Positions 1-64,000 of a stretch of DNA of 64,000 bases are shown here, piece by piece. Both the position numbers and the translations under genes were made by a program. The notes beneath the pieces were generated by a model. The model did no database searches. It saw nothing but the letters and a program-made list of their open reading frames with translations, and was not told where the DNA came from. The DNA comes from Franconibacter pulveris DSM 19144 (GTDB lineage Bacteria > Pseudomonadota > Gammaproteobacteria > Enterobacterales > Enterobacteriaceae): assembly GCA_000621185.1 (NCBI GenBank), contig KK211223.1, positions 1-64,000 on the forward strand, read 5' to 3'. How positions within the stretch are numbered: the stretch's first letter is position 1; the number at the start of each line of letters is the position of its first letter.

Positions 1-141
1 AAACTTGCCCCGAGATGAGTTCTCCCTGAGACTTTAAGTCTCCTGAAGGAACGTTGAAGACGACGACGTTGATAGGCCGGGTGTGTAAGCGCAGCGATGC
101 GTTGAGCTAACCGGTACTAATGAACCGTGAGGCTTAACCTT
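1..141 (+). rRNA. rrl: 23S rRNA, 3' terminal fragment (partial)
   Basis: Ends ...GGTACTAATGAACCGTGAGGCTTAACCTT, the canonical 23S 3' end, followed by a ~90 nt spacer to the 5S gene. Confidence 0.85.
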
Positions 142-231
142 ACAACGCCGAAGATGTTTTGGCGTGATTTGAGAGAAATTCAGCTTGTGACGGATAAGCA
201 CTCATGGCGGAAGCGGTGGGTGAACAGAATC

Positions 232-351
232 TGCCTGGCGGCCGTAGCGCGGTGGTCCCACCTGACCCCATGCCGAACTCAGAAGTGAAACGCCGTAGCG
301 CCGATGGTAGTGTGGGGCCTCCCCATGCGAGAGTAGGGAACTGCCAGGCAT
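232..351 (+). rRNA. rrf: 5S rRNA
   Basis: TGCCTGGCGGCCGTAGCGCGGTGGTCCCACCTGACCCCATGCCGAACTCAGAAGTGAAACGCCGTAGCGCCGATGGTAGTGTGGGG..CTCCCCATGCGAGAGTAGGGAACTGCCAGGCAT is near-identical to enterobacterial 5S. Confidence 0.95.
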
Positions 352-366
352 CAAACAAAGCAAAAA

Positions 367-391
367 ACCCGGTCTGACGACCGGGTTTTTT
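367..391 (+). terminator. rrn operon intrinsic terminator
   Basis: Hairpin AACCCGGTC-TGA-CGACCGGG followed by a T6 run. Confidence 0.7.
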
Positions 392-525
392 GCTATTCAG
401 CGGTACAGCAACGCCTTTTCCTGCCTTTGTATTCACGTTTGATAAAACAACAAAACTTCGCGCATTGCCCTGTTGCCCGATACAATTAACGTCTTCAATT
501 AAAAACAATAAAGCAGGGCAGCTGT

Positions 526-921
526 ATGAATATCCTGTACGTCACCATTCGTAAAAATCGCATGAGTCTGCGCGATTTGGATACCGGCCGGGAAGCGGTG
601 GGTCATGGCTCATTCAGTAATCAGCGTATCCTTATTGGCGCCTTCTTCGCCGCAGAAAAAGTTTTACGAGACCTGATTGAGCAGGTTAAACCGCAAGGTT
701 TGCTGGATCGGTTCGTCAGGCGCCAGCGCTACGACATCGTTATCGACGCGCTGGAGCTTAACGACGGCGGGTTGTCACAGGTTGAGGAGCGCGCCATCAT
801 GGAAATGGCAGCCGGCGCATCGGCTATGCGATACCGCCACATGGTGGTAGCCTGCGCTGTGCAGCCGCGAACTGACGATGCCGTGAGAGCGCTGCTTGCG
901 CAAAGCAGAAATCAGCGCTGA
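526..921 (+). CDS. yjaA: YjaA-like stress-response protein (131 aa)
   Basis: Position immediately after rrf and before divergent yjaB matches the E. coli rrnE-yjaA-yjaB-metA order. The sequence-level match is weak and recalled from memory only. Confidence 0.5.
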   Translation: MNILYVTIRKNRMSLRDLDTGREAVGHGSFSNQRILIGAFFAAEKVLRDLIEQVKPQGLLDRFVRRQRYDIVIDALELNDGGLSQVEERAIMEMAAGASAMRYRHMVVACAVQPRTDDAVRALLAQSRNQR

Positions 922-1352
922 TAGCGAAGGTGCAGCAGAGGATATGGCCTGCCTTCACTGTCTCTTTCGCTGCGCCCCGTAACGCTGAATCCCATCTTCT
1001 GATAAAAAACCACTGCCTGCACGTTCTGTTCATTAACGTCGGTTGTCAGTTCAGGAGCATAAGAAAGCGCATGGGCAATCAGCATACGGCCCACGCCCTT
1101 GCCGCGAAAATCCGGATCGACGAATAGCGCGTGCATATGTGCTCCTGATAACAGCATAAAGGCCACGGGAGCGTCATCGGACGTAACGGCGACCCAAAGC
1201 GGAGCGTCCGGCAAAAATGCCCGCACCTGTTTTTCGATTTCGATACGATCTGCAGGCTGCAAAAAAGTATGGGTAGCATCGACCGAGCGACACCAGATAT
1301 CACCCAGGGCTTCTCCTTCATCACGCCGGGCACGGCGTATCGTTATGCTCAT
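912..1352 (-). CDS. yjaB: GNAT-family N-acetyltransferase YjaB (146 aa)
   Basis: Complete 146-aa ORF carrying a GNAT acetyl-CoA motif (..RGKGVGRMLI..). Synteny upstream of metA. Confidence 0.75.
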   Translation of the reverse strand: MSITIRRARRDEGEALGDIWCRSVDATHTFLQPADRIEIEKQVRAFLPDAPLWVAVTSDDAPVAFMLLSGAHMHALFVDPDFRGKGVGRMLIAHALSYAPELTTDVNEQNVQAVVFYQKMGFSVTGRSERDSEGRPYPLLHLRYQR

Positions 1353-1466
1353 CGTGAGCTCCTTCTTATTGCGTTTTTGTTCTAACCTTTCCCGGTTCTT
1401 GAAACTTTCTCACCTTCAGCATGCAGGCTCGACATTCACGCCGAACCTGGTTATTGTCAGCTATCT

Positions 1467-1492
1467 GGATGTCTAAACGTTTAAACGTATGC
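1467..1492 (+). promoter_or_regulatory. Three tandem MetJ boxes (GATGTCTA AACGTTTA AACGTATG) in the metA promoter
   Basis: 8-bp repeats resembling the AGACGTCT metbox consensus, just upstream of the metA RBS. Confidence 0.5.
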
Positions 1493-1509
1493 AGTGAGGA
1501 AATAAGGTT

Positions 1510-2439
1510 ATGCCTATTCGGGTGCCTGATGAGTTACCAGCCGTCAATTTTCTGCGTCAGGAAAATGTCTTTGTGATGACCACATCACGCGCCATTAATC
1601 AGGAGATCCGTCCGCTTAAGGTCCTGATACTTAACCTCATGCCGAAAAAAATTGAGACGGAAAACCAGTTCCTGCGTTTACTCTCAAACTCCCCGTTGCA
1701 GCTGGATATTCAACTTTTGCGCATCGACAGCCGCGAGTCCCGCAACACGCCCGCTGAGCATCTGAATAACTTTTACTGTAACTTTGAAGATATTTGCGAT
1801 CAGAACTTCGACGGGCTTATCGTCACCGGCGCGCCGTTGGGCCTGGTCGAGTTTAATGACGTCGCCTATTGGCCGCAAATCCAGCAGGTCCTGGAGTGGG
1901 CGAAAGATCACGTTACGTCGACGCTGTTTGTCTGCTGGGCGGTTCAGGCGGCGTTAAATATCCTTTATGGTATTCCAAAGCAGACCCGTAAAGAGAAGCT
2001 TTCTGGCGTTTATGAGCACCACATCACCCAGCCTCATGCGCTGCTGACAAAAGGGTTTGATGATACGTTTCTGGCGCCGCATTCGCGCTACGCGGATTTC
2101 CCGGCCTCGCTTATTCGCGATTATACCGATCTCGATATTCTTGCCGAATCGGAAGAGGGGGACGCTTACCTGTTCGCCAGCAAAGATAAACGCATCGCCT
2201 TTGTTACCGGCCATCCGGAATATGACGCTAATACGCTTGCGAGCGAGTATTTCCGCGACGTCGAGGCGGGTCTGGACCCGCAGGTGCCTTATAACTATTT
2301 CCCGAACAACGATCCGCAAAACAAACCTCGCGCGACATGGCGTAGCCATGGAAATTTACTCTTTACGAACTGGCTTAATTACTTCGTCTACCAGATCACG
2401 CCATATGATCTTCGTCACATGAATCCCACGCTGGATTAA
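1510..2439 (+). CDS. metA: Homoserine O-succinyltransferase
   Basis: 309 aa beginning [28 protein letters not shown]..., near-identical to E. coli MetA. Confidence 0.95.
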
Positions 2440-2458
2440 GCGATTCAGCCTCCCATGA

Positions 2459-2488
2459 CAGGCGCCTGCGGGCGCCTTTTTTTTTTTA
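2459..2488 (+). terminator. metA intrinsic terminator
   Basis: CAGGCGCC-TGCG-GGCGCC hairpin followed by a T10 run. Confidence 0.65.
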
Positions 2489-2559
2489 AAAAACCATCCA
2501 ATTGCATAGAAAATTTTAAATTCATTAAAATCAGTAACTTATATGCATTTTAAATCAAA

Positions 2560-2590
2560 AATGGAAATTGTTTTTGATTTTGAAAATGGT
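2560..2590 (+). promoter_or_regulatory. IclR-box-like element in the aceB promoter (AATGGAAATTGTTTTTGATTTTGAAAATGG)
   Basis: Resembles the TGGAAAT..ATTTCCA IclR operator and the remembered E. coli aceB upstream sequence. Confidence 0.35.
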
Positions 2591-2687
2591 TTGATTACTC
2601 TTATTCCTGCTGAACGAAAAACGCACGCCTTTGGTTTCGTTCGCGATCGCATCTTTCTTTCACGGATCAACAGAGAGGATCGCAGTC

Positions 2688-4286
2688 ATGAATCAGCAAG
2701 CCACCACCACCGAACTGGCATTCAACCAGCCCTTTAGCGAGCGGGAACGGCAAATACTGACGCCTGAAGCCGTTGAGTTTTTAAGCGAACTGGTTGCCCG
2801 CTTTACGCCGCAGCGTAACAAGTTATTAGCTGCCAGAACGCAGGTACAGCAGGAAATCGATGCCGGCAAGCTGCCCGATTTTATTTCGGAAACGGCTTCC
2901 ATAAGAGAAAGCGAATGGACTATTCGCGGTATTCCAGAGGACTTACAGGATCGCCGCGTTGAAATCACCGGCCCTGTAGAGCGCAAAATGGTGATCAATG
3001 CGCTAAACGCCAATGTGAAAGTCTTCATGGCCGATTTTGAAGACTCGCTGGCGCCAAACTGGGAGAAAGTGATCGACGGGCAGATCAACCTGCGGGATGC
3101 GGTGAAAGGCACCATCACCTGGACCAGTGAAGCTGGCAAAATCTACCAACTGAAGCCCAATCCTGCGGTGTTGATCTGCCGGGTGCGCGGCCTGCATCTC
3201 CCGGAAAAACATGTTACCTGGCGCGGTGAAGCGATCCCTGGCAGCCTGTTCGACTTCGCGCTCTATTTTTTCCACAACCACGAAACCCTGCTCGCCAAAG
3301 GCAGCGGCCCCTATTTCTACCTGCCGAAAACCCAGTCATGGCAGGAGGCCGCCTGGTGGAGCGAGGTTTTCAGCTATACCGAAGACCGCTTCAGCCTGCC
3401 GCGCGGCACCATCAAAGCAACCTTGTTAATCGAAACGCTGCCGGCGGTTTTCCAGATGGACGAGATCCTTCATGCGATGCGCGACCATATCGTGGGTCTT
3501 AACTGCGGCCGCTGGGATTACATTTTCAGCTACATCAAAACGCTCAAAAACCACCCGGATCGCGTGCTGCCCGACCGCCAGAGCGTAACAATGGATAAAC
3601 CCTTTCTGAATGCGTATTCGCGGCTGCTGATTAAAACCTGCCACCGCCGCGGGGCCTTCGCAATGGGCGGTATGGCGGCGTTTATCCCGAGTAAAGATAG
3701 CCAGCGTAACGACTGGGTGCTGAATAAGGTTAAAGCGGATAAAGAGCTCGAAGCGAACAATGGTCACGACGGCACCTGGATTGCGCATCCCGGGCTTGGC
3801 GATACGGTGATGGCGGTCTTTGACAAGGCGCTGGGGGAAAACAAAAACCAGCTGCGCGTCACCCGGGAAGAAGATGCGCCCATTACTGCGCAAGCGCTGC
3901 TGGCGCCTTGCGAAGGCGAGCGTACGGAAGAGGGGATGCGCGCCAATATCCGCGTGGCGGTACAGTACATTGAAGCCTGGATTTCAGGCAACGGCTGCGT
4001 GCCGATTTACGGCCTGATGGAAGATGCCGCGACGGCGGAGATCTCCCGTACCTCTATCTGGCAGTGGATCCACCATCAGAAAACCTTAAGCAACGGCAAG
4101 CTGGTGACCAAAGATCTCTTCCGCCAGATGCTCGCCGAAGAGATGCAGGTCATCCAGGAAGAGCTGGGCGAACAGCGCTTCAGCCATGGCCGCTTTGTAG
4201 AGGCCGCGCGCCTGATGGAGCAAATCACCACCTCGGACGAGCTTATCGACTTCCTCACGCTGCCAGGCTACCGCCTGCTGGCCTGA
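2688..4286 (+). CDS. aceB: Malate synthase A
   Basis: Internal ATG giving [12 protein letters not shown]... (532 aa) matches E. coli AceB. The 19 codons upstream in the tool ORF lack an orthologous counterpart. Confidence 0.95.
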
Positions 4287-4321
4287 CCCTACGCCACCCT
4301 ACTAATAAGGAGCATCTGCCT

Positions 4322-5629
4322 ATGAAAACGACACGTACCCAACAGATTGAGCAATTAGAGCAGGAATGGCAACAACCGCGCTGGGAAGGGATCCGTCGTC
4401 CTTACAGCGCGCAGGAGGTGGTAAAGCTGCGCGGTTCGGTGAACCCGGAATGCACGCTGGCGCAGTTGGGCGCGGCGAAAATGTGGCGTTTGCTGCATGG
4501 CGACGCGAAAAAAGGCTATATCAACAGCCTCGGCGCGCTGACCGGCGGCCAGGCGTTGCAACAGGCGAAAGCGGGGATTGAGGCGGTTTACCTTTCCGGT
4601 TGGCAGGTCGCAGCCGATGCTAACCTGGCGTCCAGCATGTACCCGGATCAATCGCTCTACCCGGCTAACTCCGTGCCTTCGGTAGTGGAGCGGATCAACA
4701 ATACGTTTCGCCGTGCGGATCAGATCCAGTGGGCTGCCGGCATTGAGCCGGGCGATCCGCGCTATGTCGATTATTTCCTGCCGATTGTGGCGGATGCCGA
4801 AGCGGGATTTGGCGGCGTGCTGAACGCCTTTGAACTGATGAAATCGATGATTGAAGCGGGCGCGGCGGCGGTACATTTTGAAGATCAGCTCGCCTCGGTG
4901 AAAAAGTGCGGTCATATGGGCGGGAAAGTGCTGGTGCCGACTCAGGAAGCTATCCAGAAGCTGGTGGCGGCGCGCCTGGCGGCAGATGTGATGGGCGTGC
5001 CGACGCTGTTAATCGCCCGCACCGACGCCGACGCGGCGGATCTGATTACCTCCGATTGCGACCCCTACGACAGCGAGTTCATTACCGGCGAGCGCACCAG
5101 TGAAGGCTTTTACCGCACTCGTGCGGGCGTAGAGCAGGCTATCAGCCGGGGGCTGGCGTATGCCCCTTATGCCGACCTGGTATGGTGTGAAACGTCCACG
5201 CCCGATCTCGCTCAGGCCAGGCGCTTCGCCGAAGCGATTCATGCCCGTTTCCCCGGCAAGCTGCTCGCCTACAACTGCTCGCCTTCGTTTAACTGGCAGA
5301 AGAATCTGGATGATAAAACCATCGCCAGCTTCCAGCAGCAGCTGTCGGACATGGGCTACAAGTACCAGTTCATCACGCTCGCAGGGATTCACAGCATGTG
5401 GTTCAACATGTTCGACCTGGCGCACGCCTATGCACAGGGCGAAGGGATGAAGCACTACGTTGAGAAGGTGCAGCAGCCGGAATTCGCGGCCGGGAAAGAA
5501 GGGTACACCTTCGTTTCGCATCAGCAAGAGGTGGGCACCGGCTATTTCGACAACGTGACCACCATTATCCAGGGCGGCGCGTCGTCCGTCACGGCGCTGA
5601 CCGGCTCAACAGAGGAAGCGCAGTTCTAG
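4322..5629 (+). CDS. aceA: Isocitrate lyase
   Basis: [24 protein letters not shown]... (435 aa) is >90% identical to E. coli AceA. The ORF-track N-terminal extension overlaps aceB and is spurious. Confidence 0.95.
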
Positions 5630-5639
5630 CGGCAAATCC

Positions 5640-5700
5640 TCACCTGGCCCTCTCCCTTAACGGGAGAGGGAAAAGGCGGGCTGGCCTGTTCCCTCTTTCC
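5640..5700. repeat. REP-like palindromic intergenic element (CCCTCTCCC-TTAAC-GGGAGAGGG core)
   Basis: Perfect 9-bp inverted repeat at 5649–5671 in the aceA-aceK spacer, where E. coli also carries REPs. A second copy of the same core lies at 29926. Confidence 0.45.
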
Positions 5701-5855
5701 GGTGGAAGAAACGCGCAGAGCGGGTAAGCGCCAGCCGCCATGCGCTGTGGGCTCAGGTCAGTCGCTCCGCCTTTCCCTTCCTGGCAGAGGGGCAGGACAA
5801 GGCGCAAACAGGGCCGCAACGTTGTTTCTCTCATCTTCACACCAGGAGCCTGTCT

Positions 5856-7577
5856 ATGTCGCGTGGACTGGAACTGCTTGTCGCTCAAACCATTCTGCAG
5901 GGCTTCGACGCCCAGTACGGGCGCTTTCTGGAAGTGACCTCCGGCGCGCAGCAGCGCTTCGAGCAGGCTGACTGGCACGCCGTCCAGCAGGCGATGAAAA
6001 GCCGTATCCACCTTTACGATCATCACGTGGGCCTGGTGGTGGAGCAGCTAAAGTGCATTACCGAGGGGAAAGGCGCTGACGCTGATTTTCTGCTGCGCGT
6101 TAAACAGCATTACACCGCGCTGTTGCCCGACTACCCACGTTTCGAGATTGCCGAAAGCTTTTTCAACTCTGTTTATTGCCGGCTTTTCGACCACCGCGCG
6201 CTCAGCCCTGAACGGCTGTTTATCTTCAGCTCGCAGCCCGAACGGCGCTTTCGCACCATTCCCCGTCCGCTGGCGAAAGACTTCTATCCGCAGCAGGGAT
6301 GGCGGGAATTGCTTACCACGCTGCTTAGCGATCTCCCGCTGCGCTTGCGCTGGCAAAATCTCGCGCGGGATGTGGGCTATATTATTGCGCACCTCACCGA
6401 AACCCTCGGGGCGCAGATGCTGCAGAACGCGCATTTGCAGGTGGCGAATGAGCTCTTCTACCGCAACAAAGCGGCCTGGCTGGTGGGCAAGCTGGTGCTG
6501 CCGGGCGGCACGCTGCCGTTTCTGCTGCCCATTCACCGCACGGAAGAGGGCGAATTGTTTGTTGACGCCTGCCTGACCACCAGCGCCGAGGCGAGCATCG
6601 TTTTCGGTTTCGCCCGCTCTTATTTTATGGTCTACGCGCCGCTGCCCGCCGCGCTGGTGGAGTGGCTGCGGGAGATCCTGCCGGGCAAAACCACCGCCGA
6701 GCTTTATATGGCGATAGGCTGCCAGAAGCACGGCAAAACGGAGAGCTACCGCGAATACCTCAACTACATCACCCGCACCGACGAGCAGTTTATCGAAGCG
6801 CCCGGCATTCGCGGTATGGTCATGCTGGTCTTCACGCTGCCGGGCTTTGACCGGGTATTTAAAGTGATTAAAGACCGCTTCGCGCCGCAGAAAGAGGTGA
6901 CCGAAGCGCACGTTCGCGCCTGCTACCAACTGGTAAAAGAGCATGACCGCGTCGGGCGGATGGCGGATACCCAGGAGTTTGAAAACTTCGTGCTGACAAA
7001 AAGCCAGATAAGCCCGCCGCTGCTGGCGCTGCTGCAACAGGAAGCGCCGCGCAAGCTCACCGATCTGGGCGACAGGATAGTCATCAGCCATCTCTATATT
7101 GAGCGGCGTATGGTGCCGCTGAACCTGTGGCTGGAGCAGGCAAGCGGCCAACAGCTGCGCGATGCGGTAGAGGAGTATGGCAACGCCATCCGGCAACTCG
7201 CCGCCGCGAATATCTTCCCGGGCGACATGCTGTTTAAGAATTTCGGCGTCACCCGCCATGGACGGGTAGTGTTCTATGACTACGACGAAATTTGCTATAT
7301 GACCGAGGTGAATTTTCGGGATATTCCGCCGCCGCGCTACCCGGAAGATGAACTGAGCGCTGAGCCGTGGTACAGCGTAGCGCCGGGCGACGTTTTCCCC
7401 GAGGAGTTCCGCCACTGGCTTTGCGCCGACCCGCAAATCGGTCCGCTGTTTGAGGAGATGCACAGCGAGCTTTTCAGCGCAGCTTACTGGCGGTCGCTTC
7501 AGGCGCGCATTCGCGAAGGGCATGTGGAGGATGTTTACGCCTACCGCAGGCATCAGCGTTTTTGTCTGCGCGGGTAA
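5856..7577 (+). CDS. aceK: Isocitrate dehydrogenase kinase/phosphatase
   Basis: 573 aa beginning [43 protein letters not shown]..., very close to E. coli AceK. Confidence 0.95.
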
Positions 7578-7582
7578 AAGCA

Positions 7583-7612
7583 AAACGGCAAACCTGAGGC
7601 TGCCGTTTTGCT
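7583..7612. terminator. Bidirectional aceK/iclR terminator
   Basis: AAAACGGCA-AACCTGAGG-CTGCCGTTTT hairpin flanked by A and T runs. Confidence 0.6.
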
Positions 7613-7661
7613 ATTTGCGCCGCTCGTCGGTGAGAAGCAGGGCGTAAGGCAGTTTCTTCTC

Positions 7662-8495
7662 TTAACGTACCCCGCCGTAAGCCAGCGTCACCTCTTTCGC
7701 CGCTTTGATAACCAGCGCCCCCAGCTCCGTTACGCGGTCGTCGGTAATGCGCGAAACCGGGCCGGAGAGGGAAATCGCGGCGAAGGCTTCATGATGCTCA
7801 TCGTAAATACAGGCCGCCACGCAGCGCAGCCCCAGCGCATGTTCTTCGTCATCGAAGGAGTAGCCGCGCTTGCGGGTCTGGGCCAAATCTTCTTTCAGAT
7901 GCAGCGGCGAAACCAGCGTCGCATGGGTGTAGGTGTGAAGCCCCTGGCGGTGCAGCAGGCTGGTCACCTCTTCGTCGCTTAGCTGCGATAAAAACGCCTT
8001 GCCCGCGCCGGAGGCGTGCATCGGTAGTTTACCGCCGATGGGGGCGGACATGCGCATCAGTTGGGTGCACTGCACCTGATCGATAATAATCGCCTGATGA
8101 TCGCTTTTATCCAGCACCGCGAGGTTGACCGTTTCGCCGGAGCTCTCCATCAGCTTACGCAGAATGGGATGCACAATCGCCAGCAAATTGCGGCTTTGCA
8201 AAAAGCTGCTGCCGACCATAAAAGCGTGGGCGCCAATCGCCCAGTGCCCGAGGTCGCCAACCTGGCGCACGAAACCCAGTTGCTGCATCGTGGTGAGCAG
8301 ACGGTGGGTGGTGGAGTTGGGCAAGCCCGCCTGCTGGGCGAGTTCCGTCAGCGCCACGCTACCCTGCGACTCGGCGATCCATTCCAGTAACTTCAGCCCG
8401 CGCGTCAGCGACTGCACCTGACCGGTGGCCTGCGGCGCAGCGGCGGCGGCGGCGCGGGGTTTCTTGCCGCGTTTAGCGGGAACAGCAGCGACCAT
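7662..8495 (-). CDS. iclR: Glyoxylate-shunt repressor IclR
   Basis: 277 aa beginning MVAAVPAKRGKKPRAAAAAAPQATGQVQSLTRGLKLLEWIAES..., very close to E. coli IclR. No arpA sits between aceK and iclR. Confidence 0.95.
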   Translation of the reverse strand: MVAAVPAKRGKKPRAAAAAAPQATGQVQSLTRGLKLLEWIAESQGSVALTELAQQAGLPNSTTHRLLTTMQQLGFVRQVGDLGHWAIGAHAFMVGSSFLQSRNLLAIVHPILRKLMESSGETVNLAVLDKSDHQAIIIDQVQCTQLMRMSAPIGGKLPMHASGAGKAFLSQLSDEEVTSLLHRQGLHTYTHATLVSPLHLKEDLAQTRKRGYSFDDEEHALGLRCVAACIYDEHHEAFAAISLSGPVSRITDDRVTELGALVIKAAKEVTLAYGGVR

Positions 8496-8517
8496 GGCGG
8501 CCTCCTTTTCTGTATCG

Positions 8518-8532
8518 TGGAAATAATTTTCG
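8518..8532. promoter_or_regulatory. IclR autoregulatory box (TGGAAATAATTTTCG)
   Basis: Matches the TGGAAATnATTTCCA consensus just upstream of the iclR start. Confidence 0.35.
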
Positions 8533-8687
8533 TTTTATTTGGCGATAATGCAACCGTCGTACTACTCATCGGAGGAGTTGATAGTGAACATGTCTCAAGT
8601 TGCCGTCGCTCGCCTTTTCCGCCAGGGGGGATTATGCCAGTATGGTCTGCTGGCCTGTTGGGCCTTTATGTGTAGCCGGGAGTGAAT

Positions 8688-11600
8688 GTGAGTAGCAAAG
8701 TTGAGAAGCTGCGTCAGCAGCTAGCCGAACGTATTCTGGTGCTCGATGGCGGCATGGGCACCATGATCCAGAGTTACCGTCTGGAAGAGCAGGATTACCG
8801 CGGCGAGCGTTTCGCCGACTGGCCGTGTGACTTAAAGGGCAATAACGACCTTCTGGTGCTGACCAAACCGGAAACCATCGCCGCCATTCACTATGCCTAT
8901 TTTGAAGCGGGCGCGGATATCGTTGAGACTAACACCTTTAACTCAACCACCATCGCGATGGCCGATTACCAGATGGAAGCGCTGTCGGCGGAAATCAACT
9001 TTGCAGCGGCGAAGCTCGCCCGCGCCTGCGCTGATGAGTGGACGGCCCGCACGCCGGAAAAACCGCGCTACGTCGCAGGCGTGCTCGGCCCCACCAACCG
9101 CACCGCCTCTATTTCACCGGACGTTAACGACCCGGCTTACCGCAACGTCACCTTCGACCAGCTGGTGGAAGCCTACCGTGAATCCACCCGGGCGCTGGTG
9201 GAGGGCGGTTCAGATCTAATCCTGATTGAAACGGTTTTCGACACCCTTAACGCCAAAGCCGCTATTTTCGCCGTAAAAGCCGAGTTCGACGCGCTGGGCG
9301 TCGAGCTGCCAGTCATGATCTCCGGCACCATAACCGACGCCTCCGGGCGCACCCTCTCGGGCCAGACGACGGAGGCGTTTTACAACTCGCTGCGCCATGC
9401 GGACGCGCTCTCCTTCGGCCTTAACTGCGCGCTGGGGCCGGATGAGCTGCGTCAGTATGTGGCGGAACTCTCCCGCATCGCGGAATGCTACGTGACGGCG
9501 CACCCCAACGCCGGCCTGCCGAACGCCTTCGGCGAATACGATCTGGATGCCGACGTGATGGCCGGGCAAATCCGCGAATGGGCGGAGTCGGGCTTTCTGA
9601 ATATCGTCGGCGGCTGCTGCGGCACCACCCCGGCGCACATCGCCGCCATGAGCCGCGCGGTGGAAGGGTTGCCGCCGCGCAAGCTGCCAGAGATTCCGGT
9701 CGCTTGCCGCCTGGCGGGTCTGGAGCCGCTCAACATCGGCGACGACTCGCTGTTTGTGAACGTCGGCGAGCGCACCAACGTAACCGGCTCCGCCAAATTC
9801 AAGCGCCTTATCAAAGAAGAGAAGTACAGCGAAGCGCTGGATGTGGCGCGCCAGCAGGTCGAAAACGGCGCGCAGATAATCGACATCAACATGGATGAAG
9901 GGATGCTCGACGCCGAAGCGGCGATGGTGCGTTTCCTCAACCTGATCGCCGGCGAACCGGATATCGCTCGCGTGCCGATTATGATCGACTCCTCGAAATG
10001 GGAAGTCATTGAAAAGGGCCTCAAGTGCATTCAGGGCAAAGGCATCGTTAACTCTATCTCCATGAAAGAGGGCGTTGAAACCTTTATCCATCATGCGAAG
10101 CTGGTGCGTCGTTACGGCGCGGCGGTGGTGGTGATGGCCTTTGATGAAGTGGGCCAGGCGGATACCCGCGCGCGTAAAATCGAAATCTGTCGCCGGGCGT
10201 ACCAGATTCTCACCGAAGAAGTGGGCTTCCCGCCGGAAGATATTATTTTCGACCCGAACATCTTTGCGGTGGCGACGGGCATCGAAGAGCACAACAACTA
10301 CGCTCAGGACTTTATCGGCGCCTGCGAGGACATTAAGCGTGAGCTGCCCCATGCGCTGATTTCCGGCGGCGTATCGAACGTGTCGTTTTCGTTTCGCGGC
10401 AACGACCCGGTACGTGAAGCCATTCACGCGGTATTCCTCTATTACGCCATCCGCAACGGCATGGATATGGGGATCGTTAACGCCGGACAGCTGGCAATTT
10501 ACGACGATCTGCCCGCCGAGCTGCGCGATGCGGTAGAGGACGTTATTCTCAACCGCCGCGCCGACGGCACCGAGCGGCTGCTGGATCTGGCGGAGAAATA
10601 CCGCGGCAGCAAAAGCGACGCGGCGGCAGACCCGCAGCAGGCCGAATGGCGCTCGTGGGACGTAAAAAAACGCCTTGAATACTCGCTGGTAAAAGGCATT
10701 ACCGAGTTTATTGAGCAGGATACCGAGGAGGCGCGCCAGCAGGCGGCTCGTCCCATTGAAGTTATCGAAGGGCCGCTGATGGACGGGATGAACGTGGTCG
10801 GCGACCTCTTCGGCGAGGGCAAGATGTTCCTGCCGCAGGTGGTGAAATCCGCCCGCGTCATGAAACAGGCGGTGGCTTATCTTGAGCCGTACATTCAGGC
10901 CAGCAAAGAGGTTGGCAAAAGCAACGGCAAAATCGTTCTCGCCACGGTAAAAGGCGATGTGCACGACATCGGCAAAAATATCGTCGGCGTGGTGTTGCAG
11001 TGTAATAATTACGAAATCATCGATCTTGGCGTGATGGTGCCGATGGATAAAATCCTTAAAACCGCGCGCGAAGAAAAAGCCGATATCATTGGTCTTTCCG
11101 GGCTTATCACCCCGTCGCTCGATGAGATGGTGAACGTGGCGAAAGAGATGGAGCGCCAGGGCTTTACCCTGCCGCTGCTGATTGGCGGCGCGACCACCTC
11201 GAAAGCCCATACGGCGGTGAAAATCGAGCAGAACTACAGCGGGCCGACGGTCTATGTGCAGAACGCCTCGCGCACCGTAGGCGTCGTTTCGTCGCTGCTT
11301 TCCGACACGCTGCGCGACAGCTTTGTCGAACGTACCCGTAAGGAGTATGAAACCGTGCGTATCCAACATGGTCGTAAAAAACCCCGTACGCCGCCGGTTA
11401 CGCTTGCCGCGGCGCGGGAAAACGATCTCGCCTTCGACTGGGAGAGCTACACCCCGCCGGTGGCGCACCGACTGGGTGTGCAGGAAGTGACCGCCAGCAT
11501 CGAAACGCTGCGCAACTACATCGACTGGACGCCGTTCTTTATGACCTGGTCGCTTGCCGGCAAATACCCGCGCATTCTCGAAGATGACGTCGTAGGGGTT

Positions 11601-12371
11601 GAGGCGCAGCGCCTGTTTAAAGACGCCAACGATATGCTCGACATGCTGAGCGCGAAGAAATCGTTGAACCCGCGCGGCGTGGTGGGGCTCTTTCCGGCTA
11701 ACCGCGTGCTGGACGACGTTGAAATCTACCGCGACGAAACGCGCACCCATGTGCTGGCGGTCAGCCATCATCTGCGCCAGCAGACAGAAAAAGTGGGCTT
11801 CGCCAACTACTGCCTCGCTGATTTCGTCGCGCCTAAACGCAGCGGCAAAGCGGACTACATCGGCGCTTTCGCCGTGACCGGCGGGCTTGAGGAAGACGCG
11901 CTGGCCGAAGCCTATGACGTGCAGCATGACGATTACAACAAAATCATGGTGAAAGCGGTGGCGGACCGCCTGGCGGAAGCGTTCGCCGAATACCTGCACG
12001 AGCGCGTGCGTAAAGTCTACTGGGGCTATGCGCCGAATGAGAACCTCAGCAACGAGGAGCTTATCCGCGAAAACTACCAGGGCATCCGTCCGGCGCCCGG
12101 CTATCCGGCCTGCCCGGATCACACCGAAAAAGCGACTATCTGGGCGCTACTGGATGTGGAAACCCACATCGGCATGAAGCTGACCGAGTCCTACGCCATG
12201 TGGCCGGGGGCGTCGGTTTCCGGCTGGTACTTCAGCCACCCGGACAGCAAGTACTTCGCCGTCGCGCAAATCCAGCGCGATCAGGTGGAAGATTACGCCC
12301 AGCGTAAAGGAATGAGCGCCACGGAAGTGGAACGTTGGCTTGCGCCTAACCTCGGGTACGATGCGGATTAA
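8688..12371 (+). CDS. metH: Cobalamin-dependent methionine synthase
   Basis: ~1227 aa, >90% identical to E. coli MetH along its whole length. The most likely start is GTG 8688 (MSSKVEKL, GGGAG RBS 7 nt upstream); the tool start at 8682 is an alternative. Confidence 0.95.
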
Positions 12372-12377
12372 CTTTAG

Positions 12378-12408
12378 TAAGCGCCAGAGCTACATGACTG
12401 GCGCTTCT
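12378..12408 (+). terminator. metH terminator
   Basis: GTAAGCGCCAG-AGCTACATGA-CTGGCGCTTCTTA hairpin. Confidence 0.55.
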
Positions 12409-12752
12409 TATCGATAATCGAACGCGTACTGCATGGTGCAAGAAACCTGGCTGCATTTTTCTACTCGTAAAATGTAGACCGTCATAAATTTGTCATTTTT
12501 CCGCCCGCCGACGCGCCTTTACGGCTATCCCGTCCGCCTTCCTGTGAATTAAGCTCTTATACTCATTAAACGGTTTAAGCTAACGCCCTCGCGGTTGCGT
12601 ACCTGCTTCGCAGGATAGGTAAGCGTTGCGCCCCAACCCTGAGCGCGAAGGGTCGTTGCGCTTATCCGTCTTACCTGTTTGCCTTTGCCGCAAGGGAAAG
12701 GTTTCATTGCAAAATCGGTATCAAAGGAAAACAACAACCATAAGGAGAAGCC

Positions 12753-14381
12753 GTGTTAACGCTGTTACACCTGCTGTCTGCGGTGGCGCTGCTGGTATGG
12801 GGCACCCACATTGTGCGTACCGGCGTAATGCGCGTCTTTGGCGCGCGGTTAAGAACCGTGCTCAGCCGCAGCGTGGAGAAAAAACCGCTCGCCTTTTGCG
12901 CGGGCATTGGCGTGACTGCGCTGGTGCAGAGCAGCAACGCCACCACGATGTTAGTCACCTCGTTTGTCGCGCAGGATCTGGTGGCGCTCACGCCTGCGCT
13001 GGTCATTGTGCTGGGGGCCGATGTCGGTACGGCGCTGATGGCGCGCGTGCTGACCTTCGACCTTTCCTGGCTCTCGCCGCTGCTGATTTTCGTCGGCGTC
13101 ATTTTCTTCTTAAGCCGCAAGCAAACCCGGGCGGGTCAGCTTGGTCGCGTCGCCATCGGCCTTGGGCTTATTCTGCAGGCGCTGGAGCTTATCGTGCAGG
13201 CGGTCACGCCGATTACCGAAGCTTCGGGCGTGAAGGTGATTTTCGCCTCGCTGACGGGCGATATCATGCTCGATGCGCTGATAGGCGCCGTGTTCGCTAT
13301 CATCAGCTATTCAAGCCTTGCCGCCGTGTTGTTGACCGCCACGCTGACGGCGACCGGCGTTATCTCTTTTGACGTGGCGCTCTGTCTGGTGATTGGCGCC
13401 AACCTCGGCTCCGGCCTGCTTGCTATGCTCAACAACAGCGCCGCGAACGCCGCCGCCCGGCGTGTGGCGCTTGGCAGCCTGATGTTCAAGCTTGTGGGCA
13501 GCCTCATTGTGCTGCCGTTCGTTCACCTTCTGGCGAATGGGCTGCATAAATTGCCGCTGCCGGAGTCCGAACTGGTTATCTATTTTCACGTTTTTTATAA
13601 CCTCATCCGCTGCCTGGCGATGGTGCCTTTCGCCAGAATGATGGCGCGCTTTTGCCGCCGGATGATCAAAGACGACCCGCAGACCGACGCGCGGCTGAAG
13701 CCGCGCCACCTGGACACCAGCGCGCTCGACACCCCGGCGCTGGGCCTTGCCAATGCGGCGCGGGAGACGCTGCGCATGGGCGACGCGCTGGAGCATATGC
13801 TGGAGCTGTACGGCAAAGTCATGCACGGCGAACCGCGCCAGGAGAAAGAGCTGCGCAAGGTGGCCGACGATGTGGATGTGCTCTACACCGCCATCAAGCT
13901 CTATCTGGCGCGCATGCCGAAAGAGGATTTGCCGGAAGCGGAGGCGAAACGCTGGGCGGAGATTATTGAGATGTCGCTGAACCTCGATCAGGCGGCGGAC
14001 ATTCTTGAGCGCATGGGCAGCGAAGTGGCGGATAAATCGCTGGCCGCGCGGCGCGCGTTTTCGCCGGAAGGCATTAAGGAGCTGGATACGCTGCTTAACC
14101 AGCTTACCGCCAACCTGAAGCTCAGCATGTCGGTCTTTTTCTCCGGCGACGTGCCGAGCGCGCGCCGTCTGCGCCGCTATAAACACCGCTTTCGCATTCT
14201 CAACCGGCGCTACTCTCATGCGCACGTTGACAGGCTGCATCAGCAGAATGTGCAGAGCATTGAAACCAGCTCGTTACACCTGAGCCTGCTTGGCGACATG
14301 AAGCGGCTGAACTCGTTGTTCTGCGCGGTGGCCTACAGCGTGCTGGAGCAGCCGGACGACGATGAGGAGCGAGCGGAGTAA
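12753..14381 (+). CDS. yjbB: Na+/phosphate symporter-family protein YjbB (542 aa)
   Basis: GTG start. Polytopic membrane N-terminal half plus a PhoU-like C-terminal half. Synteny after metH. Confidence 0.85.
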   Translation: MLTLLHLLSAVALLVWGTHIVRTGVMRVFGARLRTVLSRSVEKKPLAFCAGIGVTALVQSSNATTMLVTSFVAQDLVALTPALVIVLGADVGTALMARVLTFDLSWLSPLLIFVGVIFFLSRKQTRAGQLGRVAIGLGLILQALELIVQAVTPITEASGVKVIFASLTGDIMLDALIGAVFAIISYSSLAAVLLTATLTATGVISFDVALCLVIGANLGSGLLAMLNNSAANAAARRVALGSLMFKLVGSLIVLPFVHLLANGLHKLPLPESELVIYFHVFYNLIRCLAMVPFARMMARFCRRMIKDDPQTDARLKPRHLDTSALDTPALGLANAARETLRMGDALEHMLELYGKVMHGEPRQEKELRKVADDVDVLYTAIKLYLARMPKEDLPEAEAKRWAEIIEMSLNLDQAADILERMGSEVADKSLAARRAFSPEGIKELDTLLNQLTANLKLSMSVFFSGDVPSARRLRRYKHRFRILNRRYSHAHVDRLHQQNVQSIETSSLHLSLLGDMKRLNSLFCAVAYSVLEQPDDDEERAE

Positions 14382-14409
14382 CGCATTAACGTTTGATGGT
14401 TAACCCGAG

Positions 14410-14460
14410 ACCCAACGCTTTCATCACCGCCAGGGTGGTTTTAAGCGTTGGGTTTCCTTT
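14410..14460 (+). terminator. yjbB terminator (long hairpin)
   Basis: ACCCAACGCTT...AAGCGTTGGGT 11-bp stem followed by a T-rich tract. Confidence 0.45.
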
Positions 14461-14649
14461 ATCGCGAAAAGAGCGGCATCGCTGCTTTCAGCATTGCAGC
14501 GAAAGCACGATTTACCGGGAAGCAACTCGCAAAGCGCGCACCGGCTTCGTGACAATACGGCCTTCAAACTCTATTTTCTGATACAGCGCGAAACCTGAAG
14601 CACCGGGAAAGGGAAAAACCGTGCAGTATCGCAGATCAAAGGAGGCATC

Positions 14650-14886
14650 ATGCGCACCAGAGTTCCGTTTATCACTGCTGCCAGCAGTCCGCTGGAAATA
14701 AAAATGATAAGCCACGCCAGAAGGCAAGAAAGTGAATTCTCCGTCATGTCCGACGGTATAAGCCAGCAAGAAAACTGTCAGCATCATATCGAAGCAGAGC
14801 TTCGGGAGTATCAGCAGACCTTCGAAGCCATTAACCACTTTATTGAGGAGCATGGCGCGTTTAGTGATTTTCATCGGTCGTTCTGA
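14650..14886 (+). CDS. ccdA: CcdA-like antitoxin (78 aa)
   Basis: AAAGGAGG RBS. The C-terminus ..EYQQTFEAINHFIEEHGAFSDFHRSF aligns with F-plasmid CcdA ..EGMAEVARFIEMNGSFADENRDW. The stop overlaps the ccdB ATG (TGATG). Confidence 0.7.
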   Translation: MRTRVPFITAASSPLEIKMISHARRQESEFSVMSDGISQQENCQHHIEAELREYQQTFEAINHFIEEHGAFSDFHRSF

Positions 14887-15203
14887 TGGAACAGTTTCGG
14901 GTATATCAGAACAAAGGGGCAGGCAAGCATGCTTACCCCTATTTTATTAATATCCAGCACCCTGTCGCGAATACGCTTCGGCATGTTCTGGTTGTGCCAG
15001 TAGTCGACAGCAGGCTTTTGCCCGCTAAGCCCTTGTCGGCAAAAATTTGTCCGGTGGTTGAGATTGCAGGGCCCGCTTATGTGGCGATGACGCCCATGAT
15101 GGCGGGAGTGCCAACGAAAGAAGTCGGCGGCGAAGTTGCTGACTTTACGCACTATCGACAGCCATTACGCGATGCAGTCGATTTTTTGCTTAATGGCTAC
15201 TAA
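14886..15203 (+). CDS. ccdB: CcdB-like gyrase-poison toxin (105 aa)
   Basis: MEQFRVYQNK...VVPVVDSRLL...CPVVEIAGPAYVAMTPMMAGVP..GGEVADFTHY.. aligns along its length with F CcdB (MQFKVYTYK...VIPLASARLL...[32 protein letters not shown]..). Confidence 0.8.
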   Translation: MEQFRVYQNKGAGKHAYPYFINIQHPVANTLRHVLVVPVVDSRLLPAKPLSAKICPVVEIAGPAYVAMTPMMAGVPTKEVGGEVADFTHYRQPLRDAVDFLLNGY

Positions 15204-15220
15204 TCCGTAGCCATTTTTTA
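15195..15220 (+). terminator. ccdAB terminator
   Basis: GGCTAC-TAATCC-GTAGCC hairpin followed by ATTTTTTA. Confidence 0.5.
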
Positions 15221-15251
15221 GCGACCCCGCAGCATGCGAATGCAAAGGTCA

Positions 15252-15524
15252 TCACCTTCGTCCGCGCGCAGGCGTGCTGGCGGACCAGGAGAAGGTGGAT
15301 TCGCTGTCGGGCTTGTAAGCCTGCTGCTTCTTCAGCTTACGCGCCTGTTTCGCCGCCAGCTCCCGCTGCGCCATCAGTTTATCGATGTACTCTTTCTTAA
15401 CGTGATTCGCTTCGGAATTGGTCAGCGGGCGGCCATGGGCGATACGGGCGCGGTCGAGCAGCGTTTTTAATTCGCGCTGTTCGCTTTCGGTCATCTCTTT
15501 CTGGGTCAGTCTGGCGGTGGACAT
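15252..15524 (-). CDS. yjbD: DUF3811-family protein YjbD (90 aa)
   Basis: MSTARLTQKEMTESEQRELKTLLDRARIAHGRPLTNSE... matches remembered E. coli YjbD. Confidence 0.75.
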   Translation of the reverse strand: MSTARLTQKEMTESEQRELKTLLDRARIAHGRPLTNSEANHVKKEYIDKLMAQRELAAKQARKLKKQQAYKPDSESTFSWSASTPARGRR

Positions 15525-15589
15525 AATGGCTACCTCTCAGGGAAAGTCAGTCCAGTGTACGTGATAGCGGCGAAGAACACAGGGTAAGC

Positions 15590-15625
15590 CTGCTGAAATA
15601 AAAATGCCGGGCAGCCCCGGCATTT
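15590..15625 (-). terminator. Terminator of the BASS transporter gene
   Basis: ATGCCGGGCAGCCCCGGCAT hairpin with a T-run on the minus strand. Confidence 0.5.
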
Positions 15626-15629
15626 CACA

Positions 15630-16571
15630 TTAACTCTCCCGCACGGTTTCCCGCTTGCGTTTATCGACGGGCTTCCCGGACCAGTAACCCGCCAGCAGCG
15701 AGCCGGAAAGGTTATGCCACACCGAGAAGAGCGCGCCGGGCAGGGCGGCCAGCGGCGAGAAGTAGATTTTGCCAAGCGCGGCGGCAAGCCCTGAGTTCTG
15801 CATGCCCACCTCGATGGCCAGCGTGCGACAGGTCGACTCGTCAAAGCCGAACAGCCTTCCGCCCCAGTAGCCGCCAAGCAAACCAATGCTGTTATGCAGG
15901 ATCACCGCCACAATCACCATCAGGCCTACCGAGGCGATATGCGAAGCGGAGCCCGCCACCACGGCGCTGATGATAGCCAGAATACAGACCATCGAAAACG
16001 CGGGCAGATAAGGCTCTACCGCTTTCACCAGACGCGGGAAGAGATGGTGCACAATCAGCCCCAGCGCAATCGGGATAACGACGATTTGCAGAATGCTCAG
16101 CAGCATGCCCATCACGTCCACCTGAATATGCGCGTCGACGTAAAGGCGCGTCAGCAGCGGCGTGGCGAAAACGCCCACCAGCGTAGAGACGGAGGAGATG
16201 GTCACCGACAGCGCCACGTCGCCCTTCGCCAGATAGATCATCACGTTGGACGCGGTGCCGCTCGCCACGCTTCCCACCAGCACCATCCCGGCGGAAAGAT
16301 CCGGCGGCATATGAAACAGCATCGCCAGCAGCCAGGCGGCCAGCGGCATTACCAGATAATGCAGAAAAATGCCTGCCGCCACCGGCGCGGGGCGGGAGAG
16401 CACGCGTTTGAAATCATCAAGCTTCAGGTGCACGCCCATGCCGAACATGATGAGCATTAATAGCGTGCTGACCCAGGGCCCAACGGGCGTGAAGGTGGAA
16501 GGGGTGTAATAAGCCAAAACCGAGAGCAGCAGCGCCCAGAGCGGGAACAGCCGCGTGAATGTTGCGAGCAT
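15630..16571 (-). CDS. Bile acid:sodium symporter (BASS)-family transporter (313 aa)
   Basis: Polytopic membrane protein with BASS-like repeats (..[12 protein letters not shown]..). Not at this position in E. coli K-12. Confidence 0.8.
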
Positions 16572-16650
16572 GATGATTCTTTTCCTTGCAGGTTGCGTCG
16601 TTGTGTTTCCCCTGCCGCTGTGAGCGCGGCGTTGCGTTATCGCTATGCGG

Positions 16651-16680
16651 GGATAAAAAAGCCGGGAGCGGGCCCGGCCA
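16651..16680 (-). terminator. rtcR terminator
   Basis: GCCGGG-AGCGG-GCCCGGC hairpin followed on the minus strand by T6. Confidence 0.5.
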
Positions 16681-16737
16681 TAACTATTGTGTATCGTGCG
16701 AAGAAAAGTTATTCAAACAAATTATGATGAAATGCGC

Positions 16738-18327
16738 TCATCCTGCGCCGCGCACACTCTCCCAACTAAGCCCGAACCTCGCCAAGTATTTACGCAGGCG
16801 GTCGGCGTCGTTGGGGTTGCTTTTCTTCTGTCGTGAGACGGCGAAAAGCGCCCGTCCGGCTTCAGAGAGCGTACTGCAACGGCGACAGACGGCGATGACC
16901 GCCGCCAGCTGGTCTTGGTCGAAGAGGTCGAGGGTCGCCGGGTCGACGGGCAGCGCAACGGCGCCGTGCGCAGGCCGCCAGCTTTGTTGCAGCCGCAGAA
17001 TCTCTTCTTCCACCAACGCCTCTGTAATGCGCCCCTGGTCCGCCAGCGTCGCCATGCGCGCAACCGATGCGCCAAGCTCGCGAAAATTGCCCGGCCAGCG
17101 CGCCTGCGGCGAGCAGGCGAAGAGGAGATACCGCTCGCGCGCTGTCTTATCGAAGCGGATTTGCGTTTGCTGCTCCGCGCAGAAGCGCTGCAACTCATAT
17201 TCCACGTTAGGCGCAATATCCTCGCGCCGTTCGGCAAGGCCCGGCAGCGCAAAGGCCCACATGTTGATGCGGGCATAAAGATCTTCACGAAAGCGGCCTT
17301 CGGCGACCCACTGCGTCATGTCGCGATGCGTGCCGGCGATAAGCTGGAAATCGCTGTGCACTTCTTTATCCGAACCAAACGGGAAGAACGTTTTCTCTTC
17401 AATCGCCTTCAGCAACATCGCCTGCTCGTCCAGCCCCAGCTCGGCTATCTCATCGAGAAACAGCACGCCGCCGTCCGCTTCCCGAAGCAGGCCCGCCCGC
17501 GCCTGCTGCGCGCCGGTAAACGCCCCTTTGACATGGCCGAACAGGGTCGACATGGCGTTATCGCCGCGCAGCGTCGCGCAGTTTACCGACACCAGCCGTC
17601 CCTGCACGAGATGACGCGCCTGGCGCAGCTGGAAAATACGTTTCGCGAGAAAGGATTTGCCCGCGCCGGTAGGGCCGGTAAGCAGAATGGGCGCGGTGGA
17701 GCGCAGCGCCACGCGCTCTATCTGGTCAATCAGGCGGTTAAAGGTGGCGTTGCGGGTGTCGATGCCCGCCTTCAGAAACGAGACCGACTGTTGCTGCTCG
17801 CGCTGAAAACGGCTGGTGAGCGTCGCGTAGCGGCTTAAATCGAGGTCGATAACCGAGCAGGTGCCGGCGGCTTTCTCCATGTCCGTAGCCTCGCCCCTGG
17901 CCGGGCTGGTTTGCAGCAGGCTGGCGGGAAGGTAACGCGCTTCCGTCAGCAGGAACCAGCAGATCTGCGCCACATGCGTGCCGGTGGTGATATGCACCAG
18001 GTACTCTTCGTTTTCGGTGTCGAAAGGGTAGTGCGTGGCGAAGTCGAGAAAGGCGGCGTAAACCTCTTCAAAATCCCACGGGTCAAGAATCGTTACAGGG
18101 TGGCGGCGTACCTGCGTCTGCGGCGAAACGACAGCGATGTCTTCGCTAAGCTGCTCCGCCATGCCTTTATCCCGCGGCTGGTGCAGCAACTCCAGCCGGT
18201 CGACGGGAAAACCGGGCTGCTGGCAAAGACCGACGGTGGGCCGCCATTTCTTCCAGCGGTTCTCCCGCTTGCCGCGCTTGTCCAGCACCGTACCCAACAC
18301 GCCAATCACTACCCGCCGCTTTTGCAT
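16738..18327 (-). CDS. rtcR: Sigma54-dependent regulator RtcR (CARF-AAA+-HTH, 529 aa)
   Basis: ~60% identity along its length to remembered E. coli RtcR. It has the GAFTGA motif (GHVKGAFTGAQ), a Walker A motif (GPTGAGKS), and the C-terminus DADRLRKYLARFGLSWE. Confidence 0.9.
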   Translation of the reverse strand: MQKRRVVIGVLGTVLDKRGKRENRWKKWRPTVGLCQQPGFPVDRLELLHQPRDKGMAEQLSEDIAVVSPQTQVRRHPVTILDPWDFEEVYAAFLDFATHYPFDTENEEYLVHITTGTHVAQICWFLLTEARYLPASLLQTSPARGEATDMEKAAGTCSVIDLDLSRYATLTSRFQREQQQSVSFLKAGIDTRNATFNRLIDQIERVALRSTAPILLTGPTGAGKSFLAKRIFQLRQARHLVQGRLVSVNCATLRGDNAMSTLFGHVKGAFTGAQQARAGLLREADGGVLFLDEIAELGLDEQAMLLKAIEEKTFFPFGSDKEVHSDFQLIAGTHRDMTQWVAEGRFREDLYARINMWAFALPGLAERREDIAPNVEYELQRFCAEQQTQIRFDKTARERYLLFACSPQARWPGNFRELGASVARMATLADQGRITEALVEEEILRLQQSWRPAHGAVALPVDPATLDLFDQDQLAAVIAVCRRCSTLSEAGRALFAVSRQKKSNPNDADRLRKYLARFGLSWESVRGAG

Positions 18328-18461
18328 GTTTATACCTATATATAAAACAATATAAATAATTATAAATTATTGATCGTCATGATAATACCTGAATGGCGGT
18401 CTCTGCTTTTTTATTTTTACTTTTCAATTAATTATTTTTTTATTCGCCCCTTAACTGAAAC

Positions 18462-18477
18462 TGGCACACTTCTGGCA
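18462..18477 (+). promoter_or_regulatory. Sigma54 (-24/-12) promoter of the rtc operon: TGGCACacttcTGGCA
   Basis: GG and GC elements spaced exactly as in TGGCAC-N5-TTGC. It is divergent from rtcR and preceded by a ~110-bp AT-rich UAS/IHF-like tract (18330–18440). Confidence 0.6.
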
Positions 18478-18481
18478 ATAC

Positions 18482-18802
18482 CTGTTATGTCAGCACACTG
18501 GGAGTCGCAGGGGATATGAGCCCCGCCGGCGCACCGGGAGCGGTAATACGTTTTCCAGGGGGCGTTCCGCCAGTGGAAAGACATGGGCGAAAAGTCGGTT
18601 TTATCAGGTTCGATTCCTGATTCGTCACCTCTTCTCCAGAGAGCTATGCAAGCAGTACCCGGTGGTCGGCTGTGATGACCACCCCGAGCGGGCGCCGGTA
18701 ACGACGCCGGGCCGCAGGCAAAACGCGCAGGCAGTCATGGCCCGTTTCCCTGCGGCTCCGTGTCCGCACTCGCGCCGGCAAGTGAAAAACAGGGAGATAA
18801 AA
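18482..18802 (+). ncRNA. Long structured untranslated leader and candidate ncRNA, with a tRNA T-arm-like hairpin at 18604–18620
   Basis: ~320 nt separate the sigma54 promoter from the first ATG with no credible ORF. It is GC-rich and contains hairpins (GGTGGTC-N9-GACCACC at 18661–18683) and a TCAGG-TTCGATT-CCTGA hairpin followed by TTCGTCACC. Confidence 0.3.
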
Positions 18803-19948
18803 ATGAATAACAAAATCACGATTCGAAAAGGCCAGTTGGGTTTACTGGCAAAACAGGGCGACTTTTATCAGGTGCTGGAGGCGGGCGAACATCGCCTGCC
18901 GTGGTTTAACAAACCGGACGTGACCGTGGTGGATGTAAACGGCGACGACGTGGCGCCGGAACTTGCCGATTATCTGCGCCGCTTTCAGCCGGAATGGGTA
19001 GAAAAATATTGCCTGTCTGTCGATACCGCCGAACAGGAAACGGCGGCGCTTTACCGCAACGGCGTACTGCTGGAAATCATCCCGCCGGGCGCGCGTCGGC
19101 TGTTCTGGCGCGATGGCGACAGCCTGCAGGTAAAACGCATGAGCACGCAGGATGTGCACGTGCCCATTGATGTCATGAATGCGGTATTGCAGCCGCGCGG
19201 TCGCAACGAGGCGGTGAAAGGCCGCGAGGCGATCCTGACGGTGCAGGTGCCCGCCTGGCATGTCGGCGTGTTGAAAATTGACGGCGAGACGCAGGCGCTG
19301 CTGCCGCCAGGCTTAAGCGCATACTGGAAAATCAACCACCTCGTGGAGGCGGAAGTGGTGGATACGCGCCTGCAGGCGCTGGAGGTATCGGGCCAGGAGA
19401 TCCTGACCAAAGATAAAGTGAATCTGCGCATCAACCTCGGCGCGAACTGGCGTTATCTCGATGTTCTGCAGGCGTACAGCCAGCTGGCGAAGCCGCTGGA
19501 TTACCTTTATCGCGAGTTGCAGTTTGCGCTTCGCGAAGCGGTAGGGACGCGCACGCTGGATGAGCTGCTGGAGAACAAGCAGGTCATCGACGACGTGGTG
19601 AGCGCGCAGGTGATTGCCCGTATGGCGCCGTTTGGCATTGAGGTCGCGTCAACAGGCGTGAAAGACATCGTGTTGCCCGGCGATATGAAAACCATTCTGT
19701 CGCGGCTGGTGGAGGCGGAAAAATCCGCGCAGGCGAATGTTATCCGCCGGCGCGAAGAGACCGCGGCGACGCGTTCGTTACTGAACACCGCCAAAGTGAT
19801 GGAAAACAACCCGGTGGCGCTGCGCTTAAAAGAGCTGGAGACACTGGAAAGGGTGGCGGAGCGCATCGATAAAATCTCGGTGTTTGGCGGTCTGGACCAG
19901 GTATTGCACGGTCTTGTAAACATTAAAGGAAAGATAAATGCAGCATAA
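18803..19948 (+). CDS. SPFH/band-7 (slipin-like) domain protein without an N-terminal TM segment (381 aa)
   Basis: AGGGAGA RBS. SPFH core (..KDKVNLRINLGANWRY..TRTLDELLENKQVIDDVVSAQVIARMAPFGIEVASTGVKDIVLPGDM..) followed by a coiled-coil tail. Its stop overlaps the rtcB start by 11 nt. Confidence 0.85.
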   Translation: MNNKITIRKGQLGLLAKQGDFYQVLEAGEHRLPWFNKPDVTVVDVNGDDVAPELADYLRRFQPEWVEKYCLSVDTAEQETAALYRNGVLLEIIPPGARRLFWRDGDSLQVKRMSTQDVHVPIDVMNAVLQPRGRNEAVKGREAILTVQVPAWHVGVLKIDGETQALLPPGLSAYWKINHLVEAEVVDTRLQALEVSGQEILTKDKVNLRINLGANWRYLDVLQAYSQLAKPLDYLYRELQFALREAVGTRTLDELLENKQVIDDVVSAQVIARMAPFGIEVASTGVKDIVLPGDMKTILSRLVEAEKSAQANVIRRREETAATRSLLNTAKVMENNPVALRLKELETLERVAERIDKISVFGGLDQVLHGLVNIKGKINAA

Positions 19949-21164
19949 CGATTATCAACTGCTGGCGCGTGAAAACAGCGCGCCGGTAAAAATGTGGACC
20001 AACGGCGTGCCGGTAGAATCAGAGGCGCGCGAACAACTGCTCAAAACGGCGAAAATGCCGTTTATCTTTAAACACCTGGCGGTGATGCCCGATGTGCATC
20101 TGGGTAAAGGCTCGACCATCGGCAGCGTTATTCCGACCAAAGGGGCGATTATCCCGGCGGCGGTGGGCGTGGATATCGGTTGCGGGATGATTGCGGTGCG
20201 CACGTCGCTGACTGCAAGCGACCTGCCGGATAACCTCAGCGGGCTGCGCAGCGCCATTGAGCATGCCGTGCCGCACGGGCGCACCAGCGCACGCGGCCAG
20301 CGGGATAAAGGGGCGTGGAACCGCGCGCCGCAGGAAGTGGACGCGCACTGGGCGCACCTGGCGCCGCGCTTTAAGCGGATCACCGATAAATATCCGAATC
20401 TGCTGAAAACCAACAACTATCAGCATCTGGGCACGCTGGGTACCGGCAACCACTTTATCGAGGTTTGTCTGGACGAGCAGCAGCGAGTGTGGGTCATGCT
20501 GCACAGCGGCTCGCGCGGCGTGGGTAACGCCATCGGCACCCACTTCATCGCGCTTGCTCAGAAAGATATGCAGCGCCATATCGCTAACCTGCCGGATCGC
20601 GATCTCGCTTATTTTGAAGAGGGAAGCAAGCATTATGCGGATTACATCGAAGCCGTCGAATGGGCGCAGGATTTCGCGCGCCATAACCGCGAAGTGATGA
20701 TGTCCCGCGTGCTGGCGGCGCTGTCTCAGGTCATCAAGAAACCCTTTATGACCCAGCAGGAGGCGGTGAACTGCCACCACAACTATGTGCAGAAAGAGCG
20801 TCATTTCGGCGAGGATGTGCTGGTGACGCGCAAAGGCGCTGTCTCCGCGCAGAAAGGGCAGATGGGGATTATTCCCGGTTCGATGGGCGCGAAAAGCTTT
20901 ATCGTGCGCGGTCTGGGCAACGAAGAGAGCTTCTGCTCCTGCAGCCACGGTGCGGGGCGCACCATGAGCCGAACGGCGGCGAAAAAGCGCTTTACGGTGG
21001 AAGATCAGATCCGCGCCACCGCGCACGTGGAGTGTCGCAAAGACAGCGACGTTATCGATGAAATTCCGATGGCGTATAAAGATATCGATGCGGTGATGGC
21101 CGCTCAGGCCTCATTGGTGGAAGTGGTGCATACCCTGCGCCAGGTGGTTTGCGTAAAAGGATAA
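19938..21164 (+). CDS. rtcB: RNA-splicing ligase RtcB
   Basis: 408 aa, ~75% identical to E. coli RtcB (..PFIFKHLAVMPDVHLGKGSTIGSVIPTKGAIIPAAVGVDIGCGM..). Confidence 0.95.
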   Translation: MQHNDYQLLARENSAPVKMWTNGVPVESEAREQLLKTAKMPFIFKHLAVMPDVHLGKGSTIGSVIPTKGAIIPAAVGVDIGCGMIAVRTSLTASDLPDNLSGLRSAIEHAVPHGRTSARGQRDKGAWNRAPQEVDAHWAHLAPRFKRITDKYPNLLKTNNYQHLGTLGTGNHFIEVCLDEQQRVWVMLHSGSRGVGNAIGTHFIALAQKDMQRHIANLPDRDLAYFEEGSKHYADYIEAVEWAQDFARHNREVMMSRVLAALSQVIKKPFMTQQEAVNCHHNYVQKERHFGEDVLVTRKGAVSAQKGQMGIIPGSMGAKSFIVRGLGNEESFCSCSHGAGRTMSRTAAKKRFTVEDQIRATAHVECRKDSDVIDEIPMAYKDIDAVMAAQASLVEVVHTLRQVVCVKG

Positions 21165-21168
21165 AAAA

Positions 21169-21954
21169 ATGGAACTGAACGGCGTTGATGCCGCCATGCG
21201 GGAGCGCGTGCGACACGTGCTGAAAGAAGTGGAAGCGCGCTACGGCGTGAAGGTGCTGTACGCCTGTGAATCAGGCAGCCGCGGCTGGGGTTTCGCCTCG
21301 CCGGACAGTGATTACGATGTGCGCTTTCTTTATGTGCATCCGCCCGAGTGGTATTTACGCGTTGATACGCCGCGCGACGTCATCGAGTTGCCAATAGACG
21401 ACACGCTGGACGTCTGCGGCTGGGAGTGGCGCAAAGCGCTCGGGCTGCTCAAGCGCGCTAACCCGACGCTTATCGAATGGCTCGATTCGCCAGTGGTCTA
21501 TCAGCAGGATGAAAAGGTCATCGCCGCGCTGCGTGAACAGGTGCCTGCATGGTTCTCCGCAGAGCGGGCGCGCTGGCACTACTACTCAATGGCGCGGAAA
21601 AACTTTCGCAGCTATTTGCAGGGCGATACGGTGCGGCTGAAGAAATATTTCTACGTGTTGCGCCCGCTGCTGGCGGTTCGCTGGATAGAAGCGGGCAAGG
21701 GCGCGCCGCCGATGCGTTTTGTCGAATTGCTGGACGGCGTCGTGACCGATCCGCTGCTGCGTCAGGAAATAGACGCGCTGCTGGCGAGAAAACAGCGTGC
21801 GGGCGAGGCGGAGTATGGCGCGGCGATGCCGCGGATACAGGCTTTTATCACGCAGGAGCTGGCGCGCGGCGAAACGCCGCCCGACCTGCCGCATAGTGAA
21901 AAGGCCTGCGCGACCAGGTTAGATACGCTGCTTTATGAAACGGTAATGGCCTGA
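21169..21954 (+). CDS. Pol-beta-superfamily nucleotidyltransferase (261 aa), possibly RlaP-like, occupying the rtcA position
   Basis: Begins 5 nt after the rtcB stop. Minimal NTase signature ..YACESGSRGWGFASPDSDYDVRFLYV.. (GS-x9-D-x-D). No RtcA-like cyclase is present. Confidence 0.8.
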   Translation: MELNGVDAAMRERVRHVLKEVEARYGVKVLYACESGSRGWGFASPDSDYDVRFLYVHPPEWYLRVDTPRDVIELPIDDTLDVCGWEWRKALGLLKRANPTLIEWLDSPVVYQQDEKVIAALREQVPAWFSAERARWHYYSMARKNFRSYLQGDTVRLKKYFYVLRPLLAVRWIEAGKGAPPMRFVELLDGVVTDPLLRQEIDALLARKQRAGEAEYGAAMPRIQAFITQELARGETPPDLPHSEKACATRLDTLLYETVMA

Positions 21955-21975
21955 CATTGTCAGGCCATTTTTTTA
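21945..21975. terminator. Bidirectional terminator (rtc operon / lysC)
   Basis: AATGGCCTGACA-TTG-TCAGGCCATT hairpin followed by T7. It overlaps the NTase stop and abuts the lysC stop. Confidence 0.6.
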
Positions 21976-23328
21976 TCACTCGAACAGGTTGTGATGCAGC
22001 TTCTGCACTACCTGCTCCGCTTCCGCGCCGGGCACCAGGAAACAGAGGTTATGGCTGGAGGCGCCGTAGCAGATCATGCGGATGTTGAACGGCTCCATCA
22101 CGCCGAAGACTTCTTTGCCCACGCCGCACGCTTTCGACAGATCGTTGCCAATCAGCGCCACCAGCGCCAGGTTCTCTTCTACCTCCACGCGACAGAGCGA
22201 GGAGAGCTCCGTTAGCAGCGCCTGCGTCAGCAGCGTATCGCCGGTTGAGGTGGAGCCGGTAGTGTCGAGCGTCAGCGCCACGCTCACTTCCGAGGTGGTT
22301 ATCAAATCAACGGAGATATTGTGGCGCGCCAGGATGCTGAAGACTTCGGCAAGAAAACCGCGCGAGTGCAGCATATTCAGGCTGTGCAGCGTCAGCAGCG
22401 TTTGCTTGCGGCGCAGCGCCAGCGCGCGGAATAGCGGCGGGTTGGCGGTTTCGTTGCACACCAGCGTGCCGCCGGCTTTCGGGTCTTTGCTGGAGCCGAC
22501 AAACACCGGGATATCGCTGCGCACGGCGGGCAGCAGCGTGGCCGGGTGCAGCACTTTCGCGCCAAACGTCGCCATCTCCGCCGCTTCTTCAAAAGCGATT
22601 TCATCAATGCGTTTCGCCGCGGGCACGACGCGCGGGTCGGTGGTGTAAATGCCGGGCACGTCGGTCCAGATATCGACGCGGCTTGCCTGCAACGCTTCGC
22701 CAAGGAGCGCGGCGGTATAATCGCTGCCGCCGCGGCCAAGCGTCGTGGTGCGGCCTTTCGCTTCGCTGCCGATAAAGCCCTGGGTGATGATGAGCCCCTC
22801 GGCGAGGCGCGGCTTCAGCTGTAACGTCGAGAGCTCAGAAAGCGCCGTTACATCCGGCTCGGCGCGGCCAAAGCGGTCGCTGGTACGCATCACTTTGCGC
22901 ACGTCGAACCACTGCGCTTCCACGTGGCGTTCGCGCAGGATCTCGACAAAAAGCAGGGTGGACATCAGCTCGCCGTGGCTGACCAGCTCATCAGTCAGCG
23001 CATGAGAGGTGGCAAGCGACGCGGCCTCAGAAAGGGTGGCGATGTTTTCCAGCAGGCGATCAATCTCTTCGCGGATAACCGTCGGGTTTTGCAGCCGCTC
23101 AACAATGTCGTACTGGATTTTGCGAATGGCGTCGAGCTTGACGAAGCGCTCGGTCGCTTCCAGCCCTTCGGCCAGCGCCACCAGCAGATTGGTCACGCCC
23201 GCGGAAGCGGAAAGCACCACCAGACGCACGGCCTCATCGGAAAGCACCACGTCGGCGCTGCGGTTCATGGCGTCGAAATCCGCCACGCTGGTGCCGCCAA
23301 ATTTCGCGACCACTAAAGAATCTGTCAT
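21976..23328 (-). CDS. lysC: Lysine-sensitive aspartokinase III
   Basis: 450 aa beginning MTDSLVVAKFGGTSVADFDAMNRSADVVLSD..., very close to E. coli LysC. Confidence 0.95.
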   Translation of the reverse strand: MTDSLVVAKFGGTSVADFDAMNRSADVVLSDEAVRLVVLSASAGVTNLLVALAEGLEATERFVKLDAIRKIQYDIVERLQNPTVIREEIDRLLENIATLSEAASLATSHALTDELVSHGELMSTLLFVEILRERHVEAQWFDVRKVMRTSDRFGRAEPDVTALSELSTLQLKPRLAEGLIITQGFIGSEAKGRTTTLGRGGSDYTAALLGEALQASRVDIWTDVPGIYTTDPRVVPAAKRIDEIAFEEAAEMATFGAKVLHPATLLPAVRSDIPVFVGSSKDPKAGGTLVCNETANPPLFRALALRRKQTLLTLHSLNMLHSRGFLAEVFSILARHNISVDLITTSEVSVALTLDTTGSTSTGDTLLTQALLTELSSLCRVEVEENLALVALIGNDLSKACGVGKEVFGVMEPFNIRMICYGASSHNLCFLVPGAEAEQVVQKLHHNLFE

Positions 23329-23339
23329 AACAACCTCGT

Positions 23340-23625
23340 GTCAGGGGGCCATAGCGCATGGCGTATAAAGTATTCAGCCCTGGAACAAGGAGAGAGCGGT
23401 AAGGGGGCGGACGCAGGCGGGAAAACCACAACCACATACACCCAGAAGCGCTCCACCTTGCGAAACGTTCGACTGCTGACGTTTCGGGTGACAACCCAGG
23501 GGATTCAGCCCCTGTAGCCGATAGCGAACGTTGCCAGACGCCACGCTACCTCGGCGTCGCTCCCCCTCCCGTGCCGTCTTTGGAGTGGCTCCTCGGACAC
23601 GATACCTGGGCGACGCGCCTCTTCT
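23340..23625 (-). ncRNA. Lysine riboswitch (L box) in the lysC leader
   Basis: The minus-strand reading AGAGGCGCGTCGCCCAGGTATCGTGTCCGAGGAGCCACTCC...GGCTACAGGGGCTGAATCCCCTGGGTTGTCACC... aligns almost base-for-base with the E. coli lysC riboswitch. Confidence 0.8.
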
Positions 23626-24108
23626 GGTTTTCCTTCATATTTCAGGCTGTGGCTGCGTTGCTTGCGCGGCCTTACCCCAGTCACATACTTATGTATGTGA
23701 CTGGGGATGCGCCCGCTTACCGCCTTGCCACACCCCGAACTATTTGGAAAACGGCGACTCATTGATTTTGTTTTACCGTGGCAAAACGAAATGCTGGAGT
23801 ATCAGGTTTGTTCAGTGGGCATAGCGCGACACCGAAACAACCTAAAATTTACCGGCTGACAACGCGCAGCGCGCTTCGGGCCGGTATTTATTCATAAATA
23901 AAGGGTTAGCAGGGTTATTGTCAACGATACGGTCATGGGGATTTTTCATGTTGCGCTGCCTGCCAGGAAAATAACTTATAACAGCTATACTTTCGTCTTA
24001 ACCGGCACGGTGGCGCGCAACCAACGCCATGATAAAAATCATCACAATTCCAGCCACAAGCGCTACAATCGACCGCAGTTTCAATTCTCAAATCACAAGA
24101 GTATTGCT

Positions 24109-25758
<1,650 letters not shown>

Positions 25759-25777
25759 TTAACGTGTTGTGCTGAAT

Positions 25778-25806
25778 AATGCCGGCCTGAGCGCCGGCAT
25801 TTTTTA
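25778..25806 (+). terminator. pgi terminator
   Basis: AATGCCGGC-CTGAGC-GCCGGCATT hairpin followed by T5. Confidence 0.65.
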
Positions 25807-26126
25807 TCGGAGAAATCCCGTTGTGGCGGCAAATCAGGGTTACCCGGCTTTGAGGTTAATCTGAAAAAGCGTTTTTACCCTTTCATTTTATCAGGGGAAT
25901 TTAGGATTAAACGGATTGGATGCTTTTAAGGATATATTTTAACTATTTGAATAATAGTATCTTTTAATTAAATTACCGCACTCAAGATTTTCATTTTATC
26001 TATTTGTCCTAAAACCCACCGCTTATTTCCCGATGCCATAAACCCGCAGGCGTTGTTGTGTATACTCGATTGCGCCTGAAACCCTTTTCGGGCACATCTC
26101 CATTCATTCAATGAAGGGAAATTGTT

Positions 26127-26372
26127 ATGAAAAAAATCGTTTATGGCATTTTTGCCATAGCAGCGCTGGGCGCGACTGCGGCTAATGCGGAGCCGGTAGC
26201 CACCGGTGACGCGGCAGGCGCAGCGGCGACGTCGGTGTCAGTAGGCTCCTCTACTGCAACGACCGCCAGCACTGTCGGGTCGGTTGTCGGCGTGGCGCTC
26301 GCTGCGACCGGTGGCGGCGACGGTTCTAACACCGGGACCACCACCACAACCACCACCAGCACCACGCAGTAA
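26127..26372 (+). CDS. yjbE: YjbE, secreted Gly/Thr-rich protein of the yjbEFGH exopolysaccharide operon (81 aa)
   Basis: [21 protein letters not shown] signal peptide followed by a ..[20 protein letters not shown] tail, as in E. coli YjbE. Confidence 0.85.
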
Positions 26373-26435
26373 CCTTCGGTGCTTTAACCATAACCACACT
26401 ACGGTGTGGTTATTTTGACTCCCTGAGGAAATGTC

Positions 26436-27074
26436 GTGAAGCGACTCGCGATTGTGATGCTCTGCCTGCTACTCCAGGCCTGTTCCTCCAATATCAAAGG
26501 AATGGCAACTTCTTTCTGGCGCGGCGTAACGGGCGCGGATGGCGTCCATCTGACAGACGACGATATTCAAAATATGCCCTATGCCAGCCAGTACATGACG
26601 TTAAACAACGGCCCGCAGCTGTTTGTGGTGCTGGCATTCTCGGAAAACGGCCAGCAAAAATGGGTCACCCAGGACCAGACCACGCTGATAACCCAGCATG
26701 GACGCCTGGTGAAAACCCTCAATCTTCGCGACAACCTGATTAGCGTAACGAACATCAACGACGATCCACTGCTGAAAGCGAACCAGATTGTTGACGGCGC
26801 AGGCTGGACCCGCGTGATGGGCTGGACGGAGCGCGGTCAGACGCGTTACGCCACGGCGCGCTCAACCTTTACCTGGGACGGAACGGACAGCATACAGGTG
26901 GGCAGCGAGTCCACGCCGGTTCGCGTGCTGGATGAAGAGGTGACCACCGAGGCGGCAAGCTGGCATAACCGCTACTGGGTAGACAGCGAAGGCGCGATCC
27001 GTCAGTCGAAGCAGTACCTTGGCGCAGGTTATTTCCCGGTTACCACTATCCTGTTGAAGGCGGCAAAAGAATGA
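26436..27074 (+). CDS. yjbF: YjbF lipoprotein (212 aa)
   Basis: GTG start. Lipobox LLLQACSS. Synteny. Confidence 0.8.
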   Translation: MKRLAIVMLCLLLQACSSNIKGMATSFWRGVTGADGVHLTDDDIQNMPYASQYMTLNNGPQLFVVLAFSENGQQKWVTQDQTTLITQHGRLVKTLNLRDNLISVTNINDDPLLKANQIVDGAGWTRVMGWTERGQTRYATARSTFTWDGTDSIQVGSESTPVRVLDEEVTTEAASWHNRYWVDSEGAIRQSKQYLGAGYFPVTTILLKAAKE

Positions 27075-27805
27075 GAACAGCAGCCCTCGCATCACTTATT
27101 TTAAGCCTGGGCAGCCTGTCGGCTTTTGCCGCAGGCACCATTACGGTTTATCCCGAACACGCACAGCCCCTGAAAGTCACCGGCGCACAGACGCTCGCCG
27201 ATCTCGTTACCCAACCCCAGCTTACGCAAAGCTGGTGGCCGGGCGCGGTTATCAGCGAACGTCAGGCGAGCGCCGTGGCGCAACAGCAGCATCAGGCGTT
27301 GCTGGGTCGGCTGGCGGCGCTTTCGGCCGATGAAGACGCCGACGATGCCGCCGCCATTAACAGTGTGCGCCAGCAACTTGCCGCAATAAAAGTAACTGGC
27401 CGCCAGTTTATTACGCTGGACCCGGACAGCGTGCGCGTAAGCCCAGGCAACAACGTGCCGCTGGAGGGTGAATACTCGCTGTGGGTGGGACCGCAGCCGA
27501 CGACCGTTACGCTGATGGGGCTGGTGAACGCGCCAGGCCCGAAGCCCTTCACGCCTGGAAAATCGGTCGCGGATTATCTGGATGAGGTGAGCCGTCTTAG
27601 CGGCGGCGAGCGCAGCTATGCCTGGGTCGTCTACCCTGATGGGCGCACGCAAAAGACGCCTGTCGCTTACTGGAACAAACGTCACGTGGAGCCGATGCCC
27701 GGCAGCATTATTTTTCTGGGCTTCGCCGAGCACACTTTTACCTCTTCTTATGACGATCTGAACGAGCAGATACTTCGCTCGCTGACGCAGCGGATACCGG
27801 ATTGA
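27071..27805 (+). CDS. yjbG: YjbG (GfcC-like periplasmic protein, 244 aa)
   Basis: Signal peptide. Start overlaps the yjbF stop. Synteny. Confidence 0.8.
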
Positions 27806-29901
27806 TGAAGAAACGCTATTTTTACAGTTTGCTGGCGCTGTCGGTCTCCTGCGCCTGCCATGCAGAAACCTATCCCGCGCCCGTCGGTCCTTCACAGTCC
27901 GATTTTGGCGGCGTGGGCTTAATGCAAACCCCTACGGCGCGCATGGCGCGGGAAGGGGAACTGAGTCTCAACTACCGCGATAACGATCAGTACCGCTACT
28001 ATTCCGCTTCCGTGCAGCTCTTCCCGTGGCTGGAAACCACGCTGCGCTACACCGACGTGCGGACTAAAAACTACAGTAACGTCGAGTCGTTCTCCGGCAA
28101 TCAGACCTATAAAGACAAAGCCTTCGACGTGAAGCTGCGGCTGTGGGAAGAGGGCTACTTCCTGCCGCAGGTCGCGGTGGGGGCGCGCGATTTGGGCGGT
28201 ACGGGGTTGTTTGACGGTGAATATGTGGTGGCGAACAAAGCCTGGGGGCCGTTTGATTTCTCGCTCGGCTTAGGCTGGGGCTATCTGGGCACCAGCGGCA
28301 ACGTGAAAAACCCGTTCTGCGAATATGACGACAAATTTTGCTACCGCGATCCGAGTTATCAGAAAGCGGGCTCCATCGACGGCAGCGCCATGTTCCACGG
28401 CCCGGCGGCGATTTTCGGCGGCGTTGAATACCAGACGCCATGGCAGCCGCTGCGCCTGAAGCTTGAGTATGAAGGCAATAACTACAGCGAAGATTTCGCC
28501 GGTAAAATCGACCAGAAGAGCAAGTTTAACGTGGGCGCGATTTACCGCGTCGCCGACTGGGCGGATGTTAACCTGAGCTACGAGCGCGGCAACACGCTGA
28601 TGTTCGGCTTTACGCTGCGCACCAACTTCAACGATCTGCGTCCTTCTTATAACGATAATCGCCGTCCGGCGTATCAGCCGCAGCCGCAGGAGGCGATTCT
28701 TCAGCACAGCGTCGTGGCGAACCAGCTTACCTCGCTGAAGTACAACGCTGGGCTGAACAACCCGCAGATTCAGGTAAAAGGCGACACGCTGTACGTGACC
28801 GGCGAGCAGTTTAAATACCGCGATTCGCAGGAAGGCATTGAGCGCGCGAACCGCATCATCATGAACGACCTGCCGGAAGGGGTGCGCACTATTCGCGTCA
28901 CCGAAACGCGCCTCAACATGCCGCAGGTTACCACGGAAACCGACGTGGCGAGCCTGAAGCGTCATCTGGAAGGCGAGCCGCTCGGCCATGAAACGGAGCT
29001 GGTGCAAAAACGCATGGAGCCGGTGGTGCCGGAAAGCACCGAGCAGGGCTGGTACATTGAGAAGCCGCGCTTTAATTTCTCGCTCAATCCGGTATTGAAC
29101 CAGTCTGTCGGCGGGCCGGAAAATTTCTACATGTATCAGGTGGGCGTGATGGCCACGGCGGATTTGTGGCTAACCGATCACCTGCTGACGACCGGCAGCC
29201 TGTTCGCCAACATTGCCAACAACTATGGCAAGTTTAACTACACCAACCCGCCGAACGACTCGGCGCTGCCGCGCGTGCGCACCCACGTACGTGAGTATGT
29301 AGAGAATGACTATTACGTTAACAACGCCCAGGCCAACTACTTCCAGTACCTGGGGAATGGCTGGTACGGGCAGGTTTACGGCGGTTATCTGGAAACGATG
29401 TACGGCGGCGCGGGGGCGGAAGTGCTTTATCGTCCGGTGGACAGCAACTGGGCCTTTGGTCTGGATGCGAACTATGTGAAGCAGCGCGACTGGACCAGCC
29501 CGCAGAACATGATGAAGTTCACTGACTACAGCGTGAAAACCGGTCATCTGACCGCCTACTGGACGCCGCCGTTTGCCCAGGATGTGCTGATTAAAGCAAG
29601 CGTAGGACAATACCTGGCGGGCGACAAAGGCGGCACGCTGGAGATAGCCAAACACTTCGACAGCGGCATCGTGGTGGGCGGTTACGCCACTATCACCAAC
29701 GTTTCGCCGGATGAGTACGGCGAAGGGGACTTCACCAAAGGGGTTTACGTTTCCGTGCCGTTCGATCTCTTCTCCGGTGGCGCAACGCGCAGCCGCGCGG
29801 CGATTGGCTGGACGCCGCTCACCCGCGACGGCGGCCAGATGCTGGGCCGTAAGTTTGACCTCTACAGCATGACCAGCGATAAGAGCGTGAATTTCCGCTA
29901 A
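27802..29901 (+). CDS. yjbH: YjbH (GfcD-like outer-membrane beta-barrel, 699 aa)
   Basis: Signal peptide and a C-terminal aromatic residue (..VNFR). Start overlaps the yjbG stop. Synteny. Confidence 0.85.
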
Positions 29902-29904
29902 GCG

Positions 29905-30060
29905 GGCATCACCCCTCACCCTAACCCTCTCCCCACAGGGGAGAGGGGCGTGGCTGGCGACCCGGTCAGGAGGGGCTTTTTCTGCAAGGGCAAGAGCGCG
30001 CCACAGACCCGCGCGTTTTTCTCCCCCTTCCTCCCTGGAAGCGGGCTGGGTGAGGGTAGC
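29905..30060. repeat. REP/MITE-like nested palindromic element
   Basis: Inner repeat CCCTCTCCCC-ACAG-GGGAGAGGG at 29926–29948, the same core as at 5649. Outer inverted repeat CACCCCTCACCC (29910) paired with GGGTGAGGGTAGC (30043). Confidence 0.45.
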
Positions 30061-30064
30061 AACG

Positions 30065-30535
30065 CTACAGCCGGCGCAAAAGCCGCGCCGGGTTACCGGC
30101 GTAGACCCCTTTCTCGGTAAGCGATTTGGTCACCACGCTGCCTGCGCCGATGACCGCGCCGTCGCATATGGAAACGGCGAGAATGGTGGCGCCGCTGCCA
30201 ATCGACACGTTATCGCCAATCACGATTTTCCCCCAGCTTTCACGGTCCGGGTTGGGTTTGCCTTCGCGAAACATATCGTTGGCGAACATCACCCCATGGC
30301 CGATAAAGCAATTTTCGCCAATCGTGACTGACTCGCAAATAAAGGCGTGCGACTGAACGCGGGTGTTGCGGCCAATGCGCGTGCGGCTTTGGATCTCGAC
30401 AAACGGGCCGATGAAGACCCCGTCGCACAGTTCGCAGTCGTAAAGGTTGGCGGGCTCGTAAATCACCACGTTGCGGCCCACGGTGACGTTTTTTACGCCA
30501 ACGCTGCGGCGCGTCGGCTCCTCAGGCATGTTCAT
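30065..30535 (-). CDS. Hexapeptide-repeat (left-handed beta-helix) acyl/acetyltransferase (~156 aa)
   Basis: Repeated [LIV]-G-x-x-x-x motifs (..VIGDNVSIGSGATILAVSICDGAVIGAGSVV..). Start ATG 30535 (MNMPEEP) has a GGGGAAAG RBS and overlaps the upstream GNAT gene by 14 nt. Confidence 0.75.
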   Translation of the reverse strand: MNMPEEPTRRSVGVKNVTVGRNVVIYEPANLYDCELCDGVFIGPFVEIQSRTRIGRNTRVQSHAFICESVTIGENCFIGHGVMFANDMFREGKPNPDRESWGKIVIGDNVSIGSGATILAVSICDGAVIGAGSVVTKSLTEKGVYAGNPARLLRRL

Positions 30536-31046
30536 CAAGCGCTTTCCCCATAACAAACAGCACGCTCTGCTGCGTGGCGCTGCTGAATATCGTCTGCGTG
30601 AGCATCTTCATTCCCCGGGCGTCATAGAAACGGCGCGCTCCCGCATTCGCCTCCAGCACTTCCAGCCACAGCCAGCGCTCATTCTCTGCCCGTGCTTCGC
30701 GCAGGATAGCCTGCCAGAACTGCTCGCCGTAGCCTTTGCCCGTCTCGCCCGGCATCAGGTAAAGCTTGTGCAGCAGAGCGCCGGTATACGTTTGCTCCGG
30801 CACAGGTTTTCGCCAGGATATTTTTGCGAAGCCTGCCGGGCGCTCCGCTTCGGCAATCAGCCAGCGGGTGCCGACAGCGCTCAGGCTTTGCTGCAGCGCC
30901 GCTACGCTATATTCCGCGGCGATAAAATCATTGAGCTCTTCTTCGCGGCGCCATAAATGCGCGAAGTGATGACGATAGGTACAAGGCCCCATTTCGCTCA
31001 GCAGCGGGGCGTCATCAACCGTAGCGTGGCGAAATGTCAGGTGCAT
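30522..31046 (-). CDS. GNAT-family N-acetyltransferase (174 aa)
   Basis: ..YLMPGETGKGYGEQFWQAILREA.. acetyl-CoA-binding motif. Its start abuts the stop of the upstream racemase-family gene (TAA-ATG contiguous). Confidence 0.8.
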   Translation of the reverse strand: MHLTFRHATVDDAPLLSEMGPCTYRHHFAHLWRREEELNDFIAAEYSVAALQQSLSAVGTRWLIAEAERPAGFAKISWRKPVPEQTYTGALLHKLYLMPGETGKGYGEQFWQAILREARAENERWLWLEVLEANAGARRFYDARGMKMLTQTIFSSATQQSVLFVMGKALDEHA

Positions 31047-31694
31047 TTACGCCTCCGTGCCAAAAATAGCCTGCAGGCGCGTCCACTCCCGGCGCAGCGC
31101 GCTGTGTGGGCTGGTCAGCACCTTCGGGTGTGGAAGCTGGTTTTTCGCGCCCGCCATCGAAGCCTGCGCCAGCGCCACGCAACCTGCCCCTTCATCAAGC
31201 GCCTGCTGCGCCCGTTCGGCTATCAACTTGAAGTACTCCGCCATCTGGCCGGCCTTAAACGTCTCCCACGCGTGCGGAATAAGCTCTATCGCCAGCGGCG
31301 CCTTCGGCGCTACCGCGCGAAACAGCGCGGCGGTGGGTTTAATGGTGGTGGGCGCGGCGCACAGCACCACGATGGGCTCTCCCGCTTTGGCGGCTTCCTG
31401 CGCCAGCGCGAGGTCGACACGCACAATGCCCGGGTCCTGCGCCAGGTAGTTGGCCGCAGAGCCCAGCGTGGAGCAGGTGAGCAGCACCACATCGGCATCG
31501 GTGCGCAGCTCCGCCAGGGCGGCGATGGTCTCTTTCTCGATTTCCGGCGTCATGCCGCCTGCCGCTTCCGCCTGTGCGAGCAGATGCGCCATCACCTGAT
31601 GTTTTAACGTGCCTTCGGGAATATGCAGGTCCCGCGCCGCTTGCTCAAAAACGTCGACGTTGCTTTGCGCCGTATGCAGACAGGCAATTTTCAT
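31047..31694 (-). CDS. Asp/Glu/hydantoin-racemase-superfamily protein (~215 aa)
   Basis: Starts MKIACLHTAQSNVDVFEQAA.. after a GGGAAA RBS. Two-lobed racemase-like pattern (..VVLLTCSTLG.. / ..GAGCVALAQASM..). The family assignment is from memory only. Confidence 0.6.
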   Translation of the reverse strand: MKIACLHTAQSNVDVFEQAARDLHIPEGTLKHQVMAHLLAQAEAAGGMTPEIEKETIAALAELRTDADVVLLTCSTLGSAANYLAQDPGIVRVDLALAQEAAKAGEPIVVLCAAPTTIKPTAALFRAVAPKAPLAIELIPHAWETFKAGQMAEYFKLIAERAQQALDEGAGCVALAQASMAGAKNQLPHPKVLTSPHSALRREWTRLQAIFGTEA

Positions 31695-31840
31695 TGTTTT
31701 CCCTTTTGAAAGAATGAATAACAAAACCTCTAACTGTGGTAGAGCGAGACGACCTGCGCAAAAGATAAACAAAAAATATGGATCTATGTCACATTTTTCA
31801 CGTATAACAGCCTCGGGAACGCAGATTATGAGGTGCAGTT

Positions 31841-32257
31841 ATGATGTTCATCTCTTCGCGCGCACGGGTAGAGCTTATCTCTACCATCCTCCAGACGGTG
31901 CTTAACCTGGGGCTGATGAGCCTGGGTCTTATCCTGGTGATTTTTCTTGGCAAGGAGACGCTGCACCTTGCCGATGTGCTCTTTTCGCCCAATGAGCAGG
32001 CCAGCAAATATGAGCTGGTGGAAGGGCTGGTGGTCTATTTCCTCTACTTTGAGTTTATTGCCCTGATTGTGAAATATTTCCAGTCCGGCTTTCACTTTCC
32101 GCTGCGCTATTTCGTCTACATCGGCATTACCGCTATCGTGCGACTGATTATTGTCGACCATAAATCGCCCATGGACGTGCTGATTTACTCCGGCGCGATT
32201 TTGCTGCTGGTGCTGGCCCTGTGGCTGTGTAATTCAAAGCGACTGAAGCGCGAATAA
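31841..32257 (+). CDS. psiE: Phosphate-starvation-inducible protein PsiE
   Basis: 138 aa, ~85% identical to E. coli PsiE (..[64 protein letters not shown]..). Confidence 0.9.
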
Positions 32258-32290
32258 AAATGGCGGCCCAGGGGCCGCCGAAAATAGAAA
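32258..32290. terminator. psiE/malG convergent terminator
   Basis: GGCGGCCC-AGG-GGCCGCC hairpin flanked by A and T runs. Confidence 0.55.
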
Positions 32291-32344
32291 ACAAGTCAGG
32301 GATAAGACTGAGGGTTACAGTGGCACTACGTTGATGAAAGCAAA

Positions 32345-33235
32345 TTAACCTTTTACGCCTCCCGCCGTCAGGCCGCTGACCAGCCAGCGCTGCGCCAGCA
32401 GGAAGACCACGGTGATGGGAATGGCGGAAAGCACCGCCGCCGCCGCGAAGTCGCCCCACAGGTAGTTTTGCGGGTTGAGGTACTGCTGCATCCCTACCGC
32501 CAGCGTGTAGCTATTCACATCACGCAGCAGCAGCGAGGCGACCGGCACTTCGGTGATGGCGGCGATAAACGACAGAATAAACACCACCGCAAGGATAGGC
32601 ACCGAGAGCGGCAACAGCACCAGGCGGAAGGCCTGCCAGGGCGTTGCGCCATCCAGCGCCGCCGCTTCTTCCAGCGACCCGTCGATGGTTTCGAAATAGC
32701 CTTTTATCGTCCAGACGTGCAGCGCGATGCCGCCAAGGTAGGCGAAGATCACCCCGCCATGGGTGTTCAGGCCGATAAACGGAACGTACTGACCGAGCCT
32801 GTCGAACAACGCATAGAGCGCCACCAGCGACAGCACCGCTGGAAACATCTGGAAAATCAACATTCCTTTGAGCAACGCTGATTTCCCGGCGAAGCGCATG
32901 CGGGCGAACGCGTAAGCGCAGGTGGTAGAGAGCGCCACGATGCCGACTGCGGTAATGCCCGCGATTTTCACCGAGTTCCACAGCCACAGCAGCACCGGGA
33001 AGGGCGGCGGCAGCACGCGGCCGTCGGCGTGCGTTACGCTAAAGCCGAGCGCCAGTTTCCAGTGTTCCCAGGAAACCTGTTCCGGGATCAAACTGCCGGT
33101 GGCGAAGTTGCCGGGGCGCAGCGAAATAGCGATAACCATCAGCAGCGGAAACATAATGGCGGCGATAAACGCCAGCAGCAGCAGATGCGTGATGAGCAGG
33201 CGCAGCTTCTGGGATTTCGGTTGAACCATAGCCAT
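32345..33235 (-). CDS. malG: Maltose ABC transporter permease MalG
   Basis: 296 aa, highly similar to E. coli MalG. There is no xylE between psiE and malG. Confidence 0.95.
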
Positions 33236-33247
33236 GTGTCGTCCTCC

Positions 33248-34813
33248 TTAATCGAACTTAATGCGCGTGGCTTTGAGGTTAACAATCGCGAGCGCGCCCA
33301 CCAGCAGGAAAATCAGCGTGGCGATGGCGGCTGCGAGGCCGAAGTCCTGACCGCCGCCGCCTTCAAAGGCGATGCGGTAGGTGTAGCTCACCAACAGATC
33401 CGTATAGCCTGCGGGCGTGGTCGTGCCAAGACGGTCCGGTCCGCCGTTGGTTAACAGCAAAATGAGCACGAAGTTATTAAAGTTAAAGGCGAAGCTTGCG
33501 ATCATCAGCGGCGTGAGCGGCTTAATCAGCAGCGGCAGCGTGATTTTAAAGAAGTTCTGGAACGGACCGGCGCCGTCCATCGCCGAGGCTTCATAGAGAT
33601 CGTCCGGGATAGCCTTCAGCAGCCCCATGCAGAGGATCATCATGTACGGATAGCCAAGCCAGGTGTTGACGATGATTATCATGGTGCGCGCGGTGGTCGG
33701 GTCGGTAAACCAGGCGGGCTTAATGCCAAACAGCGCGTTCAGCATCATGTTTATCTCGCCAAAGCTTTGGTTAAACAGGCCCTTGAAGATAAGAATGGAG
33801 ATAAACGACGGCACGGCGTAAGGCAAAATCAGCAGCAGGCGGTAAACCGCTTTGCCTTTCAGCGCCTCCCATTGCACCAGGCAGGCCAGCACCATACCGA
33901 CGGCGACGGTCAGCAGCACTGTCAGCGTTGAGAACACCACCGTCCAGACGAAGATGGCGAAGAAGGGCTGCTGGATGCCTTCATCAGTAAAGACGCGCAG
34001 GAAGTTATCCCAGCCGATAGTCACGGTATAGCCGGGGCTGAGCTTTTCGCCATCCCAGTTGCCGTCGGCGTTAATGGCCTGATAGAAGCCGATATCGTTA
34101 TTTGGACGGTACTTCACGCCGCTCTGGTTGTTGGTGAGCGTGCCGTCTTCAGCCTGCGTATAGAGCGGCCGGGTGCCGGAGAACTGGCGCAGCGAGCTCA
34201 TCACCAGCTGGCTGTCGTCCGGCAGCACGGCGGTTATCTGGTTCAGCGCCTGGCGGTTCTGGGTGATAACGCGAAGCGTGGCGCGCTCGCCTGTCGGCAG
34301 CACCTGCGCTTCTTTCATTGTAAGCTTCTGCTCGCCGCCAAAACTGAAGGCGTCGGAGAGATAATGTTTGCCGCTTTCGCCGTCGGTTAACGCCAGCTGC
34401 CATTTGTCCCCCTGCGGATAAAGACCGAAGTTAAGGCTTTTCCCCGCCTGGTATTTGCGATCCATCAACACTTCCCGGGCGCGCTCCTGAGTGAGCTGGT
34501 TGGTGCTGCTGTAGTTGGTGAAAGCGATGGCGATAGTGCAGACCAGCGGAAAGAGGACAAACAGCCCCATTCCGGCAAAGCCCGGGTAAACATAACGCCA
34601 CGCATAGGCGCGGCGGTTGGCGAAGATATAGAGGCCGGCCGAACTTAACACCAGCGTCATGATGGCGAACAGGTACTCCCCCTGGGCGTACATCAATACC
34701 ACAAGATAGGCCACCAGCAGGCCGAGCAGCGCGACAACCGCCCATTTCAGCGCATCGCTTTGCCACCAGTGGGTCTTTTTAACAACATCCATGGGGTTCT
34801 TCCTCAACTGCAA
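33248..34813 (-). CDS. malF: Maltose ABC transporter permease MalF
   Basis: 521 aa beginning MDVVKKTHWWQSDALKWAV.. Confidence 0.95.
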   Translation of the reverse strand: MQLRKNPMDVVKKTHWWQSDALKWAVVALLGLLVAYLVVLMYAQGEYLFAIMTLVLSSAGLYIFANRRAYAWRYVYPGFAGMGLFVLFPLVCTIAIAFTNYSSTNQLTQERAREVLMDRKYQAGKSLNFGLYPQGDKWQLALTDGESGKHYLSDAFSFGGEQKLTMKEAQVLPTGERATLRVITQNRQALNQITAVLPDDSQLVMSSLRQFSGTRPLYTQAEDGTLTNNQSGVKYRPNNDIGFYQAINADGNWDGEKLSPGYTVTIGWDNFLRVFTDEGIQQPFFAIFVWTVVFSTLTVLLTVAVGMVLACLVQWEALKGKAVYRLLLILPYAVPSFISILIFKGLFNQSFGEINMMLNALFGIKPAWFTDPTTARTMIIIVNTWLGYPYMMILCMGLLKAIPDDLYEASAMDGAGPFQNFFKITLPLLIKPLTPLMIASFAFNFNNFVLILLLTNGGPDRLGTTTPAGYTDLLVSYTYRIAFEGGGGQDFGLAAAIATLIFLLVGALAIVNLKATRIKFD

Positions 34814-34892
34814 TGAATACTTGTGTTGCCTGGCGACGGCACGCCGCCGTCATTAAATGGCGGGCGGACAACGCGCCGCCCGCCGGGGTTAA

Positions 34893-38922
<4,030 letters not shown>

Positions 38923-38944
38923 TCCGCATCATCTTAGCTGTACC

Positions 38945-38972
38945 AGAGAGGGGCGAAAGCCCCTCTTTACCC
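38945..38972 (+). terminator. lamB attenuator/terminator hairpin
   Basis: AGAGGGGC-GAAA-GCCCCTCT. Confidence 0.45.
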
Positions 38973-39048
38973 TCACAAGTTAAGTTATTCAGGATGCGGC
39001 GCGCTATTGCCTGGCTACCGTCGCATTCGTTCAAATAAGGTTATAACA

Positions 39049-40020
39049 ATGAAAATGAAAAAAAGTCTTGTCGCGCTCTGCCTGAGCGCAGGGTTGCTCG
39101 CCTGCGCGCCGATTGTCAGCTTCGCTGATGTAAATATAGTGCCGCAAAATACTTCCGCCGCGCCTGCAATCCCGGCTTCGGCATTACAGCAAATTGTCTG
39201 GACGCCGGTCGCCCAATCACAAACGCAGACTACGCAAGTTGCCACCGCCGGCCAAACGCTGAACGTGCCGGGGATTAGCGGCAAAGTCGTGGCTTACAGC
39301 GTGCCGGCAAACATCGGCGAACTGAATATTACGTTGACCAGCCTTGGCGAAAAGCAACGATCCATTTTTGCGCCAAACCTGCTGGTATTAGATCAGAATC
39401 TCACGCCTGCCGCCTATTTCCCAAGCAGCTATTTCGCTTATAAAGAGCCGGGCGCCGTTTCTGAAGACCGTCTTGAAGGCACCGTTAAGCTGACGCCGGC
39501 GCTGGGTCAGCAAAAACTTTATCTGCTGGTTTTCACCACGCCGCAAGATTTACAGAAGACCACGACGATGACCAACGCAGCTAAAGCCTATGCCAAAGGC
39601 GTGGGCAACGCGGTGCCCGATATCGCGGACCCGGTTGCGCGTCATACTACTGACGGTACGTTGAAGCTGAAAGTGAGCACTAACTCCGCATCCAGCATCC
39701 TGGTTGGTCCGCTGTTTGGCTCTTCCAGCCAGGCTTCTGTCACCGTGGGCAATACTGCCGCGCCTGCTACGGCGTATGCTGCGCCAGCACCTGCTACCGC
39801 TTACGCCGCGCCCGCTCCGGCGCCTGCCGCAGCCCCTGCGCCTGGCGCGAAGAGCGAGCCGGTGCTGAACGATACCGAAACCTATTTTAATCAGGCCATT
39901 AAGCAAGCGGTCGCCAAAGGGGATGTCGACAAGGCCCTGAAACTGCTGAATGAAGCCGAGCGTCTGGGTTCTACCTCCGCCCGTCAAACTTTTATCAGCA
40001 GTGTAAAAGGCAAGGGGTGA
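39049..40020 (+). CDS. malM: Maltose-operon periplasmic protein MalM
   Basis: Signal peptide MKMKKSLVALCLSAGLLACAPIVSFA and an Ala/Pro-rich C-terminal region. Synteny. Confidence 0.9.
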   Translation: MKMKKSLVALCLSAGLLACAPIVSFADVNIVPQNTSAAPAIPASALQQIVWTPVAQSQTQTTQVATAGQTLNVPGISGKVVAYSVPANIGELNITLTSLGEKQRSIFAPNLLVLDQNLTPAAYFPSSYFAYKEPGAVSEDRLEGTVKLTPALGQQKLYLLVFTTPQDLQKTTTMTNAAKAYAKGVGNAVPDIADPVARHTTDGTLKLKVSTNSASSILVGPLFGSSSQASVTVGNTAAPATAYAAPAPATAYAAPAPAPAAAPAPGAKSEPVLNDTETYFNQAIKQAVAKGDVDKALKLLNEAERLGSTSARQTFISSVKGKG

Positions 40021-40198
40021 CCGTCTCCCCGCATTGCTGATGCTTGCAAGACCTGGTGCGCTTCGGCGCACCTTTTTTATTTTCTCCGCCGCGTTGTTGC
40101 ACCCCTGTTGCGTTTTTGATCGCCAGAAGCGGTTTGCCCGCCACCTCTGCGCCTTTCTGCGCTACAATGCCTCGTCAAACAGCCCCGGAGAATGATGC

Positions 40199-40696
40199 AT
40201 GTCCCACCCCGCGCTGATGCAGCTTCGCGCGTTGTCTTTTACAACCGATACCGCCTCCCTGGATGAGAACCTGCTCGACTGGCTGATGCTGGAAGATTCC
40301 ATGACTAAACGCTTTGAACAACACTGCAAGCGCGTAAGCGTGGATTTGTTATTTGAAGGTTTTGTCAGCCCGCAGGAGATTGCGGCGGAGCGCGAGTGGC
40401 TGCCGCAGGAAGAGACCTACTGGCTGCGTGAAATCGTGCTCTGCGGCGATGGCGAACCCTGGCTTGTTGGGCGCACCGTGGTGCCGCAGTCTACACTCAA
40501 TGGACCCGAATTAGCCTTACAGAACATGGGGACTACGCCGCTGGGTCGCTACCTGTTTACCTCATCGACTCTGACCCGGGATTTTATCCATCCGGGCCGC
40601 AGCGGCGAGCTGTGGGGGCGTCGTTCCCGGCTGCGCCTTTCCGGCAAACCGCTGTTACTGACTGAACTGTTTTTGCCTGCATCGCCATTGTATTAA
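40199..40696 (+). CDS. ubiC: Chorismate pyruvate-lyase
   Basis: 165 aa. Synteny before ubiA. Conserved ..[22 protein letters not shown].. Confidence 0.9.
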
Positions 40697-40707
40697 GAGG
40701 AAGAGAA

Positions 40708-41580
40708 ATGGAGTGGAGTCTGACGCAGAATAAGCTGCTCGCTTATCATCGCCTGATGCGTACCGACAAACCGATTGGCGCCTTGCTGCTGCTGTGGCCG
40801 ACCCTGTGGGCGTTATGGGTGGCGACGCCCGGCGTACCGCCGCTGTGGATCCTGGCGGTGTTTGTGGTGGGCGTCTGGCTGATGCGCGCCGCGGGATGCG
40901 TGGTCAACGATTATGCCGATCGTAAATTTGACGGTCACGTAAAGCGCACGGCAAACCGTCCGCTGCCGAGCGGCGCGGTAACAGAGAGAGAAGCGAAAAA
41001 CCTGTTTGTGGTGCTGGTGCTTATCTCTTTCGCGCTGGTGCTGACGCTCAACCTGATGACCATCCTGCTCTCTGTCGCCGCGCTGGCGCTGGCGTGGATG
41101 TATCCTTTTATGAAGCGCTACACGCATCTGCCGCAGGTGGTGCTGGGCGCGGCGTTCGGCTGGTCTATTCCGATGGCTTTTGCCGCCGTGAGCGAAACCG
41201 TGCCGCTTAGCTGCTGGCTGATGTTTCTCGCGAATATCTGCTGGGCTGTGGCCTATGACACCGAGTACGCCATGGTCGATCGTGATGACGATGTGAAGAT
41301 AGGGGTGAAATCCACCGCTATTCTGTTTGGTCAGTACGATAAATTGATTATTGGTTTGCTGCAGATAGCCGTACTGGCGCTAATGATCGCGATTGGTTGG
41401 TTGAATGGCCTGGGCGGGGCATTTTACGCTTCCGTGGTGGTGGCGGGCGCGCTGTTTGTTTATCAGCAGAAGATCATTGCCGGGCGCGATCGCGACGCCT
41501 GTTTTAAAGCGTTTCTCAATAATAACTACGTAGGCCTGGCGCTGTTTGTGGGGCTGGCGGTGAGTTATTTACGGTTCTGA
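40708..41580 (+). CDS. ubiA: 4-hydroxybenzoate octaprenyltransferase
   Basis: 290 aa with UbiA motifs NDYADRKFD and [13 protein letters not shown]. Confidence 0.95.
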
Positions 41581-41595
41581 CAGGCGAGGCGTGAA

Positions 41596-41628
41596 ATAAA
41601 AAAGGCGGGTTTCCCCGCCTTTTTTTAT
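41596..41628. terminator. Bidirectional ubiA/plsB terminator
   Basis: AAAAAAGGCGGG-TTTC-CCCGCCTTTTTTT. Confidence 0.7.
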
Positions 41629-44051
41629 TCGCCAGCCTGTGCGGCGGCGCTCTCAATCGTCAACCGTACGTCGGAAGTCATCAACTCCGCCAGCAGCTGG
41701 TAAACCTTCATGGTTTCCGCCGGCTCGGCATCGCCGGTATCGCTGATGTAGCCTTCGTCACGCAGCGTCAGCACCAGCGTGGAGAACACGGCTTTGTCGA
41801 AAAACTCCGGCGCGTTGATGCCGTGCAGCACCGACAGACGCTGGGCCACGGTGCGGCTCTCTTTTTCAAGCGTGCCGCGGTTGATAGAAGGGTTAGCGCT
41901 CAGCAGCCAGAAGGTGATCGCGTAGCGCTGCAGCGTCTCGCGCACGCCCGCCGCCAGCAATTGCATGGTGCGTGAACGCGCCGGGTTGAGCTGCACTTCC
42001 GCCGCTTCTTCGACAATCAGTCCCTGGCGCGCCATTTCCGCGACCAGCGCATCGGTCACCGTCTGCACTTCCGTTGTCTCCCAACGCAGGAACAGCTCTG
42101 CCTTGAGAAGCGGGTAGAGCACTTCAACCTGACGCTGCAGCGCTTCACGGCTGATACGGCGATGCTGGGTGATAATCGCCGCCAGCAGCGAAGGCAGCAC
42201 CAGCATGTGCATGATGTTATTACGGTAATAGGTCATCAGCACCGCCTGCTCGCGCGGCAGAATGATGATATCGCCGATGGTGTCTTTCTCTACCTCGAAC
42301 TTATTCATCTGCAACGCGTGGTCGATAAGCGCGCTGGCGCTGGCGTCCGGGACGGTGGAGTCGCCGGAATAAGGCACGTTGCGCAGCAGATCAAGGTAGC
42401 ATTCCAGCTGTTCAGTAAGCTGCTCGCGGGTCAGCGAGCGCTGGCGGGATGCGAGCAGGGCGGTGCAGCAAAGGTTCATGGCGTTGGCCGCCCCGGCGTT
42501 GTTGATTCGCACCATCAGCTTCGCGGCGATATCGTTAACCGTGGGGGTAAGCCAGGCCGGGCGCACCGCCTCGATCGGGTCGATAGCGTCGCGCCATTCC
42601 GGCACGCGCTGGTTAAGGTAGGTCATCAACGGCATTGGCTCGCCGAAGTTAACGTACCCCTGGCCCAGATTACGAAGCTTGCTTAAGCCACGCAGCATTT
42701 GCAGCAGGTTCTCTTTCTCTTTCGTGGCGCCGCGCAGTTCTTTAGCGTAAGTGCCCACTTCCATAACATGCTCGTAGCCGATGTAAATCGGCACCAGCGT
42801 AATGGGACGAGAGCCGCCGCGCAGCATCGCCTGGATAGTCATCGACAGGGTGCCGGTTTTCGGATCCAGCAGACGGCCGGTGCGCGAGCGCCCGCCTTCC
42901 ACAAAGTACTCTACCGAATAGCCGCGGCTGAACAGCTCGCCCAGGTATTCACGAAAGACAGTGGAGTAGAGCTTATTGCCTTTGAAGGTGCGGCGGATAA
43001 AGAACGCCCCAAGGCGGCGGAAAATCGGCCCCGCTGGCCAGAAGTTAAGGTTAATGCCGGCGGCGATATGCGGCGGCACCAGACCCTGGTGATAAAGCAC
43101 GTAGGAGAGCAGCAGGTAGTCCATATGGCTGCGGTGGCAGGGCACATAAACGATTTCGTGACCGTCATGGGCCAGCTGGCGCACGCGCTCGGCGTTATGG
43201 ACATTGATGCCCTGATAGAGCCGGTTCCAGGTAAAGCCCAGAATACGATCGGAGACGCGAATCATCTCATAAGAGAAATTAGCGGCGATCTCTTCCATCA
43301 GCGCCACCGCGTTCTGCTGCGCTTTTTCGTGGGAGATTTTCTTGGTGCGCGCTTCGTCTTCGACCGCGCGAGCGATGGCTTTTGAGGCCAGCAGCTTGTT
43401 GAAAAGATCCTGGCGCGCCGGCAGACGCGGGCCAACCGCCGCCAGACGCTGGCGGGCGAAATGCATGCGCGCCACGCGGGCAAGCTTCTGCGCGATGGTT
43501 TTATCGGTACCGTGCTCTGTCGCCATGCGGCGCAGGGATACCGGCTGCGAGAAGCGAACAAAGCTATCGCGGCCAAGCCAGGAGATAGCGAAAAACTTTT
43601 GTACGCCGTTAAGCAGGCGCAGCGGCGGGTTTTCTTCGCCTTTCTCACGCCCCGGCGCGCGGCCGAACATCACCGATACCGGCACCATCTGCACGTCGAG
43701 ACCGGCATTGCTGCGATGCAAATCCAGGTACTCGTGAAACAGCTTGATGGACTCTTCTTTCGGCGTGTACCAGGTGAAAACGCGCGGGCCGCCGTGAATA
43801 AAAATGTAGCGGGGCAATTGCGTGCCATCGATTTCCAGCGGTTCTAACGGGTCCGGTAAATCATGGGCCAGACACTGGGCGCGCAGCGTTAACAAATCCG
43901 CTTTTGAGTTGTACGGCAAGACGTACATGATGGGACGAGAGGTATCAAGCCCCAGCTCGGCGCAAGGATCCGCCGGAATAGACTTGCTTTTTACCAGCAT
44001 ACTTAATGGTAAATTCAGTAATTTGTAGTACATTCGTGGCCAACCGGACAT
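41625..44051 (-). CDS. plsB: Glycerol-3-phosphate acyltransferase PlsB
   Basis: Start [29 protein letters not shown].. (808 aa), ~90% identical to E. coli PlsB, with the HRSHMDY acyltransferase motif. The tool ORF's 185-aa upstream extension is spurious. Confidence 0.95.
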
Positions 44052-44183
44052 AAACGATGTAAAGCCTCTGGTTAATAATGCAATGGCGCCGTCAGAATAG
44101 CAGAAACGATGCGGAATTTCTGTGGTGCTTCGTTGTTGAGCGCAATAGCATTGACGCTGATAAATCAAAAAGGTTTCTTTTTC

Positions 44184-44552
44184 ATGGCCAATAACACCAC
44201 CGGACTCACCCGAATCATTAAAGCGGCAGGCTACTCCTGGAAAGGAATTAGCGCGGCATGGAGAAATGAGGCGGCGTTCCGCCAGGAAGGCGTGGCGACA
44301 ATACTCGCCATAGTTATCGCCTGCTGGCTTGATGTCGACCCGATTACCCGCGTGCTGCTGATTGGCTCCGTTTTGCTGGTGATGATTGTGGAAATTCTTA
44401 ACAGCGCTATCGAAGCGGTGGTTGACCGCATCGGGCCTGAATTCCATGAGCTTTCCGGCCGCGCCAAGGATATGGGATCGGCGGCGGTGTTGCTGGCGAT
44501 TATCCTTGCCCTTATCACCTGGGTCACGCTGCTGTGGCATCATTTGCGATAA
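44184..44552 (+). CDS. dgkA: Diacylglycerol kinase
   Basis: [36 protein letters not shown].. (122 aa), very close to E. coli DgkA. Confidence 0.9.
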
Positions 44553-44618
44553 GTTTTCCAGAATTGGCCGCGCTGGCGCGCTTTTTTGCGGGTAAGGTGG
44601 TTTCAAAATCGCCTTTAG

Positions 44619-44656
44619 CTGTATATACTCACAGCATTCACTGTATATTCACCCAG
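44619..44656 (+). promoter_or_regulatory. Two LexA SOS boxes (CTGTATATACTCACAG; CTGTATATTCACCCAG)
   Basis: Two CTGT-N8-(A/C)CAG boxes 6–45 nt upstream of the lexA ATG, the same arrangement as in E. coli. Confidence 0.75.
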
Positions 44657-44664
44657 GGGGCGGA

Positions 44665-45273
44665 ATGAAAGCATTAACTACCAGGCAACAAGAGGTGTTT
44701 GATCTCATTCGGGATCATATCAGCCAGACCGGCATGCCGCCTACTCGTGCCGAAATCGCGCAGCGTCTGGGGTTCCGTTCGCCCAACGCGGCGGAAGAGC
44801 ATTTAAAAGCGCTGGCGCGTAAAGGCGTCATTGAAATCGTTTCCGGCGCTTCCCGCGGCATTCGTCTGTTGCAGGAAGATGAAGAGGGCCTGCCGCTGGT
44901 GGGGCGCGTCGCCGCTGGCGAACCGCTGCTGGCGCAGCAGCATATCGAAGGCCACTACCAGGTCGACCCTTCTCTCTTTAAGCCGAGCGCGGATTTTCTG
45001 CTGCGCGTTAGCGGCATGTCGATGAAAGACATCGGCATTATGGATGGCGATCTGCTGGCGGTGCATAAAACGCAGGATGTGCGTAATGGCCAGGTCGTGG
45101 TGGCGCGTATCGACGATGAAGTTACCGTTAAGCGCCTGAAAAAACAGGGCAACACCGTCGAGCTGCTGCCGGAAAACAACGAATTCAAACCTATTGTGGT
45201 TGACCTGCGCGAGCACAACTTCTCTATTGAAGGGCTGGCCGTAGGGGTCATCCGCAACGGCGAATGGCTTTAA
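44665..45273 (+). CDS. lexA: SOS repressor LexA
   Basis: 202 aa beginning [69 protein letters not shown].. Confidence 0.95.
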
Positions 45274-45356
45274 CGCCCGCCTGATTGATAAACACACCGC
45301 AACGCAGCGCCCCTCGTTGCGGTTTTTTTTATCTTCTTTTCTCAGACTGCATCTCC

Positions 45357-46691
45357 ATGCCTTTTTTCTCACAGACTGACCGCGCGCTCTGGCGGCTTGC
45401 GCTGCCGATGATTTTCTCCAACATCACCGTTCCCCTGCTGGGCCTCGTCGATACGGCGGTCATAGGCCATCTTGACAGCGCCGACTATCTGGGCGGCGTG
45501 GCCGTAGGCGCAACCGCGACCAGCTTCGTCTTTATGCTGCTGCTTTTTCTGCGTATGAGCACCACCGGGCTGACCGCGCAAGCCTTCGGCGCTCAGGATC
45601 CCATTCGGCTTGCCCGTGCGCTGGTGCAGCCGATGCTGCTGGCCGTGGGGGCCGGGCTGATTATTATGCTGTTGCGTACGCCGCTGATTGATCTGGCGCT
45701 GCATATTGTCGGCGGCAGCGAAGCGGTGTTGATACAGGCAAGGCGTTTTTTAGAGATTCGCTGGCTTAGCGCTCCCGCGTCGCTCGCCAACCTGGTGCTA
45801 CTCGGCTGGCTGCTTGGCGTGCAGTATGCGCGCGCTCCAGTCATCCTGTTGGTTGTGGGAAACCTGCTTAACATCGTACTCGATCTCTGGTTGGTCATGG
45901 GCTTGCATCTGAATGTCCGGGGAGCGGCGCTTGCCACGGCGCTTGCCGAGTACGCCACTTTCTTAATTGGCCTGTGGATGGTGAGACGCGTACTGAACAG
46001 GCGCGGCATCGGCTTTGCAATGCTCGCCACCGCATGGCGCGGCGAGTTTCGTCGTCTGCTGGCGCTTAATCGCGACATCATGCTGCGTTCGCTGCTTTTA
46101 CAGCTCTGCTTTGCCGCCGTGACGATTTTTGGCGCACGCCTTGGCAGCGAGGTGGTCGCAGTCAACGCTATCTTAATGACCTTCTTAACGTTTACCGCTT
46201 ACGCGCTGGATGGGTTTGCTTATGCCGTTGAAGCGCATTCCGGGCAGGCCTATGGCGCGCGAGACGGAAGCCAGCTGCTGGATGTCTGGCAGGCGGCGTG
46301 CCGGCAGGCGGGCGTCGTGGCGCTGGCGTTTAGCCTCTGCTGGGCCTTTTTCGGCGACACGGTGGTTTCACTGTTGACCTCGCTGCCCGCCTTGCAGCAG
46401 CAGGCCGACCACTATTTGCCCTGGCAGGTCGTGCTGCCGATTATTGGCGTGTGGTGTTATCTGCTGGATGGCATGTTTATCGGCGCGACGCGCGCATCTG
46501 AGATGCGCAACAGCATGGCGGTGGCGGCGCTGGGGTTTGCCGTCACGTTGCTTACGCTGCCGTGGCTTGGCAATCATGGCCTATGGCTGGCGATGACCGT
46601 TTTTCTTGCACTGCGCGGCCTGTCGCTTGGTTATATCTGGCGAAAGCGCTGGCGGGAGCAACGCTGGTTCTTACCGGCGAACCATCGCTAA
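45357..46691 (+). CDS. dinF: MATE-family efflux protein DinF
   Basis: Start MPFFSQTDRALWRLALPMIFSNITVPLLGLVDTAVIGHLDS.. (~444 aa), close to E. coli DinF. Confidence 0.9.
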   Translation: MPFFSQTDRALWRLALPMIFSNITVPLLGLVDTAVIGHLDSADYLGGVAVGATATSFVFMLLLFLRMSTTGLTAQAFGAQDPIRLARALVQPMLLAVGAGLIIMLLRTPLIDLALHIVGGSEAVLIQARRFLEIRWLSAPASLANLVLLGWLLGVQYARAPVILLVVGNLLNIVLDLWLVMGLHLNVRGAALATALAEYATFLIGLWMVRRVLNRRGIGFAMLATAWRGEFRRLLALNRDIMLRSLLLQLCFAAVTIFGARLGSEVVAVNAILMTFLTFTAYALDGFAYAVEAHSGQAYGARDGSQLLDVWQAACRQAGVVALAFSLCWAFFGDTVVSLLTSLPALQQQADHYLPWQVVLPIIGVWCYLLDGMFIGATRASEMRNSMAVAALGFAVTLLTLPWLGNHGLWLAMTVFLALRGLSLGYIWRKRWREQRWFLPANHR

Positions 46692-46706
46692 TCAGGTCAG
46701 GTAATC

Positions 46707-46737
46707 GGGGAACACTACGCGGAGTTCCCCTTTTTTA
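46707..46737 (+). terminator. dinF terminator
   Basis: GGGGAAC-ACTACGCGGA-GTTCCCC followed by T6. Confidence 0.6.
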
Positions 46738-46904
46738 TACCGCCGGTTTGTACGACTAAAGTCGTCTCGATGGTTAAAAATTCTGAATCGGTCCGTCACT
46801 GCCGCATCGCGAACTATAATAATAATCACGTCCAGCAGATATGAAGCATTCATCAGGACGTTGAATGGAGTTTCACTTACACGACCGAACAAGAGGACTT
46901 TACA

Positions 46905-47114
46905 ATGAACAGAGACGAAGCCGGCGGTAACTGGAAACAGTTTAAAGGTAAAGTGAAAGAGCAATGGGGTAAATTAACCGACGATGATATGACCGTCATC
47001 GAAGGGAAACGTGACCAACTGGTAGGTAAAATCCAGGAACGTTACGGCTATGAGAAAGATCAGGCAGATAAAGAAGTTACGGACTGGGAAAGCCGTAATG
47101 ACTACCGCTGGTAA
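46905..47114 (+). CDS. yjbJ: CsbD-family stress protein YjbJ (69 aa)
   Basis: MNRDEAGGNWKQFKGKVKEQWGKLTDDDMTVIEGKRDQLVGKIQERYGYEKDQADKEV.. is a typical CsbD/YjbJ. AAGAGGA RBS. Confidence 0.85.
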   Translation: MNRDEAGGNWKQFKGKVKEQWGKLTDDDMTVIEGKRDQLVGKIQERYGYEKDQADKEVTDWESRNDYRW

Positions 47115-47194
47115 TCCGGCGAGCACCTCAAATGTGATACCCCTCTGAGGTTATCCTGCCCAGGTACAAGGATGTACCATCCTGCCTCTCTCAT

Positions 47195-47710
47195 TTATCG
47201 CGCTTTTTTCTTTATCACCACGCTGTGGTCATGCTCGCACTGTTCCGGGTGACGACACGCTTCTACTTCTACGCAGGCTGAGCACAGACCATGCGCTTCA
47301 ATGACATTATGCCGCAGGGCAAAACCTCGCTTTGCCGCCAGCGCATGCATAATATCTTCAACGCCTTCCGCCCGCTCTTCTTTTACCACGCCGCAGCGAT
47401 CGCAGATAAACATCGCGGAGGTGTGCGTCGGCTGGTCGAAAAGGTGACACAGCACGTAGCTGTTGGTGGATTCCACCTTATGTACGAAGCCCTGCTCCAG
47501 CAGAAAATCGAGCGCACGGTACACGGTGGGCGGCTTAGCCTGCGGCTCCGTTTCTCGCAGCAGATCGAGCAGATCGTAGGCGCTGATAGCCCCTTCCTGC
47601 AGCGTCATCAGGCGCAGCACTTCGAGGCGCTGCGGAGTCAGGCGCACGTTGCGTTGCAGACAGAGCTTTTCAGCCTGCGCTAACACCTCTTGCGAGAGTA
47701 TCTTTTCCAT
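47195..47710 (-). CDS. zur: Zinc uptake regulator Zur
   Basis: MEKILSQEVLAQAEKLCLQRNVRLTPQRLEVLRLM.. (171 aa), >85% identical to E. coli Zur. Confidence 0.9.
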   Translation of the reverse strand: MEKILSQEVLAQAEKLCLQRNVRLTPQRLEVLRLMTLQEGAISAYDLLDLLRETEPQAKPPTVYRALDFLLEQGFVHKVESTNSYVLCHLFDQPTHTSAMFICDRCGVVKEERAEGVEDIMHALAAKRGFALRHNVIEAHGLCSACVEVEACRHPEQCEHDHSVVIKKKAR

Positions 47711-47819
47711 CGGCATCCTCATAGGTCAGGGGAAACGCGCATTTTATCATGAACCGCGTAAAACGCCGACTTTCACCCATCTGTGTTATACCTGAATCAC
47801 TCACAGAAGGAGGAAAACC

Positions 47820-48308
47820 ATGCAGCGTCCTGATTTTATTCGTCACTGGCGGGAAGTGGAGAGTGAGGATGACTCACGTTATCCCGATAGCGAGGAGCTT
47901 TTTTCCATTGGCGCGCCGCTTGCGCGCAAGATGGGGCTGACCCGACTGGGCATTCATCATGAGCGACTGCCGCCGGGCAGACGTACCTCTTACCCACACG
48001 CCGAGAGCGACGAAGAGGAGTTTGTTTATGTGCTGGAAGGCCACCCGGATGTCTGGATAAACGGTGAGCTCTGGGCGCTTGAACCTGGCGACAGCGTAGG
48101 GTTTCCTGCCGGGACGGGCATCTGTCACACTTTTATAAATAACACATCAAGCGAAGTCCGTTTATTGGTGTTAGGTGAGGCGAATAAACCTAAAAACCTT
48201 ATTTATTACCCACTTAATGCTAATTATGCCGCTACACGGCAGGACAGATGGATAGATCATCCGCCGCAGTTCTTTGGCCCGCATAACGGGTTGCCTACAA
48301 GAAAGTGA
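47820..48308 (+). CDS. Cupin-domain protein (162 aa)
   Basis: AAGGAGG RBS. Cupin motifs (..HHERLPPG..HAESDEEEFVYVLEG..) and a second His-containing motif (..GTGICHTFINN..). Not present at this position in E. coli K-12. Confidence 0.7.
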   Translation: MQRPDFIRHWREVESEDDSRYPDSEELFSIGAPLARKMGLTRLGIHHERLPPGRRTSYPHAESDEEEFVYVLEGHPDVWINGELWALEPGDSVGFPAGTGICHTFINNTSSEVRLLVLGEANKPKNLIYYPLNANYAATRQDRWIDHPPQFFGPHNGLPTRK

Positions 48309-48481
48309 AAGACTCATCTATAAATATTGTGTAGTAATTGAATGAGATAAAACCATGGATGGGAATGATTGTTTATGAGCAAATATATGCTCTTTATTAC
48401 CTCTTATTCACAGCAATAAACCATCCCCCGATATGTGATAACGGGCGGGGAAATTATCATCAAAGAAAAGACGGGTTAACT

Positions 48482-49786
48482 GTGAAAAAAATAATCAGAC
48501 TTTCAGTGGCAGCCATGGCAGTAACGGTGGCGACTCAGGCGAGCGCGGCCAACACCTGGGCGGAAGCGCGCAATGATGCGATGGGCGGAACGGGCGTCGC
48601 GACAGCTAATTATGGCAGCGCGGCGTTCATCAACCCGGCGTTACTCGCCAAAGCGCAACCGGAAGATGATGTAACGGTGATTCTGCCTTCCGTAAGCGCG
48701 CAAATTACCGATAAAGATAATCTTCAGGATGAAATCGATAGAATTAACGATCGTGTTGATTATTATGACGATGTGGTTGATAACCTGACCTTACAGCAGG
48801 TACTGCTTAACCCTGTTGGCACCCTTAATCAGTTCCAGGGGGCGGCGAGCGAGCTTGCCGATGAGCTGGACTATCTGCGTGGTAAAACCGCCAGCGCCAA
48901 CGCGGCGGCGGGCATTTCTGTCGCCATTCCTAATGACGTGCTTTCTGTCGCTTTTATCGCTAAAGGCTATGCTCACGCGCGTGTCAGCACCTCTATTGAT
49001 CAGCAAGATCTTACCTACCTGCGCAGCATTCAGAACAGCGATTCGGTGGCCTTGTTTGAAGCAGGAAAAGCGGCTTTGCTCGGCTCTGACGAAATTACCC
49101 GCAACCTGAACTCTGTCGCGTTCGGTCGTGCGGCGATTGTTTCTGATTACGGCATTGCACTGGCGCGTCAGTTTGATTTTGGCGGCGTGCCCGTGTCGTT
49201 TGGCGTAACGCCGAAGATCCAGAAAACCTGGCTCTATAACTACACCGCCTCTATTTATGACTATGACAGCGATGACCTGAGGAGCAGCCGCTACCGTACA
49301 GATAATACAGGCTTTAACGTTGATGCCGGTGTCGCAGCGGATCTGGGGCAGAACTGGACGGTGGGTCTGACAGGGCAAAACCTTGTTTCTCGCGATCTCG
49401 ATACAAAAAGCATAGAAGTACGTAACGGCCGCACGGGCGAGGTTGTGAACTATAAGGACACCTATCAAATCCGGCCGTTAGTGACCGCAGGCGTGGCGTG
49501 GCACAACGACCTGGTAACCGTAACGGCGGATGGCGATCTGACCGAAACCAAAGGCTTCAAGAGTGAAGGTAACTCGCAGTTTGTGGGCGTAGGCACGGAA
49601 GTGCGTCCGCTTGACTGGCTGGCGGTGCGCGCAGGTTTCCGCGCGGATGTGAAAGATAATGAGAGCAACGTCTTTACTGCGGGCGTCGGCTTTGCGCCGT
49701 TTAATCGTGTTCACCTTGACCTTACCGGCCTGGTGGGCGAGGACGACACCTGGGGCGCAGGCGCGCAGTTGAGCCTGACGTTCTGA
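48482..49786 (+). CDS. FadL/TraF-like outer-membrane beta-barrel protein (434 aa)
   Basis: GTG start. Signal peptide [22 protein letters not shown]. FadL-like N-terminal motif (..[22 protein letters not shown]..). Alternating amphipathic strands and a C-terminal ..SLTF. Confidence 0.6.
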
Positions 49787-49795
49787 TAACCAACA

Positions 49796-49817
49796 GGGGC
49801 GCAGCAGTGCGCCCCTG
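49796..49817 (+). terminator. Hairpin after the outer-membrane protein gene
   Basis: AGGGGCGCAGCAGTGCGCCCCT. Confidence 0.4.
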
Positions 49818-49877
49818 CGCAAGCTTTATGCTATAGTAGCGCCCCTTTTTGCCCGAACCACACTACGCTTAGCTACT

Positions 49878-50876
49878 ATGTCGCCAGAAACCAAACATTC
49901 TCTTCTTCCCCCGCACCGTTTTTCCATCGCGCCGATGCTCGACTGGACGGACCGCCATTGCCGCTATTTTCTGCGTTTGCTGTCGCGCAATACGCTGCTC
50001 TATACCGAAATGGTCACTACCGGAGCCATCATTCACGGTAAAGGGGATTACCTGGCTTACAGCGAAGAAGAGCATCCGCTGGCATTGCAGCTTGGCGGCA
50101 GCGATCCGCAGGCGCTGGCCCACTGCGCAAAGCTTGCACAAGCGCGGGGCTATGACGAAATCAACCTGAACGTCGGTTGCCCTTCCGACCGCGTGCAGAA
50201 TGGCCGCTTCGGCGCCTGTCTGATGGGCGAGGCGCAACTCGTGGCGGATTGCGTTAAAGCGATGCGCGATGTGGTTTCCATTCCGGTGACGGTAAAAACC
50301 CGCATCGGCATTGACGACCAGGACAGCTATGAATTCCTGTGCAATTTTATCGGCACCGTGGCGGAAAAGGGCGGTTGTGAGATGTTTATCATCCATGCCC
50401 GTAAAGCGTGGCTGTCCGGCTTAAGCCCGAAAGAGAACCGTGAGATCCCGCCGCTGGATTACCCGCGCGTCTATCAGTTGAAGCGTGACTTTCCGCAACT
50501 GACGATGGCCATTAACGGCGGCATTAAATCGCTTGAGGAAGCCAAAGCGCACCTCGAACACGTGGATGGCGTGATGGTGGGACGCGAGGCGTATCAAAAT
50601 CCAGGCATCCTCGCCTGCGTCGATCGTGAAATTTTCGGTGCGCAAGCTGCGGATGCCGACCCGGTTGCGGTAGTGCGCGCCATGTATCCTTATATTGAGC
50701 GCGAACTCAGCAACGGCACTTATCTCGGCCACATTACCCGTCATATGCTTGGCCTGTTCCAGGGGATTCCCGGCGCGCGTCAATGGCGCCGTTATCTGAG
50801 CGAGAACGCCCACAAAGCGGGCGCAGACATTGCCGTGCTGGAACACGCGCTGCAGCTGGTAGCCAATAAGCGCTAA
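49878..50876 (+). CDS. dusA: tRNA-dihydrouridine(20/20a) synthase DusA
   Basis: 332 aa beginning ..[38 protein letters not shown].., matching E. coli DusA. Confidence 0.9.
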
Positions 50877-50959
50877 AAGTTAACTAAAACCTGGCGAATT
50901 TGACCACGCCCTGCTGATAAAAAGCGGGGCGTTTTCTTTAAAAACAGCTGCTTATTTAT

Positions 50960-50975
50960 TGGCATGATTCTTGTA
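50960..50975 (+). promoter_or_regulatory. Sigma54 promoter of pspG (TGGCATGATTCTTGTA)
   Basis: -24 GG and -12 GT/TTGT spacing as in the E. coli pspA/pspG promoters. Confidence 0.45.
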
Positions 50976-51011
50976 ATAACTCTTCCAGAATTACCTGATT
51001 GGGAGAGAGCC

Positions 51012-51254
51012 ATGTTTGAACTGCTTTTTGTGGTCGCCTTTTTTCTTATGCTGCTGGCGACAGGCGTATCGTTGTTGGGCATCATTGCGGCTATTTTCGT
51101 CGCCACGCTGGTGATGTTTGTCGGCGGGTTATTTGCGCTGATGATTAAACTGCTGCCCTGGCTGTTGCTTGCCGTTGCGGCGGTGTGGGCTATCCGCGCG
51201 ATTAAAGCGCCGAAGCTGCCGCGTTATTCGCGCGCTAATCGTTGGCGTTGTTAA
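51012..51254 (+). CDS. pspG: Phage-shock protein G
   Basis: MFELLFVVAFFLMLLATGVSLLGIIAAIFVATLVMFVGGLFALMIKLLPWLLLAVAAVWAIRAIKAPKLP.. (80 aa), close to E. coli PspG. The tool ORF starts upstream inside the promoter. Confidence 0.8.
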   Translation: MFELLFVVAFFLMLLATGVSLLGIIAAIFVATLVMFVGGLFALMIKLLPWLLLAVAAVWAIRAIKAPKLPRYSRANRWRC

Positions 51255-51389
51255 GAGTTGCGGAGGCGATCACAACCTTGCAACTTTTCCGGCGTCAGAA
51301 GATAAGCCGCCATATTATTTGCTTATTAAATCTGTCACTATGAAAACGTTGTGACACGAATTCATCGCAGCTGTACCCTACATACAGCG

Positions 51390-51426
51390 CAAATAAAAAA
51401 GAAAGGGCTTCCTGCGGGAAGCCCTA
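51390..51426 (-). terminator. qor terminator
   Basis: AGGGCTTCC-TGC-GGGAAGCCCT hairpin with a minus-strand T-run. Confidence 0.55.
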
Positions 51427-51433
51427 ATTATTT

Positions 51434-52417
51434 CTACGGAATCAACAGGCTGGAGCCCTGCGTGGTGCGGCTTTCCAGCGTCTGGTGGGCGCGCGCCGCC
51501 TCGGCGAGCGGGAACCGTTGCTGCTCCGTCACGTCTACCTTGATAACGCCGCTGGCGATAAGTGAAAAAAGCTCATTGCTCGCCTCGTCCATCTCTTCAC
51601 GGTTTGTCAGGTAGCCGTTAAGGGAAGGGCGGGTGACATAAAGCGAGCCTTTCTGGTTAAGGATGCCGAGATTCACGCCGGTTACCGGGCCGGAGGCGTT
51701 GCCAAAACTCACCATCAACCCGCGGCGCTGCAGGCAGTCCAGGGACGATTCCCAGGTATCTTTGCCTACGGAATCATAAACCACGCGTACCTTTTTCCCG
51801 CCGGTCAGCTCCCGAATGCGCTCCGGGACGTTCTCTTCACGGTAGTTAATCATCTGCCAGGCGCCCGCCTGTTTAGCGCGCTGCATTTTCTCCGCCGACC
51901 CGGCGGTGCCAATGAGCTTCGCGCCCAGCGCTTTGGCCCACTGGCAGGCAATCAGCCCTACGCCGCCCGCTGCCGCGTGGAACAAAAACATTTCGTCTGG
52001 TTTGATTTCGTAAGTTTTACGCAGCAGATAAAAAACGGTCAGCCCTTTCAAAAACGATGCCGCGGCCTGCTCGTAGGAGATGGCGTTCGGCAATACCGCA
52101 ACTTTGTCCGCCGGGACATTATGCACCTCGCTGTAGGCGCCGAGCGCCGACTGGGCATAAACCACCCGGTCGCCTTCTTTGATATGCTTAACCGCGCTTC
52201 CTGTTTTGCTCACCACGCCCGCCGCTTCGGTGCCGAGGCCGCTTGGCATTGACGGCGGCGGATAGAGGCCGCTGCGGATATACGTATCGATATAGTTAAT
52301 GCCGATGGCTTTGTTTTCCACCTGCACTTCATTTTCCGCCGGGTCGCCAGGGGTAAACTCCACCGCTTTTAGCACGTCAGGCCCGCCGTGCTGGCTAAAC
52401 TCAATACGCGTCGCCAT
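51434..52417 (-). CDS. qor: NADPH:quinone oxidoreductase
   Basis: 327 aa beginning MATRIEFSQHGGPDVLKAVEFTPGDPAENEVQVENKAIGINYIDTYIRSGLYPPP.. Confidence 0.9.
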   Translation of the reverse strand: MATRIEFSQHGGPDVLKAVEFTPGDPAENEVQVENKAIGINYIDTYIRSGLYPPPSMPSGLGTEAAGVVSKTGSAVKHIKEGDRVVYAQSALGAYSEVHNVPADKVAVLPNAISYEQAAASFLKGLTVFYLLRKTYEIKPDEMFLFHAAAGGVGLIACQWAKALGAKLIGTAGSAEKMQRAKQAGAWQMINYREENVPERIRELTGGKKVRVVYDSVGKDTWESSLDCLQRRGLMVSFGNASGPVTGVNLGILNQKGSLYVTRPSLNGYLTNREEMDEASNELFSLIASGVIKVDVTEQQRFPLAEAARAHQTLESRTTQGSSLLIP

Positions 52418-52547
52418 AGTAACTCCTTGTTTTATTCAGGGGGGAGGAGGAGTATCGTTCGCGAATGCAATTGAGCACTGCGCGACGCAAATCAGCTTGG
52501 TATACTCCCCTTCTCTCAGATGATGACTTTTGGTAACTCCATTCACT

Positions 52548-53954
52548 ATGGCAGGAAATAAACCCTTCAACAAACCCACTGAAGCCCGCGACCCGCAGGT
52601 TGACGGCCTGAAAATGCCGCCGCATTCCATCGAAGCGGAACAGTCGGTGTTGGGCGGTTTAATGCTGGACAACGAACGTTGGGACGATGTGGCCGAGCGC
52701 GTTGTGGCAGAGGATTTTTATACCCGCCAGCACCGCATCATTTTCACCGAAATGCACCGTCTGCAGGAGACGGGGAAACCCATCGACCTGATTACCCTTT
52801 CGGAATCGCTGGAACTGCAGGGGCAGCTTGAGAATGTGGGCGGCTTCGCCTACCTGGCGGAGCTTTCGAAAAATACGCCAAGCGCCGCGAACATTAGCGC
52901 TTATGCGGATATCGTGCGTGAACGCGCCGTCGTGCGCGATATGATAACGGTCGCGAATGAAATTGCCGACGCGGGTTACGACCCCCAAGGGCGCAGCAGT
53001 GAAGACCTGCTCGACCTGGCGGAATCCCGCGTTTTCCAGATTGCCGAAAACCGCGCCAATAAAGACGAAGGGCCCAAGAGCATCGATCAGATCCTCGAAG
53101 CCACCGTCGCGCGCATTGAAACGCTCTATCAACAGCCGCATGACGGCGTCACGGGCGTGGATACCGGCTATCAGGATCTCAACAAGAAAACTGCCGGCCT
53201 GCAGCGTTCAGACCTTATTATCGTGGCGGCGCGTCCCTCCATGGGGAAAACCACATTCGCCATGAACTTGTGCGAAAACGCCGCCATGTTGCAGGATAAG
53301 CCGGTGCTGATTTTCTCGCTGGAGATGCCCTCTGAGCAGATCATGATGCGTATGCTGGCGTCGCTGTCGCGCGTGGACCAAACCCGTATTCGTACCGGCC
53401 AACTGGACGATGAAGACTGGGCGCGCATTTCCGGCACCATGGGCATTCTGCTTGAGAAGCGCAATATGTATATTGACGACTCCTCGGGCCTGACGCCTAC
53501 CGAAGTCCGCTCGCGCGCGCGACGCATTTATCGCGAACACGGCGGCATCGGCCTGATTATGGTGGACTACCTGCAGCTGATGCGCGTGCCTTCGCTCTCC
53601 GATAACCGTACGCTGGAAATCGCCGAAATCTCCCGCTCGCTCAAAGCGCTGGCGAAAGAGTTGCAGGTGCCGGTGGTGGCGCTTTCGCAGCTTAACCGCT
53701 CGCTGGAGCAGCGCGCGGACAAGCGTCCGGTAAACTCGGACCTGCGTGAGTCAGGCTCTATCGAGCAGGACGCCGACCTGATTATGTTCATTTACCGTGA
53801 TGAGGTTTATCACGAGAACAGCGACCTGAAAGGCATTGCGGAAATCATTATCGGTAAACAGCGTAACGGCCCTATCGGTACGGTACGCCTGACCTTTAAT
53901 GGCCAGTGGTCGCGCTTTGATAACTATGCGGGTCCGCAATACGACGACGAATGA
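52548..53954 (+). CDS. dnaB: Replicative DNA helicase DnaB
   Basis: MAGNKPFNKPTEARDPQVDGLKMPPHSIEAEQSVLGGLMLDNERWD.. (468 aa), >90% identical to E. coli DnaB. Confidence 0.95.
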   Translation: MAGNKPFNKPTEARDPQVDGLKMPPHSIEAEQSVLGGLMLDNERWDDVAERVVAEDFYTRQHRIIFTEMHRLQETGKPIDLITLSESLELQGQLENVGGFAYLAELSKNTPSAANISAYADIVRERAVVRDMITVANEIADAGYDPQGRSSEDLLDLAESRVFQIAENRANKDEGPKSIDQILEATVARIETLYQQPHDGVTGVDTGYQDLNKKTAGLQRSDLIIVAARPSMGKTTFAMNLCENAAMLQDKPVLIFSLEMPSEQIMMRMLASLSRVDQTRIRTGQLDDEDWARISGTMGILLEKRNMYIDDSSGLTPTEVRSRARRIYREHGGIGLIMVDYLQLMRVPSLSDNRTLEIAEISRSLKALAKELQVPVVALSQLNRSLEQRADKRPVNSDLRESGSIEQDADLIMFIYRDEVYHENSDLKGIAEIIIGKQRNGPIGTVRLTFNGQWSRFDNYAGPQYDDE

Positions 53955-54109
53955 ATAATTTGGCTATCTTGCTTGCGATTTTGGGCTTGGGCAGTGCTCG
54001 CCATCCTCACGTACTGCAGTACGCTCCGGTGGCTGCGCGCTGGCCGCACCCAAACTCGCTGCGCCGATAACGCCAAATTGCCGGGTTGACTGAAAATAAA
54101 GGAATAAAC

Positions 54110-55189
54110 ATGCAAGCGGCAACTGTGGTAGTAAACCGCCGCGCTCTGCGTCACAACCTGCAACGCCTGCGTGAACTGGCTCCGTCCAGCCGTCTGGTGG
54201 CGGTGGTGAAAGCAAACGCCTATGGGCACGGTCTGCTGGAGACCGCGCAATCGCTCCCCGACGCCGACGCTTTTGGCGTCGCCCGCCTCGAAGAGGCGCT
54301 TCGCCTGCGCGAAGGCGGCGTCACTCAACCCATTCTGCTGCTGGAAGGCTTCTTTAACGCGGCCGATTTGCCCATCCTTGCCGCGCAGCATTTCCATACC
54401 GCTATTCATATCCCCGAACAGCTCGCCGCGCTGGAGCAGGCCGATCTGCCTGAACCTGTTAATGTGTGGATGAAGCTAGATACCGGCATGCATCGCCTTG
54501 GGGTGCGTCCGGAAGAGGCTGACGCGTTTTATGCGCGCCTGGCGGCTTGCCGAAACGTGCGCCAGCCGGTCAATGTCGTCAGCCATTTTGCCCGTGCGGA
54601 TGAGCCGGAGTGCGGCTTCACTGAACGCCAGCTCGATATTTTTACCCGCTTCACCGAAGGTAAGCCCGGGCTGCGATCCATCGCTGCTTCCGGCGGCGTT
54701 TTGCTGTGGCCGCAGTCCCATTTTGACTGGGTGAGGCCGGGAATTATTCTCTATGGCGTATCGCCGCTTGAAGGCGGTTCACGTGCGAGCGATTTTGGCT
54801 TCCAGCCGGTTATGTCGCTCACCTCCAGTCTCATTGCGGTGCGCGACCATAAAGCAGGCGAGCCGGTGGGCTACGGCGGCACCTGGGTAAGCCATCGCGA
54901 TACGCGTCTTGGCGTGATTGCGCTGGGTTATGGCGACGGCTACCCACGCAGCGCGCCTTCAGGCACGCCGGTGCGGGTGAACGGGCGTGAGGTGCCGATA
55001 GTCGGTCGCGTGGCGATGGATATGATCTGCGTCGATTTAGGCCCGGATGCGCAGGAAAAGGCAGGCGACAACGTAATCATGTGGGGCGACGATTTGCCCG
55101 TTGAGCGCATTGCGGCGATTACAAAAGTGAGTGCTTACGAACTTGTAACGCGCCTGACGTCGCGGGTAGCGATGCGTTATATCGACTAG
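54110..55189 (+). CDS. alr: Alanine racemase
   Basis: [41 protein letters not shown].. contains the PLP-lysine motif [10 protein letters not shown]. Confidence 0.9.
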
Positions 55190-55442
55190 CTACAGGGTGG
55201 TGGCGCTACGCTTCCATGCTATACAGTCGGGGGCTGAGCCGGCGTGTGATACGGCCAGACGGGGTTGCTTCCATAGGGCGGGTAAGCTACAGACTACCCG
55301 CCACGGGAGAAACGTCAGAACATCGTCAGGCCTGCCCAGGCCCCGGCTGGCCTGCGCCGTCGCGTCAATATCCTTCTCGATCTCCTGACTTATCCGGTTT
55401 ATTGTGGATGAACATCACACCGTAAATCAGGAGAACCCCAGC

Positions 55443-56636
55443 GTGTTTCAGAACGTTGACGCTTATGCCGGCGACCCCATCCTTTCGCTGATGGAGCGTT
55501 TCAAAGAAGATCCCCGTCAGGACAAAGTGAACCTCAGCATTGGCCTCTATTACAACGAAGAAGGGGTTATCCCGCAGCTACAGGCTGTAGCAGAAGCAGA
55601 AGCGCGGCTGAATGCGCAGCCACACGGCGCGTCGCTTTATCTGCCGATGGAAGGGTTGAATAGCTACCGCAACAGCATTGCGCCGCTGCTGTTTGGCGCA
55701 GACCATCCAGCACTGCGTGAAGGCCGTATCGCCACGATCCAGACCTTAGGCGGCTCCGGCGCGCTGAAAGTGGGCGCTGACTTCCTCAAGCGCTACTTCC
55801 CCGCTTCGCAAGTTTGGGTCAGCGACCCCACCTGGGAAAACCACGTCGCCATCTTTAACGGCGCTGGCTTCGAAGTGAATACTTACCCATGGTTTGATGA
55901 AGAGACCAAAGGCGTACGTTTTGAGGCGCTGCTGGAAACGCTGAATACGCTGCCTGCGCAAAGCATCGTGCTGCTGCATCCGTGCTGCCATAACCCCACC
56001 GGCTCCGACCTCACCAATGAACAGTGGGATGCGGTGACAGACATTCTGAAAGCCCGCGAGCTAATCCCGTTCCTCGACATCGCCTATCAGGGCTTCGGCG
56101 CGGGTATGGAAGACGATGCTTACGCCATTCGCGCTATCGCCAGCGCCGGGCTGCCGACGCTGGTCAGCAACTCATTCTCGAAAATTTTCTCTCTCTATGG
56201 CGAGCGCGTGGGGGGGCTTTCCGTCGTCTGCGAAGACCCCGATGCGGCAGGACGCGTCCTGGGCCAGCTAAAAGCGACAGTACGTCGCAACTACTCCAGC
56301 CCGCCGAATTTCGGCGCGCAGGTGGTGGCGACCGTGCTGGGCGATGCCGACCTTAAAGCCAGCTGGCTTGCTGAAGTGGAAACCATGCGCAGCCGTATTC
56401 TCACCATGCGTCAGACGCTGGTGGATGCGCTGAAACAAGCGATGCCGGGGCGAGATTTTGACTACCTGCTTAAGCAGCGCGGCATGTTTAGCTATACCGG
56501 CTTAAGCGCCGCTCAGGTAGACAGGTTGCGTGAGGAGTTTGGCGTGTATCTGATTGCCAGCGGTCGTATGTGCGTGGCAGGCCTGAACAGCCGCAACGTG
56601 CACCGAGTGGCGCAGGCGTTCGCTACCGTAATGTAA
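55443..56636 (+). CDS. tyrB: Aromatic-amino-acid aminotransferase TyrB
   Basis: GTG start giving [49 protein letters not shown].. (397 aa), as in E. coli TyrB. AGGAG RBS. Confidence 0.9.
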
Positions 56637-56655
56637 GGCGAAAGGCACAATAATG

Positions 56656-56688
56656 AAAAACACTACGTTATCGTAGTGTTTTTTTATA
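56656..56688 (+). terminator. tyrB terminator
   Basis: AAAAACACTACG-TTAT-CGTAGTGTTTTTTT. Confidence 0.65.
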
Positions 56689-57103
56689 CAAGCACCTTGA
56701 AAATTAATGAATTAGCGACCTGCTTTTGTAAGCAAATAATAATTAATCGGGTTGAAGAATTATATTTAAAATATAAATATATTTTACTTTATTGCTGTTC
56801 ATATTTACACAAAGTATTTTGCTGGCGATACACTTTTCCATAATTGTAATAATACGCTTTTATAATAACTTTTGTTTTTAAGGGATAAATAAATCAAATT
56901 TCCAGGGTGTCAGGCTAAAAATGGCTTTGCACGGTAAATCTTTATTACAAGTTCATGCTATGGCGCAGCAAACTTTAATCAGAAAATAACGGTTGCTTTT
57001 GTTTTATAGAGCAGGGATGGATGAGGTTCTCTCATCCGGGCTTACAGATAAAATGTCAAAATGATTATTTGCTTAAATTTTATAAATAATCAAAGGAAAC
57101 GTT

Positions 57104-59806
57104 ATGAAAAATAAAGGAATGCGTAGCGTGAATAAAAATAAACATGTTCTTCATGCAAATTTAGCGCCGGTTTGTTTTGCAACAATGCTGGCTCTGGGGA
57201 TGGTATTGCCTGTACAGGCTGCCGTAGTCGCGGATAACTCTGCCGCTAATCAACCTTCTGTGCATACTGGCGCGAATGGCGCGACCATCGTTGACATTAA
57301 TAAAGCCAGCGCGGAAGGCGTATCACACAACGTTTATTCGCAGTTCAACGTCGACCAGAACGGCGTCATTCTCAATAACAGCGGTGGTGCAACAAACACC
57401 CAACTGGCCGGACAGATTAACGGCAACGCCAACATGGCGGGCGGCAGCGCGAAGGTGATTCTGAACGAAGTCCGCTCTGCCGATCCCAGCCAGTTGAACG
57501 GTATGGTGGAAGTGGCGGGGCAGTCCGCTCAGGTTATTATCGCGAACCCGTCAGGGATAACCTGCAACGGGTGCGGTTTCATCAATACCAACCACGCTAC
57601 GCTGACTACTGGCACCGCCAGCATTGATGCCCAGGGTAAAGTGAATGGTCTGGATGTGAAAAAAGGCCAGATTGTCATTACCGGCAAAGGCATGGATACC
57701 TCTTCCACGCAGTACACCGATATCATTGCTCGTTCAGTTAAAGTGAATGCGCAGCTCAAAGCAAATGAACTGAACATCACTACAGGCAGCAACCATATCG
57801 ATAAGAATGGTCGCGTGAAAGCCATCGCTGCAACCGGCGATGCGCCGGAGCTGGCGCTGGATGTCTCTTCACTGGGCTCCATGTACGCCAACAAAATTTA
57901 TATGAAAGGTACGGAAGCGGGTGTAGGCGTACGCCTCGATCATGCTGACCTGACGGCGACGGATAGCCTGTCTATTGAGGCCAACGGCACTATCAATAAC
58001 AACGGCGGCCATTTATCGGCCAAAAACAGCGTCATGCTGAACAGCCAACAGGATGTACTGAACAGTAATAGCCAGATTACTGCGGACGGCGATGTCATGG
58101 TTTCGGCACAAGGTCGTGTTGATAACCACGGCGGCAAAATCAAAGGCGGCAACGTTAACGTTTATGGCGGCAAAACCGTAAACAACGCGGGCGGCTCTAT
58201 TCATGGCACCCAGGCTGTAGACATAATATCGAATGCCCTGAACAATACCGATGGCGATATCACGAGCGACGGTAATATTACTATCAACCGTGGCAGTTAC
58301 AACTACTATAACTCCTCTAAAACAGATGGCGTGGTTAACAAGAATGGTCATATTAACGCTAAAGGCAATATGACCATCGATTCCGCTAATGTTTATAACG
58401 AGGATGGTTCTATCAGTGCCAATAGCTCACTGAATATCAACACCGGTACGCTGAACAACAATAAAGGTGTAATTGCCTCTGGTAACGCTAATGATGCGAC
58501 CTGGACTCAAATTACCGCCAGCGAACTGAAAAATGATAACGGCAGCATCACGGCTACTGGCGAAAATAGCGAGCTGATGGTGATGGGCAACAATGCGCTG
58601 ACTAACCATGACGGCAGCATTGTTGGCGAAGGAAATGTCACCTTTAACGGCGTGGTCGACAACTCCGCAGGTAAGATTGCGGCAGGCAAAGACATGCATA
58701 TGTATGTGAATGGCTATGCCTCCGACGCAGACAGTTCATTAACGTCTGGCCAGAATATGGATTTGATGGTGAACGGTACATTCCAGAACGCAGGCGCTAT
58801 CAAGTCGGGTCAGGACCTGTTGATGTCTCTGGGTGGCGGCGGCTGGTACGGTAATTCAGGCTCTGCTTCAAACACTGGTATCATCGATGCAGCTGGTCGT
58901 TTGTCTGTTCAGTCGAATAGCAATGTATTCGATAATAGCGGCAGCATCTCTGCTGGCCAGATGGACTGGCAGATCCTTGATCTGTACAACCGTGGTTCTA
59001 TCGCCAGCCGTGGCGACATGAATTTCAACGCCAATAATATCAACAACTTTGCTCAGGGTAAGATTAGCGCAGGTAACGATATCAATGTTTACACTGCCGC
59101 GCTGATGAATGAAAAAGATGGCCAGATCGAGGCTGGACATTCTGCGTCGTTTAACCTGACCAATAACTTCGATAATTCTGGCGAAATCAAAGCCACTAAT
59201 GATGTTAATGTCACCTCGTTAAGTTATCGTCCGGCTAGCTATGCTAATAAAGGTAATATCCTGGGCGGTGATAACGTTAACATTAACTTCGCTGGCAGCC
59301 ATTTTGCTAACACCGGCACCATTAAAGGTGACAAAGCCGTTAATATTGACGCTAATTCTTTATATAACTCCGGCGAAATCAACAGCGCTGGCAACGTTAC
59401 CCTTGCAAGCGCTAACGATATTACCAACGACGTTAACGGTAAAATTACCGGCGACAAAGTGATTACTCGTGGCCGCGTTAATAATATGGGTGAGATTACC
59501 CAGACCGGTGAGGAATCTGACAGCGCTGATAATGGCAACACCACGCCGGATAATGGTAATGTTACGCCAGATAACGGTAATAACACCCCGGATAACGGAA
59601 ATAACACCCCAGATAACGGCGATTCAATCGCAGACAATACTCAGCATGCTGATGGTTTCGATGGTAACGGCGGCGTCTGGATCAATGGCGTTAACTATGC
59701 CAGCGGTAAAGAAGTAAACGGCGTGTATATCCGTAGCGTACAAACCTACCCGGATGGTTCATTCATCATCTCTGCGGGTGCAGGTAGTTTCTACGGTAAG
59801 TTTTAA
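57104..59806 (+). CDS. Two-partner-secretion exoprotein TpsA (FHA/ShlA-like, 900 aa)
   Basis: Signal peptide followed by a TPS domain (..ATIVDINKASAEGVSHNVYSQFNVDQNGVILNNSGG..AKVILNEVRSADPSQLNGMVEVAGQSAQVIIANPSGITCNGCGFINTNHATLTTG..), then an Asn/Gly-rich beta-helix, four TPDNGN repeats and a ~60-aa C-terminal module. Preceded by 400 bp of AT-rich DNA. Confidence 0.85.
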   Translation: MKNKGMRSVNKNKHVLHANLAPVCFATMLALGMVLPVQAAVVADNSAANQPSVHTGANGATIVDINKASAEGVSHNVYSQFNVDQNGVILNNSGGATNTQLAGQINGNANMAGGSAKVILNEVRSADPSQLNGMVEVAGQSAQVIIANPSGITCNGCGFINTNHATLTTGTASIDAQGKVNGLDVKKGQIVITGKGMDTSSTQYTDIIARSVKVNAQLKANELNITTGSNHIDKNGRVKAIAATGDAPELALDVSSLGSMYANKIYMKGTEAGVGVRLDHADLTATDSLSIEANGTINNNGGHLSAKNSVMLNSQQDVLNSNSQITADGDVMVSAQGRVDNHGGKIKGGNVNVYGGKTVNNAGGSIHGTQAVDIISNALNNTDGDITSDGNITINRGSYNYYNSSKTDGVVNKNGHINAKGNMTIDSANVYNEDGSISANSSLNINTGTLNNNKGVIASGNANDATWTQITASELKNDNGSITATGENSELMVMGNNALTNHDGSIVGEGNVTFNGVVDNSAGKIAAGKDMHMYVNGYASDADSSLTSGQNMDLMVNGTFQNAGAIKSGQDLLMSLGGGGWYGNSGSASNTGIIDAAGRLSVQSNSNVFDNSGSISAGQMDWQILDLYNRGSIASRGDMNFNANNINNFAQGKISAGNDINVYTAALMNEKDGQIEAGHSASFNLTNNFDNSGEIKATNDVNVTSLSYRPASYANKGNILGGDNVNINFAGSHFANTGTIKGDKAVNIDANSLYNSGEINSAGNVTLASANDITNDVNGKITGDKVITRGRVNNMGEITQTGEESDSADNGNTTPDNGNVTPDNGNNTPDNGNNTPDNGDSIADNTQHADGFDGNGGVWINGVNYASGKEVNGVYIRSVQTYPDGSFIISAGAGSFYGKF

Positions 59807-59831
59807 TAATTAGTGAGTAGTACGATAAACA

Positions 59832-59868
59832 TAACGCTCTATTTTATATAGAGCGTTATTTTCTATTA
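59832..59868 (+). terminator. Intergenic hairpin between tpsA and tpsB (putative attenuator or partial terminator)
   Basis: ATAACGCTCTA-TTTTA-TATAGAGCGTTAT perfect 11-bp stem followed by TTTCTATT. Confidence 0.4.
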
Positions 59869-59935
59869 ATGGGTTTTATAGTTGTAATGGCCATTTCTGT
59901 CGGCATAGATGAAAGTAGAGTGAAAAGGATTTTAC

Positions 59936-61618
59936 ATGGTAGTTAATAAAATTAGCGCTTACGGAGCTATTCTTTCTGCGCTGTTCGGTATTCACTCTCC
60001 TGCTTATGCTGAAGTCATGGCGAATCAACAGGCGCTAAGCCAGCAGCAGCAAGATGAAGCCAGACGAAATCAACTGATTCCCGAAGCTAAATCGCTCCTC
60101 TCATCTGATGCTGAACGTATCAGTGATGAAATGGCCATGCCGCAGGAAAAGCCCTGCTACAATATTGCGCATATCGTTTTAGAAAACAGAGAAGCGTTTC
60201 CTCACTGGATGGTCTTTCGTGATCTAACCCGTCAGGCTGAAGGCAAGTGCATCGGCGTGAATGGCATTAAGTCGCTCTATAAAGCAATACAAAACCGTTT
60301 CATTTCTCATGGTTATATTACAACGCGCGTGCTGGTGCCGGACCAGGATTTAAGTAAAGGGACACTTACGCTGCGTGTGCTGCCCGGAAAAATCAGCGAC
60401 ATTATTTTTAAAGGCGATTCGGGGAAATACATCCATTCAATCAATAATTTTCCGGAACGAAAGGGAGACCTGCTCGATCTTCGCGGTCTGGAACAAGGCA
60501 TTGAAAATTTACAACGCGTCCCGGGTTCTACGGCTGAAATAAATCTTGTTCCGGGGGCTAAGCCTGGTGAAACCCAGGTAGAAGTCAGCCGCAAACAACT
60601 TAAATCCTGGCGGCTTGGCGCCTGGGCTGATGATTCAGGGAGTAAATATACCGGGCGTTATCAGAGCGGCCTGGCGTTCTACCTGGACAACCCAACCTCC
60701 CTGAATGACACCTTTTATGCGGCCTATGGCGGCGGGGTAAAAAACGAAGACGGACGCCGCAGCGATAACGTTTCTGCTTTCTATTCTGTCCCATGGGGAT
60801 ACTGGCTGATGGAGTTTTACGGCAGTAAATACCGTTATACTCAAACTATTCATAGCGGTGATTTTAGTTATCTTTACAGCGGCATTGAAAAATTAGCTAC
60901 CGCCCAGTTAAGTCGGGTTATTTATCGCAGCGCCAGTCAAAAAACGACCTTCAAATTAAAAGCAATTAAACGTGACTCCACCTATAACCTCAATGATGTG
61001 GAAGTCGAAGTGCAGCGCCGCGATACCAGTAGCTGGAAACTCAACCTTGAGCATCTTGCTTATTTTGCTTTTGGACAACTTAAAGCCAGCCTCGGCTATC
61101 AGCGAGCGGCGCACTGGTTCGGCGAAAAACCGGATGCCGAAGAAGTGGTAGGCAGCGCGGATTCGCAGGCGCGTATTATTACTCTGGGCGTGGACGGCTC
61201 CTTCCCGTTCCGCCTGGGCAAACTGTCGATGAGTTATGAGCCGCATTTTATGTCGCAAACCTCTCCGGACAAATTAACGCAGCCTGATAAATTCACTATC
61301 GGCAACCGTTGGACAGTACGTGGATTTGATGGTGAAACGACGATCTATGCCGATAAAGGCTGGTATCTGCGTAACGATCTTAACCTGAACCTGCCGCAAT
61401 GGGGCATGCAACCCTACATTGGGGTGGATTATGGCGAAGTTCGCGGTTCCAAAAATGATTACTGGAGCGGCAAACATATTGCCGGGGCGGCGGCAGGCAT
61501 CCGGGGCGTAAAAGGCAAATTCGGCTACGACCTTTTTGTTGGCGCGCCCTTACTCAAACCCGCAGAGATGCACACCAGCCCCGTGACGGTTGGTTTTGCC
61601 GTACAGTGGCAGTATTAG
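59936..61618 (+). CDS. TpsB outer-membrane transporter (ShlB/FhaC/HecB family, 560 aa)
   Basis: Signal peptide, POTRA-like N-terminal region, and a C-terminal beta-barrel ending ..VGFAVQWQY. Confidence 0.85.
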   Translation: MVVNKISAYGAILSALFGIHSPAYAEVMANQQALSQQQQDEARRNQLIPEAKSLLSSDAERISDEMAMPQEKPCYNIAHIVLENREAFPHWMVFRDLTRQAEGKCIGVNGIKSLYKAIQNRFISHGYITTRVLVPDQDLSKGTLTLRVLPGKISDIIFKGDSGKYIHSINNFPERKGDLLDLRGLEQGIENLQRVPGSTAEINLVPGAKPGETQVEVSRKQLKSWRLGAWADDSGSKYTGRYQSGLAFYLDNPTSLNDTFYAAYGGGVKNEDGRRSDNVSAFYSVPWGYWLMEFYGSKYRYTQTIHSGDFSYLYSGIEKLATAQLSRVIYRSASQKTTFKLKAIKRDSTYNLNDVEVEVQRRDTSSWKLNLEHLAYFAFGQLKASLGYQRAAHWFGEKPDAEEVVGSADSQARIITLGVDGSFPFRLGKLSMSYEPHFMSQTSPDKLTQPDKFTIGNRWTVRGFDGETTIYADKGWYLRNDLNLNLPQWGMQPYIGVDYGEVRGSKNDYWSGKHIAGAAAGIRGVKGKFGYDLFVGAPLLKPAEMHTSPVTVGFAVQWQY

Positions 61619-61766
61619 CCGCTATCTGCAAAGGCATGAAAACGGGCTTCGGCCCGTTCCGGTAATGGAATGGCCGCTTTTTTTCCCTAAAACAACTTCC
61701 TGATTTTACCTTTCGCCCATCAGGCTACACACTTAACAGGATTGATTTCTGTTTAGGGAGTAGCTT

Positions 61767-62183
61767 ATGTGGTGCCAACAGACTGTGACGCTGAACGCGA
61801 AGCCGAGAGGGTTTCATCTGGTAACGGAGGAGATCCTCCGTCAGATAGAAGGGCTTTCCCGCATCAACGTTGGGTTACTGCATCTGCTGCTTCAGCACAC
61901 TTCCGCCTCCCTGACGCTGAATGAAAACTGCGATCCTTCTGTCCGCCGGGATATGGAACGTTACTTTTTGCAGGCTGTGCCGGATAACGCCCCGTACGAG
62001 CATGATTATGAAGGCCCGGATGATATGCCTTCGCATATCAAATCGTCGACGCTCGGCGTTTCTTTGCTGTTGCCAGTTCATCGCGGACGGGTGCAGTTGG
62101 GTACCTGGCAAGGGATTTGGCTGGGAGAACATCGCATTGACGGCGGTTCGCGCCGGATTGTCGCCACACTACAAGGGGAATAA
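61767..62183 (+). CDS. yjbQ: UPF0047/YjbQ-family protein
   Basis: 138 aa beginning [61 protein letters not shown].., ~80% identical to E. coli YjbQ. Confidence 0.85.
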
Positions 62184-62539
62184 TGATGACCAACTCGGAG
62201 CTGTTGCAATATTGTATGAGTAAACCCGGTGCTGAACAAAGCGTGCATAGCGACTGGAAGGCCACGCAAATAAAAGTTGCTGATGTGCTCTACGCTATGG
62301 TGCATGAGGTACAAGAACGTCCGGCCGTCTCGCTGAAAACCAGCCCGGAACTGGCCGAACTGCTGCGCCAGAAGCATGAAGATGTCTTTCCCAGCGCGCA
62401 TCTTAATAAAGCGCACTGGAGCACGGTTTACCTGGACGGTAATTTACCTGATTCGCAAATTTATTATCTGGTAGATGCTTCTTATCAGCAGGCGCTGGGG
62501 CTGCTGCCAGAGCAAACCAGACAGCAGCTTTCGGTATAA
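62183..62539 (+). CDS. yjbR: MmcQ/YjbR-family protein
   Basis: 118 aa. Start overlaps the yjbQ stop (TGATGA), as in E. coli yjbQR. Confidence 0.8.
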   Translation: MMTNSELLQYCMSKPGAEQSVHSDWKATQIKVADVLYAMVHEVQERPAVSLKTSPELAELLRQKHEDVFPSAHLNKAHWSTVYLDGNLPDSQIYYLVDASYQQALGLLPEQTRQQLSV

Positions 62540-62546
62540 CGTCATC

Positions 62547-62570
62547 TGCGCGGGGGACTGCCCCGCGCAT
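62547..62570 (+). terminator. yjbR terminator
   Basis: GCGCGGGG-GACT-GCCCCGCGC. Confidence 0.5.
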
Positions 62571-63053
62571 TGCTTTCGAACGATTTCCTCTGTGCCGCAA
62601 AAACAGCTATGCCATTATTAGACCTGAATCAGATAAAAATAATGCACCGTCTGAAAGTAACGCTGCGTTGAACTTAATTTGGAAGCTTACATACATACTT
62701 TAATGTATGCAGTATTGGGATAAGTTAGAAGATAAATCCTTTTTTATTATTAATAAAGACAGGTCGTCCTTTAATATACTTTTTTTCCCTGGGTTGCGTT
62801 TGTTTTACAAGAGATTGCCTTTATATGGCCCTATTATGATAGATAAAGATTATTATATTCGGTTCATATATTTTTATAATGTATTAATGGCCTGGTTTTT
62901 AAAAGTGGTTTGTTTTTACTTTTCTCCTTAAAAGATATAATTAATTCGGCAATTATGATGTGTGGGTTTTTATTATGTTTTATTTGGAATTAATAAATAG
63001 CATGAATTATTGCGTCATATTGCCGTGTGATTGACCAGAAAAAGGAAAAGGAA

Positions 63054-64000
63054 ATGAAAAACAGGAAAGATGTAAAAAGCGCATCTAAGCATACGCTACA
63101 TGCGAAACTGGGTCCGGTTTGTTTCGCTACGCTGTTAGCATTGGGAATGGTCGAAACGGCTAACGCGGCAATCACTGCTGATACCAGCGTGGCGAATCAG
63201 CCGGGCATTCATACTGGTGCAAATGGCGCAACGATTGTCGATATCAACAAAGCCAGCGAACAAGGCGTTTCGCACAATATTTATTCTGAATTTAACGTAG
63301 ACAAAAACGGTGTAGTACTGAACAACAGCACCGCCAATACCTCTACCCAATTGGCTGGCGCTATCAACGCTAACAGCAATCTGGCTGGCAACAGCGCTAC
63401 CATTATTCTTAACGAAGTGCGTTCTGCCGATCCAAGCCAATTAAACGGCATGGTTGAAGTTGCTGGTAAATCTGCGCAAGTCATTATTGCTAACCCATCT
63501 GGCATCACCTGCGACGGCTGCGGTTTTATTAATACTAACCATGCCACGCTGACTACGGGTACGCCTACGTTTGATGATAATGGCAAGCTGACCGGCGTAA
63601 AAGTTACCAAAGGTCAAATCGTTATTGATGGCGCGGGCATGGACGTGGGTAATGACGGTAAGGCAAAATATACTGACATTGTAGCCCGCTCCGTGAAACT
63701 GAACGCTGAACTGCAGGCCAAAAACCTCACTATCGTGACCGGCAGCAATAAGGTAAATGCTAAAGGCGAGGTAACGAAGCTCGACTCAGATAGCAATAAG
63801 CCGGAGCTGGCGCTGGATGTGTCCGCGCTGGGCTCAATGTACGCCGGTAAAATCAACATGATTGGCACGGAAGACGGCGTTGGCGTTCGTCTCGATCATG
63901 CCAATATGGTTGCCGATGACGACCTGAACATTACTCTGAACGGTCAGTTAGTCAATGATGGTGGCTTGATCGCAGCAGACAGAAAATTAACTATTAACGC
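63054..64000 (+). CDS. Second TpsA paralog (N-terminal 315 aa; continues beyond the window)
   Basis: MKNRKDVKSASKHTLHAKLGPVCFATLLALGMVETANA.. followed by a TPS domain ~75% identical to the first TpsA (..ATIVDINKASEQGVSHNIYSEFNVDKNGVVLNN..IILNEVRSADPSQLNGMVEVAGKSAQVIIANPSGITCDGCGFINTNHATLTTG..). No stop codon before position 64000. Confidence 0.8.
   Translation, partial: MKNRKDVKSASKHTLHAKLGPVCFATLLALGMVETANAAITADTSVANQPGIHTGANGATIVDINKASEQGVSHNIYSEFNVDKNGVVLNNSTANTSTQLAGAINANSNLAGNSATIILNEVRSADPSQLNGMVEVAGKSAQVIIANPSGITCDGCGFINTNHATLTTGTPTFDDNGKLTGVKVTKGQIVIDGAGMDVGNDGKAKYTDIVARSVKLNAELQAKNLTIVTGSNKVNAKGEVTKLDSDSNKPELALDVSALGSMYAGKINMIGTEDGVGVRLDHANMVADDDLNITLNGQLVNDGGLIAADRKLTIN

What the first reader, a model, noticed from the sequence alone, without database searches (positions are those of the whole stretch)
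14650..15220. Chromosomal ccdA/ccdB-like toxin–antitoxin pair inserted downstream of yjbB
The two ORFs have a 1-nt stop/start overlap (TGATG) and a strong RBS. The second ORF aligns end-to-end with the gyrase poison CcdB, though the C-terminal Trp-Gly-Ile of F CcdB is replaced by NGY. The first ORF has a CcdA-like C-terminal toxin-binding tail with a divergent RHH N-terminus. The pair has its own terminator and sits in a variable spacer.
Basis: partly seen in the sequence, partly recalled or inferred. Interest (0 to 1): 0.6.

Follow-up and report, generated by a model that had tools for sequence, protein, structure and literature searches.

The report
Chromosomal ccdAB toxin–antitoxin pair
This is an ordinary chromosomal copy of the well-known CcdA/CcdB toxin–antitoxin module in Franconibacter pulveris; its one unusual feature is that the antitoxin's DNA-binding half can no longer be recognised.

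Summary
ORF1 (14650-14886, 78 aa) and ORF2 (14886-15203, 105 aa) overlap by one base in TGATG. ORF1 follows an AAAGGAGG ribosome-binding site, and a 9-bp hairpin plus T-run terminator follows ORF2. ORF2 is a full-length CcdB (Pfam PF01845, E=2e-24). ORF1 passes the CcdA threshold, but only through its last about 33 residues, the toxin-binding tail. Residues 1-46 match no Pfam family, whereas the same region of the Phytobacter and Citrobacter orthologues is a canonical CcdA ribbon-helix-helix.

The window is identical over this region to a complete Franconibacter pulveris genome. The cassette lies directly downstream of yjbB in F. pulveris, F. helveticus-type strains, Phytobacter and one Enterobacteriaceae MAG. 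ccdB has diverged in step with its flanking genes and is under purifying selection (dN/dS 0.1-0.27). It carries independent frameshifts in three F. helveticus-type assemblies, and one strain has replaced the cassette with a RelE/ParE pair.

The NGY C-terminus is a conserved trait of this subfamily, not decay. NCBI already names this "CcdB family protein". I file it as a new, uncharacterised member of a known family, of low interest. The possibly RHH-less antitoxin is a minor point worth noting.

The parts
14407..14456 (+). Terminator-like hairpin of the upstream gene yjbB. This is the left flank, not part of the cassette.
   Evidence: Inverted repeat with 14-nt arms, 93% complementary, followed by a T-rich tail. 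It is conserved in L007 and L010. In strain L016, homology to the window stops at about 14469.
14510..14555 (+). Conserved upstream block (GGAAAGCnnCTCGCA-N16-CGTGACA) that ends in the -35-like hexamer.
   Evidence: The block has invariant columns across the Franconibacter, Phytobacter, UBA3516 and Citrobacter loci (alignment A8). Its function is inferred: promoter or regulatory region of the cassette.
14549..14577 (+). Sigma-70 promoter-like site: GTGACA, 17 nt, TATTTT.
   Evidence: Consensus scan, 9 of 12 matches. This is not significant alone (2 sites found against 0.9 expected). However, the -35 CGTGAC is invariant across genera.
14638..14645 (+). Shine-Dalgarno sequence AAAGGAGG for ccdA.
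   Evidence: Read directly from the sequence. It is conserved in all Franconibacter loci, with ATG or GTG as the start codon.
14650..14886 (+). ccdA-like antitoxin gene (78 aa). Residues about 46-78 are the CcdB-binding tail. Residues 1-46 have no detectable family.
   Evidence: Pfam CcdA scores 28.3 bits for the whole protein and 27.7 bits for the last 33 residues alone. Residues 1-46 give no hit at E<=10. hhalign against canonical CcdAs aligns only residues 41-78 (97% probability).
14886..15203 (+). ccdB-like toxin gene (105 aa), translationally coupled to ccdA through the TGATG overlap.
   Evidence: Pfam CcdB E=2.2e-24, full length. PDB CcdB hits. dN/dS is 0.10-0.27. The strain-specific substitution R63P is at 15073.
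15192..15219 (+). Intrinsic terminator: a 9-bp stem that overlaps the last ccdB codons, a 6-nt loop and a T6 run.
   Evidence: RNA fold of -15.6 kcal/mol, z=-4.2. It is conserved in F. pulveris and F. helveticus-type loci. It is retained, with the last ~52 nt of ccdB, in strain L016, which lost the rest of the cassette.

Best explanation
This is a vertically inherited chromosomal type II toxin-antitoxin operon of the ccd family in Franconibacter pulveris. One transcript starts at a promoter about 70-100 nt upstream and ends at the hairpin that overlaps the ccdB stop codon. It encodes CcdA and then, by translational coupling, CcdB. By homology, CcdB is a dimeric gyrase poison that binds the GyrA dimerisation region and traps the cleavage complex. 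The C-terminal tail of CcdA (FIEEHGAFSDFHRSF) wraps around CcdB and neutralises it. These mechanistic steps are inferred, not shown. The N-terminal half of this CcdA has lost every recognisable feature of the ribbon-helix-helix domain that autoregulates canonical ccd operons, and it evolves with little amino-acid constraint. CcdA-mediated operator binding is therefore probably weakened, lost or changed (inferred). The locus behaves like other chromosomal ccd systems: its position is conserved, the toxin is generally maintained, and some lineages show toxin frameshifts or replacement of the cassette.
For: Family assignment rests. CcdB is full length at E=2e-24 and is 32-34% identical to the V. 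fischeri and F CcdB proteins. G69, F71 and R76 of CcdA are invariant from the F plasmid to Franconibacter.

Operon anatomy rests.

Vertical inheritance and selection: the window is identical over this region to CP188029.1. The cassette lies directly downstream of yjbB in 8 F. pulveris-type loci, 6 F. helveticus-type loci, L011, Phytobacter and MAG UBA3516; the Citrobacter copies are in a different or undetermined context. ccdB dS between the window and L010 is 0.475, against 0.478 for yjbB. ccdB dN/dS is 0.10-0.27. Variable sites by codon position are 8/12/28 for ccdB and 2/3/6 for the ccdA tail.

N-terminal loss: residues 1-46 give no Pfam hit at E<=10, whereas the Phytobacter equivalent scores 39 bits for CcdA. 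hhalign gives <1% probability for the N-terminal halves. phmmer against 1.8 billion representative proteins finds only the protein's own cluster plus one borderline hit to its C-terminal region. The N-half has a flat codon-position spectrum of 8/9/7 and dN/dS of 0.5-0.9 within Franconibacter, except 0.25 and 1.24 for the two closest pairs, which differ at 2 and 6 sites. L011 carries a 15-aa internal deletion there.

Decay and turnover: there are three independent ccdB frameshifts, in L023, L025 and L026, each with ccdA intact. In L016 a RelE/ParE pair replaces the cassette and leaves a ccdB 3' remnant.
Against: No experiment shows toxicity, gyrase targeting or neutralisation. The Trp that stacks on GyrA Arg462 in the F system (PMC1635281) is Asn here. 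V. fischeri CcdB has Thr at that position and has been crystallised with GyrA fragments (PMC10886550), which weakens this objection. The protein scores below NCBIfam's equivalog cut-offs for F-type CcdB (58.7 against 147) and CcdA (14.2 against 100). This strain alone carries CcdB R63P, and its effect is unknown. A very divergent RHH cannot be excluded: an in-register comparison keeps weak residual similarity (shuffle p of 0.01-0.05), and the AF2 model came from a 3-sequence alignment and is uninformative. The CcdB model was unusable (pLDDT 40), so no fold comparison was made.
Confidence: 0.75

Rival explanations
1. The pair in this strain is an inactive, decaying remnant. CcdB is no longer toxic and the genes persist only by inertia.
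For: CcdB R63P and CcdA T47I occur only in this strain and its identical genome L017. Three F. helveticus-type assemblies carry ccdB frameshifts, a Citrobacter-type metagenome copy (L043) has a C-terminal frameshift, and L016 has lost the cassette. The antitoxin N-domain is degenerate. Decay of chromosomal ccd systems is a documented pattern (Mine et al. 2009, cited in PMC7167474).
Against: ccdB is intact in all 8 F. pulveris-type loci. It shows dN/dS of 0.10-0.27 over divergences up to dS of about 1.6, with third-position enrichment. Position 63 aligns to the GDES segment of F CcdB, which I take to be a turn (my reading), and Phytobacter has a Pro at the neighbouring position. Two of the three frameshifts are homopolymer-length changes in metagenome assemblies and could be assembly errors.
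Confidence: 0.15
2. The module is kept as an anti-addiction or defence element. Chromosomal CcdA protects the host against plasmid-borne ccd post-segregational killing, or the pair acts in abortive infection.
For: ccdA stays intact in every locus where ccdB is broken. The spacer also collects other toxin-antitoxin and defence genes: a RelE/ParE pair, an OLD-family ATPase-TOPRIM nuclease and parDE. Anti-addiction has been shown for another chromosomal ccd system (Saavedra De Bast 2008, cited in PMC7167474).
Against: The F-type proteins are only 19% (CcdA) and 34% (CcdB) identical to these, so cross-neutralisation is doubtful. The search found no relative on a convincingly mobile plasmid. The closest plasmid-database hit is a 425-kb non-mobilizable Citrobacter replicon where the pair sits next to sorbose genes, and no viral contig encodes a relative. 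No PADLOC model matches either protein.
Confidence: 0.15
3. The real antitoxin is a short product started at an internal codon (M19 or M33). The first ~100-140 nt of 'ccdA' would then be a 5' leader, not a protein domain.
For: Gene callers chose 46-aa and 60-aa products for L018 and L028, although L018 has the full 78-codon frame intact and L028 differs only in using GTG at the upstream start. Variable sites in codons 1-48 show no codon-position bias (8/9/7). By my estimate, 48 stop-free codons would arise by chance in roughly 10% of sequences of this composition.
Against: The strong AAAGGAGG site with ATG or GTG 4 nt downstream is conserved in all F. pulveris and F. helveticus-type loci. No comparable ribosome-binding site precedes M19 or M33 (read). 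Codon 33 is Val (GTG) in most relatives. L011 has its own Shine-Dalgarno and ATG giving an N-terminal extension. The Phytobacter orthologue has the same length when read from the corresponding Met and encodes a real domain there.
Confidence: 0.1

Closest known systems
Unnamed chromosomal CcdA/CcdB pairs of Phytobacter and Citrobacter (e.g. WP_003844689.1 / WP_054527950.1, annotated 'CcdA family antitoxin' / 'CcdB family protein')
   Same: CcdB is 105 aa, 52-58% identical, and has the same NGY C-terminus. CcdA is 78 aa when read from the corresponding Met (the ORF and the RefSeq annotation extend to 97 aa) and has the same tail (NGSFSDFQRSF against HGAFSDFHRSF). The two genes overlap at TGATG, and the upstream block GGAAAGC..CTCGCA-N16-CGTGAC is shared. 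In Phytobacter and MAG UBA3516 the pair also lies directly downstream of yjbB.
   Different: Their CcdA N-terminus is a canonical RHH (KKSVNVSLSPEILEEARKLKINLSAVLTEAL; Pfam 39 bits). The Franconibacter N-terminus gives no signal. The downstream neighbours also differ (rluF or the sor operon).
Vibrio fischeri chromosomal CcdB (PDB 2kmt, 4ely, 4elz)
   Same: It is the best solved-structure match (E=1e-13) and is 32% identical. It is 105 aa long, lacks Trp at the F-W99 position and keeps the conserved Gly. It is a chromosomal ccd system that has been studied as a gyrase inhibitor and crystallised with GyrA fragments (PMC10886550).
   Different: It is a distant relative with a different host and genomic context, and its C-terminal residues differ (TG.. 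against NGY).
F-plasmid CcdA/CcdB (PDB 1vub, 3g7z; NCBIfam PRK13708 / PRK13710)
   Same: The fold family and operon order are the same. The CcdA tail motif G..F.D..R.[WF] is conserved, and CcdB aligns end to end.
   Different: Identity is 34% for CcdB and 19% for CcdA. F has WGI where this protein has NGY. F is plasmid-borne and serves post-segregational killing. F CcdA has a functional RHH. Both window proteins score below the NCBIfam equivalog cut-offs.
E. coli O157:H7 chromosomal ccdO157
   Same: It is a chromosomal ccd system at a conserved intergenic site, with toxin inactivation in some lineages (Mine et al. 2009, cited in PMC7167474).
   Different: It lies at a different locus (folA-apaH, from my own knowledge and not checked here). 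No E. coli genome matches this cassette at the DNA level; only yjbD matches.

Membership tests
CcdB toxin family (Pfam PF01845) | Full-length match to the family HMM above the curated cut-off | tested here: met
   86.1 bits against 28.6; residues 3-104 against profile 1-101; E=2.2e-24. No other Pfam family matched at E<=1.
CcdB toxin family (Pfam PF01845) | C-terminal three residues critical for toxicity (W99-G100-I101 in F; W99 stacks on GyrA R462) | tested here: inconclusive
   The Gly is conserved, but W is replaced by N and I by Y. NGY is conserved in all intact members of the subfamily. V. fischeri CcdB also lacks the Trp. The requirement is known for F only (PMC1635281).
CcdB toxin family (Pfam PF01845) | Poisons DNA gyrase through GyrA | not testable with these tools
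   This needs a toxicity assay and a gyrase cleavage assay. The host gyrA gene is not in the window.
F-type CcdB equivalog (NCBIfam NF010262 / PRK13708) | Score above the equivalog cut-off | tested here: not met
   58.7 bits against a cut-off of 147. It is a family member but not an F-type equivalog.
CcdA antitoxin family (Pfam PF07362) | Match to the family HMM above the curated cut-off | tested here: met
   28.3 bits against 22.4. Nearly all of the score (27.7 bits) comes from the last 33 residues.
CcdA antitoxin family (Pfam PF07362) | C-terminal CcdB-binding segment | tested here: met
   hhalign aligns residues 41-78 to canonical CcdAs at 97% probability. G69, F71 and R76 are invariant, including in F CcdA.
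CcdA antitoxin family (Pfam PF07362) | N-terminal ribbon-helix-helix DNA-binding and dimerisation domain | tested here: not met
   Residues 1-46 give no Pfam hit at E<=10, whereas the Phytobacter equivalent scores 39 bits. Profile-profile probability is <1%. Only weak in-register similarity remains (p of 0.01-0.05). This is a sequence-level test only; the fold is unresolved.
F-type CcdA equivalog (NCBIfam NF010264 / PRK13710) | Score above the equivalog cut-off | tested here: not met
   14.2 bits against a cut-off of 100.
Type II toxin-antitoxin operon | Antitoxin gene immediately upstream of the toxin gene and co-transcribed, both small proteins | tested here: met
   1-nt overlap, a single Shine-Dalgarno site, a promoter-like site and a terminator. 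The pairing is conserved in all loci examined.
Type II toxin-antitoxin operon | Labile antitoxin, and autoregulation by the antitoxin-toxin complex | not testable with these tools
No convincing operator palindrome was found in 14480-14660.

The most novel reading that the evidence does not exclude
In the Franconibacter lineage the CcdA antitoxin has lost its RHH DNA-binding domain, or replaced it with a fast-evolving domain of another kind, while keeping the toxin-neutralising tail. That would give a ccd module without classical conditional-cooperativity autoregulation. It would be a natural example of how a chromosomal toxin-antitoxin module is rewired after domestication.
Probability: 0.35. 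Interest if true: 0.35.

Novelty: new member of a known kind. Interest (0 to 1): 0.2.

Why it matters
It matters little beyond annotation. The locus adds an uncharacterised enterobacterial chromosomal ccd subfamily (NGY C-terminus) to the known F, O157 and Vibrio types. It offers a natural series: canonical RHH antitoxin in Phytobacter and Citrobacter, unrecognisable N-domain in F. pulveris and F. helveticus-type strains, internally deleted N-domain in L011, and frameshifted toxin in some F. helveticus-type assemblies. That series could be used to study how chromosomal toxin-antitoxin modules lose regulation and decay. The yjbB-yjbD spacer is also a small hotspot for toxin-antitoxin and defence genes in this branch of the Enterobacteriaceae.

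Tried and rejected
(1) An RHH hidden by compensating frameshifts. The other two forward frames across 14600-14890 contain stops and nothing RHH-like.

(2) An antisense gene. The 120-aa ORF at 14512-14874 (-) is open in F. pulveris and is even called as a gene in two assemblies. It has stops in Phytobacter and Citrobacter and a different C-terminus in L010. Variable sites are not enriched at sense position 1, which is the antisense wobble position. I judge it a by-product of the codon usage of the sense-strand gene.

(3) Structure-based confirmation. The AF2 model of CcdB from a 4-sequence alignment had pLDDT 40. The CcdA model was one long helix. No fold search was run because the results would be meaningless.

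(4) An exhaustive phmmer search with CcdA against 1.8 billion representatives found only its own cluster and one spurious hit.

(5) An operator search in 14480-14660 found no convincing palindrome. The near-repeat GATACAGC / GCAGTATC that I saw by eye is weakened by a T>C change in most relatives.

(6) Known RNA families: none in 14300-15650 at E<=1.

(7) Phage-borne relatives: none in viral contigs.

(8) E. coli genomes share only yjbD with this region.

(9) The paper on V. fischeri CcdB (PMC2820787) is not held in the library.

Full report
**What is in the sequence.** Between the stop of a Na/Pi-cotransporter gene (yjbB, 12753-14381, +) and the convergent DUF3811 gene (yjbD, 15252-15524, -) lie two small forward ORFs. 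ORF1 is 14650-14886 (78 aa) and ORF2 is 14886-15203 (105 aa).
- The ORF1 stop (TGA, 14884-14886) and the ORF2 start (ATG, 14886-14888) share one base.
- AAAGGAGG (14638-14645) lies 4 nt before the ORF1 ATG. ORF2 has no ribosome-binding site of its own, which fits translational coupling.
- A 9-bp hairpin (15192-15200 pairing with 15207-15215) overlaps the last ccdB codons and runs into T6. It folds at -15.6 kcal/mol, z=-4.2, and none of 200 shuffles folds as well.
- A sigma-70-like site, GTGACA-17-TATTTT, lies at 14549-14577. It is not significant alone, but its -35 element is invariant across genera.
- yjbB has its own hairpin terminator at 14407-14456.
- GC content falls to 0.48-0.51 across the cassette, against 0.58-0.64 in the flanks.

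**Family assignment.** ORF2 matches Pfam CcdB over its whole length (86.1 bits, cut-off 28.6, E=2.2e-24) and matches no other family at E<=1.
- Its best solved relatives are V. fischeri CcdB (E=1e-13, 32% identity) and F-plasmid CcdB (E=1.9e-12, 34% identity).
- ORF1 passes the Pfam CcdA cut-off (28.3 against 22.4 bits).
- Both proteins fall well below NCBIfam's equivalog cut-offs for the F-type proteins (58.7 against 147, and 14.2 against 100). They are family members, not F-type equivalogs.
- NCBI already names a 98%-identical protein 'CcdB family protein [Franconibacter pulveris]'.

**The C-terminus.** In the F system the last three residues (W99-G100-I101) are critical for toxicity, and W99 stacks on GyrA R462 (PMC1635281). 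Here they are N-G-Y.
- NGY is conserved in every intact member of this subfamily: Franconibacter, Phytobacter, MAG UBA3516 and Citrobacter, at 52-98% identity. It is a subfamily trait, not a lesion.
- V. fischeri CcdB has been crystallised with GyrA fragments (PMC10886550) and also lacks the Trp.
- The feature is therefore inconclusive for function.

**The antitoxin.** The Pfam score of ORF1 comes almost entirely from its last 33 residues (27.7 of 28.3 bits).
- The tail FIEEHGAFSDFHRSF matches F CcdA's FIEMNGSFADENRDW. G69, F71 and R76 are invariant from F to Franconibacter.
- Residues 1-46 hit no Pfam family at E<=10. The same 46 residues of the Phytobacter orthologue score 39 bits for CcdA.
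- Profile-profile comparison aligns only residues 41-78 (97% probability). It gives <1% for the N-halves compared alone.
- An exhaustive phmmer search of 1.8 billion representatives found only the protein's own cluster plus one borderline hit (E=6e-5) to residues 42-73 in an unrelated 1570-aa protein.
- No alternative frame hides an RHH.
- The equal length (78 aa) and a weak in-register similarity (p of 0.01-0.05) suggest divergence in place from an RHH ancestor.
- All 9 metagenome relatives at 47-58% CcdB identity keep the canonical RHH, so the change is specific to the Franconibacter clade.
- In L011 the N-half is different again and carries a 15-aa internal deletion.
- Within Franconibacter the N-half has dN/dS of mostly 0.5-0.9 (0.25 and 1.24 in the two closest pairs, which differ at only 2 and 6 sites) and a flat codon-position spectrum (8/9/7 variable sites). 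The tail shows 2/3/6 and ccdB shows 8/12/28.
- The AF2 model came from 3 sequences, gave one long helix and does not resolve the fold.

**Origin and population picture.** Over 14340-15251 the window is identical to CP188029.1, a 4.76-Mb genome. Its YjbD is identical to that of F. pulveris 1160.
- All eight F. pulveris-type loci carry intact ccdA and ccdB. This strain alone has CcdB R63P and CcdA T47I.
- The cassette lies directly downstream of yjbB, between yjbB and yjbD, in F. helveticus-type strains and in L011. It also lies directly downstream of yjbB in Phytobacter and MAG UBA3516, which have other genes between it and yjbD. Citrobacter freundii carries the same subfamily next to the same sorbose genes.
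- E. coli has pepE-rluF at this site.
- Synonymous divergence of ccdB between the window and L010 (0.475) equals that of yjbB (0.478). ccdB dN/dS is 0.10-0.27. This indicates long vertical residence under purifying selection.

**Decay and turnover.** Among the F. helveticus-type assemblies, three carry independent ccdB frameshifts: an 11-nt deletion in L023, +1 G in L025 and +TT in L026. ccdA is intact in all three.
- One F. pulveris-type strain (L016) has a RelE/ParE-family HI1419/HI1420 pair in place of the cassette. It still retains the last ~52 nt of ccdB and the terminator.
- Cronobacter malonaticus has only the HI1419/HI1420 pair at this site.
- This mirrors the conserved location and decay reported for other chromosomal toxin-antitoxin modules, including ccdO157 (PMC7167474).

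**Mechanism.**
- Shown by sequence: a two-gene, translationally coupled operon encodes a CcdB-family protein and a protein with a CcdA toxin-binding tail. The toxin and the tail are under purifying selection.
- Inferred from the family: CcdB poisons gyrase by binding GyrA, the CcdA tail neutralises it, and CcdA is labile.
- Inferred from the loss of RHH signal and the relaxed constraint: autoregulation through CcdA DNA binding is weakened, lost or altered in this lineage.
- No convincing operator palindrome was found.
- A conserved upstream block, GGAAAGC..CTCGCA-N16-CGTGAC, is shared with Phytobacter and Citrobacter. Its role is unknown.

**Rivals.**
- Inactive remnant. The strain-specific R63P and the decay seen elsewhere support it. 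Purifying selection and intactness across F. pulveris argue against it.
- Anti-addiction or defence role. ccdA retained where ccdB is broken, and the hotspot context, support it. Low identity to plasmid ccd systems and the absence of mobile relatives argue against it.
- Internal translation start that makes the N-half a leader. Gene-caller disagreement and the flat codon spectrum support it. The conserved strong ribosome-binding site and start codon argue against it.

**Unexplained.** The synonymous divergence of ccdA between the F. pulveris-type window and the F. helveticus-type locus L010 is only 0.14, and the promoter region differs by only ~8%. Neighbouring genes show dS of 0.47. Two explanations are possible and I could not separate them: a more recent recombinational exchange of the promoter-plus-ccdA segment, or nucleotide-level constraint.

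**Verdict.** This is a correctly identified chromosomal ccdAB module that public annotation already labels at family level. It has not been characterised experimentally, and I found no paper that mentions a ccd system in Franconibacter. I file it as a new member of a known kind. Interest is low, and the unrecognisable antitoxin N-domain is the only feature worth a follow-up.

Noticed in passing
window 14382-15251; loci L006, L007, L016, L027, L029-L032, L014: The metH-yjbB-yjbD neighbourhood is a hotspot for toxin-antitoxin and defence genes. L016 and Cronobacter carry a RelE/ParE-family HI1419/HI1420 pair. L006 and L027 carry an OLD-family ATPase-TOPRIM nuclease island (616 aa; PADLOC Old 1e-17) between yjbB and ccdA. 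L007 has parDE between metH and yjbB. E. coli has pepE-rluF at this site.
   Followed up: partly
L016 (reverse complement of 4274-4420), equivalent to window 15151-15251: A strain whose YjbD is identical to the window's lacks ccdAB but keeps the last ~52 nt of ccdB and the terminator. The cassette was therefore deleted or replaced there, not absent from the start.
   Followed up: yes
window 14512-14874 (-): A 120-aa ORF runs antisense to ccdA and is called as a gene in two public assemblies (L018, L019). It is not conserved outside Franconibacter and shows no coding signature, so it is probably a by-product of the codon usage of the sense-strand gene.
   Followed up: yes
window 14500-14885 compared with L010 and L024: The promoter region and ccdA differ by only ~8-9% between the F. 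pulveris-type and F. helveticus-type loci, with ccdA dS of 0.14. ccdB and yjbB show dS of 0.47. Recombination or nucleotide-level constraint could explain this; I did not resolve it.
   Followed up: partly
window 14510-14555; L001, L004, L012 upstream of ccdA: A conserved non-coding block, GGAAAGCnnCTCGCA-N16-CGTGAC(A), lies upstream of ccdA. It is shared across genera even though the downstream leader and the antitoxin N-domain have diverged. Its function is unknown.
   Followed up: no
window 14483-14507; L006 near 5540-5570: A small hairpin (TGCTTTC...GAAAGCA) marks the left edge of the cassette. In L006 it is a perfect 11-bp stem (GTGCTTTCGCC/GGCGAAAGCAC). The OLD-nuclease island is inserted just to its left.
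   Followed up: no
window 15073 and 14789: Two amino-acid changes, CcdB R63P and CcdA T47I, are found only in the window and its identical genome CP188029.1. All other F. pulveris-type loci have R63 and T47.
   Followed up: partly
window 15630-18327 and beyond: Downstream of yjbD lie an SBF-family sodium/bile-acid symporter gene and an rtcR-like sigma-54 activator gene. In the related loci these are followed by Band_7/slipin, rtcB and RlaP genes. This is an RNA-repair (rtc) neighbourhood and is not part of this finding.
   Followed up: no

Follow-up and report, generated by a model that had tools for sequence, protein, structure and literature searches.

The operon described here, located in a 64,000-nt stretch of DNA from Franconibacter pulveris DSM 19144 (GCA_000621185.1 KK211223.1:1-64000; the whole stretch is called the window below), is an intact copy of the RNA-repair class "Band-7/SPFH - tRNA-like RNA - RtcB - RlaP", predicted in 2016. 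At the yjbD/SBF-transporter - lysC site it is vertically inherited in the Cronobacter/Franconibacter/Siccibacter clade. In our opinion, the full model, namely a stress-inducible operon of this known class, vertically inherited at this site and acting by the mechanism proposed below, has a probability of about 0.7.

The sole under-described part of the gene cluster is its long, conserved, folded leader RNA with a cut-down tRNA-like element. The new knowledge obtained concerns the covariation-backed structure of this RNA, the putative reduced b7a-tRNA inside it and the persistence of the leader, SPFH and RlaP without RtcB.

Genes and regulatory elements of the operon

Table 1. Features of the locus, in coordinates of the window.
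Feature	Position	Strand	Basis
rtcR	16738-18327	-	PF06956, PF00158, NF038308
AT-rich repeats, putative RtcR upstream activating sites	18328-18375		alignment conservation
sigma54 promoter TGGCACacttcTGGCA, predicted	18462-18477	+	read from sequence; -24 GG, -12 GC
leader domain D1	18489-18582	+	RNAalifold, pair counts, covariance model R2
reduced b7a-tRNA-like element, putative	18585-18629	+	covariance model R1
leader hairpin C	18662-18682	+	7 pairs, 6 with compensatory changes
leader domain D3	18690-18777	+	22 pairs, 14 with compensatory changes; model R3
SPFH/Band-7 ("slipin") gene, 381 aa	18803-19948	+	PF01145
rtcB, 408 aa	19938-21164	+	PF01139
rlaP, 261 aa	21169-21954	+	PF10127
intrinsic terminator, 11-bp stem and T run	21945-21969	+	stem-loop; common to convergent lysC

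The gene calls and coordinates of the original prediction, the regulation by RtcR and sigma54 and the single terminator were all confirmed. The four ORFs (rtcR, SPFH, rtcB and rlaP) are all of full length and free of frameshifts, which rules out the SPFH and nucleotidyltransferase ORFs being frameshifted remnants. The predicted overlap of 11 nt between the SPFH gene and rtcB is exact, rlaP follows rtcB after a gap of 4 nt, and lysC comes directly after the operon terminator.

The product of rtcR matches PF06956 over the whole profile (3.5e-83, positions 1-183 of 183) and PF00158, Sigma54_activat (1.3e-49), in Pfam, and scores 841 bits against NCBIfam NF038308 (RNA_repair_RtcR), the cut-off of which is 650. 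By these domains, it is a sigma54-dependent activator whose N-terminal part is an RtcR/CARF sensor domain. The predicted sigma54 promoter, TGGCAC-N5-TGGCA, is kept in 13 enteric loci, 309-364 nt 5' of the SPFH ATG. The AT-rich repeats, of the type TTTATC..GATAA..GATAAA, abut the rtcR start and are kept in alignments of the window, Citrobacter and E. coli O145; these repeats are probably the upstream activating sites of RtcR.

The SPFH protein matches PF01145 (5.7e-27, Pfam), and its family includes 544 clusters at 50% identity and E<1e-30. Identity to the Pseudomonas SPFH proteins is 53-57% over the full length. The gene starts at the ATG listed in Table 1, with a Shine-Dalgarno sequence, GGGAG, at 18792-18796; the GTG at 18662, the mechanical ORF start, was rejected, since this Shine-Dalgarno sequence precedes the ATG and homologues align from residues 1-4. 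No transmembrane segment was found in the protein (maximum Kyte-Doolittle 19-residue mean 1.19), so that it is predicted to be soluble, with no membrane anchor, in agreement with the cytoplasmic location given originally. The AlphaFold2 monomer model (pLDDT 89) contains two N-terminal beta domains, the SPFH domain and long C-terminal helices, and Foldseek searches with it retrieved stomatin (3.6e-16) as well as HflK/C, prohibitin, erlin and major vault protein. A paFlo8 deletion in P. aeruginosa was without phenotype in general assays, which did not include RNA damage (PMC13086221).

RtcB, which matches PF01139 at 5.3e-135 (Pfam) and whose gene is 73% identical in nucleotides to E. coli rtcB, has the motif CSHGAGR, placing the nucleotidylated His at residue 337; it is predicted to be a 3'-phosphate/2',3'-cyclic-phosphate RNA ligase. 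The last gene codes for a predicted pol-beta-type nucleotidyltransferase, and the family check assigned it to PF10127, RlaP (1.7e-94, profile positions 1-248 of 249, Pfam). In 23 homologues, conservation of G36-S37, D46, D48 and D81 is 95% or more, "three strictly conserved aspartic acids" having been reported for PfRlaP, and the protein is 55-63% identical to Pseudomonas and Burkholderia RlaPs of rtc loci.

The leader RNA and its tRNA-like element

Between the promoter and the SPFH ATG there is a leader of about 315-325 nt. For 14 enteric leaders, RNAalifold together with pair counting gave a structure of 62 pairs, 44 of which show compensatory changes. In this alignment 92.4% of leader cells are paired versus 36-47% in slid controls, and none of 500 shuffles matched the observed pairing values. 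As judged from this covariation, the "long leader" of the original prediction is a structured RNA. No Rfam family, Y RNA included, matched D1 or the leader at E<=10.

In domain D1, hairpins A (18507-18526) and B (18527-18569) meet an outer stem to form a three-way junction, the conservation of which appears to reach from enterics as far as Pseudomonas and Burkholderiales. E. coli scores 50 bits with covariance model R2, and the same model matches D1 weakly in loci L006, L007, L008, L010, L012, L013, L014 and L025, always between the promoter and the b7a-tRNA. Domain D3 is a long, interrupted, GC-rich hairpin, which was found by model R3 in enteric loci only (86 bits in the window, 66 bits in E. 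coli). That the leader is itself conserved and structured and holds a remnant of tRNA type had been overlooked in the original prediction.

The tRNA-like element is composed of an acceptor-like stem, GGCGAA/UUCGUC, and a T arm, UCAGG-UUCGAUU-CCUGA (18605-18619). Covariance model R1 was built from 40 b7a-tRNAs, in the cloverleaf of which 14 of 19 pairs covary. It matched the element with 19 bits (E 5.7e-5 over 7 kb, filters off) by the acceptor stem and T arm only, 35 model positions belonging to the D and anticodon arms being missing. Neither ARAGORN nor Rfam gave a call at this place. The closing stem covaries and is UGAUA/UAUCG in Lonsdalea. We read the element as a b7a-tRNA apparently cut down to a 45-nt acceptor/T-arm minihelix, a reduced derivative rather than a full member.

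It may be tentatively suggested that the leader (~315 nt) is an undescribed multi-domain RNA consisting of D1, the acceptor/T-arm minihelix and the enteric-specific D3, which, after processing, would join the soluble SPFH protein in a ribonucleoprotein of vault-like or Ro/Y-like type; this particle would present broken tRNAs to both RlaP and RtcB. In enterics the minimal conserved unit would then be the leader, SPFH and RlaP, acting in trans with canonical RtcR and RtcB in E. coli, Citrobacter and Klebsiella.

Another reading, possible though doubtful in our opinion, is that of a purely cis-acting 5' UTR, i.e., an attenuator or an element of mRNA stability or translational control, in which the T-arm motif is a relic of b7a-tRNA having no cofactor function. 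The lack of D and anticodon arms in the enteric tRNA-like part fits this reading, as do the position of the enteric-specific D3, the end of which is 26 nt 5' of the SPFH ATG, and the fact that no separate sRNA promoter or terminator was found. It is less easily reconciled with the T loop, GGTTCGAYTCC, invariant across the 14 divergent enteric leaders amid varying flanks and covarying stems, with D1 staying beside full b7a-tRNAs in beta- and gamma-proteobacteria, and with the leader being kept along with SPFH and RlaP in E. coli, Citrobacter and Klebsiella. Acting in cis would not preclude a trans role after processing.

Proposed mechanism and related loci

For a stress-inducible operon of the known class, the following mechanism may be proposed. 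The CARF-like domain of RtcR would sense damaged tRNA (fragments, or nicked tRNAs, with 2',3'-cyclic-phosphate ends), by extension from Salmonella RtcR, for which activation by damaged tRNAs of this type has been shown (PMC7790460). RtcR would bind the AT-rich repeats by its own gene and open the sigma54 promoter, giving a transcript with the ~315-nt folded leader (D1, minihelix, hairpin C and D3), the translationally coupled SPFH gene and rtcB, and then rlaP. By means of His337, RtcB would seal 2',3'-cyclic-phosphate or 3'-phosphate ends to 5'-OH ends with no need for RtcA, and RlaP would act as shown for its Pseudomonas orthologues. By analogy with stomatin, HflK/C and vault proteins, ring- or cage-like oligomers of the soluble SPFH protein are probable. 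Linkage and fold suggest that, together with the leader-derived tRNA-like RNA, this protein may be a scaffold or cofactor of the repair enzymes; we infer its scaffold role from linkage, and likewise any role of the leader RNA in trans.

With the SPFH family, 80 species-level loci were found and viewed over +/-5 kb; 85 were clustered, these 80 and L081-L085. The neighbourhood check proposed in the original prediction gave RtcB in 35, RtcR in 32 and RlaP in 22 of the 85. At the equivalent chromosomal position, Cronobacter (L081), Siccibacter (L085), Franconibacter helveticus (L087) and L088 carry the same four-gene locus. The leader, SPFH and RlaP without RtcB are present in Citrobacter, Klebsiella and 30% of E. 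coli genomes; rtcR is gone from this site in E. coli O145 and split in L089.

A same-strand b7a-type tRNA-like gene occurs in 62 of the 80 loci, its median distance 5' of the SPFH gene being 332 nt, which makes SPFH and the tRNA-like RNA the most constant pair, versus RtcB in 35/85. Many loci without RtcB within 5 kb carry tRNA arrays, HNH endonuclease, reverse transcriptase, AAA ATPase or PPK2; the anticodon loops of the b7a-tRNAs vary and are in many cases abnormal, and enteric loci have lost rtcB and kept SPFH and RlaP. All this would suit a primary module of SPFH and tRNA-like RNA that is not centred on ligation but, for example, on buffering or decoying of tRNA-targeting nucleases or management of the tRNA pool, RtcB and RlaP being exchangeable accessories. 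We regard such a module as rather unlikely: the SPFH gene of the window is translationally coupled to rtcB and controlled by RtcR, and RtcB may sit farther off or elsewhere in related genomes, because only +/-5 kb was viewed there.

The absence of a linked rtcA was verified over the 64-kb window, where tblastn with the RtcA of locus L029 gave a best E of 0.36; among ten Pfam-scanned window ORFs of 290-369 aa, a range spanning the size of RtcA, no RtcA was found, all being unrelated housekeeping genes. From this absence and the nucleotidyltransferase gene after rtcB, the original prediction derived an alternative end-healing cassette with nucleotidyl transfer instead of cyclisation. This reading is largely refuted and very improbable. 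RlaP and RtcA are found together in 9 of the 15 loci with both RtcB and RlaP (the order in L015 is rtcB-rlaP-rtcA), and likewise in P. aeruginosa and P. fluorescens (PMC12776372). According to RlaP biochemistry published in 2025, RlaP acts only on 3'-OH ends, adding 1-2 NMP, and 3'-phosphate RNAs are not substrates (PMC12776372); NMP addition to RNA 3'-OH was shown for PfRlaP and PaRlaP only (PMC12776372). Since RlaP requires a 3'-OH and is found alongside RtcA, it does not stand in for the cyclase. Its product, a 3'-OH end, is not directly ligatable by RtcB, an incompatibility flagged by the RlaP authors (PMC12776372). Nor is the missing RtcA a special feature: RtcA is missing from 24 of the 35 RtcB-bearing related loci irrespective of RlaP, i.e., this is their majority state.

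A decaying, non-functional rtc remnant, which might be suggested by the losses of rtcB in Citrobacter, Klebsiella and E. coli and by the lost or split rtcR of E. coli O145 and L089, can hardly be entertained in view of the four full-length ORFs with intact catalytic motifs, the intact promoter, Shine-Dalgarno sequence and terminator, and the leader stems upheld by compensatory changes.

Comparison with known systems

The SPFH-RtcB-RlaP combination, presented originally as new, was predicted together with a "b7a-tRNA" by Burroughs and Aravind (NAR 2016), as cited in bioRxiv 10.1101/312249; in the summary given there, their 2016 proposal agrees exactly with the original prediction in putting an SPFH scaffold at the Rsr position. 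In P. aeruginosa, rtcR lies beside PA14_60630 (PaFlo8) - rtcB - rlaP - rtcA (PMC12776372; PMC13086221; loci L010 and L015). Because the combination is named, predicted and present in P. aeruginosa, the reservation of the original prediction that the architecture might already be a named, characterised system holds in part: it is named and partly characterised, not as a whole.

The SPFH fold and long helices are shared with the ring- or cage-forming stomatin, HflK/C, prohibitin and erlin and with the shoulder of the vault MVP (Foldseek E from 3.6e-16 to ~1e-9), MVP alignments also covering the N-terminal beta domains; the window protein, compared as a monomer model, has 12-30% identity to them and no membrane anchor. 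In common with the canonical E. coli rtcR/rtcBA, the window has a sigma54 promoter, an RtcR equivalog and an RtcB of 408 aa in which His337 is present; it differs in having no RtcA, in the additional SPFH and RlaP genes, in a ~325-nt structured leader and in a different chromosomal site, beside lysC.

Both the window and Salmonella rsr - yrlB - yrlA - rtcB - rtcA are RtcR-controlled and have a putative scaffold and tRNA-mimicking ncRNA before rtcB, and Salmonella YrlA also bears a tRNA-like T arm (bioRxiv 10.1101/312249). Unlike the rsr module, the window has SPFH instead of a TROVE/Ro60 ring, no TROVE domain being found by Pfam in the four locus proteins, no Y-RNA family is detected in the window, and the RNA is 5' of the scaffold gene, not between the scaffold and ligase genes. 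With the Band-7/SPFH - b7a-tRNA - RtcB - RlaP systems the window shares the SPFH family, the order RtcR(-)/RNA/SPFH/RtcB/RlaP, sigma54 control and D1; it differs from them in having no rtcA, in a minihelix where they have one or two full cloverleaves, in the enteric-specific D3 and in the 11-nt SPFH/rtcB overlap.

Genes and signals of the locus

From the sequence, the original prediction had described an RtcR-controlled operon encoding an SPFH/Band-7 protein, RtcB and a nucleotidyltransferase, with RtcA absent. All the genes named were confirmed by the ORF map and by Pfam and NCBIfam scans; the Band-7 domain was matched, and the nucleotidyltransferase belongs to the RlaP family from end to end. 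The predicted sigma54 promoter, the overlap of 11 nt between the SPFH stop and the rtcB start and the closing terminator were also found, while rtcB and rlaP are separated by 4 nt. The same promoter, at an unchanged distance, occurs in 13 orthologous enteric leaders. As predicted, no RtcA was detected by tblastn in the whole 64 kb window (best E 0.36), and the other ORFs of RtcA size are metA, malK, malM, ubiA, dusA, alr and similar genes. RtcB retains the motif CSHGAGR with a histidine at residue 337, where E. coli RtcB has its guanylylated histidine. RlaP retains the G-S motif and D46, D48 and D81, conserved among 23 homologues; it gave no match to PDB sequences. The locus is real and correctly annotated, and it belongs to a class that is already known and widespread.

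The start of the SPFH gene was placed at ATG 18803, with GGGAG seven bases 5' of it, and not at the upstream GTG 18662, because homologues align from the first residues; the N-terminally extended ORF was rejected. A leader peptide in the 5' region of this gene was also considered and rejected. An antisense ORF of 64 aa falls within the structured leader RNA.

The lysine riboswitch upstream of lysC is ordinary and expected. A CcdA/CcdB pair adjoins yjbD, and the corresponding neighbourhood of Cronobacter and Citrobacter contains a Gp49/HTH_37 (HigB/HigA-like) pair; the spot beside the rtc locus appears to be a variable site for toxin-antitoxin pairs.

Features of the window and of numbered related loci around SPFH homologues (L handles; coordinates refer to the sequence in the second column)
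Feature	Sequence	Position	Strand	Basis or remark
CcdA/CcdB pair	window	14650-15203	+	PF07362, 2.3e-6; PF01845, 2.2e-24
yjbD	window	15252-15524		DUF3811
RtcR	window	16738-18327	-	RtcR/CARF and sigma54 AAA+ domains (Pfam); NCBIfam NF038308, 841 bits
Sigma54 promoter TGGCAC-N5-TGGCA	window	18462-18477		read from sequence
D1 three-way junction	window	18489-18582		consensus fold
b7a-tRNA model match	window	18585-18629		19 bits, E 5.7e-5 (7 kb, filters off)
T arm	window	18605-18619		consensus fold
Antisense ORF	window	18625-18819
Hairpin C	window	18662-18682		consensus fold
D3 long hairpin	window	18690-18777		consensus fold
SPFH/Band-7 protein	window	start ATG 18803		PF01145, 5.7e-27 (Pfam)
RtcB	window	19938-21164		PF01139, 5e-135 (Pfam)
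RlaP nucleotidyltransferase	window	21169-21954		PF10127 over whole length, 1.7e-94 (Pfam)
Strong stem-loop and T-run	window	21945-21969		ends operon; convergent lysC beyond
Lysine riboswitch	window	23438-23631	-	RF00168, 95 bits
Tandem b7a-type genes	L006	4566-4710
	L010	4607-4749
	L014	4603-4746
	L034, L036, L049, L053, L069, L075
tRNA arrays	L050	527-4664
	L031	527-4580
	L017	1332-3294
	L038	3414-4400
	L009	3142-4759
	L022, L023, L048, L058, L064, L066, L077
GOLLD RNA match	L050	1327-1814	+	RF02032, 153.5 bits (gathering score 150), E 6e-41
zf_Tbcl gene	L010	6200-6562		PF13451
Enteric loci without rtcB	L001-L004, L041, L083, L089, L090

Leader RNA and its tRNA-like part

Single-sequence folding of the window leader, which lies between the promoter and the SPFH gene, was not significant (z = -1.5), and the structure is evident from comparative alignment only. 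In 14 enteric leaders with a mean identity of 63%, the consensus fold has 62 pairs, of which 44 show compensatory changes. Of the pair cells, 92.4% are paired; with the partners shifted by 1-3 columns the value falls to 36-47%, and none of 500 shuffles reached the observed values by any measure.

In most non-enteric related loci, ARAGORN detects a tRNA-like gene some 250-450 nt 5' of the SPFH gene, often with an abnormal anticodon loop and with an inconsistent anticodon. According to the preprint by Wang et al. (bioRxiv 10.1101/312249), such b7a-tRNAs, encoded upstream of Band-7 (slipin) genes, are a prediction. When 40 of them were aligned, a cloverleaf emerged whose acceptor stem has 5 bp and whose D arm and T loop are invariant; 14 of the 19 pairs covary. 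Using nhmmer, a b7a-type gene was located on the same strand, at most 1.2 kb upstream, in 62 of 80 loci (median distance 332 nt). In many loci two such genes stand in tandem, abutting or overlapping by 1-3 nt, with short acceptor stems and mostly without encoded CCA. Where recognisable, non-enteric sigma54 promoters lie about 130-215 nt 5' of the nearest tRNA-like gene, and thus the tRNA-like RNA belongs to the operon transcript. The strict promoter pattern was unmatched in several Pseudomonas loci because their -12 element is TCGC.

No tRNA was found by ARAGORN or Rfam in the window leader and its enteric relatives. With a limit of E ≤ 10, the only Rfam matches of the window locus and of the leader by itself were at chance level (tracrRNA, Mu-gpT-DE and a thermometer), far below gathering scores. 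The b7a-tRNA covariance model matched the leader over an acceptor-like stem GGCGAA/UUCGUC and a T arm UCAGG-UUCGAUU-CCUGA, the D and anticodon arms being deleted. In other enterics only the T arm is retained, with the closing stem present or not.

The model of D1, the three-way junction of the leader, matched E. coli with 50 bits and gave weaker matches in eight Pseudomonas, Dechloromonas, Accumulibacter and Burkholderiales-type loci; these weak matches (15-29 bits) rely on concordant position, always after the sigma54 promoter and before the b7a-tRNA, and not on score alone. This constant position beyond enterics points to D1 as an older partner of the tRNA-like gene. D3, the long hairpin, was detected by its model in enterics only; leaders from Pseudomonas and Burkholderia gave no match, even when filters were switched off, and a by-eye reading of L010, by which D3 would be common to Pseudomonas, is therefore unsupported.

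Distribution and linked genes

The same arrangement of rtcR, leader, SPFH, rtcB and rlaP between the SBF transporter/yjbD and lysC was found in Cronobacter, Siccibacter and F. helveticus, and therefore the locus is vertically inherited in the Cronobacter/Siccibacter/Franconibacter clade; only SPFH-rtcB-rlaP and lysC are visible on the short contig of L088. In Citrobacter, Klebsiella, Superficieibacter, Lonsdalea and Mangrovibacter, rtcB is absent and rtcR, leader, SPFH and rlaP are kept; in Citrobacter and Klebsiella the locus again lies between yjbD and lysC. What enterics conserve as a core is thus the leader RNA, SPFH and RlaP, and not the ligase.

A slipin gene is present in 1631 of 5426 complete E. 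coli genomes (30%). In E. coli O145 RM9872 (L086, NZ_CP028379.1 4889106-4899030), a slipin-NTase pair is flanked by yjbD and lysC; rtcR and rtcB are both absent from this site, and a frameshifted zeta-toxin gene follows the pair; canonical rtcB occurs elsewhere in the genome. The pair retains the sigma54 promoter CTGGCACGCTTCTCGCAA, AT-rich repeats, D1 and D3, which, with no local rtcR, suggests that it may be controlled in trans by canonical RtcR.

The clustered set comprised 85 loci, namely 80 species-level ones from the SPFH alignment search and L081-L085. Neighbours of the SPFH family were RtcB in 35, RtcR in 32, RlaP in 22 and RtcA (PF01137) in 11 loci. Within the stretches examined, RtcA is missing in 24 of the 35 RtcB loci, and RlaP and RtcA occur together in 9 of the 15 loci with both RtcB and RlaP.

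Several distant loci have arrays of 5-25 tRNA genes of canonical appearance, many encoding CCA, directly upstream of the b7a-tRNA/SPFH pair on the same strand; often the array is separated from the SPFH gene by a gene for an HNH endonuclease (cluster c12, present in 11 loci). The linkage of tRNA arrays with HNH and rtcB has been published, with SPFH unmentioned there (PMC8421152). Among 24 related loci scanned with Rfam, 12 of them with arrays of at least four tRNAs, L050 has a match to GOLLD RNA, just above the gathering score, inside its 25-tRNA array, upstream of HNH, b7a-tRNA, SPFH, RtcB and RlaP; no GOLLD or ROOL reached the gathering score in the other 23, and L050 is without ROOL.

Other genes were observed near SPFH homologues. 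In seven loci, including L006, L010, L014 and L016, a gene for a small zf_Tbcl treble-clef zinc-finger protein (PF13451, 2e-12) stands between SPFH and rtcB; in L013, L027 and L030 this slot holds a 270-aa protein (cluster c48) with no Pfam match. In cyanobacteria, including Nostoc (L040, L042, L044-L046, L055, L057, L059, L060), the SPFH homologue is not beside RtcB, and tandem b7a-like 'tRNA-Met(cat)' pairs lie 0.5-3 kb upstream of it; several of these loci also contain a reverse transcriptase (PF00078, c53) and PPK2 (c36).

SPFH protein, possible functions and known systems

The SPFH protein, annotated by NCBI as 'slipin family protein', has its closest named relatives in Franconibacter helveticus (94%), Cronobacter (90%), Siccibacter (86%) and Citrobacter (81%), and its family comprises 544 clusters (50% identity, E<1e-30). 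An AlphaFold2 model from a 48-sequence alignment (pLDDT 89) has two N-terminal beta domains, the SPFH domain and long C-terminal helices. By Foldseek it matches stomatin (3.6e-16), HflK/C, prohibitin and erlin, and over a longer stretch the major vault protein. All of these are ring or cage formers, but the window protein, in whose sequence no hydrophobic segment was found, is predicted to be soluble. Conservation of the family peaks outside the SPFH domain, in the long C-terminal helix (window residues 305-330), with the motif AEKxAQANxIxRREETAATRSLLNTAK and invariant R316, E319, R324, N328, T329 and A330. Rich in arginine, this helix may offer a surface for binding RNA or a partner.

By analogy with other systems, RtcR would be activated by tRNA fragments with 2',3'-cyclic phosphate ends, as reported in a published study (PMC7790460). 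RtcB would then seal such ends to 5'-OH, RlaP would mend shortened 3'-OH ends, and, judging from linkage and fold, a soluble SPFH oligomer together with leader-derived RNA may serve as scaffold or cofactor. The acceptor/T-arm minihelix is the tRNA part recognised by many tRNA-end-handling enzymes, and the leader minihelix might therefore plausibly, though speculatively, serve RlaP or RtcB as a handle. The role of the SPFH and RNA module may, on another reading, not be centred on ligation, because the module is more constant than RtcB; it also often occurs alongside tRNA arrays, HNH, reverse transcriptase or AAA proteins. The leader may also work in cis only.

The original prediction also suggested that nucleotidyl transfer takes the place of cyclisation, in a combination that it did not know to be experimentally characterised. 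The combination is not new, and the suggested chemistry does not stand. The combination was predicted in 2016 and is widespread: the Band-7 protein was proposed as a functional analogue of Rsr/Y RNA (Burroughs & Aravind 2016, via Wang et al. bioRxiv 10.1101/312249), and the name RlaP comes from the same 2016 work. Two Pseudomonas RlaPs from rtcB-rlaP-rtcA operons, characterised in a 2025 preprint, add one or two NMPs onto RNA 3'-OH, do not act on 3'-phosphate ends and, when offered a nicked tRNA mimic, favour its 5' half; restoration of nucleotides cut out by ribotoxins, e.g., RloC, was proposed as their role (PMC12776372). This substrate requirement and the co-occurrence of RlaP with RtcA contradict replacement of the cyclase.

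The locus thus defines no new repair chemistry. In our opinion, what interest remains attaches to the SPFH and RNA components and to the structured leader described above, in a clean, genetically tractable enterobacterial case of the predicted SPFH/tRNA-like RNA-repair branch; that a soluble stomatin-like protein and its cognate tRNA mimic take part in RNA repair has been a prediction since 2016. The covariation-supported leader and a natural 'deletion series', from the full operon through leader-SPFH-RlaP without RtcB (Citrobacter, Klebsiella) to the form also without RtcR (30% of E. coli genomes), offer concrete constructs for probing the roles of SPFH and RNA. The same constructs could address the 3'-OH products of RlaP versus the need of RtcB for a 3'-phosphate.

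Taken with the published prediction and the RlaP study, the SPFH protein PaFlo8 within the rtc locus of P. aeruginosa (PMC13086221) makes the combination an already known predicted system, with its enzymes characterised and its SPFH and RNA components still at the stage of prediction. The window locus resembles that of P. aeruginosa in its embedded SPFH protein and differs from the Pseudomonas rtcB-rlaP-rtcA operons, which carry rtcA, in being without this gene.

Follow-up and report, generated by a model that had tools for sequence, protein, structure and literature searches.

The slipin-rtcB-rlaP locus and its leader

The window (the whole 64-kb stretch of DNA analyzed here) carries a slipin gene, rtcB, and rlaP in close succession on the forward strand, with rtcR divergent from them (Table 1). 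Homologues of the slipin are annotated in their source records as "slipin family protein," and its closest named relative, from Franconibacter helveticus, is 94% identical. The biochemistry of RlaP has been described (PMC12776372). Based on Pfam, the operon consists of Band_7, RtcB, and RlaP genes, and no rsr/TROVE gene was found in it. A sigma-54-type promoter precedes the slipin gene, and transcription would be expected to start at about 18487 to 18489, as judged from the usual spacing of such promoters.

We compared the locus with 42 orthologous loci, taken from Enterobacteriaceae and from Providencia. The gene order SBF-rtcR-leader-slipin-(rtcB)-rlaP-lysC was syntenic across these loci, with rtcR in place in 40 of them, and the sigma-54-type promoter was kept in all 42 at a constant distance to the first helix of the leader. 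A promoter/terminator scan found no intrinsic or attenuator-type terminator between the leader and the slipin ATG, and the Shine-Dalgarno sequence was unpaired in the minimum-free-energy fold of the window leader. An in-frame GTG at 18662 could lengthen the slipin open reading frame (ORF); we rejected it as a start because the homologues begin at ATG and the leader alignment contains indels that are not multiples of three. An earlier note on this DNA had seen no plausible ORF between the promoter and slipin, and the comparison agreed: no ORF was conserved across the T-arm-like hairpin described below, since every frame anchored on its T-loop, on either strand, was limited to at most 13 stop-free codons in some species.

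Table 1. Coordinates of genes, signals, and predicted RNA elements at the locus
Feature	Position	Strand	Basis or remark
rtcR, sigma-54 activator with RtcR/CARF-like N-terminal domain	16738..18327	-	Pfam RtcR 3.5e-83, Sigma54_activat 1.3e-49
Sigma-54-type promoter, TGGCAC-N5-TGGCA	18462..18477	+	Read from sequence
5' domain of leader RNA	18489..18582	+	RNAalifold and pair counts; helices 1-6 at 95-100% paired, with compensatory changes
P1	18489-18491/18580-18582	+	Begins about at the predicted transcript 5' end
P2	18497-18501/18570-18574	+	RNAalifold, pair counts
P3 hairpin	18507-18526	+	RNAalifold, pair counts
P4	18527-18534/18560-18569	+	RNAalifold, pair counts
P5 hairpin	18537-18556	+	RNAalifold, pair counts
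Minihelix ("unit 1")	18586..18629	+	Acceptor helix, T-arm, and A-CC tail
Acceptor 5' strand GGCGAA	18586-18591	+	Pairs with UUCGUC 18621-18626
12-nt linker AAGUCGGUUUUA	18592-18603	+	Between acceptor 5' strand and T-stem
T-arm-like hairpin	TCAGG 18604-18608, TTCGATT 18609-18615, CCTGA 18616-18620	+	Sequence
Putative small hairpin CUCU-UCUCCAG-AGAG	18629..18643	+	Single-sequence folds, long-subfamily leaders; support weak
P7 hairpin GGUGGUC...GACCACC	18661..18683	+	Helix 8: 5/5 counted pairs changed on both sides
P8, long interrupted helix	18690-18722 with 18745-18777	+	Helices 9-11: 92-99% paired, 15/21 pairs compensatory
Shine-Dalgarno AGGGAG	18791-18796	+	7 nt upstream of slipin ATG
Slipin/SPFH gene	18803-19948, ATG at 18803	+	Pfam Band_7 5.7e-27
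rtcB, RNA ligase	19938..21164	+	Pfam RtcB 5.3e-135
rlaP, RNA-ligase-associated Pol-beta-family nucleotidyltransferase	21169..21954	+	Pfam RlaP PF10127 1.7e-94

To describe the structure of the leader, 40 non-identical leaders were aligned (alignment A2), and a consensus was computed with RNAalifold. The consensus held 55 pairs, 36 of them with compensatory changes. Paired cells amounted to 96.9% in the leaders versus 89.2% in shuffles, and none of 500 shuffles reached any of five covariation measures; controls with slid partners were ∼45% paired and had 8 to 10 compensatory pairs. As a single sequence, the window leader had an ordinary folding energy (z = -1.48 versus shuffles). From this covariation, positions 18489 to 18802 are predicted to form a leader RNA of ∼310 nt that is conserved and extensively structured. 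The earlier note had described a structured leader to be folded against its homologues, and that description stood, with compensatory changes that include those in the T-stem and acceptor stem discussed below. Within P8, GCCGGUAA and GGCAAAA are near-invariant. The triplet GAC at 18580 to 18582 has two possible partners, GUC at 18489 to 18491 (P1) or GUC at 18594 to 18596.

The T-arm-like hairpin and the minihelix

The hairpin TCAGG-TTCGATT-CCTGA, to which the earlier note had drawn attention, has the 5-bp stem, the 7-nt TTCRANN loop, and the closing G53-C61 pair of a tRNA T-arm. It is the one perfect hairpin of this kind in the 64-kb window. Because at least one such hairpin also arose in 56 of 200 dinucleotide-shuffled copies of the window (28%), its occurrence by itself is not significant. 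Of the 42 orthologous loci, 39 have the motif GGTTCGAWTCC at the corresponding place and two more have GGTTCGACTCC; Providencia has kept the leader and lost the T-loop consensus. The T-loop and its flanking G-C pairs were invariant in 40 leaders, where mean column identity was 61%, and the T-stem carried compensatory changes.

Directly 3' of the hairpin lie TTCGTC (18621 to 18626), A (18627), and CC (18628 and 18629). This stretch, TTCGTCACC, had been read as an acceptor strand plus discriminator, and the comparative data favor that reading: it consists of an acceptor 3' strand that pairs with GGCGAA upstream of the T-arm, a discriminator-like A, and CC, and homologous units end in NCCA. The acceptor stem in the window has 6 bp, including one G-U pair, and its tail is ACC-U, not ACCA; homologous units elsewhere have 6 to 7 bp and tails of NCCA or NCC. 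There is no D-arm and no anticodon arm, and the 12-nt linker would stand in for both. With the acceptor stem abutting the T-arm, the two helices would be able to stack as in tRNA. By its predicted fold, the minihelix would be a minimal tRNA mimic, corresponding to the "top half" of a tRNA.

The leaders fell into two subfamilies around the T-arm. The long subfamily comprises the window, Franconibacter, Siccibacter, Superficieibacter, Kosakonia, Mangrovibacter, and some Enterobacter; in these, UUCGY, which follows the T-stem, pairs with GCGAA upstream. This acceptor helix was 100% paired, with one compensatory change (the double change GCAAA/UUUGC in Siccibacter), and two pairs of the T-stem had compensatory changes. 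We rejected a GNRA-capped hairpin, GAC-AUUU-GCGA-AAA-GUC, as a replacement for the acceptor helix (87% paired, zero compensatory changes). Single-sequence folds also place a putative small hairpin after the minihelix, with stem sequences that differ in Kosakonia and Mangrovibacter.

The short subfamily comprises Citrobacter, Klebsiella, Phytobacter, and most Enterobacter. Here the T-arm lies in a three-way junction and is followed directly by a closed hairpin, whose stems covary (UUCAUU/AAUGAA, UUCACU/AGUGAA, and UCACC/GGUGA); this junction was assessed from individual folds only because MAFFT misaligned the hairpin. In this subfamily, the strand 3' of the T-arm has two alternative partners, one upstream and one downstream, and both pairings covary.

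Tandem tRNA-like units upstream of distant slipin genes

The full-length slipin family comprised 544 clusters at E ≤ 1e-30 in a search of cluster representatives. An alignment of 41 slipins retrieved 80 metagenomic loci, ∼60 of them at 44 to 58% identity. In these distant loci, ARAGORN detected a tRNA-like gene in the same orientation as slipin, with its end ∼210 to 420 nt upstream of the ATG and with odd or variable anticodons (aat, agc, aaa, agt, or undetermined). T-arm hairpins were present upstream on the same strand in 42 of the 45 loci with enough flank, and 26 loci had two T-arms spaced 70 to 76 nt apart, defining a unit 1 and a unit 2. Further, rtcR and a sigma-54 promoter lie upstream, and rtcB downstream, in L066, L080, and L090, with rlaP as well in L066 and L090. 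These flanking genes indicate that the distant arrangement is homologous to that of the window, beyond mere similarity.

The two units differ in form. Unit 2 is a canonical cloverleaf whose T-arm, GCGGG-TTCGANT-CCCGC, hardly varies; in L066 and L090, this unit is followed by a hairpin comparable to the small one after the minihelix. Unit 1 has an acceptor stem of 6 to 7 bp, whose 3' strand directly follows the T-stem, and a tail of ACCA, TCCA, GCCA, or ACC. The stem sequences are unrelated between loci, and the stem therefore covaries strongly across the 26 loci. The linker from acceptor to T-stem in unit 1 ranges from 38 to 40 nt, as in a complete tRNA (L098, L100 to L102, and L104), through 15 to 28 nt, down to 12 to 14 nt in L063 and L065. 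In the latter two, GTGCAA/TTGCAC, a linker of 12 to 14 nt, and ACC reproduce the architecture of the window minihelix.

We searched the distant leaders with covariance models of the parts of the enteric leader. R1, a model of the 5' domain built from enteric sequences only (alignment A6), matched 12 distant leaders, all on the plus strand and immediately upstream of unit 1 (E = 0.004 to 0.9, with rough calibration). R2, the minihelix model, matched both unit 1 and unit 2 and cannot tell them apart because the T-arm dominates its score. R3, the P7-P8 model, recovered Providencia and none of the distant loci; its other matches lay inside slipin coding sequence and were discarded as spurious. By this search, the 3' domain (P7-P8) appears to be confined to the enterobacterial order.

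All 42 Enterobacterales leaders are missing the full cloverleaf unit and, whichever T-arm was retained, one tRNA-length unit of their relatives. When enteric and distant leaders were aligned with MAFFT, the window T-arm was placed with unit 2, and the alignment was ambiguous as to which T-arm has been retained. With moderate confidence, we assign the window element to unit 1 rather than unit 2, since its architecture is identical to that of L063 and L065, its T-stem is variable as in unit 1, and its spacing from the 5' domain agrees. With the same moderate confidence, Enterobacteriaceae appear to keep the 5' domain and unit 1, without unit 2.

Two smaller observations concern individual loci. 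In some loci, unit 2 has an anticodon arm similar to the segment GAC...AAGUCGG, which runs counter to a unit 1 assignment. Some distant tRNA-like genes sit in tRNA arrays, and in one such locus (L099) the Pfam assignments of the genes downstream of slipin were uninformative.

Relation to known RNAs and possible function

ARAGORN found no tRNA genes in the window, nor in any of 22 orthologous loci. The earlier note had suggested scanning with the Rfam models for Y RNA/YrlA and tRNA; in Rfam 15, no family, including tRNA (RF00005) and YrlA (RF02553), matched the window leader at E ≤ 10, and none matched eight other orthologous leaders at E ≤ 5. As controls, the same Rfam search recognized unit 2 of the distant loci as RF00005 at 36 to 67 bits; sub-threshold matches to YrlA RF02553 were obtained in distant loci at 25 to 28 bits. 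Given these negative results and positive controls, the element is not a member of the tRNA or YrlA family. BLASTN of the leader against 5,426 Escherichia coli genomes gave no match. The leader family is absent from Rfam 15, and alignments for it are supplied here.

Compared with canonical tRNA (RF00005), the window element has a T-stem and T-loop that fit the consensus G53-T-T-C-R-A-N-N-C61, a predicted acceptor-like helix, and a tail of a discriminator-like A plus CC, but it lacks the cloverleaf and is passed over by both detectors. With tRNA acceptor/T-arm minihelices and the tRNA-like domain of tmRNA it has in common an acceptor that abuts the T-arm, a D-arm reduced to a loop, and an NCC(A) tail. 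Unlike these, it lies inside an mRNA leader and has a 6-bp stem with one G-U pair and an ACC-U tail.

A further precedent is b7a-tRNA. As described in a citing preprint, some bacteria encode RtcB beside a Band-7 protein and a predicted noncoding RNA of that name, which was predicted by Burroughs and Aravind in 2016 (Nucleic Acids Res), is said to "strongly resemble an authentic tRNA," and lacked experimental validation as of 2018; the idea that it acts as a cofactor is attributed there to the same authors (bioRxiv 10.1101/312249). Beyond this citing account, no description of b7a-tRNA turned up in the literature searched. We infer that unit 2 of the distant loci is b7a-tRNA as the preprint characterizes it: the strong resemblance to tRNA is present in unit 2 and absent from the window element, which has neither D-arm nor anticodon arm and is missed by tRNA detectors. 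On the other hand, the window leader adjoins a Band_7 gene followed by RtcB, the setting reported for b7a-tRNA, and this arrangement is conserved; two of its parts, the 5' domain and a tRNA-like unit, recur in loci that have a canonical tRNA-like gene at this position. By that citing description, the window leader differs in its added covarying domains, P1 to P5 and P7 to P8, and is probably a reduced enterobacterial relative of the b7a-tRNA type of RNA. Because a tRNA-like RNA beside Band-7 in RtcB operons had, according to the same source, already been predicted in 2016, the claim to novelty is weakened; relative to that account, what is new here is the minimal tRNA-like unit inside a larger covarying leader.

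The distribution of the leader bears on its partner. Loss of rtcB from the operon in ∼15 enterobacterial species has left the leader in place, and the distant tRNA-like units stay beside slipin in loci without rtcR or rtcB in their flanks. Since the RNA travels with slipin even without rtcB or rtcR, slipin rather than RtcB or RtcR is pointed to as the constant partner. By analogy with the Y RNAs of Ro/Rsr, the leader RNA would most likely be the RNA partner of slipin, which agrees with the cofactor idea credited to Burroughs and Aravind. Overall, we consider it probable that the leader is co-transcribed with the operon, carries a minimal tRNA mimic, is a reduced relative of b7a-tRNA as known from the citing preprint, and partners slipin.

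Under this explanation, RtcR and the sigma-54 promoter would transcribe the leader together with slipin-rtcB-rlaP, and the leader RNA would serve slipin as a cofactor, scaffold, or substrate mimic. RNase P, TruB, TrmA, and the CCA-adding enzyme all recognize tRNA through its acceptor/T-arm helix. Because the minihelix presents this top half, it is probably recognized by RNase P, 3'-trimming and CCA-adding enzymes, and TruB/TrmA, and processing by such enzymes could free it from the mRNA. There is precedent in YrlA, whose T-loop is pseudouridylated by TruB; RNase P cuts YrlA with a 7-bp stem and not the Salmonella enterica serovar Typhimurium YrlA with a 6-bp stem (PMC4201824), which makes release of the 6-bp window unit uncertain.

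The role of a Band-7/slipin protein together with a tRNA-like RNA in bacterial RNA repair is now directly testable, since the leader is conserved in tractable genera (Citrobacter, Klebsiella, Enterobacter, Kosakonia, Cronobacter, and Franconibacter). The reduction to the acceptor/T-arm half and the shared 5' domain narrow the choice of which portion of the mimic is important. These results overturn nothing; they offer a tractable entry to a predicted component of bacterial RNA repair. A broader reading, which we regard as speculative and rather unlikely, is that the leaders belong to a new and widespread class of composite RNAs in which a conserved 5' domain of ∼95 nt is joined to one or two tRNA-like units, forms an RNP with slipin, and offers the mimic as a sentinel or template substrate for repair enzymes. 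If so, cleavage, ligation, or the 3'-end state of the mimic could, for example, signal damage to tRNA or bring in RtcB and RlaP, and the acceptor/T-arm half would be enough by itself, as evidenced by the enterobacterial form.

The leader may instead act mainly in cis, as a tRNA-like sensor or processing signal that controls the stability or translation of slipin-rtcB-rlaP (for instance, through cleavage by RNase P or RNase E or through switching between alternative helices) rather than as a trans-acting RNA. The element lies wholly in the 5' untranslated region, between the conserved promoter and the Shine-Dalgarno sequence, and P7 and P8, next to the latter, are conserved at the level of the order. 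Mutually exclusive pairings are also available, both for GAC 18580 to 18582 with its two GUC triplets and for the strand 3' of the T-arm in the short subfamily. However, no intrinsic terminator precedes the ATG, the fold leaves the Shine-Dalgarno sequence unpaired, and distant relatives carry free-standing tRNA-like genes with an encoded CCA, some of them in tRNA arrays, which suggests that their RNAs are released. We judge a mainly cis-acting role possible but less likely than the partnership with slipin, with which it is compatible.

It is very unlikely that the element is a functionless relic, whether a decaying tRNA gene or the vestigial tRNA 3' half that the earlier note had considered as the trace of an old integration. 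What is left of a tRNA here is confined to the T-arm and the acceptor strands, and since relatives have complete tRNA-like units, reduction has clearly occurred. Yet decay does not fit a T-loop and flanking G-C pairs that stay invariant at a mean column identity of 61%, nor compensatory changes in both the T-stem and the acceptor stem. The window has no integrase, repeat, or tRNA gene, the covarying leader holds the same position in syntenic loci of 42 species, and the minimal form recurs in the distant loci L063 and L065.

Equally far down the scale, we give little credence to a true YrlA-family Y RNA working without Rsr. In Salmonella, the operon is rsr-yrlBA-rtcBA (PMC7790460), and YrlA contributes a T-arm module within the rtc operon and Ro-binding RNAs share the motif GNCGAAN0-1G (PMC4201824). 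Like YrlA, the window element is a noncoding RNA of an RtcR-controlled rtc operon, has a tRNA-like module with a consensus T-arm, and is, by analogy, the proposed partner of a scaffold protein; the closed hairpin after the T-arm in the short subfamily also recalls the "AS" stem of YrlA. The sequence GGCGAAAAG, immediately 5' of the T-arm, loosely resembles the Ro-binding motif, but imperfectly: two A's precede the G where the motif allows 0 to 1 nucleotides. Against membership stand the negative RF02553 searches described above and the lack of rsr/TROVE in the operon, of a D-arm, and of a Ro-binding stem formed from the 5' and 3' ends. The architecture differs as well: the YrlA module runs from T-arm to closed acceptor stem-loop to D-arm and sits between rsr and rtcB, whereas the window element lies upstream of the first gene and has an open acceptor in the unpermuted topology of tRNA, its 5' strand upstream of the T-arm. 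Thus, of the earlier suggestion of a tRNA mimic or Y-RNA-like RNA without Rsr, the leader-encoded tRNA mimic survives, with slipin in place of Rsr, and the YrlA family is set aside on the Rfam result.

Finally, there is next to no chance that the hairpin is an accidental match to the T-loop consensus, frequent as such hairpins were in the shuffled windows, because it is conserved in 41 of the 42 orthologous leaders, with a covarying T-stem, and is present in the distant loci too.

Operons lacking rtcB and leaders lacking the T-loop consensus

In about 15 of the 42 enterobacterial species, rtcB was absent from the operon and rlaP directly followed slipin, while the structured leader was fully kept. 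The retention of the leader in these operons suggests a unit of leader, slipin, and RlaP for which an adjacent rtcB is dispensable.

In the Providencia leader (L039), the promoter and general layout were retained, as was the 3' domain, which was matched by our covariance model of helices P7 and P8 (E = 0.012). The hairpin at its T-arm position reads AACU-UCAUGAU-AGUU, and the T-loop consensus is lost. The best match of the covariance model of the 5' domain was in L081, a distant locus with RtcR and sigma-54 features, and the 650 nt preceding slipin at this locus contained no T-arm-like hairpin.

tRNA arrays and YrlA-model matches at distant slipin loci

Many distant slipin genes were directly preceded, within the 2 kb upstream that we inspected, by an array of 10 to 18 tRNA genes on the same strand, and the tRNA-like units are the final members of these arrays. 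This position directly upstream links slipin to tRNA gene arrays.

The Rfam YrlA model gave matches at three of the distant metagenomic loci (L063, L066, and L087), all below threshold (25 to 28 bits versus a gathering score of 69). At L063 and L087, the match starts in the T-arm of the first tRNA-like unit and extends towards or into the D-arm of the second, while the L066 match begins at the second unit's T-arm and continues downstream. Such matches may reflect the artefact that Chen et al. (2014) pointed out, in which tandem tRNAs resemble YrlA; alternatively, they may hint at an origin of YrlA from a tRNA-like tandem of this kind. At L087, a partial bacterial class A RNase P RNA (75.9 bits), truncated by the contig end, adjoins the 3' end of rtcR.

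Alternative pairing and neighbouring features in the window

A GAC in the window leader has two possible partners, the 5'-terminal GUC (forming P1) and a GUC in the minihelix linker. The P1 pairing shows compensatory changes in other genera, and the linker GUC is invariant within the long subfamily, the leaders with an acceptor-like stem next to the T-arm. Only one of these pairings can form at a time, and together they may constitute a conformational switch.

The spacer of ∼130 nt between the rtcR start and the sigma-54 promoter is very AT rich. It includes a hairpin plus T-run that resembles a terminator, and an IHF site or the upstream activating sequence for RtcR may also be present. Downstream, an in-frame GTG at 18662 would add 47 codons to slipin (428-amino-acid ORF). 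This GTG is not conserved, the extension overlaps P7 and P8, and it could mislead automatic gene callers.

Coordinates of features in the window and in the compared slipin loci
Feature	Locus	Position (strand)
GAC with two partners	Window	18580-18582
5'-terminal GUC	Window	18489-18491
Linker GUC	Window	18594-18596
AT-rich spacer	Window	18330-18460
Terminator-like hairpin	Window	18395-18407 (+)
Extension from GTG	Window	18662-18802
Providencia leader	L039	3186-3500
Best 5'-domain match	L081	2080-2170
YrlA-model match	L063	2117-2222
YrlA-model match	L066	2180-2298
YrlA-model match	L087	2102-2161
Partial RNase P RNA	L087	1-143 (-)
Operon without rtcB	L003-L006, L009, L011, L013, L018, L023, L025-L027, L034, L036, L037	slipin end ∼4625, rlaP start ∼4634
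Upstream tRNA array	L072, L075, L083, L098, L099, L100, L101, L104, L107, L120

Follow-up and report, generated by a model that had tools for sequence, protein, structure and literature searches.

What is the AT-rich stretch of DNA that separates tyrB from yjbQ in this Franconibacter chromosome, a foreign two-partner secretion (TPS, or type Vb) cassette that has recently landed there or a visible portion of something larger and older? The locus type itself is ordinary, though uncharacterised, being one more member of the two-partner secretion class, and finding one more TPS pair is routine since two-partner secretion is well understood. On balance, we think it probable that this stretch belongs to a chromosomal type Vb secretion locus with one transporter and two paralogous passengers, which has long been resident at its site. 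The window referred to below is the whole 64-kb stretch of DNA that was analysed.

Organisation of the locus

The gene order (Table 1) is tyrB, leader 1, tpsA1, tpsB, yjbQ-yjbR, leader 2, tpsA2 and uvrA, with the window ending inside tpsA2. The first-pass annotation had placed a tpsA-tpsB pair at the site between tyrB and yjbQ that aphA occupies in E. coli, and this position agrees with the ORF and domain calls and with the E. coli order (tyrB, two small hypothetical genes, aphA, yjbQ, yjbR, uvrA). That the insert replaced aphA does not follow, because the nearest empty sites (F. helveticus and Siccibacter) are also without aphA, so that there is no sign of its displacement. As for the order 'A then B', it is correct for tpsA1-tpsB but fails for the system as a whole, which runs past 61700 to tpsA2 at 63054; the locus order is therefore A1-B-(yjbQ-yjbR)-A2. 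In other words, the locus extends beyond the part originally reported, with one transporter, two passengers and a housekeeping pair in between, and yjbQ and yjbR are outside the secretion system despite their position. On the left, the sequence common to relatives is bounded by the tyrB terminator hairpin (identical in the relative L092), while homology with the empty F. helveticus site picks up at about 61672. The assignment to Franconibacter agrees with 99% identity to a protein of F. daqui.

Table 1. Coordinates of the features in and around the TPS locus.
Feature	Position	Strand	Description
tyrB	55404-56636		Upstream flank, with dnaB and alr (Pfam, NCBIfam)
tyrB terminator hairpin	56656-56683	.	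12-bp stem, A-run on one side, T-run on the other
Leader 1	56640-57103	+	464 bp between tyrB and tpsA1, AT-rich, GC 0.295; presumably holds promoter and regulatory sequences
tpsA1	57104-59806	+	900-aa passenger protein (ORF, Pfam, NCBIfam, alignments, AF2)
tpsA1 signal peptide, putative	about aa 1-39		
tpsA1 TPS domain	57221-57997 (aa 40-298)	+	PF05860
tpsA1 beta-helix	about aa 270-800		AF2 pLDDT above 90
tpsA1 disordered linker	aa 805-847		AF2 pLDDT below 50
21-bp tandem repeat	59528-59620	+	4.4 copies, encodes TPDNGN(N/V) linker
C-terminal module	59651-59803 (aa ~850-900)	+	About 45-50 aa, GVWxNGVxYxxG...YPxG
Hairpin in tpsA1-tpsB spacer	59831-59859	+	12-bp stem, then T-rich tail
tpsB	59936-61618	+	560-aa Omp85-family transporter
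tpsB domains	aa 76-151; aa 152-206; aa 211-524		POTRA_2; POTRA_3; ShlB barrel
Terminator-like hairpin and T-run	61654-61673	+	3' of tpsB
yjbQ	61767-62183	+	Conserved housekeeping gene, between tpsB and tpsA2
yjbR	62183-62539	+	Conserved housekeeping gene, between tpsB and tpsA2
Leader 2	62540-63053	+	514-bp AT-rich region 5' of tpsA2, GC 0.335
yjbR terminator	62547-62569		At start of leader 2
tpsA2, 5' part	63054-64000	+	315 codons, gene cut by window end

One transporter and two passengers

The ShlB/FhaC-type transporter announced by the first-pass annotation is readily recognised, since TpsB has two POTRA domains (POTRA_2, E 3e-22; POTRA_3, E 9e-14), a ShlB-type barrel (E 1.7e-90) and the L6 VRG[F/Y] motif, as VRGF at aa 461 with GVDYG shortly after. 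Its matches in the PDB are CdiB (6wil, E 3e-59) and FhaC (E 2e-14).

TpsA1 is likewise the passenger of some 900 residues with a TPS domain that had been described. The domain is detected by Pfam with an E-value of 3.5e-48 (165 bits for a cut-off of 33.5) and by NCBIfam as TIGR01901 (NPXG, E 1.7e-21), it carries the NPxGI...C-x-G-C-G-F-I-N signature, and DPSQLNG and ANPSGITCNGCGFIN are invariant throughout the TpsA1 family in the alignment. A PDB search retrieved HpmA265 (E 4e-35) and FHA30 (E 1e-29) for it. The low pLDDT of the domain in the full-length AF2 model is a point against the reading preferred here. The N-terminus reads as a basic start, a hydrophobic core (APVCFATMLALGMVLPVQA) and an A-x-A-like site before AVVAD, a putative signal region that is conserved in alignments A1 and A6; Pfam ESPR gave no match on TpsA1. 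The beta-helical part is apparent both from its repeats (FHA 20-aa repeats, TIGR01731, and Fil_haemagg repeats) and from the AF2 model. Pfam returned the TPS domain alone on full-length TpsA1 and Fil_haemagg on the helix segment, and the best Foldseek match of the full-length model in the PDB was EtpA (8vbb), which is weak and not significant (E 0.017).

Towards the C-terminal end of TpsA1, the TPDNGN repeat region of the linker has four NxT sequons, and its copy number differs in a 99%-identical relative (P0001). The module that follows is modelled as a five-strand SH3-like barrel (pLDDT about 75, or 83 when alone), is confined to the TpsA1 family and has no Pfam match and no PDB sequence match. 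The only Cys residues in the protein are at aa 24, 154 and 157. The same end and module recur in about 24 full-length relatives, which are 804-945 aa long, and tpsB starts only 129 bp after the stop codon; the frameshifted CdiA that the first-pass annotation had considered can thus be dismissed, and TpsA1 is a full-length family member, not a truncated CdiA. The hairpin in the spacer is a possible partial terminator or attenuator.

TpsA2, a second TPS-domain passenger absent from the first-pass annotation, is 65% identical to TpsA1 over its N-terminal 315 aa, has its own AT-rich leader, is 96% identical to a 781-aa protein (P0040) and, as a further point against the preferred reading, is without a TpsA1-type C-terminal module. 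From this pattern of sequences, a single TpsB probably exports both TpsA1 and TpsA2, because TpsB orthologues occur with A1, A2 or both, although another TpsB in the same genomes (e.g., that of the Cronobacter plasmid FHA locus) could serve TpsA2. In Franconibacter, uvrA comes directly after tpsA2. Minus-strand ORFs (114 and 148/180 aa) found past tpsA2 in Cronobacter were considered as immunity or accessory genes and rejected as unrelated to the system, because Klebsiella and Superficieibacter loci that are free of TPS genes have homologues of them between yjbR and uvrA.

Leaders and putative regulation

The two leaders are the two most AT-rich stretches in the 64-kb window, in keeping with the AT-rich DNA that had been noted before tpsA1. 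Leader 1 has 18 A/T tracts of at least 4 nt, versus 9.2 +/- 2.6 in shuffles, but the label 'curved-DNA-like' finds no support beyond AT-richness because these tracts lack helical phasing (phasing score -0.07). The leaders show no enrichment of the H-NS core motif, and putative H-NS silencing of the locus is plausible. Leaders of ~400-480 bp also precede tpsA1 in the relatives L004, L081, L084 and L086, with poorly conserved sequence; they align poorly across genera, and even within the genus their divergence exceeds that of the coding sequence.

Two other candidate elements were rejected. A conserved leader RNA or riboswitch was set aside, since a scan of positions 50000-64000 gave no Rfam match and leaders are poorly alignable between genera. 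An invertible fimS-like promoter switch was suggested by a 16-nt inverted repeat in leader 1, with arms 315 nt apart, which was judged to be due to chance; it is not kept in L092 (89% identical) nor in any other leader, and ORF and Pfam scans of the stretch revealed no recombinase-like ORF or domain.

A recent island or an old resident

An atypical composition had also been proposed, and comparing GC and codon usage with the flanks confirmed it: tpsA1 has a GC3 of 0.54 and tpsB one of 0.50, versus values of 0.65-0.78 in the majority of the window's other long ORFs. GC3 is near 0.5 in three genera, which is unusual for long-resident genes and counts against an old residence.

The tpsA1-tpsB plus tpsA2 layout is found at the same site in C. 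dublinensis, in an Atlantibacter species (L004) and in L092. C. sakazakii has tpsB and tpsA2 without tpsA1, and its leader region partly aligns to the C. dublinensis tpsA1 leader. The tpsA1-tpsB pair alone occurs at other sites in Citrobacter, Enterobacter and Rahnella. The inserts are absent in Siccibacter, in two Atlantibacter species and in F. helveticus (which has neither), and the locus is therefore not universal in the genus, which was a prerequisite of the island proposal: tyrB and yjbQ are 141 bp apart in F. helveticus.

Much of this could be read as a recent genomic island, that is, a tpsAB cassette of foreign origin that entered the tyrB-yjbQ interval and is kept silent by H-NS. The low GC3, leaders that are the most AT-rich DNA of the window, the absence of the cassette in several relatives and the presence of the pair at unrelated sites in three other genera all speak for it, and yet we consider it unlikely. 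Three genera share not only the site but also the compound layout, including tpsA2 past yjbQR, and the divergence of TpsB matches that of the flanks: compared with Cronobacter and Atlantibacter, TpsB is 75-82% identical, versus 81-85% for Alr and 75-87% for YjbQ. Broken down by part, identities are 77-86% for the TPS domain and 37-48% for the helix, with flank genes at 75-97%. Integrase, tRNA, IS element or flanking direct repeats were not seen in ORF, Pfam and repeat scans of the stretch. Atypical composition and variable presence are the island features that were found. The H-NS part is further weakened by A/T tracts that are unphased and by leaders with no enrichment of the core motif. A plasmid origin was rejected as well, the best PLSDB match being at most 35% identical, which also argues against a recent arrival. 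The term 'inserted island' was thus an overstatement: because TpsB has diverged like the flanks and there are no mobility genes or boundary repeats, sequence comparison indicates that the locus is old at the tyrB-uvrA site and variably retained, and not a recent insertion.

What the passengers might do

TpsA1 is most likely a surface adhesin or aggregation factor, and three other functions have to be weighed against this. It might be a secreted haemolysin activated by TpsB, as in cytolysin pairs of the ShlA/HpmA type, considering that HpmA265 is the best solved match of its TPS domain and that some relatives carry the label 'hemolysin precursor' in the sources they come from. However, the likeness is limited to the TPS domain, for which FHA30 scores nearly as well, and the order tpsA1 then tpsB is the opposite of shlBA. 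ShlA and HpmA have some 1,600 aa and a C-terminal half that is pore-forming, whereas TpsA1, at 900 aa, is built from repeats, the linker and the 45-aa module, which makes a cytolysin improbable. Even less probable is a protein that, like HxuA, captures nutrients and is kept at the surface through a C-terminal anchor. HxuA is a short TpsA of about 900 aa, which fits the length of TpsA1. A small C-terminal globular domain, as predicted for TpsA1, has been described for HxuA and HMW1 (PMC5422565). Nevertheless, the window has no adjacent genes for a TonB-dependent receptor or for transport, the PDB search gave no HxuA similarity and the TpsA1 C-terminus lacks the Cys pair that forms the disulfide-loop anchor.

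The third possibility, a degenerate or miniature contact-dependent inhibition (CDI) system in which TpsA1 would be a truncated CdiA or would carry a tiny C-terminal toxin, has in its favour that the solved structures nearest to TpsB are CdiB and that C-terminal tails are swappable in the wider family. It is nonetheless barely credible. As stated by the first-pass annotation, TpsA1 is short and without VENN/CdiA-CT (no VENN motif in the sequence, no PT-VENN or CdiA-CT domain in Pfam), there is no immunity ORF in the 129-bp spacer, which contains a hairpin, the relatives keep both stop position and C-terminal module, and the tails, which are either low-complexity sequence or the 45-aa beta-barrel, gave no match resembling a toxin.

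Returning to an adhesin or aggregation factor, established TPS biology outlines how it would operate. Each TpsA would be exported via Sec by its long signal peptide. In the periplasm, the two POTRA domains of TpsB would recognise its unfolded TPS domain, and the protein would then be threaded through the TpsB barrel to fold extracellularly into a right-handed beta-helix. Beyond this general scheme, the fast-evolving helix of TpsA1 would be the exposed part of a non-toxic adhesin or aggregation factor, and the AT-rich leaders would carry promoters and make the genes conditionally expressed. The linker and C-terminal module would keep TpsA1 at the cell, serving as a stopper in the periplasm that is comparable to the HMW1/HxuA anchor, though free of a disulfide.

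The C-terminal tails of the wider TpsA family are interchangeable and come after a last-rung motif that is conserved, NxGxIT[EQP][TD]; the tails are (i) a Cys-free SH3-like mini-barrel (predicted), (ii) Pro-rich and ending in SHH or YYRR or (iii) Lys-rich. A more speculative idea, which we regard as doubtful, is that enterobacterial short TpsAs would have a modular tail system deciding between TpsB plugging and release, here with two tails for one transporter, the mini-barrel being a disulfide-independent stopper. In the same speculative reading, the T/S/P/N-rich linker could be a glycosylation target in some lineages, as C. amalonaticus has a PglL-like gene after tpsB. If true, both the modular tail system and such a periplasmic stopper would be previously undescribed. 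In any case, the short passengers (about 780-900 aa), with their well-modelled helix and tiny C-terminal module, are handy for studies of TpsA retention and release, and the A1-only, A2-only, both and neither variants in Cronobacter, Franconibacter, Atlantibacter, Citrobacter and Enterobacter represent a comparative series for TpsB specificity.

Comparison with known TPS systems

The gene order was originally likened to hecA/hecB, which is a weak analogy given the description of Hec as being of the Cdi type (PMC8386352); better A-then-B precedents for tpsA1-tpsB are bcpAIOB and the hmw1abc locus of H. influenzae, with its HMW1A/HMW1B pair (PMC5422565). Retention of HMW1 and HxuA has been proposed to occur by a small globular C-terminal domain that tethers them to TpsB in the periplasm (PMC5422565), to which the TpsA1 module is comparable, and the Asn-rich NxT linker of TpsA1 recalls the glycosylated Asn-rich NxT repeats of HMW1. 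This likeness is only an analogy because the TpsA1 C-terminus, though predicted to be a folded module, is without the disulfide-forming Cys pair; moreover, a PDB search detected no similarity outside the TPS domain, and the locus is without an HMW1C-type glycosyltransferase or HxuC receptor gene.

The CdiB/CdiA systems, among which Dickeya HecB/HecA is counted, resemble TpsA1 in the TPS signature and, at the level of the TpsA1 family, in variable C-terminal tails after a conserved motif, and solved CdiB is far nearer to the locus TpsB than FhaC is. Typical CdiA are, however, far longer than the 900-aa TpsA1, and the locus differs by having no VENN, toxin or immunity gene, and tpsA1 5' of tpsB. 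EtpA of enterotoxigenic E. coli, the best yet weak structural match, is a secreted beta-helical TpsA adhesin that is larger than TpsA1, and etpBAC has B before A plus a glycosyltransferase. Like TpsA1, the Bordetella FhaB passenger forms a beta-helix and contains FHA-type 20-aa repeats, and it is several-fold longer than the passengers of the locus. Some TpsBs secrete more than one TpsA, as in the Bordetella FhaB/FhaS/FhaC and meningococcal systems in which several TpsAs with similar TPS domains share one TpsB (PMC5422565). Compared with these, no prodomain is evident in the locus passengers, and two housekeeping genes part tpsB from the second passenger gene.

Finally, the sister genus Cronobacter, an infant pathogen, has a plasmid-borne TPS locus of its own, the FHA locus (fhaB/fhaC) of pESA3/pCTU1. 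It is the only TPS locus discussed in the Cronobacter virulence-gene literature we consulted, where no mention was found of a chromosomal tyrB-uvrA one (PMC7019382, PMC7074816). The present family is in contrast chromosomal, at tyrB-uvrA.

A compound locus with one transporter and two passengers

The locus is a bona fide TpsA/TpsB system. As proposed in the first-pass annotation, a passenger gene (tpsA1) is followed by that of a ShlB/FhaC-type transporter (tpsB), and domain searches revealed a Pfam TPS secretion domain (aa 40-298, E 3.5e-48), FHA-type 20-aa repeats and an N-terminal NPXG domain in TpsA1, together with POTRA_2, POTRA_3 and a ShlB/FhaC/HecB barrel (E 1.7e-90) in TpsB, in which VRGF is found at aa 461 and GVDYG a little further on. 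The annotated position also holds, with dnaB, alr and tyrB on the 5' side and yjbQ and yjbR on the 3' side, and the E. coli counterpart of the tyrB-yjbQ interval contains two small hypothetical genes and aphA. What the simple A-then-B description missed is a second passenger gene (tpsA2) beyond yjbQR. The first 315 residues of TpsA2 are 65% identical to TpsA1, 86% to a C. muytjensii protein and 96% to P0040, a 781-aa relative with a TPS domain whose gene has uvrA directly 3'. Owing to this second tpsA and to the P0040 gene adjoining uvrA, the whole unit is tyrB / leader 1-tpsA1-tpsB / yjbQ-yjbR / leader 2-tpsA2 / uvrA.

Features of the locus, in window coordinates
Feature	Position	Strand	Remarks
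Leader 1	56640-57103		tyrB-tpsA1 intergenic, GC 0.295
tpsA1	57104-59806	+	900 aa ORF
TpsA1 last rung	59483-59506		NMGEITQT, aa 794-801, conserved
Linker-coding tandem repeat	59528-59620		21 bp, in frame, 4.4 copies, TPDNGN units, four NxT sequons
Hairpin with T-rich tail	59831-59859		between tpsA1 and tpsB
tpsB	59936-61618	+	560 aa ORF
Leader 2	62540-63053		AT-rich, 3' of yjbR, GC 0.335
tpsA2, 5' part	from 63054		cut at window end, starts MKNRKDVKSASKHTLHAKLGPVCFATLLALGM...

The TPS-coding segments of the two passenger genes (57230-57945 and 63177-63901) are direct repeats, 71-79% identical and ~5.95 kb apart, which flank tpsB-yjbQ-yjbR and might recombine or undergo gene conversion.

Passenger architecture

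The 24 TpsA1 relatives that were aligned (804-945 aa) have one architecture in common. A TPS domain that hardly varies follows a long signal peptide, and next come a repeat region that diverges fast (37-48% identical between genera, vs 77-86% for the TPS domain), the last rung, a low-complexity D/N/G/T/P linker and a conserved C-terminal module of ~45 aa (GVWxNGVxYxxG...YPxGY). TpsA1 is thus no frameshifted CdiA and, as annotated, it has no VENN motif or toxin domain in sequence and Pfam scans, while no immunity gene was found at tpsA1; there is no Cys past aa 157. AlphaFold2 models show a beta-helix at aa 270-800 (pLDDT > 90) and a disordered linker at aa 805-847; modelled alone, the C-terminal module is a five-strand barrel (pLDDT 83). 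The closest relative, a 99%-identical Franconibacter daqui protein, has one unit more in the TPDNGN linker, so repeat copy number varies between strains.

The TpsA2 class and a Citrobacter farmeri class have their N-terminal part in common with TpsA1 but differ in their tails, which are Pro-rich and end in SHH or YYRR, or end in KKKKNISF. The tpsA2 products of relatives are about 724-781 aa long, and their tail is of the Pro-rich SHH or YYRR kind. The last-rung motif NxGxIT[EQP][TD], conserved in TpsA1 and the related proteins P0005-P0052, stands before at least three kinds of tail in the wider family, which recalls a boundary motif ahead of variable ends. Directly 3' of tpsB in the Citrobacter amalonaticus locus (L081, 10505-12214) lies a gene for a PglL-like O-oligosaccharyltransferase (Wzy_C, Wzy_C_2; PglL_A 27.5 bits vs a cut-off of 25). 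Since TpsA linkers are T/S/P/N-rich and this gene adjoins tpsB, passenger glycosylation is suggested as a possibility in this lineage.

Distribution and origin

Relatives were surveyed using YjbQ as query in one genome per species, followed by tblastn with the proteins of the window as queries against the resulting 80 loci; none of these was a near-identical locus of the species that the window comes from. Among species representatives, YjbQ is matched best in F. helveticus (93%), where both insertion points are empty (tyrB-yjbQ spacing of 141 bp without aphA, yjbR abutting uvrA), so not every member of the genus carries the locus. By tblastn, TPS genes are absent from the surveyed loci of Siccibacter and two Atlantibacter species, and most other Enterobacteriaceae loci have a ~1 kb tyrB-yjbQ gap that, like the E. 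coli one, presumably contains aphA. The compound layout is present in full in Atlantibacter L004 (TpsA1 57%, TpsB 82%, TpsA2 N-terminus 72% identity), Cronobacter dublinensis (L086/87) and a second Franconibacter-like lineage (L092). C. sakazakii has the transporter and second passenger without tpsA1 (tyrB, leader, tpsB, yjbQ, yjbR, tpsA2, two small ORFs, uvrA), and a segment of its leader can be aligned to the tpsA1 leader of C. dublinensis, a hint that tpsA1 was lost by deletion. The small ORFs (114 and 148/180 aa; L089 11349-12248, minus strand) are unrelated to the secretion system, since Klebsiella and Superficieibacter loci that lack TPS genes have homologues of them in the yjbR-uvrA interval. 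The tpsA1-tpsB pair occurs alone at unrelated chromosomal sites in C. amalonaticus, an Enterobacter species and Rahnella selenatireducens; among PLSDB plasmids there is no relative above 35% identity.

The view of the locus as a horizontally acquired island survives in part, and neither of the two refuting conditions set in the first-pass annotation applies, since the locus is absent from F. helveticus and TpsA1 is no frameshifted CdiA. GC3 is 0.54 in tpsA1 and 0.50 in tpsB, vs 0.65-0.78 for the majority of the window's other long ORFs, and this atypical composition, with the variable presence, makes a foreign origin at some time plausible. Alignment with the empty F. helveticus site is lost immediately after the tyrB stop codon and returns at ~61672. 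A recent insertion at tyrB-yjbQ, however, fits less well with (i) the lack of mobility genes or boundary repeats in ORF, Pfam and repeat scans of the locus, (ii) a TpsB identity between genera (75-82%) in the same range as that of Alr (81-85%), TyrB (86-88%) and YjbQ (75-87%) and (iii) a two-part arrangement straddling yjbQR in three genera. These observations fit long residence accompanied by losses in individual lineages, or replacement en bloc via recombination in the conserved tyrB/uvrA flanks. Elsewhere in the window, GC is near 0.40 only at ~48101-48500.

Leader regions

The AT-rich leaders are likely regulatory regions, and H-NS control is plausible. Leader 1 was annotated as curved-DNA-like; its AT-richness stands, and its A/T tracts are ~2x as frequent as in shuffles but show no phasing at the helical repeat, so curvature is unsupported beyond plain AT-richness. 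A 16-nt inverted repeat of fimS-like geometry in leader 1 (arms 56729-56744 and 57060-57075, 315 nt apart, 94% complementary) is probably due to chance, since it is not kept in L092 or other leaders. The A:B expression ratio may be set at the tpsA1-tpsB hairpin.

Proposed mechanism and function

In the TPS pathway, a Sec-exported passenger, recognised through its unfolded TPS domain by TpsB POTRA domains, crosses the barrel and then folds extracellularly as a beta-helix, and certain TpsBs secrete two or more TpsAs (PMC5422565). The domain content of the locus has, at sequence level, what this pathway requires; TpsA1 and TpsA2 would be exported by Sec, bound by POTRA domains via their TPS domain, passed through the barrel and folded outside into beta-helices. 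This TpsB likely serves both passengers, because A1-only, A2-only and A1+A2 configurations occur around orthologous tpsB.

Our preferred reading is that TpsA1 acts at the surface as an adhesin or aggregation factor and is retained through its C-terminus, because it combines the absence of a toxin or pore-forming region with a fast-evolving helix and an end made of a disordered linker and mini-domain. In HMW1 and HxuA, a small globular periplasmic C-terminal domain keeps TpsA tethered (PMC5422565). Rather than retaining the protein, the TpsA1 module could be a distal tip.

Comparison with known systems

HpmA265 and FHA30 are the closest sequence matches to the TPS domain of TpsA1, and CdiB is the closest to TpsB. 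The whole-protein TpsA1 model is closest, weakly, to EtpA. The defining features of contact-dependent inhibition systems, ShlA-type cytolysins and the HMW1/HxuA disulfide-anchored class are all missing from the locus, and the plasmid FHA locus is the only TPS locus discussed in the Cronobacter literature surveyed. TpsA1-TpsB is a new, uncharacterised family within the well-known TPS class, of modest interest for (i) its split one-transporter/two-passenger layout, which is conserved across genera, and (ii) the modular C-termini specific to its TpsA family.
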